NCBI GenBank assembly: GCA_964252035.1
Contig: OZ176210.1
Length of the DNA stretch: 64,000 nucleotides
Strand: one strand, 5' to 3'
Source of the DNA: Podarcis erhardii
Taxonomy: Eukaryota
The translations under genes and the position numbers were made by a program. The notes beneath the pieces were generated by a model. It saw nothing but the letters and a program-made list of their open reading frames with translations. It was not told the DNA's origin and did not search any database. Each line of letters begins with the position of its first letter. The first letter of the stretch is position 1. Below, piece after piece: positions 1 to 64,000 of the stretch.

Positions 1-943
1 ATGAGGTTATGGAACTCCCTTTCCCAACAAAGCTCATCTTACACTTTTTCTCTCTACTAACCTTTTGGGTTTATTTCAGAGGGCCTTTGGGATCAAGCAG
101 GAGATATTTTTTTCTTCTGATGATTGGTTGTGGTGGGTTTGGGGTTTGTTTTTGTGTGTGGTTTTTTGCTGGTTGTTTCATGAGAGTTTATGGGTTTCGA
201 GCTATGTCATAAGCTGCTTTTAGGGGCATACCTAAAAAATGGAGCAAAGTATTGGTAATTAGTTAGTTATTAGGAATTTGGTATGCAATGAGGTTCATGG
301 CTGCTATTGTTTCATTAATCCCCATTTTTAGAGTAGCTGAAAGTAAGGAATTTCTAAGTTGCCTTCATTCTCTGTGGAAGTCATTGTGCACAACAGTAGA
401 TCCACTACAGTATGTGATGGAAAAATTCACCTCCTGGATCCATTGTCAGCAAAGGTTATGTGTGTTTTGTTCTGGAAATAAATTAATCCCTTTGGGCAAA
501 AGACCATGATTTATTTTACCTCCACTTATATCTGCATGTCAGGTTGAGGTAAAGCACTGAATTATGAAGAAGAGATGTTTCTAAATAACGGTCCATTCTA
601 GTTCTCTTCTGGATTTAGGGGTTCTGGTCTATTGTGTCCTGGACACTGAACAAGGCCAATATACTTCCTTTTTGTCATTCTGTCTTTCTAGAAATTGTAA
701 AGATAACTGGTGGGGTTCCGGTCTGACCTCTCCAAAATAATGGCTCTTATTTTGAAAATCTGTGGAGATTTTATAAAATTGAAAGTATTACTACATGTAC
801 ATCCAGGTTGGTGTACATACATCTATGACATATTAACCAACAACAAAAAGCCCTTTTGTTTTGCCTTAATGGTTGGTTTGGAATAATTGCTAATTGCACA
901 ATTAAACTGATATGGTCAGGAGAAAACATTATCTGTTTTGAAG

Positions 944-945
<2 letters not shown>

Positions 946-975
<30 letters not shown>

Positions 976-980
976 TGTAT
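946..980. repeat. (ATGT)n microsatellite
   Basis: Uninterrupted ATGT run. Confidence 0.95.
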
Positions 981-1009
981 TACACTATCCTTGTAGCAGA
1001 TGTCTAAAA

Positions 1010-1145
1010 CAGTGTTTCCCAACCTGATGTCTCCAGCTGTTTTCAGACTACAGTTCCCATCATTCCTGACTACTGGTCTTGCTAGCTAGGGATGATGGGA
1101 GTTGTAGTCCAAAAACAGCTGGAGACCCAAGGTTGGGAAACACTG
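1010..1145. mobile_element. 136-bp palindromic hAT-type MITE
   Basis: TIR CAGTGTTTCCCAACCT / AGGTTGGGAAACACTG. Perfect 8-bp TSD GTCTAAAA (1002-1009, 1146-1153). The whole element folds back. Confidence 0.9.
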
Positions 1146-2042
1146 GTCTAAAACCCATTAGGGCTCCGGCTGAAACTGACCAGATATATTAAGTTTACTG
1201 ATATCATCCTTTCTTTTACTGCATGTAAAAAGAGAAGAATCATGTCAGTGACCAACCTCCTACTCAGTTTCGTATTAGTCAACTACAAACTTCCTGCAGT
1301 CTTAAACAAATCGCTCTCAGCCACATGCAAAGGGGTTGGTAGTTAGCCAATCTGAGGAAGGCTGACAGAATGCAATAGGAGAAATCTGTCCAGCCCTAAT
1401 CAATGTTTGCTTTCTTTGAAGGATAGCCTTTCTCCACTTTTGTTTTAATCAGACTGGATGCACTCTTCAATAGCTTTACCATGTTTCCTCATTCTTTATG
1501 CCCATCTTGCTGTCTGTTCAACGGAGATTTGTACCCAATTTACATAAATTCACATTTTGAACGATTTCTCAGAAATGTGAAATCTTCCATTTTTAAACCT
1601 AGAACAAATTCATTCCACATTTTGCATCGTTTATTTATTTAAAATATTTATATTCTGTCTTTGGGGCCTAAAGGGCAGCTAACAAGCCCAACGTTGAAGA
1701 CAATACATTTTGATATCACGAATAACGTTATCATTAGCAGGCCTGTAGACTTTCGGAGTTATACATGTCCATTAATCTGAGTCAAACTACTCTTGAGTAT
1801 CAGTGCTAGGATTGTTCTGCCCTTTCTCTCATTCACACAGATGCACTATATGCTTAGTTATTTCCAACTAGTTGTCAGGGAGCATTGGAACCCACATACC
1901 AGAAATTTCAGACTTCATTACTGTAGCGTTGCAATATTCTCCATGGTTTTAACCAAGGTTAGCTTTTTTAAACAACACCCATAGTTTTACTCACTGTCTG
2001 GAGTGAGCCAGAAGCCAAGAACTGAAAGTCCAATCATTCTGA

Positions 2043-2536
2043 TCATAGAATCACAGAGTTGGAAGGGACCAATGCAAAAATATGCAAAAATATGCAGCTG
2101 CCCCATATAGGGAGCAAACCTGCAGCCTTGTCATTATCAGCTGCACTCCCACATGTCAGGAGTGCGTGCAGGAGCCAGGCCCTGTGACTGGTAGGGCCTT
2201 GCAGGACTGGGGCCTTCCTGAGTTTGGCCTGGAAGGACAAGGCACGGCCGCACAGGTGAGGCTTGACAGAAGACTCGTAGCACCTGGTGGCAAGGGCCAG
2301 GAGGGGTATTTAAGACCAGCATTTCTCTCTGGCTCTTTGCCACAGCAACACACTACCCACCTAGCTGTGCTTCGGCTTCCTGGCACCTGGTTTCCTGATT
2401 TGTGGACTCTTGGCTTCCTGACCCCTGGGCTGCTGATTCCTGCTTCCCAACCTCTATCCCAGTCCTGACGTACCAAGCCAGGACTCCGACTGCCTGTAAC
2501 CCGGATTGTGACACCAAGCAACTGAGCTTTCCAGGC
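2043..2536 (-). mobile_element. Decayed tRNA-derived SINE with CR1-type tail, split by a solo LTR
   Basis: CR1-like tail ATCATAGAATCACAGAGTTGGAAGGGACC at the left. SINE-like sequence resumes (CAACTGAGCT) right after the LTR at 2514. Confidence 0.5.
2154..2513 (+). mobile_element. Solo LTR (Gypsy-like), 360 bp
   Basis: TGTCAGG...TGTGACA termini and TATA-like TATTTAA at 2307-2313. No internal coding sequence. TSD imperfect (CCACA/CCAAG). Confidence 0.65.
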
Positions 2537-3679
2537 TCAGGACAGAAGAAAAATCCAAGAACTGAATGGAAGGGCTGTCAGGATCATACCAGAAGCAGGA
2601 CTGGAAAACAAGCCAGGAGTCAGGACTAAAGAGCAGTCACAGCAGTCACACAAAAGCAAGACCAGATACCAAGTAAAAAATCAGGAGCAAAGATGACTGG
2701 AAATACAGAGGCCCATGAGCACTCAGGTAGATGTTGGCCAAGCAATGAAGCGGATGCTGCTAGGACTTTGCACCGTTTCAGCCACATCCCACAAAACCAC
2801 TGTGAACATCATTCCTCATTTCCCCCATGAACCACCAGGTTGAGCAGAGATGCCAAAGTAATTGGACTTAAACAGGATCAACCGGCTACTGTGGTTGGCT
2901 TAAGTAAATGCCATACATGTAGCATGCCAAATACACCAGTCCTGGCAAGTTCGCTAGGAATATTTTTGGCATTTCAGCCCCCTTTGATTCATCCAGGCTA
3001 TTTCCTGGCACTAATGGTTGGTTATCCGGGAGCCAGACTTTGGGGTTTGTGGGTTTTTTGTGTGTGTGATCTTTTAAAAACATATATTATAGACAGCATG
3101 TGCCAGTCTTGTGACCTAGGAGTGGTTAATGTCAGGTAAGGAAATTAATCCGAAAAGCATAGTGCCTTAGGAGATATTTTCAGAGCTTTATATTCCAACT
3201 ACTATTTAGAAAGCAAGGCATCTTTTGGATCAGCCTCTCTTACCACAGACATGGTGTGCCTAGTCCTTTTTCACTAAATCATCATTATTGTATAATGTTA
3301 CAAAATAAACAGATTCTGGAAATCATTGAAAATGTTACCTAAACTGATGCTCAGAGTCAGATGCAGACTGAAGGCCACACACTAGGCCCTCAGCCAAGCA
3401 GATACAGAGTCAATTAAGGGACATTATCAAAAACAAGCTGACTAGCAGTTACCACATATAGCATGCCTGAAGTTTTCAGAAAATATATATGTTCAACTAA
3501 ACTTTGGCATTAGCACTAAGGTTGAGAATTACTGTCACACTCTCCCTCCCTCCCTCCCTCCCCCCCCCTCTCTCTCACACGCACACACACCACAGTCTAT
3601 GCTGCCTTGGGAAATTTTTACCATGATTTCAGAGAATAGTGATCAAACCAAAACATCAATAGTGTTGCTTTATCTTGCC

Positions 3680-4533
3680 CATAGAGGCAAGTGGCGTGGG
3701 GCGCCAGGGCACCAAGTTATAGAGGGCACCAAGTTCTGGAGGGAAGACGCAGAGGCTGGGCACGGCGCCTCCCGGCATCATAGAATCATAGAATCATAGA
3801 GTTGGAAGAGACCACAAGGGCCATTGAGTCCAACCCCCTGCCAAGCAGGAAACACCATCAGAGCACTCCTGACATATGGTTGTCAAGCCTCTGCTTAAAG
3901 ACCTCCAAAGAAGGAGACTCCACCACACTCCTTGGCAGCAAATTCCACTGTCGAACAGTTCTTACTGTCAGGAAGTTCTTCCTAATGTTTAGGTGGAATC
4001 TTCTTTCTTGTAGTTTGGAACCATTGCTCCGTGTCCGCTTCTCTGGAGCAGCAGAAAACAACCTTTCTCCCTCCTCTATGTGACATCCTTTTATATATTT
4101 GAACATGGCTATCATATCACCCCTTAACTTCCTCTTCTCCAGGCTAAACATGCCCAGCTCCCTTAGCCGTTCCTCATAAGGCATCGTTTCCAGGCCTTTG
4201 ACCATTTTGGTTGCCCTCCTCTGGACACGTTCCAGTTTGTCAGTGTCCTTCTTGAACTGTGGTGCCCAGAACTGGACACAGTACTCCAGGTGAGGTCTGA
4301 CCAGAGCAGAATACAGAATACAGCCGCCCTCGCCCACCTCGCTGAAGCAGCGCTGCGCTCGGAGCCTCCGCCTCTTCCCCACTGTAGGAGCTGCCCTCCA
4401 GCCCCTGCCCGCCTCCTCCAGCCCCCAAAGCTGCCGGCAGTGCTGTAAAAAGGTTGGCAACTCTGGGAAACAGGGAGGGGGGTGCCGGAGGGATCTTTGC
4501 ACCATGACGCCAGATATACTTAAGACGGCCCTG
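3680..4533. mobile_element. GC/CpG-rich non-autonomous DNA-transposon-like host element interrupted by CR1
   Basis: GC-rich segments flank the CR1 on both sides, and the right end ...AAGACGGCCCTG resembles MITE termini. No TSD confirmed. Confidence 0.35.
3777..4316 (-). mobile_element. CR1 LINE, 5'-truncated 3' end (ORF2 C-terminus, 3' UTR, (ATTCTATG)n tail)
   Basis: Translation [19 protein letters not shown]...[13 protein letters not shown] is a CR1 ORF2 C-terminus. Octamer tail repeats are present. Confidence 0.97.
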
Positions 4534-4923
4534 CCATCAAGTCACCTTTACTGATGTGAGGACGATTTTAAAAGCTGTAAAGCAGCATTCTCTGATGGGC
4601 TGGTCATCAGAATGCAAGATCAAGCCAATCTAATCCAGCATAATGTTCTCACAGTCCAAACTATGGGAAACCTGCAAGCAAGACCTGAATGCAATAGCAT
4701 GCTGCCTCCAGCAGTGGAAGGTCCAGTATGAATTCTTTTTGAAGGAATTCTTTTTCAACCTATGGCTGCAGTGGAGTGCACTCTTAGCTTTCGGTTCTTG
4801 CTTTGCAGCCCTGGTTTGAATACAAACCCCAACTGCGAAGGACAATTCTTCCCTTGCAGTAATAGCCTGAACTGCAAAGGAATAATCTGCAAAGAAATAA
4901 TTATTTGGAGAAGAAGGCAATGC

Positions 4924-5746
4924 TCTGCCTCCACACTTGGAAGCAATAATGCCTCTGAATAAAAGGTAAAAAAAAAAAAAAGTAAAGGTAAAGGACCCCT
5001 GGACGGTTAAGTCCAGTCGATGTTGCGCTCATCTCGCTTTCAGGCCGAGGGAGCCGGCGTTTGTCCACTGACACTTCACAGCTAAGATTCACCTTCTGTT
5101 GTGTTGGCAGGGTGGTCCCTCCCCCTACCTGGCCAATCTCCTGGAAACACCTCCCCAGGCGGGATTGGGCAACTGGCAGAGGTAGGCAGAGACCTCCAGG
5201 TATCCAGCCTGGGGAGGGCGAAGCCAGCCCGTACTACCAGGAGCCACACTGGAATCTGGGGGGCTGTGCGCGACCACGCAAAAGGCACCCTCCATTTGAT
5301 GTGGGGAGCGGTCATTCCGGGGCAAGTAGCCAGCATGACTAAGCAGCTTCTGGCGCAATGGAACACCATGACAGAAACCAGAGCGCACGGAAATGCTGTT
5401 TACCTTCCCGCCACAGTGGTACCTATTTATCTACTTGCACTGGTGTGCTTTCGAACTGCTAAGTTGGCAGGAGATGGGACAGAACAACAGGAGCTCACCC
5501 CATCATGGGGATTTGAACTGCTGACCTTCCAATCAGCATGCCCAAGAGGCTCAGTGGTTTAGACCACAGCGCCACCCACGTTCTGCTTCTGAATATCAGT
5601 TGCTGGAAAGCACAGGAGAGGAGAGTGCTTTTATGCTCGTGGTCCTTCTTGCACCTTTCCCACAGGCAACTGGTCGACTGCTCTCAGAACACGATGCTGG
5701 ACTCAACATGACCTTGGTCTGATCCAGCAGGCTATTCTTATCTCTC
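4924..5746 (+). mobile_element. Older CR1-family 3' UTR (4924-4961 and 5584-5746) split by a Sauria SINE
   Basis: GCTCTGCCTCC...CTGAATA|CAGTTGCTGGAAAG...GATGCTGGAC...CTGATCCAGCAGGCT. Same family as 36782-37030. Confidence 0.7.
4962..5583 (-). mobile_element. Sauria SINE carrying a ~237-nt internal insertion
   Basis: AAAGGT tail repeats and tRNA-like head at 5583. Body matches the other four copies in the window. 12-bp TSD TGC(C/T)TCTGAATA (4950-4961, 5584-5595). Confidence 0.9.
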
Positions 5747-5848
5747 TTACAGATAGGTAGCCGTGTTGGTCTGCCATGGTCAAAACAAAATAAAAAAATT
5801 CCTTCCAGTAGCACCTTAAAGACCAACTGAGTTAGTTCTAGGTATGAG

Positions 5849-5883
5849 CTGAAGAAGTGTGCATGCACACGAAAGCTCATACC
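5849..5883 (+). ncRNA. Minimal type I hammerhead ribozyme core, copy 1 (5' strand of stem I displaced by the inversion)
   Basis: CTGAAGA-A-GTGTGCATGCACAC-GAAA-GCTC-ATACC. Predicted cleavage after C5878. Confidence 0.7.
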
Positions 5884-6045
5884 TAGAACTAACTCAGTTG
5901 GTCTTTAAGGTGCTACTGGAAGGAATTTTTTTATTTTGTTTTGACCATGGCAGACCGACACGGCTACCTATCTGTAACTGGAACTATGGAAGGCACCACA
6001 TTGAGCCGCATGAAATGGAAGTCCATCAACCTCACCAAGAAACTT

Positions 6046-6085
6046 GGTATCTGAAGAAGTGTGCATGCACACGAAAGCTCATACC
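6046..6085 (+). ncRNA. Minimal type I hammerhead ribozyme, copy 2 (complete)
   Basis: Stem I GGTAT(6046-50)/ATACC(6081-85), CTGAAGA 6051-57, one extra A, palindromic stem II 6059-72, GAAA 6073-76, palindromic AGCT stem III. CUC cleavage triplet with the cut after C6080. Confidence 0.8.
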
Positions 6086-6321
6086 TAGAACTAACTCAGT
6101 TGGTCTTTAAGGTGCTACTGGAAGGAATTTTTTAGCTTATCTCTCTTTTTTGTCTTCCTCTGTAGACTTTGGCACTTTTTGAATTTGGAACCTTTTCCAG
6201 CTGCCAGGAACCAAATTTTGAGTACAAAGGAAGAATCAGGAGTGCACTTAGAGTACTTCCTTTTCATCTGTCACAATCTGAACTTTCCCGCACCATGCCT
6301 CATTTCATATATGTCATAAGG

Positions 6322-6457
6322 CAGGCATAGGCAAACTTGGTCCTCCAGATGTTTTGGGACTACAACTCCCATCATCCCTAGCTAACAGGACCAGTGGTCC
6401 AGGATGGTGGGAATTGTAGTTCCAAAACATCTGGAGGGCTGCGTTTGTCTATGCCTG
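6322..6457. mobile_element. 136-bp palindromic hAT-type MITE
   Basis: TIR CAGGCATAGGCAAAC / GTTTGTCTATGCCTG. Perfect 8-bp TSD TCATAAGG. Confidence 0.9.
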
Positions 6458-6733
6458 TCATAAGGCATAGGAAAGGTGAGTATGGATTGTCCAAAATAGC
6501 TTGGTTGGCACTCTCCAAAGCCTAGTGTGCCTACTTAGGTCTGTAGGCCAGAGATCTCCCATCACTGCAATAAGATTAACCCAGGTCTTCTTTTCATTTA
6601 CTTAGTAAACATACATATGCATACATTACTAAACTGCAGGATTGTGTGCATCTTAATCTCAGGGACAAAGGTTCGAGCTCCACATTGGACAAAAAGATTC
6701 CTACATTACAGAGCATTGGACTAGTTGATCTCA

Positions 6734-6891
6734 CATATCCCCGAACATTTATCCAATGGAAATAGGGACATCCTAAGGAAAAGCAGGACATGCCAGAATC
6801 AAATCAGAAACCGGGATGGCTTCTGTATATCCAGGAATGGATATCACGTATATCAAGTGTCCCTGGAAAATAGGGACACTTGGAGGGTCTG
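6734..6891 (-). mobile_element. Decayed hAT-type MITE (family of 15810-16151)
   Basis: Ends ...GGAAAATAGGGACACTTGGAGGGTCTG, the reverse complement of the 15810 terminus. No TSD. Confidence 0.6.
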
Positions 6892-7167
6892 CCTTTGTGT
6901 TCCCTTCCAACTCCACAATTCTGTTATTCTACTTACAAAATATACATGACATTAAATACACCTTTCCTTTTAAATGATTGGGGGGGGGGTTTCTTCTTCA
7001 AAAAATCATCATTTAGGGAGGGAGGCAGATAATTAAATAGAGCAGAATAGGCATAGAGGGAGAACTTAACTCTTTCCTCCACTAAAGCCCCTCCTCCAAA
7101 ACAAGTATTTTCATCGGGGGGGGGGGGGATCCAAAATGCTCACAGTGTGGAACATTCCATCCAAAGC

Positions 7168-7170
<3 letters not shown>

Positions 7171-7209
<39 letters not shown>
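7171..7209. repeat. (AC)n microsatellite
   Basis: Direct reading. Confidence 0.95.
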
Positions 7210-7211
<2 letters not shown>

Positions 7212-7688
7212 TATATATATTCCTTAGAATATCCTCAGCAGGTGAGAACTGAGTTAAGTGCCCCCCCATGCCTGCACTAATTGTGATAATTATTGCACAT
7301 GCCCAAGCTGATGCAATTTGCATTTCTAAAAAAAACAACAACTGCAAGTTAGAGAGGCATTTAACATCACATTCATCCTTCAGACAAAGTAATCCATATG
7401 CAGAAAATCAGTGCATTTACAAAAAGAGTGTATGCCTAATTCTCAGAAAAGTGAGGATTTCCCCCCTCTATTGACTTTAGTTATACAAATAAAAGCGACT
7501 TAAATAAGATCAGCTCCTGGAAGCCATTGGGGCTGTGTGTTGCAGGAGTTTTGGGGAAACTATTGTTATATCATCCTTTTTACAAAATGGATACATTCCA
7601 CAAACAAGTTTGGATGAACTGTGTAACATTTTCTTGGCTGTCCAATCCACTGCAGAACCATAGACCAAATGTTTCAGCCTGTCATGTA

Positions 7689-7910
7689 CAGTTGTACCTT
7701 GGATCTCAAACGCCTTGGCTCCCAGTCGTACCTTGGCTCCCAAACAATCGAACCCCGGAAGTGAGTGTTCCGTTTTTTGGATGATTTTCGGAAGCCGGAT
7801 GTCCGATTGGCTCCTGTAGCCAATCGGAAGCCGCGCCTTAGTTTTCGAACGGTTCCGGGAGTCGAACAGACCCCCAGAACGCATTCTGTTCGAGAACCAA
7901 GGTACGACTG
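7689..7910. mobile_element. Tc1/mariner (Tigger-like) MITE
   Basis: TIR CAGTTGTACCTTGG / CCAAGGTACGACTG with TA TSD at 7687-88 and 7911-12. Confidence 0.85.
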
Positions 7911-9803
7911 TATTGGCAAAAATATTGTCCACACGCACAGTGATTCCAGGAGTACAGACACCTCTCTGTATTCTGGCATACCATAGTAAGCACTTGAAGG
8001 CAAGTGTGGATCACATACTGTAAGAACAACAACATAAGTCCGCTGAAAGTAGCCTCTGCGCAGATGTCTCAATCCTGGAGAACTCCATTTTCATATACTG
8101 TGATGTTAGCCTCTTATTTCAAATAACATTTCCATGTGATTCATGCAGTCCTGATACATTGTCAAACAGAGGGACAAGTGTTTTCAATTGCCACAGAGAA
8201 AGGCAGGAAAACCTTTAACATCCTCAAGCTATTTCTAAAGGCAGCACTTGCTGACACAAGGCACAGTTTAGAAACAGACAGGCATACACTCCACAAGCCC
8301 TAGAGACGATTGACCTTCATCAGGCTTTTTCTTCTTCATTCAACCAAGCTTCCTGAGAGGAAGAGGAAAAAAATCAGGTTCTCTTCAGAGAAAGCAAATA
8401 TATACTGTATAATGCTCAGTGTCACAGTAAAGGCCTAGTGATGGTGCTTAAAGCTGTTTTGGAACATCCTCACACCCAAGAAAGTTATCAGGCTTGCAGT
8501 GTCTTTGTAAAGCTTAGCTGTCATTTCATTCAAAAGCAGGCCTATGGGTAATCATTTAATCAAAACCACGGCTGTGATTGCTACTTGTGATGAAAATTAC
8601 AAAGCTGAGGCAGCTTCCAAACCAGGATTACAAATGGGCCTTGCTTTTTTTTTAATCCCCTCCTTTTTCCCTTTTGCAATTGAGTAAAAACAAACTATAG
8701 TACACTTAAATGTAGCAGGAGATTAAATGTAGGGGAGATTCATCTGGACAAAAGCAGTATTCCCTCCATTTTCTTCCCCAGCACTTAAGAGAAAATGGCA
8801 TAATTGAGAATCCGTGGAAAGCATACCCAACGGCACATCACACAAATTAAGACTCTCTTGTATTAGAAGACTCTTCCAAGTGTTTTGCTGCTTTCAGTTG
8901 TATCAGAACATGGCAAAAGGGTATGTAGCATTTAAAATTACAAACACACACACATACACACAAAGAGAGAGAGAGAGAGAGCTCCTCCCCTTGAAAAAAA
9001 ATAGAAGAAAAATGAAACTTTTAAAGCATTTAAATCAAGTGACTCAGAAGCAATAATGGACAGAACCAATACTCAGTCATGGATTCAGACTAATCTAGTA
9101 TCATAACACCTGGAAAAGACACAGTGGATCATTTAGCCCCAACCTATGTAATAAAAAACATAGTGATGCATTTCCAAACTTTCTTGAGCATTTCAAAGAA
9201 AAATAAATATGCACCATCAATTGGCAGCTGTACCTTATTGCAAAATAGTTTTCCTGGTTTAGAAATTTCACCTACTATCTTATCTACGTGAAAGGCTCTA
9301 TTCCGAATGTTAGATCAACTCTAAAGTCCTTTTCATGTGGTCAAAACACTTTTTGTAGGACTCTCCATATGAAATATATAGGGGTAGGGCTTGCCACTCA
9401 AATCTCATTGGCCGCCCATTGTGTGTTCACTAAAGTTGTTTTGACCATATGCTAAACCAATGCTCTGCCCCCACCCTTATTTCCCAATGGGTAGCATGCA
9501 AAATTCTTCTCATTTGCTTTACAGTATCTTCTAGTTCCTGTATCATCCTACACCTCCTCTTTTGGATCTTCTAAAAAAAATGTTACTGCAGTTCCCAGAA
9601 GTGAAAACTGTGCCCCTGATGAGCTCTTTTCAATGTTGAGTCCCATTATGTACTGAGTTTTGGAAGTGACGCTCCAGTTGACGCAACCTAAGATGACCCT
9701 GGCCGATACTGCTACAACAAAAAAACATTCTTTTCTGCTTGTTACCTACTGACACCCTTCAACTGTTCTCTGAAGAGCTTGGAGGTCATTTATTTCTTTA
9801 ACT

Positions 9804-10078
9804 CCAGCGGGTGCAGAATGCTGCAGCAAGGCTCCTCACGGGGTCTCTGCCATGGGAGCATATTCACCCAGTGCTTTTCAAGCCACACTGGCTCCCGGTG
9901 GAGTACAGGGTCAGATTTAAGGTGCTGCTTTTGACCTTTAAAGCGCTTCACGGCCTAGGGCCCTCGTACCTACGGGACTGCCTCTCCTGGTATGCCCCAC
10001 GGAGGACCTTAAGGTCCATAAATAGCAACACCCTAGAGGTCCCAGGCCCTAAGGAAGTTAGATTAGCCTCAACCAGAA
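9804..10078 (+). mobile_element. L2-clade LINE ORF2 C-terminal fragment
   Basis: QNAAARLLTG...HWLPVEYRVRFKVLLLTFKALHGLGPSYL motif. Confidence 0.85.
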
Positions 10079-10182
10079 ATGCCCAGTGATTCCCTTATTT
10101 TATCTCCATTACCACACACAATGCAAGAACAACATAATGTTGATTATTTGTGGCATGCTTAACCTCGGTTAAGCTTAACCTT

Positions 10183-10433
10183 GGAGCCAGTGTGGTGTAA
10201 TGGTTAAGAGCGGTAGTCTCGTAATCTGGGGAACCGGGTTCGCGTCTCCGCTCCTCCACACGCAGCTGCTGGGTGACCTTGGGCCAGTCACACTTCTCTG
10301 AAGTCTCTCAGCCCCACTCACCTCACAGAGTGTTTGTTGTTGGGGAGGAAGGGAAAGGAGAATGTTAGCCGCTTTGAGACTCCTTAAAGGGAGTGAAAGA
10401 CGGGATATCAAATCCAAACTCTTCTTCTTCTTC
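10183..10433 (+). mobile_element. tRNA-derived CORE/MIR-like SINE with L2-type tail
   Basis: A-box TGGTGTAATGG, B-box-like GGGTTCGCG, CORE-like GGGTGACCTTGGGCCAGTCAC, (TTC)n tail. Same family as 13765 and 36134. Confidence 0.85.
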
Positions 10434-10544
10434 GGTGTCAGGTGCTGGGATAACTGCATTTCTCTTCAAAATGTCTCAACTTTCCACTTTTGCTTCCCAT
10501 TCTTGGTCTGCCCATCACCCCATCCTCAAAGAACACACATTTGG

Positions 10545-10720
10545 GAAGGTCCATAGCTTAATGGTGGAATAGATGCCTAAGTATTTAACAGGCTCAGTGG
10601 TAGAGCAGATGCTATCCATTGCAGTATGTCCCAAGCTCAATTCCTGGCATCTTGATATTGGTCTGGAAAATCACCTCTCTGAGCTTCATTGTAGACAGCA
10701 CTGAGCAACTTAATACAAAG
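10545..10720 (+). mobile_element. Decayed tRNA-derived SINE (Squam3-like)
   Basis: GCTCAGTGGTAGAGCA...CTCAATTCCTGGCATC head, similar to 31180 and 57775. Confidence 0.45.
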
Positions 10721-11348
10721 AAGTTTGCTGTGTCTTCTTCATGGAATCTACATGCGTATAGTTGGGCATGTATAGGGTTTGTGCAGAAAAGCTAATGAGC
10801 ATGTAGAGCAGGAATGTTCTACCTGTTCCGCTGTCCCCCCCCCCAATGTTGTTAGACTTCAACTTCCATAAACCCCAGACAGTATGGTCAGGGACAGAGA
10901 GTTGTAGATAGCAACAGGTTATGCATCTTTGAAACAGAGCTTCAAGCCAGCTCAGCCAGCAAGAGCTCAAATTTACCAATCCACCCATGCACTCAATCAG
11001 TAAGGTTGTGCATCTTAATGAGGCACATATAAGATAGTTCCTTGCCTTTATGCTATCCTGCTCTGATAAATGAGCTGACCATGAATATGCATATAGACAC
11101 TCATTGCCTCACCCATATAGTTACAGGAAATGAGGCAGTCCCAGTCCTAGGACAGGTGACAACAATTAAAACACAAGGCAAGGGTTTACTTTGCAGTCAT
11201 CAGGTTTGTTCACTTGGGAAGGTAATCCAGAACCAATTTGCACATTACCTTTGGTTACTTATTTCTTTCGCAAGTTGTCTACATGCCTCTAACAATGGAG
11301 CCAAGAACTCACACACTGCAGCTGCAGCACTTTCCACATCTACTAGAC

Positions 11349-11794
11349 CATGGGTAGGCAAACTAAGGCCTGGGGGACGGATCAGGCCCAATTGCCTTCT
11401 GGATCCAGCCTGTGGACGGTCCGGAAATCGCTGTGTGGATTGCCAGCATGCACGTTCATTCCCTCTCCCTCACACGGTGGCGGCGCCTCCTCCCTCCCTC
11501 CTCCTGGCTTCTCCCCACCCTGCCTAGAGGAGGAAGGAGGCTGGGCTTTGTTGGTGTCAGCAGCAGCACTCGAGCGGCTGCCATTTTAAGCAGCCCCTCT
11601 CCGGAGCCCTTTCGTGTGCTGCTCATCATCCCGCTGCCGCTGCTGGCCCCTACCGCTCGCAAGTCACAGGTAAGCAACCACCAGGGCTTGTGGTGCTCTT
11701 GCATCACCCCCCCATCCCAAAATATAGTCCGGCCTCCCACAAGGTCTGAGGAACAGTGGACCAGTCCCCTGCTGAAAAAGTTTGCTGACCCCTG
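11349..11794. mobile_element. Non-autonomous hAT (Charlie-like) element, 446 bp
   Basis: Ends CATGGGTAGGCAAACT / AGTTTGCTGACCCCTG. 8-bp TSD TACTAGAC/GACTAGAC. GC-rich interior. Confidence 0.85.
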
Positions 11795-12997
11795 GACTAG
11801 ACAGATCCATGTTGGAGTCTTTATAATTGTAGATGCCACTATAGCTGCATAGAGCATATTCCCAGCTTACACATTACACTACACATGAGTGTATGCAAAT
11901 GAAGGAAAGGGATATGGACCAGTAGACAAACTATGGATATACTTTTAATATCAAGAAAGGGACTATTTTAGGTGGGCAAATGATAAAATATAGATCCATG
12001 ACTAGTTGTTATTATTTATGGTTTGAGCATTCTGATTTGTTTTCACTGAGGTTATACATTGTCATGTCAAGCAATTGTCACCACATACATCCATGTTCCC
12101 ATCACATTTTCTTATTGTAAAAGAGCCTGATTTGGGCAGAGCAATCAGCTTTAACTGAGAGTGACCTGTTGCATGGCACCGTTCTAAGTGAAGATGTCTG
12201 GCATTGAAACTGAGGACACCCATGTGCAAAGTACATGCTCTGCCCCAAAGCTGTGGTCCAATAAAAGTCTGGCCATTTATTGAGCCATGGGAGTGCACTG
12301 TGTCTAGGTTAAGCTGGAAGGACCATTCCTTAAATGCTCTAACAGATTAGAGTCGTCAATTGAATTGAAGCTGGGGTGTGGGTCTGTATTCATTGACATC
12401 AGGACTAGGAGCGCTGGCAAGATGGAAGAAGAGAGGCAGGCAGGGACCCTAAACATAGTTGCAGCAAGACCACATGTCAGGAGACTGACAGTTGCAGGGT
12501 ATATTAGTATATTGTGGCATTTGCTGCGCAGGGCAGCTGTAGGCTAGATCCAATGGTAGTTACTGGAATTCTTTAGTTCTGTGCATGTATTTTGGTGAAA
12601 CTTGGTGAATCCCAGGGTTCTGGTAAAAAAGAAGAGAAAAGAAAAAATAGCTATCACATGCCTGGACTCGGTCCACCCTATATGTTGCTGCTTCAAAACT
12701 TTTATGGATTTCCCAACTTCCCAAGATAGTTATCAGACAGCAGCTTTCCATCTGTGGATCCAAGATCCTTCCCCTATTGAGTACCAGTTACCAAAATTCA
12801 ACATATAAAAACAGGAGCTTTCACAGATAAGAGAGAGTCACAATATTGTTTCTTTAAACAAATAATAAATTATAGGGTTTTGTTTATGATACAAGATGGG
12901 AGGAGAGAGATCATTAGCTATTAACTATCCCCTGTTTTACTAATTTCTAGTCATCATTTTAGATGCTACAATTGTGGCTATTATCATTCCCCATCCA

Positions 12998-13137
12998 NNN
13001 NNNNNNNNNNNNNNNNNNNNNNNNNNNNNNNNNNNNNNNNNNNNNNNNNNNNNNNNNNNNNNNNNNNNNNNNNNNNNNNNNNNNNNNNNNNNNNNNNNNN
13101 NNNNNNNNNNNNNNNNNNNNNNNNNNNNNNNNNNNNN
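12998..13137. other. Assembly gap (N run)
   Basis: Run of n. Confidence 1.
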
Positions 13138-13764
13138 CTTGTAGCAGCAAGCCAGATGGGAAACACAGATAAAAAGAATCCAGTTTCATAAGATTCTCTA
13201 CTCTAAAATTACAGTAGCATTCAAATTAACCTGAGATGGGGAAACATATTTTCAATACCCTGGAAAGAAGACTTTTCCCCTGAATGTAATAAACTAGGAT
13301 TAGAAGTATGCTAAATGTTTGTTATTAACCCCCAAAACACATATGCATGTGGTACACTTGACACATTCCACCTTCTATTTACCCTCATACCAGTCCTATG
13401 AATGGGATAGACTAGATTGACAGTGAATGGGCCAAAGTCACACAACAGGGATTAGAACCTGGCTTTCCTCATTCGTAGTGATCCTAAGAAGGGGTAGCTG
13501 ATGTGTAGCCCTCACCATGTCGCTGGACTACAATTCCCATCAACCAGCATGGTCAGTGGTCAGGAATGATGGCAGTTGGAACCGAGGAACATCTGGAGCC
13601 TCAAACATTAGCCAATCCTGATTTAGAAAGTTTGATGATATTACTGACACTGAATAACCAGATACTGAATTGAGCTGAGCTCAAAGGGCTGGTTTTGAGC
13701 CTGCATAGCTCAAACCTCCCATTTCTACAAGGACCACCTTTTCCTACATGAATTTCCCCACACC

Positions 13765-14026
13765 CTGATAGCTTGGTGTAGTGGTTAAGAGCGGTGGACT
13801 CGTAATCTGGTGAACCGGGTTCGCTTCCCCACTCCTCCACATGAAGCTGCTGGGTGACCTTGGGTTAGTCACACTTCTCTAAAGTCTCTCAGCCTCACTC
13901 ACCTTACAGAGTGTTTGTTGTGGGGGAGGAAGGGAAAGGAGATTGTAAGCTGCTTAGATACTCCTTCGGGTAGTGATAAAGCGGGATATCAAATTCAAAA
14001 TACTCCTCCTCCTCCTCCTCTTCTTC
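13765..14026 (+). mobile_element. tRNA-derived CORE/MIR-like SINE
   Basis: High similarity to 10183-10433. (CTC)n/(TTC)n tail. Confidence 0.85.
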
Positions 14027-15809
14027 TATTCTCTGAGAGATGTTTGGATGATGGCAACAAGACAGCAGGCCTTTTCTGGGGATTGTTCTTCAAGGAAGCT
14101 TGCCAGCTGCCACCACCACCTTTTTAGCACCAGGCAAAGCTGTATATGGGCATTGATAATGATCTGGCAATCAATGGTTACTTTTTGGTGTTTGAGGGCA
14201 GGGGTGGACATCTTGGTTTAAAGCTATTGTGTATAAGAGTACTTTTAGTATATTTTCAATGTTTTTCTGGTTACACTGCCTTAGATTGTATTTTAGGCCA
14301 CAATCCTAGCCTCACTTACCTGGGAGTAAACCCTAATGGAACCCATAAGACTTATTTCCGAGCAGATGTGCCAATGGTACTATGTGCCATGTGCCAATAG
14401 TATTTTAATTCTCTTTTTGTAAGTTGCTTCAGGACTTCCTTTGCTTGTGGGAAGTGTTGAATAAATTTAATAAACTAAATTAAATCATATTGCTGGATGG
14501 CATAATTTGAATTGCATCATGTTGCTGGAGGGCAGAAACTGGTCCTTGCAATACAATACCCTTGCTGCCACTTGCTTGACTTGTAGAAAATGGGAGAATG
14601 GCAATGGTGTTCTTTCTACTAAGACGAGTGGGGATGTTAGCATTGAAAAGTTTCATTTCCTGGAATCTCATGTATCTCCAGGGAGCATGGCATCTATTCA
14701 GAATAAGGACCAGTATGGTGGTTTGTACAGATTTTTTTGAGTGTTGAATCCTGTTAACAAATATCTGGGTCAATTAAATCATAATGAGAATATAGCAAAC
14801 TGCAGGGGGGTGAATTTTGAATTGGTGGGTGGTATAGGAATGTTAAAAACATAGTAGTGGGAATGCAACTTATTTCAGAAAGCCTCTGTAATCCAGATTT
14901 ATTTTTGAAGCTGACAATAGCCTCCATGTATGTGTCTATTTCCACCACTCTGCCAATGACAACCATCCAGCTCTGAGAGCAGCAAACTTGGAAGTACAGT
15001 AACCACAGGACAGGATAGGATACCATATTTGTATTGCCTAAATAACATGTCTGTTGAGGACATGGCAATTAACAGCTGCAATTTCCAGGCATTTCTGAGC
15101 TTGACTGAACATGGAAAGCCCTTAGCACAACATTTTTCAAAAAAATAATTTACTATAACACTTGCTTGACATGGGTCTCATGGCTGAGCTCCTCATAAAT
15201 TTTCTCATTCAGTCATCAACCCTGCAAGATAAGCTCCTGTTATTTCTCCCGTATTACAGAAGGCAGGCTGACGCTAAGAGATAGAATTTTCCAAAAGCCA
15301 CCCAGTGAGTTTCATGGCCAAAGGCCAACCTAGATGTGATGTTAAATGTGTCTTTGCATTAACATGCGGTATTTCTTTTTAACACAAATAAGAGATGCAG
15401 GGAGCAGGGAGGCTTCTGATAATTATCAGGACTGCAGCAGGTGCAAAGGGAGAGTTTAACCCTTCATCCCCTACTGTAGTTTTGACGCAAATCACTCCTC
15501 CCTGGCTCATCAGTACTGTACTCTGCTTTGTACAGGTTTGTAACTGAAATAACTTTCTGTGGTTACCTATGTTGCACATAATGTTGAATTAAAATAATAA
15601 CAAAAAAATACCAAAAAAGGAGCTCTTTGCAATGGAAAGAAAGCAACTTTGGCCCTAAGTGGAGATATGACCTAGGAGATTTCCTTTCCACTTTTATTCA
15701 TTCATGTGAACCAATCAACATACATCTATTAGCAGAGGTCAACAGAGTTTTGCTTCCAGTCTTATTATTCATATATCCAAGCAGGGCTCAGAATCTTTGA
15801 GAGATAAAC

Positions 15810-16151
15810 CAGACCCTCCAACTGTCCCTATTTTCCAGGAACGTTCCTGATTTAGAGAACCTTTCCTGGTTTCTGATCTGATCCTGGAATGTCCCACTTT
15901 TCCTTAGGAGGTCCCTATTTTCATGGAAGAAATGTTGGAGGGTATGGAGTTATCAGACCCCCGAGCCATCTGAAGGCAATCCTGTATAGAGATTTTTAAA
16001 AAGTGTTTAAAGTTTTGTTATGTTTTTATAAATGTTAGAAGCTGCCCATAGTGGCTGGGGCAACCTAGTAAGATGTGTGGGGCATAAATAGTAAAATTAT
16101 CATCATGGAATGGGACGTCCCTATTTTCATTGGAGAAATGTTGGATGGTAT
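15810..16151 (+). mobile_element. Non-autonomous hAT-type element
   Basis: Ends CAGACCCTCCAA / TTGGATGGTAT. Perfect 8-bp TSD AGATAAAC (15802-09, 16152-59). Confidence 0.8.
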
Positions 16152-18055
16152 AGATAAACTATTGCATGATTATCATGGAATTCAGGCCTTTGTGTATTGC
16201 CTTGGCATTTCTCTATTGATGCACGGAAAGTAATTAGGAGATTTTCTCCTAGTAAGGTAACAGCACCACAGTTTAATACATTTAATAGTATTCATTGTTA
16301 GGGAAGTGAGCCAAACGTTGAGTAGTAGCAAAACGTCCATCATTATGACAAACAGAAACATGTAGTCAGTGTATGCGCAGAATGCATATGCATTGAATGG
16401 TTGATGGAGAATGGATCACTCTGTGTCAAGAAGGTAGACAGCTGAAGCAGGAGATCCACTGCATAAGCACATATGTTCTCCTTTTGATGATTTTTCAGAG
16501 GGAAATGCTTTCTGCTCTCACTCTGAATGGCTTTTGTGACCTCATAATGTAGTCAAATCCCTATACTGCTAATGGTGTTTATCCATCAGAATTAGGTCAC
16601 AAAGCATTGTCCTCCCTCTAGATTGGCTTTGTAGTATTGGCTTCTTGGCATCATGATGTTCATACATATTCTCTGACTACCTGTATTCACCTTAGCATGG
16701 AATATTTTATCCCCTCAAGCCCCACCTTATAGTTGAACAGGAAGAATGAATAGCAGTCACACACATATTAAAGGAACACAGAGGCAGGGTACAAAAACAT
16801 CCCTGTCATCCCCAGTGATTAATAGTCAAGCCTGCTCTTGCTGCATGGCCTAATCCTAGGATCTGCATCTTATGCAAGAGTGTGATGGAAAGCTGAGTGG
16901 GAGGTAATGTCAGGAGCTGGCTTTTATCTTAAATATATATTTGCAAATTGGGAGCCCATGGGGATTCGCAGCAAGAGACACACTTTTGATAAATCTTTCC
17001 TACATAATGTAGTTACATGAGATGGTTGAGTTTTGAAGCTAGATAGTTGGTTCCTGCACACCTAACTCTGAATAGTAGCACTTATAACATGAGTCCAAAA
17101 CCTAGATAGTACATTCGTATGGTGGGAGATGGAGGTGGGAATACAGGTCAGAGGATGTATTCCTCGTGGTAGAGAGGCGCTTCAAATGACCATCATTTCA
17201 TACTTGATTTTCAGTTATTTGAAAATAACAGAGTTCTGGCCCACTGCAGCTTTCAAAAGGCCAGAGAGGGGTGATTCAATTAGCACCAGATGAAGCATTG
17301 TTCCACCTATTCCAATTAAAAGTAAATTCCTTCCCAAAAGATTTCCTTACTTCAGAGTATCAGAGACCTTAAAGGCTTATATCATCTTGAACTGGAGGGG
17401 ATATGATCAAGGGTTCCATACTTCCATTAACCCTAATTACACTGCCAGGATACAATAAGATGGCTGTATGGAAGGGCAGAGCATCCTCTTCCCAAACCAT
17501 ATTATAAAACTGTTCCATCCTGTTTCTCCATTAATCTCTCGCTGTGCGTTTGTATCCATATGAAAAATTGTATTCAAACAGATGTTTCATTCACACTTAA
17601 TTTCATATTTTATCACTGTATATATATTGTACAGTATATATATATTGTACATATTTGTATTTTCTTAATGTACTTTATCCCAAAATACACATTTTTCAAT
17701 GCATGTATTGAAGGAGGGAAAATTAAGGTCAGTTCTCTTAAAAAATATGGACCAAACAAAACCCTCCTCGACCTCTAGTTGTTAAAGAGGTTGATCAAGC
17801 CAAAACTCCTGCTCAGCTGCCTCCAACAATCTTTACCTCCTGGAGTGCAATGACCCTTCTCAGCCCTTATCTGGCCTTTTCTTATTTTTAAAAAAAACCT
17901 TTTTGCATACCTGGGATTGCATCCTGTGAATGTGCAAGCAGAAGGCAGCTTGCAAAACCAACCTTTCCCTTCCTGTTCACCCTCTTGCTTCCCTCTGTAT
18001 CCTCGACAAAAGTCTCTCTGGAGGGTTGCTACCCTTCCAGAAGATCCTTCTGTCC

Positions 18056-18215
18056 TAGAATCATAGAATCATAGAGTTGGAAGAGACCACAAGGGCCATC
18101 GAGTCCAACCCCCTGCCAAGCAGGAAACACCATCAGAGCACTCCTGACATATGGTTGTCAAGCCTCTGCTTAAAGACCTCCAAAGAAGGAGACTCCACCA
18201 CACTCCTTGGCAGCA
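18056..18215 (-). mobile_element. CR1 extreme 3' fragment
   Basis: Near-identical to the tails of the copies at 3777 and 48420. Confidence 0.95.
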
Positions 18216-20112
18216 TAGAAATTTCAGGGGATTCCTTCCTTGCACTGCATTGTTCAGGATGGAGGACCAACATGACCCTCTGGAAAGGCTTCTGAGGGTG
18301 TGTCCTGCAGAGCGAGAAGAGTTGGGGAAGATTGGCTGGGCAAGCTGACTCTCACTTCTGCAACTGCTGGATACAATCGTATTTTTGCAACCCTTCGGTA
18401 CAACAAGCAGAAGACTAACAAGAGACCCCTTGATGCAGAGATCACCTTGACCTGAGCCTCCTGTTTTAATTGCTCTTCTCTTTTAATGTGATTCTGTTAT
18501 GTTATAGTTCAATTATGAACACTTGTAATTTAAAGTTTAAATGGGGTTGTTGTATATCATATCGTAATTACAGTGCATTTTTAATTAGTATGCATTTTAA
18601 TAATGTTGTGCAATTGAGAGTTTTAAAATATATATATATTGTAAACCACTTAGTCATCCTCTAGGCATTAAGTGGTGTGTATATATAATAATCAGTAATA
18701 AAAATTATTGCATAGCTCTTTTTTGCCATCCTGCTGGAAGGTACAGGGTGACCAAGTTGGCTATTAGGGATCATAACTTAGAACCCAACATATAATATGA
18801 ATGCCTACTCCATCCTGCACTTTGTAAAAGGATGGGACATATTTCTTCATCAATAATTTATTTCAGTACACTCCGAAAAGTACTTACAGCTCTATTGTGC
18901 AGTGTTACCCTGTTGATATACTCCTCCTCCAGGCCAAGGGCCTCACATCTTTGTAAGTTGCAGAGTGGCTGTCAAACAAATTACAGCAAAGTGGTTCTTA
19001 TCAGGCTCTTGGTGGATTTTAACAGGCATGCAACACCATCTGACCCATCTGATTTCCTTTGAATTTAAAAACGGAGCTTATTCTTCTTGTGCCAAATGTA
19101 AATAATTGTGCTTCCATTTCCCATCCAGAGAATCTGACTAGTTCAAAAGCATTTCAGCAAATCTTATCTGCCTCATATCCTGCTGACTGGCACAGTCCTG
19201 GACTTCAGCCTGAAAGCCAAAAATGTTTTGGCTCCAAAACGCAATAGGAAAGAAACAACAAAGAAAACTGGGAAAGTCTTAGTGACTTATAATGGAAGTG
19301 CTGAAAACTGTAGGGATTGTTATGTTTATTTGGTTTTTCATTGAAGTATTGTGGGCTGCCATTTTCTATTAATTTTTTTCCAGGAAATCTTTTTGGAGGA
19401 TTGGAAGAAGTTCGTTCTTCTAAAAGTGTATTTATATCGGCCTCGTTCTTCTAAAAGTGTATATATATCGGCCTCTATTTGATTCTTCGTTCCTCCTTAA
19501 TGAAGTGGTTTTCCAAGTTTTCTGCCCGAAGGGAAAACTTTCCACCCTGACACATCTGCCTGTTGGAGCTCACTGCTGTCTTGTGTAAGCTGAAAGTGGG
19601 ATCTAGAACTCATCCAACATTTGGAAGGAAAGATCAGTGACAGACATTCAAAAAGGCTTGTTCTCAGCTGTTGATCTACTCTTTAAGGAACCTTTAATAA
19701 GCTTCTAAAAGTTGCCTAGAACATAATTTGAAAACACTGCCTCAATGCCAGAAGCTTTCTGGGCTGCAGAAGAATGTAGTTATTCTCCATAAGAGATGAA
19801 AGCCAGGGGAAAGTCAAGGATTTAGTATTCTCAAGCAGCTAAATGATCCAGCAGGAACAGTGCCGAGTTCATAAAATGTAGCACATTCTGGCTGTTATTG
19901 CTGGCCGGGAAGCTAATATGCTCATGTATAGCAAACAATGGCACAAAACAAAAAGTGTCTTTGATAGTACATTGATTCTTAAAGCAATACCTATGAATCA
20001 TTGTATGAAGTCTGTGGAGGATATCCTGAATTTTAAAGAGTGCAAGCTTTATGGAAGGAAGGAAAGGAAAACAAAATACCATAATTTGGAGAAGAAAAGC
20101 AGTCACTTACGG

Positions 20113-20257
20113 GTCACGTCCACACAATACATTTAAAGCACATGGCTTGTCCCAGAGACTCCAGGGAACTGTAGTTTAGCCCACGCAGAGCTATAATTCT
20201 CAGCACCCTTAACAAACTGCAGTTCCCAAGATTCTTTGGAGAAAGCCATATGTTTTC
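20113..20257. mobile_element. Partial palindromic MITE abutting a Sauria SINE
   Basis: GGGAACTGTAGTTT...AAACTGCAGTTCCC inverted arms. The second terminus is not visible. Confidence 0.5.
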
Positions 20258-20259
20258 AT

Positions 20260-20619
20260 AAAGGTAAAGGATCCCTGACAGTTAAGTCCAGTCGCGAACG
20301 ACTCTGGGGTTGTGGTGCTCAAGTTGCTCTATAGGCCGAGGGAGCTGGTGTTTGTCCGCAGACAGCTTCCGGGTCACGTGGCCAGCAGGACTAAGCCACT
20401 TCTGGCGAACCAGAGCAGCGCACGGAAACGCCGTTTATGTTCCCACCGGAGCGCTACCTATTTATCTACTTGAACTTTGACATGCTTTCGCACTGCTAGG
20501 TGGGCAGGAGCTGGGACAGAGCAACAGGAGCTCACCCCGTCACAGGGATTCAAACCTCCGACCTTCTGATTGGCAAGCTCTAGGCTCTGTGGTTTAGACC
20601 ACAGCACCACCCGTGTCCC
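20260..20619 (-). mobile_element. Sauria SINE
   Basis: Full head-to-tail match to the other copies. AAAGGTAAAGG tail. Confidence 0.92.
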
Positions 20620-21130
20620 TAACCCAACCAAACCCACCCTAATTCAGTGGTGAGTTTGCCATCCTAATCTGTAACCCTTCTTTCACCATGGCTTGGGCAC
20701 TCTGATTATATTTATTAATATATAAATAAACTATACCCCACCTGAAAGATCCTAGGGAATATGAACAAGAAACATAAGAACAATATAAAGTACACAGAAG
20801 CTAAAGGCATATGTGCGCTTAAAAAAACTTGGCAGTAAATCATTAAGACAGAAGTAGAGACATTGGTGGTGATGAGTATACCTCCTATTTGCCAAGTCAC
20901 AAGAGCCTGGGTAAAGAAAAATGATTTCTTTGTTGAAACCAAAGAATGCAAGAGACACACACACCTCCAAGGAGCAATGATTTTGTGTGCCCCCTCATCC
21001 AATTCCTAGTGGGGACCATGAGGACAGCCTGCCTCCCACCAATTTTAAGGAACCCACTCATATTACAGGAGGAAATCCTGAAAATATCTGGGCCCTGGGC
21101 TATTTAGGGCTTTATAAGCCATTGCTAGCA

Positions 21131-21518
21131 GGGACGCAGGTAGTGCTGTGGTCTAAACCACTGAGCCTCTTGGGCTTGCCGATCGGTTGACAGTTCAAAT
21201 CCCTGTGATGGAGTGAGCTCCCGTTACTCGGTCCCAGCTCCTGCCAACCTAGCAATTCAAAAACACGCCCCAAAAGTGCAAGTAGATAAATAGGTACCAC
21301 TCCGGCGGGAAGGTAAATGGCGTTTCCGTGCGCTGCTCTAGTTTTGGTGTTCCATAGAGCCAGAAGCAGCTTAGTCATGCTGGCCACGACCCAGAAAAAC
21401 TGTCTGCGGACAAACGCCGGCTCCCTCAACCTGTAAAGCAAGATGAGCGCAGCAACCCCAGAGTCGTCTGTGACTGCACTTAACTCTCAGGGGTTCTTTA
21501 CCTTTACCTTTACCTTTT
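21131..21518 (+). mobile_element. Sauria SINE
   Basis: GGGACGC head, (TACCTT)n tail, 13-bp TSD TAAGCCATTGCTA (21115-27, 21519-31). Confidence 0.95.
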
Positions 21519-22469
21519 TAAGCCATTGCTAAGAAACATCTTGAATTAAGTCTGGTAGTGCCCAGAAAGCCTGTCAAGAATATTCAAGGTAAGTACTACA
21601 CAATCCCGTTTTGCTTCTGGTAGCCCCATTTTATGCTAGCTGCTGCTTCTAGACCATTATCGAGGGTAGTCCCACACAGAGCACATTACAAAAATCAACC
21701 ATGGGTTACTGATAGCAGGCTATCCAAGCCTAGGAATAGCTGTAGCTAGAAATAGGCAATTGTTGACACCAAAGCCACCTGGGGCTCTAGTGTAAACTGT
21801 GAATCAATTAGTATGTACCTGTTCTGTTGGGGAAGTGCTACCTCATCCAAAACAGCCCACCTTCCCAGTTCCCAGAAAAGCCCATCCGCTGCAGAAGTGG
21901 TGTTCCTTCTATATCCGAAATATGACTGAATGAAAAATGCATGCACAACATTTCCCCAGCATTCATAAAACTCTTGAGTACAAGCTCATTCCCCACAGAT
22001 AAGTCTAACATATATGACTATGGGTTATCTATGACCTTCAAATAAATATATATATATACTTGTGGCTGTTCTCCAAGAGCAGTTCCTCCAATCCATGCCC
22101 TTCCTGGTATGCTGACTGCTGTTGTTTTTAGAGAGTCACAGAATTATTTCATTTTGTTTCAACAAACGTTCCCTATTATGCCTTTTCTAAATAAGCAGCT
22201 TCCTGTTACAGCCCTACAGCGCAGCATGCTTCCGACTATTTTGAAGAGCCTCAAAAGGAAAGGAAATATGTAAGGCTCTGAAGCAAGTCCCCTGTATTAC
22301 GGAATAGATTTGAACAGGAGGACAAATACCACGACTCTCAACAATTATGCTCTGCAATGCTCATGATAGCAAACTGAGCAACTAAGCTTTATAACTCCTC
22401 TAGTCATAAGACAAAAGTGCATGTGATTATTCAGGAATGGTCTAATAAACGTTATTGTTTGTATTGCTG

Positions 22470-22547
22470 TATTGTTTTTAACACTTGATTGGAAGCCGCC
22501 CAGAGTGGCTGGGGAAACTCAGCCAGATGGGTGGGGTATAAATAATA

Positions 22548-22599
<52 letters not shown>
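22470..22599 (+). mobile_element. L2-type 3' tail with (TAT)n
   Basis: GAAGCCGCCCAGAGTGGCTGGGG...GGGGTATAAAT followed by a TAT run. Same tail as 40779-41166. Confidence 0.75.
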
Positions 22600-24282
22600 G
22601 GATTTTGAGTGCATAGTTTCACAGATACACAAGGGAAGCATGAATGTTACCACCCTGGGTTTCTTTGGGAGAAAGGGTGGAATATGAATTCAGTAAATAA
22701 TAATCAATAATACTATGGGAATTCTGGTTTCTAAAGACAGGTAACCATTTTCTGTGCATGCTCCCTTAAAAATACAACCCTCTCCAGGCATTCTTAATTT
22801 GTATGTTTGGAGTGATGGAGGCTACCTGTGCTCCTGACCTTTCAGTGTTGAGTGAGGAAGTCTAAAGGACTATACATGTTTGACTGAATGTGCTTACTAT
22901 GCTTTTTGGCATAAGGAAACACGATCCGGATCAACCATGCCCAAATGCCTGGCACAGGCCAAGTCCCCCCTCTCATTTTTCACCCAGAATACCTTCTTTC
23001 CACACTGAATCTTCCCCCCCCCCCAGTGTGGAATACATCATCCCAACCTTCGAAAGGAACTAAAAATTATCAGAAATAGTAGTAATTCACTGTTCTTGCC
23101 ATTCACCATTTGATTATCTTCTCATACATACAATGATAGATGGGTACCCGCTCCTTGTGCTGAGACAGAAAATTGCCCCTTTACTTCTCATCCAAGAAGG
23201 GAGTCCATCCTTTGAAGGATTTTATTTCAAGAAAGTATGTTATAGGGAAGGAGAAGCCTGTGGGCACAGCACCCTTCGAAACACAATAAACATGAACTCT
23301 TCAAGTGGGAATGTAAAATGTATTCTGCTGAAGCCTTTGGCCTTATCAACTGCAGCGTAGTATATAACAAGGTCATTAGTAACAAGCCCCACACAATGGA
23401 GAACATACATCAGCAGCAGAAAAGCAAACATTGGTCCAAAACATCACAATAACTTCCTGTACCTGTTCTTGTTTGCTTGCTGAGCTCTCAAACATTGTGA
23501 GTCTCTGAAATACATAAAAGCGTAACAGCTTGAGTCAATATTTGCTAACCAAAGTGAACGATTTTATTTAGCACGATGACTGGACCTACTGAACAAATAC
23601 ATTATTTTGTATGCCAGCATAACAAGCAGAGGCCAGCCTGCAAAAACAACCGGCGTTGTTGAGCCATTTACGGCATATGGTTGTATCTGGGAAAAGCTAT
23701 TGACTGTTGCAAACGTACACACACCAGGAAGAGATAGAAACTTAAGTGAATCATTTTCTGCTTCTGCCTATAGTTCTGTTAAAAGATTGTGGGGTGCCTG
23801 GACCCCCCTTCTAATTCTGGGGTGCCAGGCATTGAATTTAGCATGTTAAAATATAAACCATGTTTGTTTGTTTTTAAAAAAAGCCAGGCTTGCTTCCAGG
23901 TGAAGTAATTACCAGTAAAAGAGCTCAAAAGACAGAGTGATGGTCTGGCAAAGATTTCTGCCGGACACAGGGGGGTGGAGCTCTGCCCTGGGCTCTGGGT
24001 AGTTAGCAAAAGACAATGCAGAGTTGGGAGGGAGGAGTTTCAGAATTGCAGTGGGCTGATGCAAGCGAGAGAGAAATAGTTGTGTTTTTGCAAGCAGTTT
24101 ACAAGCTGCAGGGAAGCAGAGTCAGAACACCGTGGGGCCCGGCAATATTTGATCCAACATTGTAGCCATGAGAGAGAGGAAACATGCTTTGAACCCCTCC
24201 TAATTTCACACCGCTTGGAGCCTGGGTTGACGTGTAATAGTTCCTTCTATGATAAAGTCAACCTGATGCTATATTACTCTAG

Positions 24283-24417
24283 TAGGGTTGCCATATGTCC
24301 TCTTTTTCCAGGACATGTCCTCTTTTTCATGGGTAGAGCCATCATAGCAATTCATAGTTAAAAGTAAAAGTCGGCAAATGTGTCCTCTTTTTTGCTCTTC
24401 ACAATATGGCAACCCTA
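24283..24417. mobile_element. MITE with TAGGGTTGCCATAT TIRs (hAT-Tip100-like)
   Basis: TAGGGTTGCCATAT / ATATGGCAACCCTA perfect 14-bp TIR. No TSD recognised. Confidence 0.7.
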
Positions 24418-25179
24418 CACAGGATTGCCATTGGTATTGCTTGCTTTTAAGTCCGTACGCACACTTTGGCCTTAAATTTCAAGCGATGCAACAGTTGGAA
24501 GGGCCCGCTCATATAAAATCATCTTGTTAAGTTTCCATCATATGCAACAAGTGGTTCAGAATATGGATGATCCAAGTGATTCATAAAGAAAATAACTGCT
24601 TTTTGAACATAGCCGGATGGGAGAAGGGGTTGATTTCAACAGAGAGAAAAATAATAACATACAGGAAATCAATAAGGAGGACCCGGGAAAGAGTAGCCAT
24701 TCTTTTCCAGTGCAATTAAGTATGACCCAGGGAGTCTTTTAGCCCTCCGGTGTAGATTTTCAGGGGACACTGACTGCAGGAGGAAATTAGAAATTGCTAA
24801 AAATTCATCCATGTACTCTATAAGTAGAATTTAAAACAATGGTCATACCTGATCTTATCTAAATGGATGTGGTTGCAGAAAGATGGATTGATGCCAATGT
24901 GGTTTTAAAAATTTCCAAGCATACAGACATTGTGTAAATATCAAGAAGATAAGCTTCCAGATGAAGGAGGACATTGGCGTATTTCATTTATGAATTCACA
25001 GTTCTAAATTTTGGCATGAGTACCAAAATTGTCCTTATTTAGAGGTACAGTATTCTAACAGCCATTTCCAAAACAGAATCTTTCCCTGTAAAATTCATTG
25101 GGAAGAAGCAACAACAGGAATGCAACTTGAAACTGTTGCAGGACCCCCCCCCCCCGCAATCATTCAGTTTGTACAAACA

Positions 25180-25221
<42 letters not shown>

Positions 25222-25302
25222 CATACACGACGCTTCTGTTATAAATTCATAGAAAATCAGCAGTACATCAGATCTGTACCGTTCAACTTTTATTTTAGAC
25301 CA

Positions 25303-25901
25303 TGAAGGAAGGACTATCAAAGGGGGGGGGGAGAGACTAGACACAAGGCAGCCATAATCCCCAAGTGTACCAACACATTCACAGCAAGCCCTACCCAGTT
25401 GGCATGCCAACCTTGATGGTCCTAGACAGAAGATCATTACACTCACAAAGGACCTGCGTATGGAAGTGGATTCAGTACAGACTGAAACAAAGGACAGTGA
25501 CCAGCCCTTCCCTCTGGGGGCAGGAAACAGTGAACTCCTCTTTGTCCTCAGGAATGTAATCATGGGGAGGGGGAAAGGAGGAACCGGACAGGTGACAAGA
25601 CACTCAGGTTACCACCACAACTCCTCCCTGAACCCCTCCTCTTTGTGATGTGTCAATAATGTAGTTGTGATGTAGTTATGATGTAGTCTTAGGGGTGTAG
25701 CATGGGGGATTAGTAGCTAATAAAAGTAGGGGTCTTCTTTTGTTCAGGGCTTCCATCTTGTTCCACCTTGTGGCAGGTGGGAGTCCTGTCGCAACAGTCT
25801 TCAATAAAGACCAAGCCTACTGGCTGCTGTTTTGCTCTGGTATTCCTGGCTGGTGTCCTTGTTTTTTTGTCCAAGGGAGCCCTCAGATTTTTCCATTTAC
25901 A
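25303..25901 (+). mobile_element. ERV-like solo LTR, 599 bp
   Basis: TGAAGG...TTTACA termini, TATA-like TAATAAAAG 25718-26, AATAAA 25803-08, degenerate 6-bp TSD AGACCA/AAACTA. Confidence 0.7.
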
Positions 25902-27171
25902 AAACTACTGAATTACAATACATCAGGAGCGTCAATGGTGTGACTTGCAGATTGAACAAAGAATGCTTAGCACATTATATGTGTCAACAATGATATAATG
26001 TCAACAGAGAAGTTGTCTAACTTCTCCCATCATCCGTGACCATTGGTGACATGGGGTGCATGGGAGCTGTGTTACTTCCATGCTAGGTTCCTGTTCTGAA
26101 TTGCTCCCCCAAAACTGCCATTTACCCTTTAAAAGCTATTTGCTCAACTAGCCATTTTGTGAAGGGTCAGCTTGTCTAGTCTGGCCCTACTCTCAGGCAA
26201 AATGAGGGGGGTGAAGTGCTGGAGAACAGAGCTATATGTGCTTCACAGCCTGCTATGTGCCATCTATGTAAGCCCACTGTCCTCAGGCATGGCCCCCCCA
26301 CCACCAGTTTTGAAGTGAGATTCAGTTAGCCCTCTCTTGATTTCTCTTATCTAAATAAGATACCTTTATACCTTTATAGGTAAAAAATTATGGGATAAGA
26401 TAAAGATGAGCTTGGGCACACAGCTGTCTCCAGTGGTAGCCAGTGAAATGGTGTGACTTTCTCTTCCTTCATCTTCTTCTGTTTTTGTTGCCAGGGCTTT
26501 CCAGCCCACAACAAATATGGCTTAAGGTTTCAGCAACTTTCCAATGAAAATCAATGGTTCTGGATAGATATCCAGTAGCGAAATCTGTACAGGAGTGTTA
26601 GCTCAGCTTTGGACTTGTAGATTTGACCTCCTGAGTCCACTCTGCCTTGGCTTCAGTGCCTTTGTGAATTGCTCGGCCATAGAAAACTTTAGGTACCCGA
26701 TGCCATACCATGTCCTTTCACAAATGCTTTCTTTTCACACTTTAGATGACTTTCTTAGCGGAAAACTCAAAATACAATCTTTTAATATACATTAGAGATT
26801 AAATATAGGGATCTTAAAAAAAACAAACCCAACACATGTTTTGGAGACTCTTAGAATTTCATCAGTCAATAAGCATTTTAGCCATGCTTCCTTCAAAAGG
26901 TGTGCTACAGTTGTCCTTTTCTGCTTTGCAGCCAATCAAATAGGCAAAGGTAGCAAGAAAGGAAGAACTATCCAAAGCACACAAATAGCTTTCCTTATGA
27001 ACAGCATTGCAGATTTATAGGACAATGTGGTCTAAGAACACCAATAGTAAATCGCAGGCAGACACTGGAAATAACTCCATTCTAAGAAATATTTTTTTGC
27101 AACCAATCATTCTCCTATATCTGATAGCAACAATGTCCAATTAAGACTCTCTTTTGTGATATAATAAGCTT

Positions 27172-27173
<2 letters not shown>

Positions 27174-27218
<45 letters not shown>
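27174..27218. repeat. (CT)n microsatellite
   Basis: Direct reading. Confidence 0.95.
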
Positions 27219-27219
<1 letters not shown>

Positions 27220-28238
27220 AAAAAAATAAAAAATATTTCTTGTCATCTGGCACTAGAAAGGGGTGTTTCAAAACCCCATGAAAAGAAAGATATTGAAAAA
27301 ATTCCAGCTGGGTTTTTACAGACATAAACTTTGGACAATGTTCAAACAGCCCACAGAATGTCTTGCTTATGTGATCCTTTAATGTTTTTGACCCTTGTCT
27401 GCTGTGAACCTTTATCTTCTCTGCCTCTTGGCTGCCGAGAGTTTTATCAAGCAATAAATCCAGAAAGCCTATACTTAGTTTCCACCCGTTTTGGAATGCA
27501 AGCCAGGTGAAGGTGGTAAAAAAGCGTCTGAGCAACAAGCCGAGGCAGGCGGGCAGGGGGAACCCTAAAATAGCACACGTTTTGTAGTTCTGCCAGCGGG
27601 TCAGGGAGGAGATGGGACTGAGTGGTGTGCCAGTTTCGCACTGTGAAGAAGAGGTGGGCCAGGAAGAAGAGAGAAAAGGTGGGCCTCGGGGGCAGGGTGG
27701 GAGAGCCAGCAAAGCTCAAATCTCACCTGAATGCTGCAGGAGGGAAACAGAAGAAGGAATAGGTGTGTAACTGGACGCGAGGCAAGGAGCCCTTCAGTGC
27801 TTTATGATGTTCATGGCTAGTTGTAAACACTCTGGGGGGTTGTGGAGACACTGTTGCTGTGTTTGCATAGACACATGCAGCATCTCAGTCATAAGTGTGA
27901 AGTCAATACAATAATTTTTGATAGGGAATTAACACGACATTGTGACTTTTCTCTGCTATTTCCTCACGATGCAGCCTTCTTTTGAATGTGGCCACACAAA
28001 GCCACTTTGAGTCAAACTTTCCCCACCCTTGTCTCCACACGATTGCTCAGAGAAACTTTTTCATAGGCCAACTAGGAAATGTATTAAATAATAATAATAA
28101 TCTAATGGGGTTTTTTAAAACAACAACAACAACAACCTGCTGGTTTAAGATCACAAGGATATATTATGCCAGCTCACGCTCCGTAAAAGCAGAAGAGTGG
28201 AGACTAAGGCCAATACTTTAAGAAATGTGCCTTGCAAT

Positions 28239-28619
28239 TAGGGATGTGTGGATCTCTCCATTTCTGTTTCCCCATTTCTCAGTTTTTCAATCATAAATTC
28301 AATTCTCCACATTAGTGCGAATATCTCCTAATATATACACTTCTATGCAATTTTAGCCCAATAGGCATGTTTTTCGCCATACATTTTCCCTCCTATAATG
28401 CAATTCTTGTATGTTATCTTCATAAATATATGTCTTTTTCTGCACACTTTACCCTAGTATTTGCATTTTTGTACACACCACTTGGCTGACAAACAGTACT
28501 GCAAAAGTTGGAGAAGTGTGAATTTTGAAAAGCTGCTTTTTTCCAGTTCATGTATTGTTTGGGGGCATGAATTAGGTAGGTTTCGCCTTGAAATGAACTG
28601 AGTATCTTCTCCATCCTTA
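28239..28619 (+). mobile_element. Old hAT-type non-autonomous element
   Basis: TAGGGATG / CATCCTTA ends, 6/8 TSD CTTGCAAT/CCTGCCAT. A diverged second copy lies at ~57385-57782. Confidence 0.6.
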
Positions 28620-31179
28620 CCTGCCATCAGCAGCGAGGTTGCGCAATGTCACAAACTGTGCTTGCTTACAATTTACCCTCCAAGCTCCCAGACTTTCCTT
28701 GGTCTTTCAGGCCCAACTGCAGATGGAGATGATGGAGTACCTGGGACCAGCAAACATAGCTTACATTGTCTTGGGCCTGTATTGCCCCATGAAGCTGCTG
28801 AGCCTTTCTGTATTACTAAAGGAATCCACCTGTGCTTTGGCCCATTCATGTTTGCTGCTTACATCAGTAGCTGGCAAAATAGCTTAAGGAGTGGGAGATG
28901 TGAGACAATTCCAGTACCAGAGCCTTAATTCTTATCTTAAACCAACGGGTTTTTTGATCATTGAATTTCCTTGGCTTTTGCAAAGAAAATGTATTAAAAT
29001 ATTATGGTCTGTTAACCATGAAAGTCATTGTTTTGTATCTACTAATTTTGAATATAATTGCGCGTTTCCAATTATATGTCCACTTCCATTCACACTCTGA
29101 ACTCTACACTGCACCGCAGCCTGTTGTGAGGAATACATATAACAGACTGAAATGCAATTAACAGTGTTACAGCATGAAGCTGAACAAAGCTTGGTCTGGA
29201 GCCTAACAATAATGTTTATTTTAAGCAGCTAACCATATGCCATTTCATTATTATTTTTTTAAGTTAAAAAGGAAATGAAGAGTTTAAATCCCTTTGTGTT
29301 CTGTAGCCTGACATAGACAAACTGGTCCAGTTCTCGCAGCCACTTCCCCAACCAGGGCCAAGAATTGACAGAGGTACCACTGCCCTCAGGATCACCTGCA
29401 CACTGTGTTTCACTCTCACTCTCTGCTAAAAATCAGGACACCCACCCCTCCAATTTATTTATTTGGAAAGATGTATAAACCACTTAACCAGAGAGCTTTC
29501 CAAGTTGTGTACAACTGCCCCCCTAAATCAGGTAAATCCATAAAAATACTTAACTAATTGACCAGTTGTGTCATAGATAACTCGGCTCTGCCCCTCCCTA
29601 ACTAACATAATGCCTGCATCCCCCATAAATCCTGGCTACGCCCATGGTCAGGCATGTGGGTGTGATGGAGGGGGCGTTCCTGCTATCCCCACCACTCAAA
29701 CAGAGTGACCACTGTATCCTTAGTTCACAAATATTACTGTTACACCACCTACTAGCCCTAGGAGGGAGGGGAATTTATCCAGTCTGACTTGTGACATACT
29801 ACTCTATAGGCCAGTAAAGCCGCCCGAGTCAGGCAAAAGTGAGCTTCACCGTGATTTGGAGTGAGGAGCAGGTTCATAGTCATACTAAATAATGCACATT
29901 TCACAAAAGCAGGCTTAGTCTTTCATTTTCCTTCTTAATATTGTCAATTTACTGTAAGCAGATGGACTCTTCTTTGCAAAGGCCCCAATAAATCTTCCTG
30001 CTACCAGATGAAAAGGAAGGATTTATTCTACTCTCGTCTTCTAAATTTTACTCACCACTCAAAGTATGTTATTCTTGCAGCTGGCATTTCAAATGTCTTA
30101 GAAGAATTTATCACTCAAAAGGCTTATGCAAGGACTAAATTATACTAATGAATTGACAATGAATTTGAAGCCTTACATGAGGCCAAATATTTTCTGGCTT
30201 CACTTCTGTATCTCAGCAAACGGCTTAATTTTCTCCCTAGTTATCCATTACTGCTAAATTTGCTCGCTATTATGTTAGGAAATTGCAGCAAACATTGGCT
30301 TACCCTGGGCCCTAGGCTGAGAAAATGCAAGGTGGAAGCCTGCCACAGCCCTGGCAAGGTAGGAACCCTGTTTCCACTTTCTACTTTTGCCAAGCTGAAT
30401 GATCAATTTTACTTTTCAACAGCAACAGAGTTGTTCTTATGAGCAGCACAACAAACACATTATTAGAAGGTAACGTTTAAAGGTTTGCAGAAGAGTGTGC
30501 CATGCAGTCCCAGGCATGTCTGCTTAGAAATAAGCCCCATTCAGAAGCAAGCCCTATAGCCAGGTTAACTGTGTACCAAATTGCAGCCTAAATTACATCA
30601 ATGAACTGCTTGCACATTAGGAGTGCAACAGAATGCCAAATACAACCAAGGTTTGTGTGCACCCATGTCAATGAAATCAAATTGCAAAAAAAAAACATTA
30701 CCGGAGAGATTCAAGACAATAAATAAATGGATCAATGTCAGGTGCCCTTCCAGTTCCCTGTTCGGACACACAGCCAGCAACTGCTCCCCCCACTTGGAAT
30801 GAATTTTTGTGCATGAAAACACACACACACACAGTCCTGTATTTAATTTTCTTCTGGCAAATGTCATGACTGGAACATTTGCAACCAGTCACAAGGTTTT
30901 GAAATAATTGTTCTTGAAACATGTTTTTAAGTTAACTAACTAATGCATAATACAGAACAAATGAGCCCTGTTAGAGCTCTGTGGGTGTTTGCAGGAGCAC
31001 CCAGCAGGGCTTGTCATGTTTCCTATATAGAAGTTTTGAAGTTTCCTCATTACATAATTGTTGCATTGTTGAAAGCTTCTGAAGAAGCTGCTGCATGCTA
31101 TCATTTCCTATAAGATGTTCCAGGTAGCATGTTTCCAACGATGGATCGAAGTCATCAATGATCCTTGGAGTCACTAGGT

Positions 31180-31357
31180 GGAGAAAGCCTATGGGTCAGT
31201 GGTGTAGCATGTCACTTCTATGCAAAGCTTCCAGATTCAGTCCCTGGCATCTCCATCTGAAAAGGGTCAGGCAGCAGCTAATGGGAAAGCCTGAGACCCT
31301 GGAGAACTACTGCCAGTCAAAGTCAACTATGACTCAGATTATGGTCTGAGTTGGTTT
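31180..31357 (+). mobile_element. Decayed tRNA-derived SINE (Squam3-like)
   Basis: GGTCAGTGGTGTAGCAT...CCCTGGCATCTCC...GAGACCCTGGAGAACTACTGCCAGTCA. Confidence 0.5.
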
Positions 31358-31415
31358 CTTATTTTCCACAGAAAGGACTGTTTGGTGCCCCTGTTCTGAA
31401 ATACAATCTTACACC

Positions 31416-31681
31416 CAGTGCTTTTTTTCTAAAAAAATATTTAGGGGTACTCTCATTTTCCTACTCATATTGAAATACTGCCCCTCAATGAGGCCAAACT
31501 TAGATTCACAAAATGTTTAAGGTAAGGTTACCAGATTTTTTTCATTGAATCCAGCGACACTTTTCAACTTCAATGGATTTTGTATGGGGACTGATTTGTA
31601 AATCTGGGGATTGTCCCCGGGAAACAGGGGCTTCTGGTAACCTAAGTTTAGGGGTATGCGTCCCCCCAGAAAAAAGCACTG
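31416..31681. mobile_element. MITE (CAGTGCTTTTTTTCT TIR) with a nested TAAGGTTACC...GGTAACCTA MITE at 31523-31644
   Basis: Two concentric TIR pairs. The inner element has a near-TSD GTTTAAGG/AGTTTAGG. Confidence 0.65.
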
Positions 31682-31879
31682 AGAATACTGAATTAATAGG
31701 GTTTCATCACTGGTTTGATGTGGTCAAGTAAAAAGAAGCTTAGACAAGACCAAAGTATTTTTAGTCAGCAATGGTGATCTGTCAATGAGAATACAATGTT
31801 TTGGGCAGGACTGCACTGCTACGATCCAGGGGCTCCTGGAACCAGCTTCGCTCCTGAGTTTTCAGGATCAGCTGTGGTC

Positions 31880-32750
31880 AAGAGTGCCTTTGCCAGCTGT
31901 GACTGGTGTACCAAGTGCCTGAAGGGACTTCAACACCCATGCAGAGTTCATGGCTGCCAAGAAAGGCTGCTCCAACATGTCACCGGCCCAACACATGTAG
32001 CAGGCCACGCTCTGGACCTTGTATTCCCAACTGGGCAGGAAGAGGGTGAACCAGAAGTGGGGAATATTGACATCAGTCCCTTGTCCTGGTCAGATTACTT
32101 CCTGTTGAGATTTAGGCTTCAGCACCTTTTCCCCTCCGCAGAGGCAGGGGTTATATTAAGATGGTCCACTCTCAGAGACTGATGGATGCAGTAGGCTTCC
32201 AGGCAGCTCTGGGGGATTTTCCGGCTGATATAACTGGCACTCCTGTCAAAGCCCTGACTGATCTCTGGAACAACTGAATAGCTCGGGCCATTGACATGAT
32301 AGCTCCTGAGCACCCTCTCTCACTTTATGGAGCCTGTTTGGCTCCCTGGTATACTCCAGAGCTTAGGGTGAGCAAACAAGCTGGGAGATGGCTTGAACAC
32401 AAGTGGAGGAAAGATCTGACTGAATGCAACCCAACACAGGCAAGGGCTCATCATTGAGCCTACCTAGTGGCAGTGAAGGCAGCAAAGAAGGCATACAATT
32501 CCTCATTCTGCTATCCAGCAGAGATATTCTGGGTAGTACGGGGCTTGTTACAGGAGGTGGCAGAACTGACAGCAGCTCCCTGTGACTTGTTTGCAAAGCA
32601 TTTTGGAGATAAAATCATTGGCATCCATTGGCATCTCAAAGGGTTTCCAGAGCACAGCCTAGTCCTGTTATGTTGGATGAGTTTCAGTTGGTAAAGTTTG
32701 AGGATGCAGACAAGGTGTGTGGATTGGTCAGGTCAACCACATGCACTCTG
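31880..32750 (+). mobile_element. Decayed L2-clade LINE ORF2 (APE endonuclease C-terminus into linker)
   Basis: QHVTGPTHVAGHALDLVF...SPLSWSDYFL matches the APE PTH..GH.LDL...SDH motif. Frameshifts and stops follow. Confidence 0.75.
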
Positions 32751-32889
32751 GAGCACAGAAAAATGCATTTTATTAGGAGAAATTATTTGTCTAAACTGCA
32801 TACACAAACTTAGCAGGAACTGTTAAACCAGTAATGGGAGCCTATGGCCCTTCAGTGGTTGCTGAACTACAGCTCCCATCATCCCTGAT

Positions 32890-33405
32890 CATAGGCGCCG
32901 ACTCCATGGAGCCTGAGGGGGCCCGAGCCCCCGCAAAAATTCGTTTGGGGGGGCTCTGCCCCCCCCAATAATTTAAGAAAATTATTAGTTATATTATGCT
33001 TTGTAAAATCACAAAATTATGTTCGTATTTTTTATTTTCCTTGTTTGACGATAGTTACCTTTTAAAATACATTCAGTAATGAGTTAAAACAAAGCCACTC
33101 CCGATCTAGAGAGGGGGTGGGGTTGCGGGCTCTCGACCCATCAACAATCTCGCGGGGCTGGCGTCAGCCCCGCGAGAAGCGGGGATTCCCCCTAGCTCAT
33201 TAATATTCACCGCCCACGGCGGCAGCCAATCGGCTGCCGCAAAGGGCAGGCCCTCACAGGTTCACTTAAGGTCGGGGCAGCCCGGGGCTCGCCCCTTCCG
33301 TTCCCCCAGCAGCAGCGGTTTGGAGGTCTTGGGGCCCCCCAATATTTTTTATAAGTCGGTATGGGCCCCCGCCCCCCCAATATTTTTTATAAGTCGGCGC
33401 CCCTG
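32890..33405. mobile_element. Young CpG-rich hAT-type element nested in an older palindromic MITE
   Basis: TIR CATAGGCGCCGACT / AGTCGGCGCCCCTG. Perfect 8-bp TSD TCCCTGAT. Host MITE halves lie on both sides. Confidence 0.88.
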
Positions 33406-34615
33406 TCCCTGATCCTTGGCTTTGCTGGCTGGGGCTGATGGGAATTGGATGCCCAGCATGGAGGCTCCTCAGCCCTGCTGTTAATAGTGGGTCTTTTAAT
33501 GAGGGCTAAGAGTAGCTGTTTATTTAGGAGGGGGGAAGTCGGGGGTCATTTCCCAACATGCTGCTTACATTTCAAACCTTAAATAAATGTAAAATTGTTT
33601 TAATCAGCTGAACAAATATTTAACATACACTCTCTTTTAAGAGCAGTGTTTGGAAAATCTTCTCTGCACCTCTAAGACATCAGGAATGTATGGAAACTAG
33701 TGACCTGAAAGGTAAAACAAACATTTCAAAAAAGGGGGGAAAAGGCAACACAAACATACCTGGGGGAGGAGGGGATTGCTGAGTCCTGTCTTGTCTGCCT
33801 CACACTAAACCTGACGTGAATGACATTGTTGATTTAGCCTGCTAGTGTTTAGCATTTTCTATTTCGAGGGCAACGAGGGATTGATTTCATAATTAAAAAA
33901 TTCTTCAGCCTTCAAGAACTCATCCTTGTTGTTGAGGCAAGCGATTTGTTTCTAATAAACCGTCGTGGGGTCTGCAATGCTCCGCATGGCTTCATGGTGG
34001 AGTAAATGTTTGTTGACTCTCCACGTTCCAAACACTGAAGGTCATTCATGGCAGAAGTAGCCGGGCTTTCTGTCCACGGCTGTTTGAAAGGATTTGCACA
34101 AATATCTGACAGGAAATTGAAACTTCTTTGAAAAGTCATGTACCTGAATAGTTCTTGTGTAAATACCATAAAAGTGTCATGGGGGGGGGGGGATCCCGCA
34201 CATTTTTATAGGGATAATCCTTAAACACACACACACAAACTTGGCCTTCCCCTTGCCTTCCCAATTCCCACAATATTTTAAAGCCTCTCTTTGACCATTT
34301 TTACAGCAGACAACTCAATTTTATTTAATGACAGAACAGTTTATGATCCCTTTGACATGGCAGTGGAGGCGCATTCACTAAGTGTTTTGTACTGGAAGAA
34401 TGTCATTTAAATTGGTGGAAGAAGGTTCTAATCAATAAATGCCTTCCTCATGCCAGGAGGAATGAAGGAATTAGCCAAATCCTTTCCCCTGGGGACTTGT
34501 CAAAATGGGGGCTTGAGCATCTTTCAGAAGCATTGTAAGGGCTTTCCGTTTGGGTCTGCTTTTGCCAGCAGACATAAGCCAGTCAGCAGGAATGAATTTT
34601 TATTGTGTATTTATT

Positions 34616-34665
<50 letters not shown>

Positions 34666-34783
34666 TTTCTCCATCCTGGCATTCCAAGAGGCATAACCAC
34701 AATTCAAGGACACATTCCAGCCAAGCAAATGCACTCAAGGAGGAGGCAGAGCATATCTGGTGAGGGTTGTGTCCCAAGGAGAT

Positions 34784-35230
34784 GATGTGGCCTGGGGGAA
34801 TTCCTGAGTGACACAGAGAGAGGACCAGAGAGACCCAACTAGCCCCCAGGCCATGGGTTCCCTAACCCTGCAATACAAGATTGGAGCCTGGGAACTAGAC
34901 CTTATGTGAGATGGAAATCAGGAATTCTGAGTGGGATTTCCTGGCATTCCAGATGGTGAGGATGTCATCTGTATACATCAAGTGGACCAGAGAAGCATAG
35001 AGATAGGAGTTGAGGAAGTGGTCTTCCAAATCAGTCATGGAAGCCATGCATGTGCTGTTGAGCTAAATATATAAGCTACCTTTATATTAAATAAATGTAG
35101 GTGAGGGCAATGTTTATCAGATAAATGCAATGTGACATCATCAGCCCTGTGGTCTATCTTTGTAAAAAAAACTTTGGTATGCAGTGCTCTCACATCCATG
35201 ACTGGATTAGTAATGCAGGGTCCAGTGATA
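34784..35230. mobile_element. Possible old LTR-like fragment
   Basis: Composition and motifs are LTR-like. Termini are not resolved. Confidence 0.25.
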
Positions 35231-35249
35231 AAGTTTCCTGCCTATATAG

Positions 35250-35387
35250 CAGTCTTCCCCAAACTGGTGCCCCCCCCCCGATGTTTTAGACCAATTCCCA
35301 TCATCCCTGACCATAAGCTATGGTGGACTGGGTTAATGGAAGTTGTAGTTCAACAATATTTGGAAGGCACCAGGTTAGGAAAGGCAG
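35250..35387. mobile_element. Decayed palindromic MITE
   Basis: CAGTCTTCCCCAAACTGGTGCC / GGCACCAGGTTAGGAAAGGCAG arms with the shared CCCATCATCCCTGA core. Confidence 0.6.
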
Positions 35388-35440
35388 TATATTAAGTAAG
35401 TAAGGAAAGGCATATTAAGTAAGGTTAGGAAAGGCAGTAT

Positions 35441-35485
<45 letters not shown>
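35441..35485. repeat. (AGTA)n microsatellite
   Basis: Direct reading. Confidence 0.9.
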
Positions 35486-35487
<2 letters not shown>

Positions 35488-36133
35488 CTGATTGTTTCCT
35501 ACATTTGGAGGGGTAAGCTTTTCATATTTCATCTTAGCTCTGATCTACAGTAGGTTCAGTGCAAACCTTAAAATACTTTCATTGGTTGGTGACAGAAGTT
35601 TACAGTATTTATTGTTGCTGTTGTTTAAATCACCTAATATCAGCAGTAAGACCCTGGGACTGGGTAAAGGAAATCTCATGATGAGATTCTTATGATAACC
35701 CAATAGGATAATCTTGATTTAAAAATATATATATATATTATTCTGCTCCAGAAATTTCTCCTCTGGTGGTATGAAGTCAGATTCAACAGGTACACACTGC
35801 CATCTAAAGGCCAACATTTGTGTTCTTGCTAACAACATGGACTCTAGGCTTTCGTCAGATTCACTGGACCTCCTCGTACTCTCACAGCTGAAGATCCAGT
35901 TGGAATCTGAAACATAGCTAATCCTGTCTGCAAAAGAAGCAAGTGTCCTTCTCACTTTGCACAAATTGAGAGTGGGGGAGACTCGAACACAATCACATTC
36001 ATCTCAGTGACAGGTTTGCAGGAAACATCCTAGACAAAAATGAATTCATTGACTATCAAGTACTCAACTAGACAGGTATCTTTTGTTAAGCTGCTTTAAA
36101 ACAAGCCTGACTTATCAACAGCTTAATTCCAGT

Positions 36134-36423
36134 GGAGGAGGAGGAGGAGGAGGAGGAGGAGGAAGAGGAAGAAGAAGAAGAGAAGAGTTTGGATTTGATA
36201 TCCCGCCTTTCGCTCCCCTTAAGGAGTCTTAAAGCGGCTAACATTCTCCTTTCCCTTCCTCCCCCACAACAAACACTCTGTGAGGTGAGTAAGGCTGAGA
36301 GACTTCAGAGAAGTGTGACTAGCCCAAGGTCACCCAGCAGCTGCATGTGGAGGAGCGGAGGCCCGAACCCAGTTCACCAGATTAAGAGTCCACCACTCCT
36401 AACCACTACACCATGCTGGCTCC
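36134..36423 (-). mobile_element. tRNA-derived CORE/MIR-like SINE with expanded (CTC)/(TTC) tail
   Basis: Reverse complement of the 10183 family. Confidence 0.88.
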
Positions 36424-36781
36424 CAGCCTCCAAAGTTTCTCCAAAGAACACTAGAAACCAGGGCTGTGTCTAGAGCAAGCAAAATATGACCCATGTGGAC
36501 TCAAGATATGAAAAATGTGTCGCATACGTAGGATAACAGAATCAAACATCAAGGGTAGGAAAGAATGTGGAGGTCAACTAGGCCTTGATCCAGGAATCCA
36601 TGGAGCACCCCTGGCCAAAGACCAACCAGCTTCTGCTTCAATTTGTCCTGCGAAGAAGATGCCACAGAGGAAGTCTGCCCCACAGTTGAAGAACGCTGAC
36701 TGTTTCTCCTAATATTTCTCCTAATATTCTCCTAATATTCTCCTAACGCTGACTGTTTCTCCTAATATTTATCTGAAATCT

Positions 36782-37030
36782 CAGATGGCTTTAAAAAAAG
36801 GATTGAACCAATTCATGGAGGATAAGGCTATCAATTGCTGCCAGCCATGACAGCTATACTCTGCCTCCATGGTCAGAGGCAGTAATGTTTATGAATACTA
36901 GCTGTTAGAAACTACAGGAAGGGAAAGTCTTCTTGTGCTCAGGTCTGACTTGCAGTTTTCCCACAGACATCTGGTTGGCCACTGTGAGAAAAGGATTTTG
37001 TACTAGATGGGCCATCTGGCCTGATCCTGC
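36782..37030 (+). mobile_element. Older CR1-family 3' end
   Basis: Decayed DGFK.GL..FMEDKAIN C-terminus followed by the 3' UTR. Confidence 0.7.
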
Positions 37031-49256: not shown

Positions 49257-51972
49257 GTCTATGAAAGCTTAGACAATTTAATCCCGTAGCCAATATCTCT
49301 TTTTGCTCTCCTTGAACAACCAGAACAAAGGGAGGACTGTCCACAAGGGTTGTGTAACCTTTCCTTTTAATAACGTTGCTTATCTGTTTATTTTGCATTC
49401 CAGCTCCCTTACCAGTAAATATAAGAAGTTCCATTAGCTGATATAACAATATGGTAAGCATGGCATTTCAGCTTTTGTCCATTCTAAATCAATACATCCA
49501 CAAGGTAGAAGATGACATTGAACAGGCTGCCTTCTTGAAATCCAAAGAGTTTCAAGGAGTATAGAGGAGGGAGGATGTTTTCCTCTTCAATATTTCTGAG
49601 TCATAATAGACATGACAGACAGTATAAGTATTCGTACCTGCATTTAGATGCCGCAGGTCATGTGTTAACCTCCTACTTGCAAGCTTCCACCTGGTTGGCT
49701 GCTTAAAGGAAATGACTGTATGTTGCCACATGTACTGTAGTCAAAATGTAACACTGAAGTATGGTTTAGCATTATTACAACAAACCTAGCCTCTCCCTGG
49801 ACTTGCACGCTCCCCCTTTCCTTTCATCCTCTGTCAGGGATGCAAGAAACAGATGATGTCCACTTCCATTTTAGATCAACCACAGTGTAGCATGCTGTCC
49901 AAATCCTCAATCATAGTAGAGGCAAATTTAGGGCAGTGTGACTGGTTCCACTACACTGGGTGTCAAGCCTGGGGGGACGCTGCAACTATGACATAGTGAA
50001 TTGAGAGGTGGGAGCGCCAAATTTTGGCCTCGCACAGGGCACCGCTGAAATTTGAAAGACCGAAGTTCGCCCCTGATCACAGTTTACTTTAAAGTTTAGT
50101 TAGTAAAAAGAACCCAGCTCCATAAACTATGGATTGAAGTTTGCTTACTTTGACCAATCTTAGTTAAGATCTGGCAAGATGTAGTGAATCAAAAACAGAA
50201 CATGAAAGCTTCTAAATTTCTTTCAGCAATGCTGAAGGGGAAGCACACAAGTTCAGTGCTGATGCATCTTATTCTTGTAATGCTAAGCTGTGGTTTAACA
50301 TCAGTTTTTAGAATATTGGCCTAGATGCATTGTTGCTGCGATACAAGAGATTGAGAACACTTTTGTGTTAGCTTTTCAAGAACAACATCAAGGCCAGAAT
50401 GCACACTGCTTTTTAAGGAAATATTAGCCAGTGTCATTCTATTTAGGAATCATTCATTTGAGAGGGAATTTTAATACCAGGCTGATATTAGTCATTCTTT
50501 ATGCAACTTATTCCTGCTAGTGCTGTTGATGTTATATAAGGGTTACTATGGATTACTTCCAGGACTGCATATACTTGATCTGAGGTGCCTGTTGACATTT
50601 AAAGTGTGGCTTGGAATGCTCAACCATAGCATCTGACATGAATTCAAGAATGTATCCAACAGCAAAAGCAGGAGACACCATCCTGTAGCTAGTAATTTAC
50701 TCTTATTCAAAATTCGGAGGGTTGTTGTTGCTGTACGGTTTTTCAATACCCCCCCGCCAAAAAAAAACCATCTTGTAGGATTGCCACTTTAAATTCAAGG
50801 ACAATATAAGCCACCCTATAAGGCATGGGTGGAGAACCCTTGGCTTGTAAGCCAGATTTGGCCATCAACCTTATCTCATCTAGCCTGCTGCACCTGCAAG
50901 CAGCTGAGGTTTCTCTTAGCCTGCCTACTTTTGTTTCATAGAGGAACTGGCTCGTTGTTGTTTTTTGGCGGCAGTGGTAGCTGCACATCACTGGGACTAG
51001 TTGCGGAAAGGAGGCAAGACTACAGTTGTCATCACCAGCACCACTGCTGCTGCTGTTGTAGCCAGTTGCCTGATTTTCTGCCCATGGTGGCTCTCAGGAA
51101 CCAGGGGGTTGCACTGATCAGCAATGCAGGCTGCACTCACAAACTCACCAGCCCCACCCCAATGCATACAATTGAGCACAGGCAAAGCGTAAGCATTGGT
51201 GTTTGCCGTTGTCAGCTTTTGTGAAGACCCAGCACAAAGCTTTACCTCTTTCTTTTCTTTTTTTCAGTGAAGCAGAGAGGCTCTTGAATAGGATAACTAT
51301 TTTAAATCTCTACTCTTTCTACGAATGGTCATGTGCTCCAGAACTGAATTATGTCACAATGAAGACTTAGCAGCTCCTCAAAACCTGTGCTTTTGGGACT
51401 GATGTCTCTGCATGATAATAAACTAAAGCTGACTTGCTGATACTGTAATATCAGTCCCAGAATTATCATCCTCGGGAGACGATAGATACTCTACCTGCAT
51501 TCATCCATCTCTCCTTTGTGGGGAGAAAACAAGCTTGAGTCATGTAATGAATGAAAAAGTGATTGAGAGACTAATTTTCAGACATGAGCACCAATAGATA
51601 ATGTGCAGTCCCCGTGTTCAAGTGCTCAGAGAGGCTTTAGGCATATAAATGCCCTTTTTAAAGTGATACTTTGTTCACTGAAAGACGTAGATCTGCTGTA
51701 CTGGAAGAAATATAAGACTAGGAGCTAGTAGGCCAAGATTCTCTCTTCAGCTATCATCTAGACTTCTGTGTGCATAACTGATATCACCCAAAATATATTA
51801 AGTAAAATATTCAAGGAATGGAAGAGGTATGGCGTACTGATGGGTTCACTGCTTTTCTTGGTCAATGGACCTATATTCTTAGCACTGATGCCGTGAAAGA
51901 TTTACATCTTTACAGACAGCCTGTTTACACAATCAAGAGTCCAAGACGGTTAACTTCAGCTTGTTATTTCTT

Positions 51973-52218
51973 CATGAGTAGCCTGTCAGGTAGATCTACT
52001 AGTAGATCACGGGGTGTTCCTGGTAGATCCTGATAGATCTCTGGCCCCTCTGTGATCTCCTTCCAACCAACTGTGGCATTTATAAAAGAAGCTCAGCAAC
52101 TCTGACTTCCTAAAGAAAAGCTCAACAACTTTGGCCCATCCAACGACAATGGGCAGATCACTGCCAGTTTTCTTATCCTGTGAGTAGATCACAGTCTATT
52201 GGGAGCTGGACGTCCCTG
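51973..52218. mobile_element. Decayed MITE with repeated GTAGATC motifs
   Basis: Multiple GGTAGATC/TAGATCAC motifs and a ...GGACGTCCCTG end. No TSD. Confidence 0.4.
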
Positions 52219-55110
52219 GTATAGAGGCTTCTGATGCATCTACCTTGGGATGTATCAAGGCATGCAAGTCATTTAGGGCTTTAAAAACTATTGTGAACAC
52301 CTTAAATCGGGCTCATGAGGAGTGCAGCTGCTTCAGACAACCAGCGCAGCTGCTTCAAAACAGGTGTTACATATGTCTTCTTGCAGCTGCACCCAGCAAG
52401 AACTTGGCTGCTGCATTCTTCACCATCCACAACTTCCAAACCATTTTCAAATGTAGAATGCATTGCAATAGTGTAGTTTTAGACTATATTTATTTCTTTG
52501 CTTAGAAAAAGTGCAGATCCCTTTATCCTGCCAAGAATTTTGCTGACTCTTTCTGTGCACTTGAACTGATGATTCACCGCTTAAACACAGGAAGGATTTT
52601 GACTTTGAAAGGAGTTCAAGGGCAACAGTTCCACAATCCATTAACCTGTTTTTAGGCTATGCTATCTTCCATTGGGGACACAACTCTAATATTCCACTAG
52701 AAAATTACAGCTGAAGAACAAGTTTAAAAAGCTTCAAATAAGCCAACAATGGATTTATATGCCATAATTTAAACCCTGTAGTAGCTGCTTTTTGAAAGGC
52801 AGAGGATGAGGTCTTGCACTCTTCATGAAGCTAACCTTGAATCCCATTTAGAGGTTTTAGCTACTGTAGAAAGAGATGACCCACTTACTGATGGAGGTAG
52901 GTTTCTGGAAGTATCTTAGGACTAATCTACTATGAGAGGATGTGATGCATCACTCCTGGGACCCAGCACCTTAAGAATGCAAATGAAAGCTTCTCCTGTA
53001 TAAAAACATAAATACTTTGTCAAGGATAAGAGTGACAACAATGCCATCTCCCTAGAATGATAGTTTTTTACATGTGTTATTAAATGTGAAGGAGCTTGGA
53101 AAAAATGTGACCCCAGCCTGCATTTTGGATTCTGAAGTAGTATAATCCTACAAGCACTGTGCCACATACATTTTCTAAGAGATGGGTTTGCAAATGCATT
53201 GTTCCAGTGTCTGTTCAGACTTCTTATGGACTTCAAGGCATAAGCCAAGGTTCTGAAGTTGATTTACAAGTCCTTGACTGCCTTGGGACCTACAGACCTG
53301 AAAGACGGGCTGCCATTATATAGGCTTCCACAGTTCTGCTCACCACATACACCATGGGGTGAATAATAATACTATCTAGAGCATTTTAGAGCAGGTGGGG
53401 TGTTTTAATGTGTTTCCCCCCTGGTTTTAATGGCTATGTGTTTGAGCTAAAAATTATCAGAAGAGAAATTTCTGAGAACGTTACTATTTAGGTCTCCACA
53501 CACCCAATTGATTCAAGATAAACACATATACACAGCTCCAACTCAGGCATTCTAATCTTGGTTAAACAAAGCATATGAGAAGGAAGCGTGCCCTTGCTGT
53601 GGCAACCGCATGTACAAAGCCTTGGAGGGCAGGATCCTTCTCATGCACAGGCATCCATGCAATCTAGAACCCTGAGCAATTTGTGTTCCAGATCACTAGG
53701 AGGCCTGTATCCACCAAGGTTCCCGTCCTACAGCAGGGGACAGGCTAAAAGAGATTAATAGAAGCTCCATTTCACCGTTACTTACAAGAAGGTTAATAGC
53801 AAGCAAATTCTCCATGGTTGGTGGTGGTAATAGAAAGACTGCTAGCACAATGGAGAGACGGCAGGAAGCAAAACTCCCCCTCTGCCCAGTCTCACAAGTG
53901 TGTGAAGTTCACCTCTCAGGCTTGCTGTTCATTAACACCGGGGGTGGGGGAGGGAGTAAAAGGTCCACTTGAAAGACTGTTGATAAAGACCCAGGGGGAA
54001 AAAATCCATTGAAAGTCATGCTGCTTAGAGGGCCACAACTCCCGACTGCTTGAAGCACTGGAGCAAGGCAAAGTGAGCTGAAAGTACAATGTAGCTTTCA
54101 GAATGCAATCGATGCATCATAATCTCATTCTGAATAGGATTTGTGTGTACATCTCTCTCGTTTGTATTGAAGCCAAGAACAGAGTGTCAAAGAGACTTAG
54201 AGAAGAGCCGAGGGGGAAGGGAGCGAGTTGAGTGAGCATCAAAAGAAGACTTTTAAGTGATTTCTTTTCCTTGAGCATCAAGGAAATCAAAGAGGAGAGG
54301 GGGGAAATGTGGACTGAGCATGAATAAAACACTTTTAAGTGCTTTATTTCTACTGCATCAGAGTAACTAAAAGAAAGGATTGTGAAGTATAAATTGAGGA
54401 TCTCCGTCAAAGCCCCTTTCCTTGTAAGATTCCTTTAAAAAAATTCCTCCCCCAGAAATATGACTTGGGGCAGGGAGGGATACAGAGATGTAGAAAAGAT
54501 AAAGCAGCTGTTTTCACCATCATATATACTAATAGTAATCTCGATTTTCTGACTGCCAGTCCTTAGGTACCCAAAGCAGCACCATCCACAGACAAAATGG
54601 AGGTAGCAGCAGATTTAGGGGGACCTCAGGATTTGTGGCAGTACAAGGGAAAGCCCTCAGGGTTCATTGGCCATGGAATAATAATGGATTGTTGGGGTGA
54701 GGGGCAGAGAGAAGGAAAACCAGGGACAGGGGCAAAAGAATGCAGCAGTTTGAACCCTCAACAGCAGCATCCCTACAAGGCAACATTTTGATGTAGGCCC
54801 CATGTTTCCTGAATGGCAAAATGGCAACAGCCAAGCACAAGAGGGAGCTATCAGCATACTCAGAGGGACCCCAAAGTCGGGAGACGTACAAAACATCTTG
54901 AGGGAAGAGCTCTTGGGAGAAAGCAAATCCCAAAAAGGTTGTGTATGCTTAGCAGGCATAGAGTGCTGACTGACAAAACATGGACAGGCAGGAAACCAGG
55001 GAAGGAGGCATCATGGAATGGAGTGGCTGGAACCCTGAATGACTGTGTTCCACACGGCATCATTTTATGGCAAGTTCTACATGTGTTTTCATCATCAAAG
55101 ACTTGCTTCG

Positions 55111-55304
55111 CATACCCTCCAAGTGTCCTGATTTTCCAGGGGCAGTCCCAGAATTTTGAAAGCCACCCAGGCTTCTGATCTGATCCCAGAATTTGATCCT
55201 TGCTAGTGCTGCTGCTGCTGCTGAGCTCAGGGAGGAGGTGCTGAGGAGGGTGGCAGGGAGTGAGAAATATCCCTGTTTTCATCTGAGGAATGTTGGAGAA
55301 TATG
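55111..55304 (+). mobile_element. Decayed hAT-type MITE (family of 15810)
   Basis: CATACCCTCCAAGTGTCC...TGTTGGAGAATATG termini. Confidence 0.55.
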
Positions 55305-57000
55305 GCTTTGATTTCATCTGACATTAGCCCAGCAATGCAGATCTGTAGTGTATATGAAATTTCAGTTTCCAACGTGCGTCATCATTAAAGTGCCTTTGAA
55401 ATATTTGGATGGGAGGTTATAAATAAATGATCTGTACTTTGTATTGCTATTAGTCTCTAGCCTATAGAATCAGGGAAGATTATCAAGTTACTAATAGCCC
55501 ATTGCCACTGAAATTGTTTATTATACGGGATTCTTTCAGGGCTAGATAAGGGAGGGTATTTGCTGGCCTTTGCAAAAGTCTTGGATCTCAACCATTTTGT
55601 TCTGGATTAAGGAGCAGCGATCTCACTAAATTCCACTCTTGGACTTGAAATATTAAACAAAAACAATGTAGAGTCTGAAAGAAAAAAAATCTGTGAACTT
55701 GCCCTGAGCATATTATAGTATCCATAAGAAACTGATATGTTTGCCACCAGGAGTTTCCACAGGGAGAGCCTGGGATTTTGCCTTTTCCTAATGTTCTCCT
55801 TTCCCCCGCATGCTACACAACTGTCCTATTTTGAGCGGAACTTCCCAGATTTACAGAAGCCGCTCCATACAATTATAAGGACCATTGCAGCTCAGCAACC
55901 CCACACCAACATACATTTTCTTCCCACCCACCGCTGAAGAGGGAACCTTGATTTCTCTCTGTGTGTAGGCTCAGCCCAGGATTTAGAAACCTGTGCAATC
56001 AGGGTTCTAAGCCATGGGACGTGTCTATGCACATAGTGCAAGTTCACAACTTCACATCTTACCATGTGACTGTTACATAGAGGAGTGGTTAGATGGGTAG
56101 GACAGACAGCAGCATACAGGGGCAACGTACATCAATCATACAAATGTTTCACCAAATGTAGGCATCTGATTTTCAATGTGTTGTTCTGGCTGGAGAAATA
56201 GTAAAACTAATAATAGGCATGGAGTGGGGGCAGGAGAGAAGGGAATAACACAGAAATAATAATTGGCTGATTCTGCAATTAATGGCAAAATCGCTCAATC
56301 CTTTTAGAAATGAAAATGAAACTGATGGAGGGCGGAACCGGAGGGGTGTGGTGGCGAATAAGTGTGTTCAGATAATGGGGGGGGGGGGACTTCCTTGCAC
56401 TGCGTACCACGGTTTCTTTCCTAAGGTTAACAAACTACATTAACCATTCGCTCATCTGTAGCTCATAATTAATCACTTGTTGAAAATTACATTGTATAAT
56501 AAATGAGAACAGACATGATTCATTAAAACTTCTAATTAATTCTATTTAATACTATTTCATAGTTCATTGGTAAGTGCTGAGAGAAGGATTACAGTGTAGG
56601 ATATTTGAGGCATTGTTGCTGAAGAAGTAAATAGGGCAAACATGATCTGGAGTGAAACCTAGACACAGAAGCAAATGAAAATGTCAGCTGTTTATCTCCG
56701 CAGTGCCTGCTAGCACCATAGCATTGTACTTAAGGGCCAGTTAGAGCTTTTACTGTCATTTCCTATTTCTAATAGCTTATAAACCAAACGAGCCTGAGCT
56801 CAGATTTGACATTTGGTTCAGAGCAGGTGGGGCTTGGTTTTGTTCTGTTTGGAAACAACAACTTTCAGTGCATATCAAAGCAAATGCTTCAAGCTTTTAT
56901 TTCTCTATAGCTGGAGGAACAAGGGCTTTTTTTAATTTATCGGCCAGCAATTCTGCAACCTTTTCTTGCAAGGGAAAAGGGGGCATAGGAACAGCTAGGG

Positions 57001-57379
57001 GTAAGGTAAAGGAGCCCTGGACAATGTAAGTCCAGTCAAAGGTGACTATGGGGTTGCGGCGCTCATCTCACTTCAGGCCAAGGGCACTGGTGTTTGTCTA
57101 CAGACAGCTTTCCGGGTCATGTGGCCAGCAGGACTAAACTACTACTGGAGCACAGAGGACTGTGACAAGTGCCAGAGCGCACAGAAATGCTGTTTACCTT
57201 CCCACTGCAGTAGTACCTATTTATCTACTTGCACTGGCGTGCTTTCAAACTGCTAGGTTGGCAGAAGTTGGGACAGAGCAATGGGAGCTCACTCCATCAT
57301 GTGGATTCAAACCACTGACCTTCCGATCAGCAAGCCCAAGGGGCTCAGTGGTTTAGACCTCAGCGCCACTCGCATCCCT
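57001..57379 (-). mobile_element. Sauria SINE
   Basis: Full-length match with a 10-bp TSD ACAGCTAGGG (56991-57000, 57380-89). Confidence 0.93.
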
Positions 57380-57384
57380 ACAGC

Positions 57385-57782
57385 TAGGGATTTGTCAGCT
57401 TTGGTTTCTCTCAGTCTCTCATTTCTCCAATCTCAGGTTTGGTTCTCCACATATCTACATCAGTTTCCATTTTTTAAAGTCCTCATGAAGATTCATCAGC
57501 ATTGCAGTGCAAATTTCTCCTAATGTTCACGCAAATGTATGCAGTTTTGCCTAATGTACATATTTTGCAAAGCAATTTCCCCTAATATTTGCATTTTTAG
57601 ACACACTTTCTCCTTCTCTATGCATTTTTGTAGATGTTACTTGGCTGGAGAACTGCTTCTCCAAATTTAGAGAAGTTCAGATTTCAATGAATAATTGCAT
57701 TCCGGTTCATGTATCATTTCAGAAAGTGTGAATTAGGTAGGTAAACATTTAAAGGTGGACTGAATTGAAATTCTCCCCAGCA
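57385..57782 (+). mobile_element. Diverged copy of the 28239-28619 element
   Basis: Shared TAGGGAT start, TTTGGAGAAGT/TTTAGAGAAGT and GAATTAGGTAGG blocks. Confidence 0.55.
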
Positions 57783-57789
57783 CCAAGGA

Positions 57790-57964
57790 ATGGCTTTCTT
57801 CTACCAAGTCAGACTATTGGTCCATCTCATTCAAAACTTGCAGCAGCTCAACAGGGTTTCAAAGAGGGTTTCCTTTCCACCCCACCCTCCTGCTGCTGCC
57901 AGCTTAGAGATGGCAGGGATTGGTTTATGCAGAGCATGTGCTCTGCCACTGCACTAGAGCCCTT
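57790..57964 (-). mobile_element. Decayed tRNA-derived SINE (Squam3-like)
   Basis: Reverse complement carries a GCTCTAGTGCAGTGGCAGAGCACATGCTCTGCAT head. Confidence 0.5.
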
Positions 57965-58087
57965 AGCCAATATTTTAAGGCCTGTTGTTTTTCAGTGTAA
58001 AAGAATAATCTTATGCTCCTGGAGGGCAGTCATACGATGCAGCAGCAGAGCTCCTCCACCAGTGGAAAGAAGTTCCACCAGCAGACT

Positions 58088-58625
58088 AGTAATAGCTTAA
58101 AGGTCCCGGGCCCTAAGGAAGCCAGACTATCCTCCACCAAGGCCAGGGCTTTTTCAGTGATGGCTCTGACCTGGTGGAATGCTCTGTCCCACGAGACTAG
58201 GGCCCTGCAGGACTTGATCTCCTTCCGCAGGGCCTGTAAGACAGAGCTATTCCGCCTGGCCTTCAATTTGAATTAGCCTGATCCTCTATTCCCTTTTCCC
58301 TTTCCTCTTCTATGAAGAAACACTTTCTGGGACCCCACATTTAAATTCTTCCCTGGTCTCCTTGCTGGCCCTAATAGGACCAACTTGGCCAGTTAGCCCT
58401 GGTGATCATTTGATGTCTACTGACTGGGTTCCCCCTCCAAAAAAATGACCCCTGAATTTTTGAATTTTATTGATATTGATGCTGCATTTTATGTTGTATT
58501 TTATGCTGTTTTATGCTGTTTTAAAGTCGCATTTTAAGCAATGTTTTATATTTGCTCTTGGCCGCCCTGAGCATGGTTTTTAAACTGGGAAGGATGGGGT
58601 ATAAATTATTATTATTATTATTATT
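58088..58625 (+). mobile_element. L2-clade LINE 3' end with UTR and (TAT)n tail
   Basis: LKVPGPKEARLSSTKARAFSVMALTWWNAL...FRRACKTELFRLAF. Same subfamily as 9804. Confidence 0.85.
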
Positions 58626-60630
58626 CTACCACCAAATGTCCCACTAGTGCCATCACTGCTTTGCTGGCAGTGTCACACTGCCAGTATTTCGCCAGAGGTG
58701 GGGCACAAAATAGGGCATTTCAGAGGATGCCTGGATCTTCAGGACAGTAAGCCACCTTGTTCCTTCAATAGGCTCTGAAACTGTGCCAGCAAAAAAAGCC
58801 ACAGCAGCATTAAGTGAGAGGGTGAGAGCCACGTTCCACCCTGGTCACAACCACCTTTGGGTGTGACAATTGCTCTGCCACATCCCGGGTGACACTCAGT
58901 GATACCATCTCAGTTTCTTGAACTCCCATCATTCTCCATCCCAAAAGTACCACCTCTGTGCTCCTCCCCAGATATTCCATTAACTACACTTGGACCTCCT
59001 GCCACATTTTTTAAAGCCTTTCATCTGCTCTGTTGTGTCATTTTGAGTTCATACAGAAACACTGCAATGAAAGTAAAGCAAAGTGAGTTGTAATCTTGTA
59101 ATATTTCAACACTGGTCAATAGTTCTGTCACTCACTGTATGAATAACAAATTTTGCAGGCCCTTCAGAGGGAAAATAAAGAGAAGATCATTTCTAGTTTC
59201 ATAAATCACACTCAGCCAGTACTTTACCCTCTATTCCCAAATACAAATAAGATTAAGTCAAAATTAAACCACCCAAGGTAAAGTTATTTGTAATGATCCA
59301 TACAGTAGTTTGGGGCTTCCATGCAGCAGAACTGACACTCTTCTCTGCTATCTCCATTGTGCGTGGTAATCTGGACACTTACCCTTTTTAATTCAGTTAT
59401 GACTAAAATTGGCTCAGATAGTAATGGCGAACTCACAGCCTTCCAGATGTTGTTGGACTATAGCTCCCCTCATCTCTGATCATTGGCTATGCTGACTGGG
59501 TTCTAGTCAACATCTGGACATCCACAGGTTCCCCAGCCCTGGTCTAGATGATGATGAGGATCATGTTGTTATTAATACTATTATTATTAGCATGTATATA
59601 CTGATTTTTTAACTTAGATATTTAGAGACAGAGGGTGGCATTGGCAAGGAAAAGCTGGATATGGTTAGGGCAGGTGATTTGGGGTGATTGCTGGAAGTCA
59701 AGAAGATACTGAGGTGAAGAAGATACAATAACAATGCCCCATGATTTGTTGATCTTCAAGAGTGGAGCCATGGCCCCTAGAGTTCATAGACTGCCACTAT
59801 ACTTACTACTGTACACTGTCACCACCCAATTGTGGGCATTTGTACATGTTGCTGGTTGCAAATGATTCCTAACTAGTGTTTAAGCAGCCTCATTATGGCT
59901 ACTGAATCCTACATTTGCTGCATGTGGCAATGTGCTCAGTCCAGGATTAAACTTTCCCTGGTCCCTCTGGAGGCAAATATGCCTCCCTTCACCCCATTAG
60001 GCAGGCAAGTCTCACTTCATGGTAAATATTTTAATTGCTGCCCCTTCCAAGTTGTAATCTGTTAACTAAGATAGTTACAGTCATTTCCATTTATTTATGA
60101 GACCTTCAAATATATGAGCAAAACCAGAAATTCATAATCAAAAATTAAGAATACTGAAATCTTTTTCCACAAAAATTAGTAATAATGTGGAAATTTATTT
60201 TATACATCAACTGTCTTTATCTTTAGTTTGTTCAGTTGGTTTTGAACAATATATGACATCCTCATATAATGGCTCTTTGGTTATAGTAAGCTAAAAGACT
60301 GATAAGGCATCCTATTCTGTCTGCTAATTGTATTTCTGATGCTATTGCCCATTATTTTAATACTGTTCTGTATGGTGGCCTTGCCAGTTAGCCACCTAAT
60401 TAAGCAAAATGACTCATCTGATCAATTTAATCCTGTTAATGACTACCAGATGCCCACAAATGGCACTTGGGATTATTATGAGTAATGGTCATTTTTGAAA
60501 TGTTATTAACCATTTCACAGCAGGATATACCTTTATCTGTGAAGCATACTAGGCTGACAGTTAAAAAACTGAAGAGAGAACATCTTTATCTTCCTTTCCT
60601 AGGAAACGATATCATTATCTATATACTCTA

Positions 60631-61047
60631 NNNNNNNNNNNNNNNNNNNNNNNNNNNNNNNNNNNNNNNNNNNNNNNNNNNNNNNNNNNNNNNNNNNNNN
60701 NNNNNNNNNNNNNNNNNNNNNNNNNNNNNNNNNNNNNNNNNNNNNNNNNNNNNNNNNNNNNNNNNNNNNNNNNNNNNNNNNNNNNNNNNNNNNNNNNNNN
60801 NNNNNNNNNNNNNNNNNNNNNNNNNNNNNNNNNNNNNNNNNNNNNNNNNNNNNNNNNNNNNNNNNNNNNNNNNNNNNNNNNNNNNNNNNNNNNNNNNNNN
60901 NNNNNNNNNNNNNNNNNNNNNNNNNNNNNNNNNNNNNNNNNNNNNNNNNNNNNNNNNNNNNNNNNNNNNNNNNNNNNNNNNNNNNNNNNNNNNNNNNNNN
61001 NNNNNNNNNNNNNNNNNNNNNNNNNNNNNNNNNNNNNNNNNNNNNNC
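60631..61047. other. Assembly gap (N run; right edge +/-1)
   Basis: Run of n. Confidence 0.98.
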
Positions 61048-61328
61048 CTTTATCACCTGATATCATGGTGACACCAAGTGACTGACAGGTGAGTGACCTG
61101 CAGGGGGGCTGAGGATCCAGACCACTGAGGATCCTGTTTCCTACTTTGATACTGTTGAATTTTGTAATGCCAGAAAATAACACCTTGTATTTCCCCTAAC
61201 CCAGGTGCACATTGCATGTTGAAAAATTCACATTCATGAATTGTAATCTCTCCCCAGTTTCAGAGATATCTATACTACAGATTTATGTATGTTTTATTTT
61301 ATACCAGGAACAGCTGCATATTTCATAA

Positions 61329-63219
61329 CACCGGGCAACAATTTTTTACTTTTTGAATGTTGTCTAGATTTCTACAACTGATTTAGGATATTTTTGCACT
61401 GCTGAATCAGGAAATGGCATCCGTTTCTCTCCATCAGGTCAGGTTTACTGTAAACTGAATGGTGGGCATTGATAAAGGTAAGTACATGTAAATTGCATGT
61501 TGCTTCACCATTTTTCAAACTTCAGGGCTTGAACTTCTGTTTCTTGGAACTCCTGGAATGCTCAGCGGCAGGGAGGTCTCTCTTCAGAGTCCAACAGTAG
61601 TCAGCCATCATGACTGCGTCCCAGCGACCCTGATACCTGGTCTCCATCTCTTTCATGTCCTGATGGAATCTCTCCCCCTGCTTGTCACTCATTGAACCCA
61701 GATTCTCAGGAAACCGGTCCATATGTGAAAATAGGTAGTGCATCTTGACGCTCATGTTGCAGCCCAGGTTTCTGAAAGCAGTCAGCATGTTGTTGACAAG
61801 TTCTGCGTAGTTTCTGGCCTTATTGTTGCCAAGAAAGTTCTTCACTACCAGAACAAATGCCTTCCACACTTCCAGTTCCACTTCATTCATTGAGTTTCCG
61901 AACTCTGGATCTCTGATGAGCTGACGGATCTGAGGACCGTCAAAGATGCCAGCTTTCAACTTCTCCATGGTCAATCCTGGAAAAGCCTGGCACAAGTAAG
62001 TGAAGCAGTCACCATCCTTGTCCAGAGGTGACTTGGTGAACTGCTTGATTAAGCCGAGCTTGATGTGCAGCGGTGGGAAGAGTATTCTGTCTCTGTCCAC
62101 CAGAGGGTCATTGATGACGCTCCTTTTTTTGCAAGGCACCAATTCCTCCCGCACAGGCCAGTCCTTCTTCGTGTAATGCTGAGCACAGCCCCTACTATCC
62201 CACATGCACAGAAAACATGGGTACTTGGTGAAGCAAGACTGTTGTCCCAACAAAAAGTTCACCATCTTCAGGTCAACGCAAATAAACCACTTATGCTGAT
62301 CATAACCATTTTTCTCCAGCACATACTTCACCACTTCATAGTTCTCCTTCAGTGTACTCGAGTGAGCCAGGGGTATAGAGGGAAACTGGTTGCCATTGTG
62401 TAGCAGAACACATTTCAGTGATCACTTGCTGCTGTCAATGAACAGTCTCCAATCTTTGGGTTCGTACTGTGGCACTCCAAGCTTGAGCAGAAGCTGCGCA
62501 ATATCTGCACAGTACACCAAGTCCTTCTCTTCCGAGAAAAAACGGAGGTACTCTTGATGCCTGTTGCCGAAGAAGCTGATGAGAGCACTGTCAGAGAGGA
62601 GGTTTTTTTCCTTCATTCTGGATGCCAACAGTTCGGCATAGTCCTTTGACAAGCTGAGGTTGCGAACTAGATCAATCAACTCCTTTTGGGAAAATGGATG
62701 TGGAGCATCATCTTCAAGAACCACTTCTTCTTCTTCATGTCCTTCAACACTGGAGGCATCTTCATCACTAATGTCAGGAAGTTCTCCGAAGATAGGCACT
62801 GGAATTTCATCACAATGAGCTACAGGACGACGTGCTGATTGAAGATCAGGATTAACTTAGTTTTGATCCCCCAACTTTATGCTTTGCCGCACCAATTTAT
62901 GGAAGATTTCGAGGTTTTATGACTTCAAACTGATCCCTTTTCGACATAATCACCCAGAACTATCGGACCTGAATACTTCTTGTCATTAAAATAATCATTT
63001 CCAATCAAAACAATTATTCGACATGGCATTTTGCCCCCACCAACTTCTTCTAAAATGCTCCACACAAGCGTACATGTGAACAAAAACGTAAAAAAATGAC
63101 ATGTGGCCATAGCTCAAAACTTGACCTGATTGAGCAAAACCAAAGTGATTTTTGGATTCAGCGCATCAGATTCGTCCTAAATCAACTGAAAAAACGCAGA
63201 CAACAAATTTGTTGTTGTG
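61329..63219 (-). mobile_element. Chapaev3 (CMC superfamily) DNA transposon, 1891 bp
   Basis: Termini CACCGGGCAACAA... / ...AATTTGTTGTTGTG, TAA TSD on both sides (61326-28, 63220-22), ~100-bp imperfect subterminal inverted similarity (GTTGTCT...TGATTTAGGA...GCTGAATC...ATCAGGTCA), and an internal transposase. Confidence 0.88.
61522..62850 (-). pseudogene. Chapaev3-type DDE transposase, one in-frame stop, N-terminus deleted
   Basis: The two listed ORFs are in one frame, separated only by TGA at 62422-24. Motifs: PDLQSARRPV, WRLFIDSSK, ICVDLK, CFLCMWD, PPLHIKLGL, IFDGPQIR, MHYLFSH, GERFHQ, MMADYCW. Confidence 0.88.
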
Positions 63220-64000
63220 TAATCTGTCCCACCTTCTCCCTCCATCTTAAAGTCAACTCCCTGTTATCCCTTAAGTCTACTATACTTGGTACAAATCCCA
63301 CTTATTGGAATTGATCCAGCCTTCCTTCTTTCTCTGCCCTCCACTCATCCCTGTTTCCTTCCTTCCCACTTCCCTTCACTATAAAATTTGATTTCCCAGT
63401 ATAGGTTACATTTAAAAGTTGAAAGAAACAGGTCAAATGAAGTATAAGTAGCAAAAGGGGCTGTTTTCCATGTTGCAGGCAATATTAACTGTATCCAGAA
63501 TCACAGCTTTCTTTTGTATCTTTATCTCCATTCTCTTTCAGGTCATGAATAGTCAATCTGTCAAAGTTATCATATGGAAACTAGCTGAGAAAAGTCACTA
63601 TCATCATGATATGCATCTGGAACAATGTTACTGTATGCTATCTTGAACTGTGATAAATCCATAGGTATTGGTAAAGAGACTTGCCAAGCCATTTAGGAAA
63701 TAATAAATCAGTTTTAAGTTATACAGTTTTAAATTAGCTATTCTCCTGTGGCTCGATGAGGTAGATAATATGCATGTCGCTTCCATTAAGACTAATAGGT
63801 GTTAATACGTGTACATCTTCAGTGTTTTGAGATAAGGATGTGCATTTTAAGGATCCCTTAATGTCAGTCAAGTAGCATATCATTTATCAAACATGTAGCT
63901 ACTTTTAAAAAAGTGAATAAATTTAGAATGAATACATTACCATGGTACACCTCTTTCACTTGCCCAGTGGGGTAGAGCCCCAATGCTAGCTTTTTGTCAC

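What the first reader, a model, noticed from the sequence alone, without database searches (positions are those of the whole stretch)
5849..6133. Two hammerhead ribozyme cores exactly 202 nt apart in a mini Penelope element: candidate lizard retrozyme/circRNA unit
Seen: CTGAAGA-A-[GTGTGCATGCACAC]-GAAA-GCTC-ATACC occurs at 5849 and 6051, so the predicted cleavage sites (after C5878 and C6080) are 202 nt apart. Copy 2 has stem I (GGTAT/ATACC). Stem II (14-nt) and stem III (AGCT) are both palindromes, and there is one extra A after A9. Established: Penelope-like elements carry minimal type I hammerheads that cleave as dimers through palindromic stems, and tandem hammerhead repeats of a few hundred nt (non-LTR retrozymes) give small circular RNAs in other animals. 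Inference: this 202-nt pLTR-to-pLTR unit, with no RT or endonuclease, could be a non-autonomous retrozyme-like family in lacertids that releases a 202-nt RNA. In a double-hammerhead fold, core 2 would cut site 1, whereas core 1 has lost its normal stem I strand in this copy.
Basis: partly seen in the sequence, partly recalled or inferred. Interest (0 to 1): 0.85.

Follow-up and report, generated by a model that had tools for sequence, protein, structure and literature searches.

The report
Composite Penelope insertion with twin hammerheads
The two hammerhead ribozyme motifs are real, but they belong to one young 387-base insertion built from end-pieces of a very abundant lizard Penelope-like retrotransposon, and nothing indicates a separate 202-base circular-RNA element.

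Summary
An exact 83-nt repeat (5849-5931 and 6051-6133) carries two identical minimal type-I hammerhead motifs 202 nt apart.

The retrozyme reading is not supported:
- A 12-bp target-site duplication (5737-5748 and 6136-6147) brackets the whole block 5749-6135, so it is one insertion.
- The block has three pieces. There is a 102-nt inverted arm, then a hammerhead module that runs on uninterrupted for 198 nt (5849-6046), then a second short module (6047-6133).
- Public contigs show that 5849-6046 is contiguous family sequence. The odd junction is 6046|6047. Other copies diverge there, and their upstream sequence is different.
- In another organism, tail-to-head junctions occur at varying positions (periods of about 133-161 nt), so 202 is one value among several.
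- No RNA read covers 5987-6041, and no read ends pile up at the cut site.
- Hammerhead 1 lacks a stem I strand and sits at the tip of a 104-bp hairpin.
- Tandem Repeats Finder reports no repeat here (1.4 units).

The motif matches the published Penelope minimal hammerhead feature by feature, including the "extra A". The scan already holds 146 notes with both words, hammerhead and Penelope, apparently all in this genome. The locus is ordinary and of low interest.

The parts
5737..5748 (.). Left copy of the 12-bp target-site duplication (CTTATCTCTCTT)
   Evidence: It is the longest exact direct match between the two flanks. Only 0.1% of 1933 random window pairs of the same geometry reach 12 nt.
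5749..5850 (-). Inverted arm. It is the reverse complement of the stretch from helix III and the cut site to the 'tail' end (5874-5975/5977). Its outer end lies at the family's usual insertion boundary.
   Evidence: Inverted repeat I1 has 104-nt arms, 99% complementary, 23 nt apart. The single mismatch (A in this arm, G at 5957) shows that G5957 is private to the right arm, because all reads carry A there (table 3).
5849..5883 (+). Hammerhead 1: core CUGAAGA, an extra A, the 14-nt helix II palindrome, GAAA, then AGCU and C17, with the predicted cut at 5878|5879. It has no usable stem I 5' strand (GAG lies between GGUAU and C3).
   Evidence: In the MFE fold, C3, U4 and the cut site are base-paired inside the long hairpin.
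5884..5977 (+). Arm and 'tail' of module 1. It ends at the family's main insertion boundary, 99 nt after the cut site.
   Evidence: Depth is very high up to 5977 and then drops. 279 RNA reads have loose ends behind 5978-5980 with heterogeneous flanks (tables 2 and 7).
5978..6046 (+). Continuation of the family sequence beyond the tail. It is repeated in its own right, at about 1-10% of the module's depth. It is open in frame with an ATG at 5947, which may be the start of the ORF (weak inference).
   Evidence: Contigs cross 5977|5978: X15 record 9 (5958-6046, 0 mismatches), X2 records 17-18, X1 record 1. X15 record 9 and X2 records 19-20 stop matching at 6046 although the contigs continue (table 8). 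Frame.
6047..6133 (+). Module 2, a short 'hammerhead-headed' copy. It holds the stem I strand (G)GUAU, hammerhead 2 (6051-6085, predicted cut 6080|6081) and the arm up to the T-run. It has no tail.
   Evidence: It is 100% identical to 5849-5931. Many copies begin at 6044-6050 next to varied AT-rich flanks, and many end at 6133 (table 7).
6134..6135 (.). Two filler bases (AG) between the insert and the right TSD
   Evidence: Direct reading of the sequence.
6136..6147 (.). Right copy of the 12-bp target-site duplication
   Evidence: An X1 contig (record 8) starts matching exactly at 6136, and none of the insert was laid from it. This suggests an empty site in organism A.

Best explanation
The locus is one young composite insertion (5749-6135, 387 bp, 12-bp TSD). 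It is made only of terminal pieces of a very abundant lizard retroelement family that carries Penelope-type minimal hammerheads.

Shown:
- The TSD brackets the whole block.
- All three arms share minority family variants, so they come from one source.
- Two of the three arm ends (5749 on the left, 5977 in the middle) coincide with the family's main boundary, 99 nt after the cut site. The third (6133) lies at the second recurrent boundary, 55 nt after the cut. The two boundaries are 44 nt apart, like the published 'tail' between the two internal reverse-transcription start sites of the anole Poseidon element.
- 5849-6046 is contiguous family sequence.
- The head of module 2 (6047) lies at the family's usual 5' boundary.

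Inferred mechanism:
- The element's enzyme made a staggered break and primed reverse transcription on both DNA strands from the internal start sites.
- The cDNA on one strand copied a short module (6133 back to 6047). It then jumped to a second RNA at 6046 and copied back through hammerhead 1.
- The cDNA on the other strand gave the inverted arm.
- The two were joined at a 2-nt overlap (CT at 5849-5850).

On this reading the 202-nt spacing is a by-product: 198 nt of contiguous sequence plus 4 nt of the next module's head. It is not a functional unit. The hammerheads are the family's ordinary ribozyme motifs. Here, copy 1 is disabled and copy 2 depends on a partner.
For: - Repeat anatomy.
- TSD of 12 bp, p about 0.001.
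-, table 2: summed depth on 6053-6129 is about 0.9-1.6 million in X1, where a single-copy contig has about 8. On 5987-6041 it is 2.7-18.7 thousand. On the right flank it is about 0-30.
-, table 8: contigs cross 5977|5978 and diverge at 6046.
-, table 7: 355 RNA reads show a different, consistent upstream sequence before 6047 (agreement 0.79). Heterogeneous AT-rich flanks lie before 6044-6050, behind 5978-5980 and behind 6133.
-, table 3: this locus carries T at 6086 and C at 6097, where about 95% and 90% of family reads carry A and T. Searches show that all three arms are identical at these positions.
-, table 5: X2 contigs join 5978-5980, 5991 or 6010 to 6044-6052, so tandem junctions vary.
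- PMC11167929: in vitro, the anole Poseidon enzyme cuts and extends both strands. It starts reverse transcription at two internal sites that bound the 'tail', and it uses uncleaved RNA.
- PMC4209133: PLE minimal hammerheads have a long helix II, a helix I of 4-5 bp, an unpaired base between A9 and G10.1, G10.1-C11.1 and a palindromic 15.2-16.2. Pairs of them occur 100-700 bp apart on opposite strands.
Against: - The Penelope assignment rests on the hammerhead architecture, the insertion anatomy and unchecked earlier notes.
- The protein search with the 34-aa frame from 5947 gave only spurious repeat-protein hits.
- No full-coverage DNA run of the window's own species was laid, so other copies of the 6046|6047 junction in this genome are not excluded.
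- Two-ended priming and a template jump cannot be told apart from snap-back self-priming, or from copying an already composite RNA, using one locus.
- The contigs that cross 5977|5978 have fewer than 31 nt on one side, which is below the tool's own criterion for bridging.
Confidence: 0.8

Rival explanations
1. The 202-nt stretch between the two cut sites is the unit of a non-autonomous, retrozyme-like family. The two hammerheads release it as a linear or circular 202-nt RNA, which the Penelope enzyme then copies back into the genome.
For: - Two intact catalytic cores lie in direct orientation.
- Core 2 can form helix I (5 bp) and helix III (4 bp) with site 1.
- Head-to-tail module junctions exist elsewhere in a related organism (table 5).
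- A 2026 preprint argues that vertebrate non-LTR retrozymes, including those of reptiles, derive from PLE pLTRs.
Against: - Only 1.41 units are present, and TRF finds nothing.
- The TSD brackets the block together with an inverted arm, which is not a retrozyme feature.
- The junction 6046|6047 is not found in the contigs that reach 6046.
- No RNA read lies on 5987-6041, while about 1,000 lie on the modules.
- No read ends pile up at 6080|6081.
- Site 2 cannot be cut by core 1, which has no helix I.
- Site 1 lies inside a 104-bp hairpin (-199.8 kcal/mol). The core 2/site 1 fold costs +79 kcal/mol in a nested model when the arm is present and +16.6 when it is absent.
- Tail-to-head junctions elsewhere give periods of about 133-161 nt, not 202.
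Confidence: 0.04
2. Two successive insertions. A fold-back copy (5749-6046) came first. A separate short module (6047-6135) then homed in beside it, since Penelope-like elements tend to insert into or next to earlier copies.
For: - PLEs are reported to insert into or beside pre-existing copies (PMC6765202; PMC11167929).
- The head of module 2 at 6047 and its end at 6133 are the usual boundaries of free-standing short copies (table 7).
Against: - Only one TSD is visible, and it brackets the whole block. No separate duplication flanks 6047-6135.
- All arms share the minority variants at 6086 and 6097 and are 100% identical.
- 6046 is not a usual insertion boundary.
Confidence: 0.1
3. A DNA-level rearrangement after insertion, such as replication slippage or unequal exchange, duplicated part of a simple fold-back copy.
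For: The two 83-nt copies are identical, as expected for a recent duplication.
Against: - A tandem duplication would give two full 202-nt units. Here only 83 nt repeat, and no rotation of the unit fits.
- The second copy starts at the family's usual 5' boundary and ends at a usual 3' boundary, which points to reverse transcription.
Confidence: 0.03

Closest known systems
Minimal type-I hammerheads of Penelope-like elements (Cervera & de la Pena 2014, PMC4209133; dimer cleavage shown by Lunse et al. 2016/17, cited in PMC6765202)
   Same: - Core CUGANGA ... GAAA, with C17 at the cut site.
- An unpaired base between A9 and G10.1.
- A G10.1-C11.1 pair and a long helix II.
- A helix I of 4-5 bp.
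- No helix III loop, with a palindromic AGCU that can only pair between two motifs.
- Massive copy number, mostly as truncated single motifs or as nearby pairs, including pairs on opposite strands.
   Different: The sequence family is lizard-specific. Helix II is a perfect 14-nt palindrome, so two motifs can also pair through helix II. In silico this is the preferred dimer, at -37.2 against -17.7 kcal/mol for the active dimer. No cleavage data exist for this family.
Poseidon_Ac (PAc) of Anolis carolinensis, with internal initiation of reverse transcription (Frangieh et al. 2024, PMC11167929)
   Same: - The hammerhead lies just upstream of the region where reverse transcription starts.
- There are two start sites bounding an optional tail. 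Here the boundaries lie 55 and 99 nt after the cut. In PAc they lie about 82-89 nt after it.
- Both DNA strands are cut and extended in vitro, which would give mirror-image copies.
- No RNA-seq read ends are seen at the cut site, either in that study or here.
   Different: There is no sequence similarity to the PAc consensus. In PAc the ORF starts inside helix II. Here that frame stops after 7 codons, and the possible start is an ATG in the tail (5947).
Metazoan non-LTR retrozymes (Cervera & de la Pena 2020, PMC7229834; Li et al. 2026 preprint 10.64898/2026.07.22.740005)
   Same: Type-I hammerheads in direct orientation a few hundred nt apart, low GC (43.6%), no coding capacity in the unit, a TSD longer than 4 bp, and a proposed origin from PLE pLTRs.
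   Different: - There are not two full units, and TRF detects nothing.
- The hammerheads are minimal, not canonical, and lack loop-loop contacts.
- One hammerhead is disabled.
- An inverted arm is present.
- The unit is not found to recur.
- No RNA was detected from the unit-specific part.
- The unit is not strongly self-paired (circular MFE -37.9 kcal/mol for 202 nt).

Membership tests
PLE-type minimal hammerhead (min-HHR) | Conserved core C3-U4-G5-A6-N7-G8-A9 and G12-A13-A14, an A15.1/U16.1 pair, and H17 (not G) at the cut site | tested here: met
   Both copies read CUGAAGA ... GAAA-GCU-C. The family shows no variant at 5% or more inside the core, apart from C>U at position 17 (6080), which is still a permitted H (table 3).
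PLE-type minimal hammerhead (min-HHR) | [quoted passage not shown] | tested here: met
   A5856 and A6058 are the extra base. Helix II is the palindrome GUGUGCAUGCACAC, which folds as 5 bp plus a tetraloop. PMC4209133 lists these features.
PLE-type minimal hammerhead (min-HHR) | No stable helix III, with palindromic 15.2-16.2 so that helix III forms only between two motifs | tested here: met
   A-GC-U directly precedes C17. The monomer fold has no helix III.
PLE-type minimal hammerhead (min-HHR) | A short helix I (4-5 bp) formed by the sequence just 5' of C3 and just 3' of the cut | tested here: met
   Met for copy 2 (GGUAU/AUACC). Not met for copy 1, where GAG is inserted and 2.1-2.4 cannot pair.
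PLE-type minimal hammerhead (min-HHR) | Location in the terminal repeat of an element that encodes RT and GIY-YIG endonuclease | tested here: inconclusive
   No RT or EN ORF is present in the 387-bp insert, and there is no other copy in the window. The 34-aa frame search was uninformative. The link rests on anatomy and on unchecked earlier notes.
PLE-type minimal hammerhead (min-HHR) | Self-cleavage, as a dimer or with protein help | not testable with these tools
   One RNA-seq run shows no excess of read ends at 6080|6081 (table 6). The same was reported for PAc.
Rfam hammerhead families (Hammerhead_1, _3, _II, HH9, HH10) | A match to the covariance model | tested here: not met
   There is no hammerhead hit at gathering score in the window, and none at E<=10 in 5700-6200. 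This is expected, because the motif has no intramolecular helix III.
Non-LTR retrozyme | A tandem repeat with at least two consecutive complete units, each carrying a hammerhead (Li et al. pipeline: TRF, then a motif search) | tested here: not met
   Only 83 of 202 nt are repeated (1.41 units). TRF gives 0 rows even at score 30.
Non-LTR retrozyme | The same unit recurs at many loci or in arrays | tested here: inconclusive
   Contigs that reach 6046 diverge there, and junctions elsewhere give other periods. No full-coverage DNA run of the window's own species could be laid, and no genome BLAST is available.
Non-LTR retrozyme | Expressed as small (about 170-400 nt) linear or circular RNA | tested here: inconclusive
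   One bulk RNA-seq run, sampled at 12%, has 0 reads on 5987-6041 against about 1,000 on the modules. Standard libraries lose small RNAs. The 'goes back' joints (6130-6133 to 5934) only reproduce the normal arm-to-tail continuity seen in copy 1, so they are no evidence for a circle.
Non-LTR retrozyme | Canonical type-I hammerhead with loop 1-loop 2 contacts (2020 definition) | tested here: not met
   The motif is minimal. It has no loop 1, and helix I is open (PMC7229834).
Penelope-like element insertion | Target-site duplication of variable length at an AT-rich target | tested here: met
   A 12-bp TSD, CTTATCTCTCTT (75% A+T).
Penelope-like element insertion | 3' boundary at internal reverse-transcription start sites, with an optional tail of 30-40 bp | tested here: met
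   Boundaries at 6133 and 5977 are 44 nt apart in module coordinates. Both are recurrent, with heterogeneous flanks in hundreds of reads and contigs (table 7). Definition: PMC11167929.
Penelope-like element insertion | Partial tandem and/or inverted upstream copy | tested here: met
   An inverted arm and two direct modules.

The most novel reading that the evidence does not exclude
Head-to-tail arrays of this family's short hammerhead modules, with periods of roughly 130-200 nt and this locus as a two-module example, may behave as PLE-dependent retrozyme-like elements in lacertid lizards. In that case they would give small self-cleaved or circular RNAs. Standard RNA-seq would miss these because of their size and their 5'-OH and cyclic-phosphate ends.
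Probability: 0.08. Interest if true: 0.45.

Novelty: new member of a known kind. Interest (0 to 1): 0.15.

Why it matters
It matters little as a discovery. Penelope-like elements with minimal, dimer-type hammerheads, their tandem and mirror-image layouts, and the idea that animal retrozymes derive from their terminal repeats are all published. The locus is still a clean natural example of what the in-vitro work on the anole element predicts. It has insertion ends at two internal start sites, a mirror-image arm ending at the same start site, and a single TSD around everything. That is useful when annotating such blocks, so that they are not miscalled as ribozyme genes, microRNA hairpins or retrozymes.

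Tried and rejected
- Rfam at gathering score over the whole window and at E<=10 over 5700-6200 gave no hammerhead hit. The sub-threshold miRNA hits (mir-559 at 66.7 bits against a cutoff of 95, and others) only reflect the long perfect hairpin.
- Searches of the window for further copies of the arm, the tail, the middle segment or a loose hammerhead pattern found none beyond this locus.
- I translated the frame from the ATG at 5947 (34 aa) and searched 1.84 billion representative proteins. The two hits are spurious. One is a 2469-aa internally repetitive protein whose weak matches add up. The other is a SAXO-family protein. Neither has RT or GIY-YIG domains. The idea that 5947 onward is the ORF start therefore remains a weak inference.
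- Exact-pattern scans of metagenome contigs (2 scans) and of prokaryotic genome contigs (1 scan) for the hammerhead found nothing, as expected for a vertebrate repeat.
- The look-up of earlier findings by sequence was blank.
- The 'goes back 197-200' joints in RNA reads first looked like back-splice evidence. I rejected that, because the laid stretch began at 5932, so any ordinary copy with a tail produces this joint.
- My first assumption that X1 and X2 were low-coverage runs was wrong. Their contig sets total 1.2-1.6 Gb. A bridging contig alone therefore does not prove multiple copies, and I relied on summed depth instead.
- ARAGORN found no tRNA-like gene in 5200-6600.
- The Lunse et al. 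paper (PMC5785218) is not held.

Full report
**Observation**

The region was read directly. The 35-nt string holding the hammerhead core, helix II, GAAA, AGCU-C and AUACC occurs exactly twice in the window, at 5849-5883 and 6051-6085. No shuffle gave a match. The identity extends to 83 nt at 100% (5849-5931 and 6051-6133), with a spacing of 202. A looser hammerhead pattern finds the same two sites, against 0.03 expected by chance.

- Hammerhead 1 sits between the arms of a 104-nt, 99% inverted repeat (5747-5850 against 5874-5977, 23 nt apart).
- The whole block is bracketed by a 12-bp direct repeat, CTTATCTCTCTT, at 5737-5748 and 6136-6147. Only 0.1% of 1933 random window pairs with the same geometry share 12 nt. 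So 5749-6135 (387 bp) is one insertion with a target-site duplication.
- Only 83 of the 202 nt are repeated. Tandem Repeats Finder reports nothing here, even at score 30.

**Is the motif a hammerhead?**

Rfam gives no hammerhead hit at gathering score or at E<=10. Those models need an intramolecular helix III, which this motif lacks. Cervera and de la Pena (PMC4209133) describe the minimal hammerhead of Penelope-like elements (PLEs). Its features are:
- the conserved core;
- a long helix II closed by G10.1-C11.1;
- an unpaired nucleotide between A9 and G10.1;
- a helix I of 4-5 bp;
- a palindromic 15.2-16.2 with no loop 3, so that helix III forms only between two motifs.

The same paper reports pairs of such motifs 100-700 bp apart on opposite strands, and very low cleavage in vitro. 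The anole element Poseidon_Ac has the same layout with a different sequence.

**Family context from public runs**

I laid 5932-6250 on one raw RNA run (X24, the window's species label), one small contig set of the same species label (X15) and two whole-genome contig sets of other organisms (X1, X2).

- *Depth.* The module 6047-6133 and the tail 5943-5977 are enormously repeated. Summed depth in X1 is about 0.9-1.6 million, where a single-copy contig has about 8. The right flank is at about 0-30. The middle segment 5978-6046 is also repeated (2.7-18.7 thousand in X1, 93-555 thousand in X2), at roughly 1-10% of the module.
- *Continuity across 5977|5978.* Contigs cross this point. X15 record 9 matches 5958-6046 without a mismatch. 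X2 records 17 and 18 match 5965/5967-6026. X1 record 1 matches 5933-5992.
- *Divergence at 6046.* X15 record 9 and X2 records 19 and 20 stop matching exactly at 6046 although the contigs continue for 32-129 nt.
- *Upstream of the hammerhead.* 355 RNA reads that enter the hammerhead from the left carry a different and consistent upstream sequence before 6047 (agreement 0.79). Many DNA contigs begin the module at 6044-6050 next to varied AT-rich flanks.

So 5849-6046 is contiguous family sequence, 6047 is the usual head of short copies, and the only unusual junction in the '202-nt unit' is 6046|6047.

**Boundaries**

- Heterogeneous flanks follow 5978-5980 in 279 RNA reads and follow 6133 in 330 (table 7). 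These two recurrent ends lie 99 and 55 nt after the cut site, 44 nt apart.
- Frangieh et al. (PMC11167929) showed that the anole PLE starts reverse transcription at two internal sites that bound an optional 30-40-bp 'tail'. They also showed that the enzyme cuts and extends both DNA strands, and that uncleaved RNA is the template.
- Here the right end of the insert (6133) is the short boundary. The end of module 1's tail (5977) and the outer end of the inverted arm (5747-5749) are both the long boundary.
- All three arms are identical and carry minority variants. They have T at 6086, where about 95% of reads have A, and C at 6097, where about 90% have T (table 3). They therefore come from one source.

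**Most likely history (inferred)**

A staggered break set 12 bp apart was followed by reverse transcription primed on both strands from the internal start sites. One cDNA copied a short module, from 6133 back to 6047. It then jumped to a second RNA at 6046 and copied back through hammerhead 1. The other cDNA produced the inverted arm. The two were joined at a 2-nt overlap (CT at 5849-5850).

Snap-back self-priming would also give the hairpin. It would not explain why the inverted arm stops at the canonical start site. A simple DNA tandem duplication does not fit, because no rotation of a 202-nt unit is present twice.

**Is 202 nt a unit?**

The evidence is against it.
- In X2, single contigs join 5978-5980, 5991 or 6010 directly to 6044-6052. 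This gives tail-to-head periods of about 133-161 nt at different loci (table 5). Tandem junctions therefore vary, and 202 is one value among several.
- No RNA read lies on 5987-6041, while about 1,000 lie on the modules.
- 98% of the laid RNA reads run on into unrelated sequence, as expected for read-through of dispersed copies.
- No place shows an excess of read ends, including 6080|6081 (table 6).
- The 'goes back' joints from 6130-6133 to 5934 only reproduce the ordinary arm-to-tail continuity seen in copy 1, and are not evidence for a circle.

**Folding**

- The hairpin 5747-5977 has an MFE of -199.8 kcal/mol and pairs C3, U4 and the cut site of hammerhead 1.
- Forcing the core 2/site 1 hammerhead costs +79 kcal/mol in a nested model with the arm present. 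At the least, the top ten pairs must open. Without the arm the cost is +16.6 kcal/mol.
- Core 1 cannot form helix I with site 2, so site 2 needs a second molecule.
- Two hammerhead-2 motifs prefer to pair through the 14-nt helix II palindrome (-37.2 kcal/mol) and not as the active dimer (-17.7).
- The 202-nt stretch is not strongly self-paired (circular MFE -37.9).

**Comparison with known kinds**

The motif is a member of the PLE minimal hammerheads. The block has the anatomy of a truncated PLE insertion, with a TSD, tail boundaries, and inverted and direct partial copies.

It fails several retrozyme features:
- it does not have two full units;
- the hammerhead is not canonical;
- one ribozyme is disabled.

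Recurrence of the unit and expression as a small RNA were tested, but the results are inconclusive.

The concept that vertebrate retrozymes, including those of reptiles, derive from PLE terminal repeats is already in a 2026 preprint. Earlier notes of this scan report 146 entries with both words, hammerhead and Penelope, apparently all in this genome. They include short hammerhead-headed copies, palindromic insertions and other tandem spacings (184, 172 and 49 nt). I used these as leads only.

**Limits**

- No genome-wide search of the window's own assembly was possible, and only one RNA run was sampled.
- Summed contig depths are not true copy numbers.

**Verdict**

This is a real but ordinary feature: a young composite Penelope-type insertion whose two hammerheads lie 202 nt apart by accident of assembly. 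Interest is 0.15.

Noticed in passing
window 6082-6110 (family-wide, from reads laid on the arm): Six sites show strand-specific changes in the raw RNA run. T>C appears only when the first mate is on + (6082, 6092, 6096, about 11-14%). A>G appears only when it is on - (6098, 6109, 6110, about 12-23%). In the DNA contigs of X1 these variants are at most about 0.05% of depth. This is the signature of A-to-I editing of double-stranded RNA formed by fold-back copies. The DNA and RNA are not from the same animal (table 3).
   Followed up: partly
window 6136-6250: An X1 contig (record 8, 383 nt, depth 7.9) starts matching exactly at the first base of the right TSD, and none of the insert was laid from it. 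This suggests an empty site in organism A and a lineage-specific, recent insertion (table 8).
   Followed up: no
window 5978-6052 (joints seen in run X2): Separate contigs join the tail end (5978-5980, 5991, 6010) directly to the head of another hammerhead module (6044-6052). These are head-to-tail short copies with periods of about 133-161 nt in another organism (table 5).
   Followed up: partly
window 6310-6469: A second, unrelated inverted repeat with 68-nt arms, 82% complementary and 24 nt apart. It looks like a small fold-back or MITE-type repeat.
   Followed up: no
window 5947-6048: An ATG in a strong initiation context (ACCATGG) inside the 'tail' opens a frame that stays open through the middle segment (34 codons). 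It may be the start of the family's ORF. The homology search was uninformative.
   Followed up: partly
window 5802-5922: The perfect hairpin scores as several microRNA precursor families below their thresholds (mir-559 at 66.7 bits against 95). This is a likely source of false miRNA annotations in lizard genomes.
   Followed up: no

Follow-up and report, generated by a model that had tools for sequence, protein, structure and literature searches.

Among cut-and-paste transposons, only Transib is closer than Chapaev3 to the ancestor of the V(D)J recombinase RAG1, and Chapaev3 elements also serve as a textbook example of horizontal transposon transfer. To our knowledge, few transfer events have been documented for the group, and Anolis is the one squamate described so far with Chapaev3, in the form of old, extinct families only. 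The group was described by Kapitonov & Jurka (2008) and Yuan & Wessler (2011), whose work PMC4079192 summarises. Its hallmarks are a TWA target-site duplication set between A and T, terminal repeats with invariable CAC...GTG tips, and a DDE transposase with C(2)C, LH and H(4)H motifs (PMC4079192). Chapaev proteins possess an N-terminal Chapa zinc-finger domain and a RAG1/Transib-like core (PMC4411706).

Merrow, Garfield and Conan are published, horizontally transferred Chapaev3 families; the distributions reported are lamprey, fish and dragonfly; insects and bracovirus; and tenrec and anole (Zhang et al. 2014, PMC4079192). Two exons each are given there for Merrow (2,451 bp) and Garfield (2,289 bp) (PMC4079192). 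In Anolis carolinensis, Chapaev3-1_AC, Chapaev3-2_AC and their derivatives have been reported (Novick et al. 2010, PMC3014272). A literature search for Chapaev3 in lacertids turned up no publication.

Here we analyse an element in a stretch of 64,000 nucleotides (the window) from Podarcis erhardii (contig OZ176210.1). The element lies at 61329-63219 and is very probably a fixed, dead, non-autonomous Chapaev3 copy with a CMC/Transib-related DDE transposase, part of the lizard sublineage of a family that was acquired horizontally and then amplified. It was compared with related loci, L001 to L008, which come without a host name; their grouping as lizard or non-lizard rests on diagnostic bases. 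L008 is an intact relative of 2,539 bp with a single open reading frame (ORF) of 556 amino acids (protein P0123), and it served as the reference for deletions.

The boundaries of the copy are readily defined. TAA can be read directly on both sides, at 61326-61328 and 63220-63222, with an A at 61325 before the left duplication and a T at 63223 after the right one, as in the TWA and A/T flank rule (PMC4079192). The element opens with CAC at 61329 and closes with GTG at 63219. These boundaries are not due to chance, because similarity to independent copies, at other loci and in sequencing runs, stops precisely there and the summed contig depth drops at both edges from about 10^5 to about 10^2. 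A sequence-only reading of this DNA had reported the TAA duplications and the CAC...GTG ends, and both are borne out. That the copy is present in the same species is supported by one contig of the lizard run X1, which contains the left junction with zero differences. A second X1 contig crosses the right junction with only 16 letters inside the element, against a bridging rule of 31 letters. Contigs of X12, the one other lizard-like run compared, do not cover the flanks of the copy and so show neither an empty nor a filled orthologous site.

How complete is the element between these boundaries? The 13-bp terminal repeat of L008, CACTGGTCAACAA, is perfect. In coding orientation the 3' terminal inverted repeat of the window copy (61329..61341, minus strand), CACCGGGCAACAA, has two substitutions relative to it. 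The 5' terminal inverted repeat (63212..63219, minus strand) is damaged: alignment to L008 places a 5-bp deletion inside it, and since TGGTC is gone after the terminal CAC, it retains just 8 of its 13 bases. Loose contig ends reading ACCAGTG at 63217 occur in 26 X1 contigs, in 18 X12 contigs and also in runs X15 and X16. The weak match between the two ends was at first taken for a poor terminal repeat, an interpretation rejected because the reads show the 5-bp deletion. The 5' leader or subterminal region (62853..63211, minus strand) contains the repeats TGTTGTCT, GATTTAGG and GCTGAATC in common with the other end of the element.

Two larger segments are missing relative to L008. The first, of about 477 bp, starts in the last part of the 5' leader and takes in the ATG as well as codons 1-114, the part of the gene that encodes the N-terminal Chapa domain. 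Its junction, located by blastn against L008 and L003, lies at 62851..62852 (minus strand) and shows 2 nt of microhomology; junction sequences differ among the window copy, L001 and L002. The second, of about 166 bp, is lost from the 3' leader, within the untranslated or subterminal region at 61342..61521 (minus strand), with its junction at 61445/61446. This segment is kept in L003, L004-L006 and L008, and contigs from the lizard run, X15 and X16 continue into it at 61446. With the 5-bp loss, the lengths agree exactly: 2539 - 477 - 166 - 5 = 1891 bp. The microhomology at the junctions suggests abortive gap repair as the origin of the large deletions. To call the copy structurally complete-ended, as the sequence-only reading did, is an overstatement.

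With codons 1-114 gone, the window copy has no Chapa domain, although the family itself has the feature. A Cys/His-rich N-terminal region, identified as Chapa by its Cys/His pattern only, is present in the full-length proteins P0122, P0123 and P0128. A 173-bp block in the N-terminal coding region of L003 was first read as an intron, which would fit the two-exon structure of Merrow and Garfield. That reading was dropped because L008 and a prawn gene model have an uninterrupted ORF.

What remains of the transposase is a minus-strand frame at 61522..62850, running from 62850 to 61522 with 442 codons and its own stop. It corresponds to codons 115-556 of the 556-codon gene, aligns to residues 116-556 of full-length P0123 and P0128, and is 96% identical to protein P0001. 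The frame has no ATG and is interrupted by one internal TGA at 62422-62424 (minus strand), where L001, L002 and L003 read CGA (Arg) in a GCG context, as expected for a CpG transition. It is open throughout in the close relatives L001 and L002. The sequence-only reading described the frame and its CpG-derived stop correctly, but its claim that this stop alone breaks the frame does not hold: besides lacking a start codon, the frame has an in-frame insertion of 3 bp and 25 substitutions private to this copy.

All the catalytic residues and zinc-site motifs can be recognised. The first catalytic Asp (FIDSSK) lies at 62434..62436, the second (CVDLK) at 62272..62274 and the catalytic Glu (GERFHQ) at 61672..61674, all on the minus strand, as are the C(2)C motif (CFLC, 62206-62217) and the H(4)H motif (HYLFSH, 61723-61740); the LH motif reads PPLHIK. 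Across 36 homologs D122, D176, E375, C195 and C198 are invariant, and the motif His residues are nearly so. The acidic motifs named earlier from the sequence (FIDSSK, ICVDLK and GERFHQ) are therefore real. C(2)C follows the second Asp by 19 residues and H(4)H shortly precedes the Glu, an arrangement that we take to parallel the zinc site of RAG1.

A single in-frame stop across 442 codons, complete D, D, E and zinc-site motifs, and an open frame in L001 and L002 would all suit a young element that is still autonomous, or nearly so, and a single point mutation short of function. For the window copy we consider this exceedingly unlikely, and it is refuted once the copy is set against the intact element of 2,539 bp. 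The start codon and 114 of 556 codons are deleted, and 5 of 13 bases are missing from the 5' terminal repeat. Among 1,323 frame sites there are 25 private substitutions (1.9%), 11 of them CpG transitions, distributed almost evenly over the codon positions (10:9:6). They bring 18 amino-acid changes, two of which, G189C and N227S, affect residues invariant in the family. The copy is an ordinary dead, non-autonomous deletion derivative; to call it barely decayed was mistaken, given the loss of the N-terminal domain and start codon. Private divergence of about 2% would suggest an age of millions of years, so that the invasion is relatively recent, as proposed, in a loose sense only.

The persistence of a long open frame, and the annotation of homologs as host proteins in several genomes, might instead point to a host gene, an N-terminally truncated transposase domesticated by exaptation. 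We give this practically no credence. The frame has an internal stop and no start codon, it is flanked by terminal repeats and target duplications, and it is one among thousands of similar pieces. Against L001, a member of its own sublineage, dN/dS is 0.65, based on 18 non-synonymous against 7 synonymous changes, and some of the altered residues are otherwise invariant.

Assignment of the dead copy to Chapaev3 is supported: every published hallmark that can be tested is present, and the predicted fold is RAG1/Transib-like, as known for Chapaev (PMC4411706). The sequence-only reading had made the same assignment. Because no Pfam model exists, membership rests on these hallmarks and the fold and not on alignment to a Repbase reference. 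Besides the TAA that flanks the window copy, the 3-bp TWA duplication is TAA in L003 and TTA in L004 and L005, and the A/T flank pattern recurs in L003 and L004. The copy resembles the group in its TWA duplication between A and T, its CAC...GTG tips and its DDE core with C(2)C, LH and H(4)H; full-length relatives also resemble it in the Chapa domain, a single-exon transposase of about 550 amino acids and a size of about 2.5 kb. The window copy differs in having no Chapa domain, no start codon and one damaged terminal repeat. Indirect support comes from Helobdella, one of the listed Chapaev3 hosts (PMC4079192): Helobdella robusta has a homologous protein at 66-69% identity.

The fold was predicted with AlphaFold2 for P0001 (pLDDT 82, pTM 0.76). 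The best 49 Foldseek matches to this model are RAG1, HzTransib and BbRAGL (E 2e-7 to 1e-4, TMq up to 0.51). The RAG1 core, Transib and ProtoRAG (PDB 6dbx, 6pqx, 6b40) are the best structural matches of the predicted core, with TM by query of 0.45-0.51, although sequence identity is just 9-13%. They differ also in biology: Transib and RAG duplicate 5 bp of target and this element 3 bp, and here there is no RAG2-like partner and there are no RSS-like ends. A Pfam scan of both ORF pieces matched no family, a profile search of PDB sequences gave no match, and neither did an Rfam scan of the window.

Comparison with the named families reveals similarities and differences. The family shares with Merrow, Garfield and Conan a patchy cross-phylum distribution, the hallmarks and many internal-deletion derivatives. 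The 556-residue product of L008 equals the Garfield total (78+478) and is near that of Merrow (78+484), whereas L008 is 2,539 bp long with one uninterrupted ORF, in contrast to the two exons of Merrow and Garfield, a comparison made by description only. The hosts found here, lacertid-like lizards, Lates, Macrobrachium, Pycnogonum and Oratosquilla, are absent from PMC4079192. The Anolis elements likewise have a squamate host and TWA duplications; at about 1.8-1.9 kb they are similar in size to the window copy, and their repeats, of the type CACTAGGAAACACAATTT or CACTATGTAACAAAATTT, look like CACTGGTCAACAACAAATTT here (PMC3014272). The Anolis families are old (12-35% divergent), extinct and low in copy number, whereas the window copy is about 2% from the family majority and the family looks abundant.

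Where are the closest relatives of the lizard elements found? At the DNA level L001 matches the teleost Lates japonicus at 90.0% over 1,451 bp and the sea spider Pycnogonum litorale at 90.0% over 768 bp. Both matches exceed the threshold used for horizontal transfer (as in PMC4079192), which asks for 80% nucleotide identity or more along 300 bp or more in hosts too distant for neutral DNA to have been conserved. The C-terminal piece of the window protein is 88% identical to the Lates copy and 87% to the Pycnogonum copy. At the protein level, the cluster of P0001 at 90% identity or more takes in XP_064120350.1 of the prawn Macrobrachium nipponense. Contigs from X15 and X16, metagenome RNA libraries labelled invertebrate and fish, respectively (labels of the libraries), are 95-99% alike and have flanks of their own. 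RNA libraries with matching sequence come from six different studies; among them, beside X15 and X16, are four with fish and mollusc labels, each group of reads from a study of its own, that contain 9-10% of the words sampled.

With close relatives in fish, prawn and sea spider, the family has evidently crossed between animal phyla. Among the homologs compared, the nearest kin of the lizard sublineage are in fish and aquatic arthropods and not in other squamates, which argues for horizontal entry into lizards followed by amplification. Rhineura is the only named squamate homolog, at 63% identity and in the other major clade of the tree. Horizontal transfer of the family, as the sequence-only reading had suggested, is thus supported by sequence comparison. 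Cross-phylum transfer is already known for the Chapaev3 group, and this family adds to a known kind. Viral contigs (IMG/VR) were scanned for a possible vector and contained no relative.

Vertical descent of an ancient Chapaev3 lineage, its similarity across animals reflecting strong conservation of the transposase, is in our view highly unlikely. Chapaev3 is indeed widespread among animals, and a dN/dS of 0.25 between lineages (L001 vs L008) indicates some purifying selection. Yet dS between the lizard sublineage and L008 is merely 0.05, and the lizard copies decay neutrally. The copies in Lates and Pycnogonum remain about 90% identical across the ORF, and even their non-coding terminal regions align at 80-86%. 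Finally, the tree is incongruent with host phylogeny, as the position of the Rhineura homolog illustrates.

The cross-phylum matches might also be contamination artefacts, lizard DNA or RNA in fish, invertebrate or arthropod data or the reverse. Most close loci lack a host name, and metatranscriptome pools tend to have mixed content; even so, we find this explanation very unlikely. Sites 61513 and 61898 separate the window copy, L001, L002, X1 and X12 from L003-L008, X15 and X16, and at 61546 and 62341 this lizard group again differs from L003-L008. L003-L008, X15 and X16 have non-lizard bases where lizard contigs show no alternative, and the RNA holders are spread over the six studies. The Lates and Pycnogonum copies lie within contigs of 1.6 Mb and 8.8 Mb, and they are not lizard sequence, being about 10% diverged from the lizard form.

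In the lizard data the family is apparently abundant, as judged from what is a wall-lizard-like genome. Run X1 yields 2,766 contig pieces that match the element. Contig depths add up to 1.4-4.7x10^5 over the element and to 92-215 over the flanks, a ratio of about 1,000-4,000 that is not a copy number. Copies longer than the window copy occur among the lizard contigs; intact 556-residue ORFs are found only in data sets without a host name.

The most likely history of the window copy starts with horizontal movement of the family into the lizard lineage, where it would have been amplified into a lizard-specific sublineage with very many copies, possibly from a single founder. We infer both the direction and the date of this transfer. 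The parent element is about 2.5 kb long, with 13-bp terminal inverted repeats CACTGGTCAACAA and one transposase of 556 amino acids, combining a Chapa domain that presumably binds the transposon ends with a RAG1/Transib-like DDE core and its C(2)C...H(4)H zinc site. The copy probably inserted at a TAA flanked by A and T, duplicating the TAA. Before or after insertion it underwent the three deletions (about 477 bp with the start codon and the Chapa domain, about 166 bp in the 3' leader, and 5 bp within a terminal repeat), and it has since decayed neutrally by about 2%.

A young, apparently abundant family in lacertid-like lizards, with its nearest relatives in fish, prawn, mantis shrimp and sea spider, would add a well-resolved transfer event, and it offers natural intact transposases as candidates for activity tests. 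The lineage may even be alive and moving between animal phyla, a doubtful prospect that is nevertheless suggested by intact L008 with its perfect repeats and open ORF, the low dS and dN/dS between lineages, and the closely similar RNA-library contigs. Should lacertid genomes, with perhaps at least 1,000 copies diverged by about 2%, keep an intact autonomous copy, it would mean current or very recent activity of a RAG1-like Chapaev3 transposon in an amniote, and would connect aquatic arthropods or fish with terrestrial lizards through horizontal transfer. As a separate observation, several genome annotations call fragments of the transposase host genes (NLRP12-like, PDPR), names that annotators should treat with caution.

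The element at 61329-63219 opens with CAC and closes with GTG, and TAA duplications flank it at 61326-61328 and 63220-63222, as the sequence-only reading had described; an A precedes the left TAA and a T follows the right one. On the minus strand, translation gives a remnant transposase frame of 442 codons that starts at 62850 and ends with its own stop (61522-61524). It contains a single internal stop (TGA, 62422-62424, minus strand), through which we translated with X at the stop position. The frame lacks an opening ATG, and its first in-frame Met lies deep within it. The three motifs named in that reading (FIDSSK, CVDLK and GERFHQ) are all there, together with CFLC, PPLHIK and HYLFSH. Chapaev elements are marked by C(2)C, LH and H(4)H motifs, a TWA duplication, A/T flanks and CAC/GTG tips (Zhang et al. 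2014, PMC4079192). Set against these signatures, CFLC is C(2)C, PPLHIK is LH and HYLFSH is H(4)H. All 36 homologs that we aligned have the two Asp, the Glu and the two Cys. The terminal sequence resembles the repeats of Anolis Chapaev3 (Novick et al. 2010, PMC3014272). A Pfam search with both halves of the remnant protein matched no model.

How much of the element is left? The C-terminal 299 residues, used as the query of a word search, returned 2,179 matches. The best, P0001 (96% identity), is encoded on two lizard-type Logan contigs, L001 and L002, with a DNA identity of 97%. The cluster of P0001 at 90% identity or more includes open proteins of 556-560 residues. One of these, P0123, is encoded on L008, where the element is complete (2,539 bp), its 13-bp terminal repeat, CACTGGTCAACAA, is perfect and its one reading frame is uninterrupted. 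Compared with L008, the window copy has suffered three deletions. About 477 bp are missing at 62851/62852, a junction with 2 nt of microhomology, a loss that took away the last part of the 5' leader, the ATG and codons 1-114; the 3' leader is short of about 166 bp at 61445/61446; and five bases, TGGTC, are missing immediately inside the 5' terminal CAC. These losses account for its size (2539 - 477 - 166 - 5 = 1891). Read data confirm the five-base loss: ACCAGTG continues past 63217 in the lizard run X1 (26 contigs), in the lizard-like run X12 (18 contigs) and in two RNA libraries, X15 and X16. Judged against L008, then, 61329-63219 is an incomplete element, and its supposed structural completeness does not hold.

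The 5' deletion junctions of L001, L002 and the window copy are three distinct ones, a larger deletion occurs in L004-L006, and the lizard contigs have additional joints. Thus the family has independently shed many internally deleted derivatives, as DNA transposons usually do. The L008 element itself is flanked by TTA on one side (656-658) and TAA on the other (3198-3200), which reflects either a mutation in one of the duplications or two copies fused in the megahit contig.

The remaining frame has also decayed more than had been supposed. Measured against the sequence on which L001 and L002 agree, it has private substitutions at 25 of 1,323 aligned sites (1.9%), distributed 10:9:6 over codon positions 1, 2 and 3. 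CpG transitions make up eleven of them, among these the CGA-to-TGA change that the sequence-only reading took to be the sole break. There is also an in-frame 3-bp insertion near 62028. In the protein the result is 18 replacements and the stop, and dN/dS between the window and L001 is 0.65 (7 synonymous, 18 non-synonymous). G189C and N227S hit positions invariant in 36 of 36 homologs, and four other replacements hit nearly invariant ones. With its start codon deleted as well, the copy can hardly be called barely decayed, and it is more than one mutation away from function. Over the entire element, X1 and the window differ at 37 positions, again about 2%, whereas Anolis Chapaev families show 12-35% divergence. 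By that standard the window copy is young, and the proposed invasion is recent in a loose sense only.

In the frame, C(2)C lies 19 residues past the second Asp and H(4)H 17 residues ahead of the Glu, a spacing that we take to mirror the RAG1 zinc site. For an AlphaFold2 model of P0001 (mean pLDDT 82, pTM 0.76), the top 49 PDB matches are the RAG1 core, the Helicoverpa Transib transposase and an amphioxus RAG-like protein (E 2e-7 to 1e-4, TM by query at most 0.51); P-element transposase trails far behind. The predicted fold fits the Transib superfamily, to which Chapaev and Chapaev3 have been assigned in the literature (PMC4411706). Cys and His abound in the deleted N-terminus (CRN..FCYICGEY..H..CKAC..H..CYFC), which appears to correspond to the 'Chapa' complex zinc finger that Kapitonov and Koonin (PMC4411706) describe from the transposases of Chapaev and Chapaev3 as well as from the N-terminal region of RAG1. 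In the intact parent, this domain and the core would bind the 13-bp repeats and the subterminal repeats TGTTGTCT, GATTTAGG and GCTGAATC; the DDE site would then excise the element, and insertion would follow at A|TWA|T with duplication of TWA. No transposase can come from the window copy, and it may be a poor substrate because one terminal repeat is damaged.

The closest named relatives come from other phyla and from fish. A protein of the prawn Macrobrachium nipponense falls within the P0001 cluster (at least 90% identity), and adjacent clusters hold proteins of the teleost Lates japonicus, the sea spider Pycnogonum litorale and the mantis shrimp Oratosquilla oratoria. Pieces of the window protein are 87-90% identical to the prawn relative, which was compared at the protein level, 88% to a Lates copy and 87% to a Pycnogonum copy; identity to Rhineura, the sole named squamate match, is just 63%. 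At the DNA level, L001 shares 90.0% identity with the Lates copy (1,451 bp aligned) and 90.0% with the Pycnogonum copy (768 bp), and even the non-coding ends still align (80-86%). L001 and the intact L008 are separated by a dS of 0.05, with a dN/dS of 0.25. In a maximum-likelihood tree the window groups with P0001 (support 99/96) inside the starred clade, next to sequences of fish, sea spider and leech; the Rhineura homolog lies in the other major clade. Vertical descent would be unable to yield such values across hosts hundreds of millions of years apart, and the horizontal-transfer candidacy of the element is upheld.

RNA contigs of X15 and X16, whose names 'invertebrate metagenome' and 'fish metagenome' are library labels only, are 95-99% identical, extend to the element tips and have flanks of their own. 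Lizard contamination is rejected as their source: they bear the base of L003-L008, the non-lizard group, at 61513 and 61898, where the window, L001, L002 and all X1 and X12 contigs have another. Two more sites, 61546 and 62341, separate the window, L001 and L002 from L003-L008, and no contig of X1 or X12 goes against the base of the former group. The pattern at these four sites suggests a single founder of the lizard sublineage.

L003 (ENA contig ctg90404l) is a nested 2.8-kb relative (L003:1968-2066 and L003:2788-2961): after 47 bp from the 5' end of one copy comes a second 5' end, complete and at a TAA, a 173-bp block interrupts the N-terminal coding region, and ACG replaces its relatives' ATG. 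L004, L005 and L006 are one 1.8-kb deletion derivative (99.9% identity) from three independent data sets (ERZ27292588, SRR6291313, DRR729338), and they share a locus, with an identical left flank and a TTA duplication; they thus sample one organism repeatedly, probably as RNA. Public records name some transposase fragments as host genes (P0009, P0169, P0181, P0182): 'pyruvate dehydrogenase phosphatase regulatory subunit' in Chionoecetes opilio, a model fused with PF01571, and 'NACHT, LRR and PYD domains-containing protein 12-like' in Lates japonicus. These names are probably annotation artefacts.

One X1 contig spans the left junction (61050-61362) without a difference; another (63204-63881, one difference) crosses the right junction with just 16 letters inside the element, below the 31 that we required for bridging. 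The insertion is therefore very probably present in the X1 sample, which may even derive from the same species as the window. Summed contig depth in X1 (1.56 Gb of contigs) rises from 92-215 on the flanks to 1.4-4.7x10^5 on the element, a measure that is not copy number and reads only as 'very many', possibly upwards of a thousand. X1 pieces placed on the window number 2,766, of which 1,218 are at least 99% alike. Seven further organisms have runs in which at least roughly half of the words sampled from the query occur; in one, X12, every match lies on the element and none on the flanks, and neither a filled nor an empty orthologous site shows up in it.

That the Chapaev3 families Merrow, Garfield and Conan have moved horizontally between lampreys, fish, insects, a bracovirus, a tenrec and Anolis was reported in 2014 (PMC4079192), so the phenomenon is already known and we file the element as a further Chapaev3 member. 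Set against Merrow and Garfield by their descriptions alone, which give two exons, it differs in having one 556-residue frame in 2,539 bp (L008). Our literature search found no paper on Chapaev3 in lacertids or in the host set of lizard, prawn, Lates, Pycnogonum and Oratosquilla.

The window has other features of note. A run of 416 N (60631-61046) ends 280 bp ahead of the element, whose left flank is readable from there only. Open reading frames at 3858-4505 (minus) and 48246-49184 (plus) have a nearly identical C-terminal stretch of about 150 residues in common and look to us like 3' reverse-transcriptase ends of a CR1-type LINE; they would thus be two fairly young copies of one family. A third frame, 46464-46964 (plus), contains AFELWCWRRLL..VPWTARRSN..LKLRLQYFGHLMRR and resembles the C-terminal part of a reverse transcriptase of the Bov-B/RTE type, a class of LINE known for horizontal transfer in squamates.
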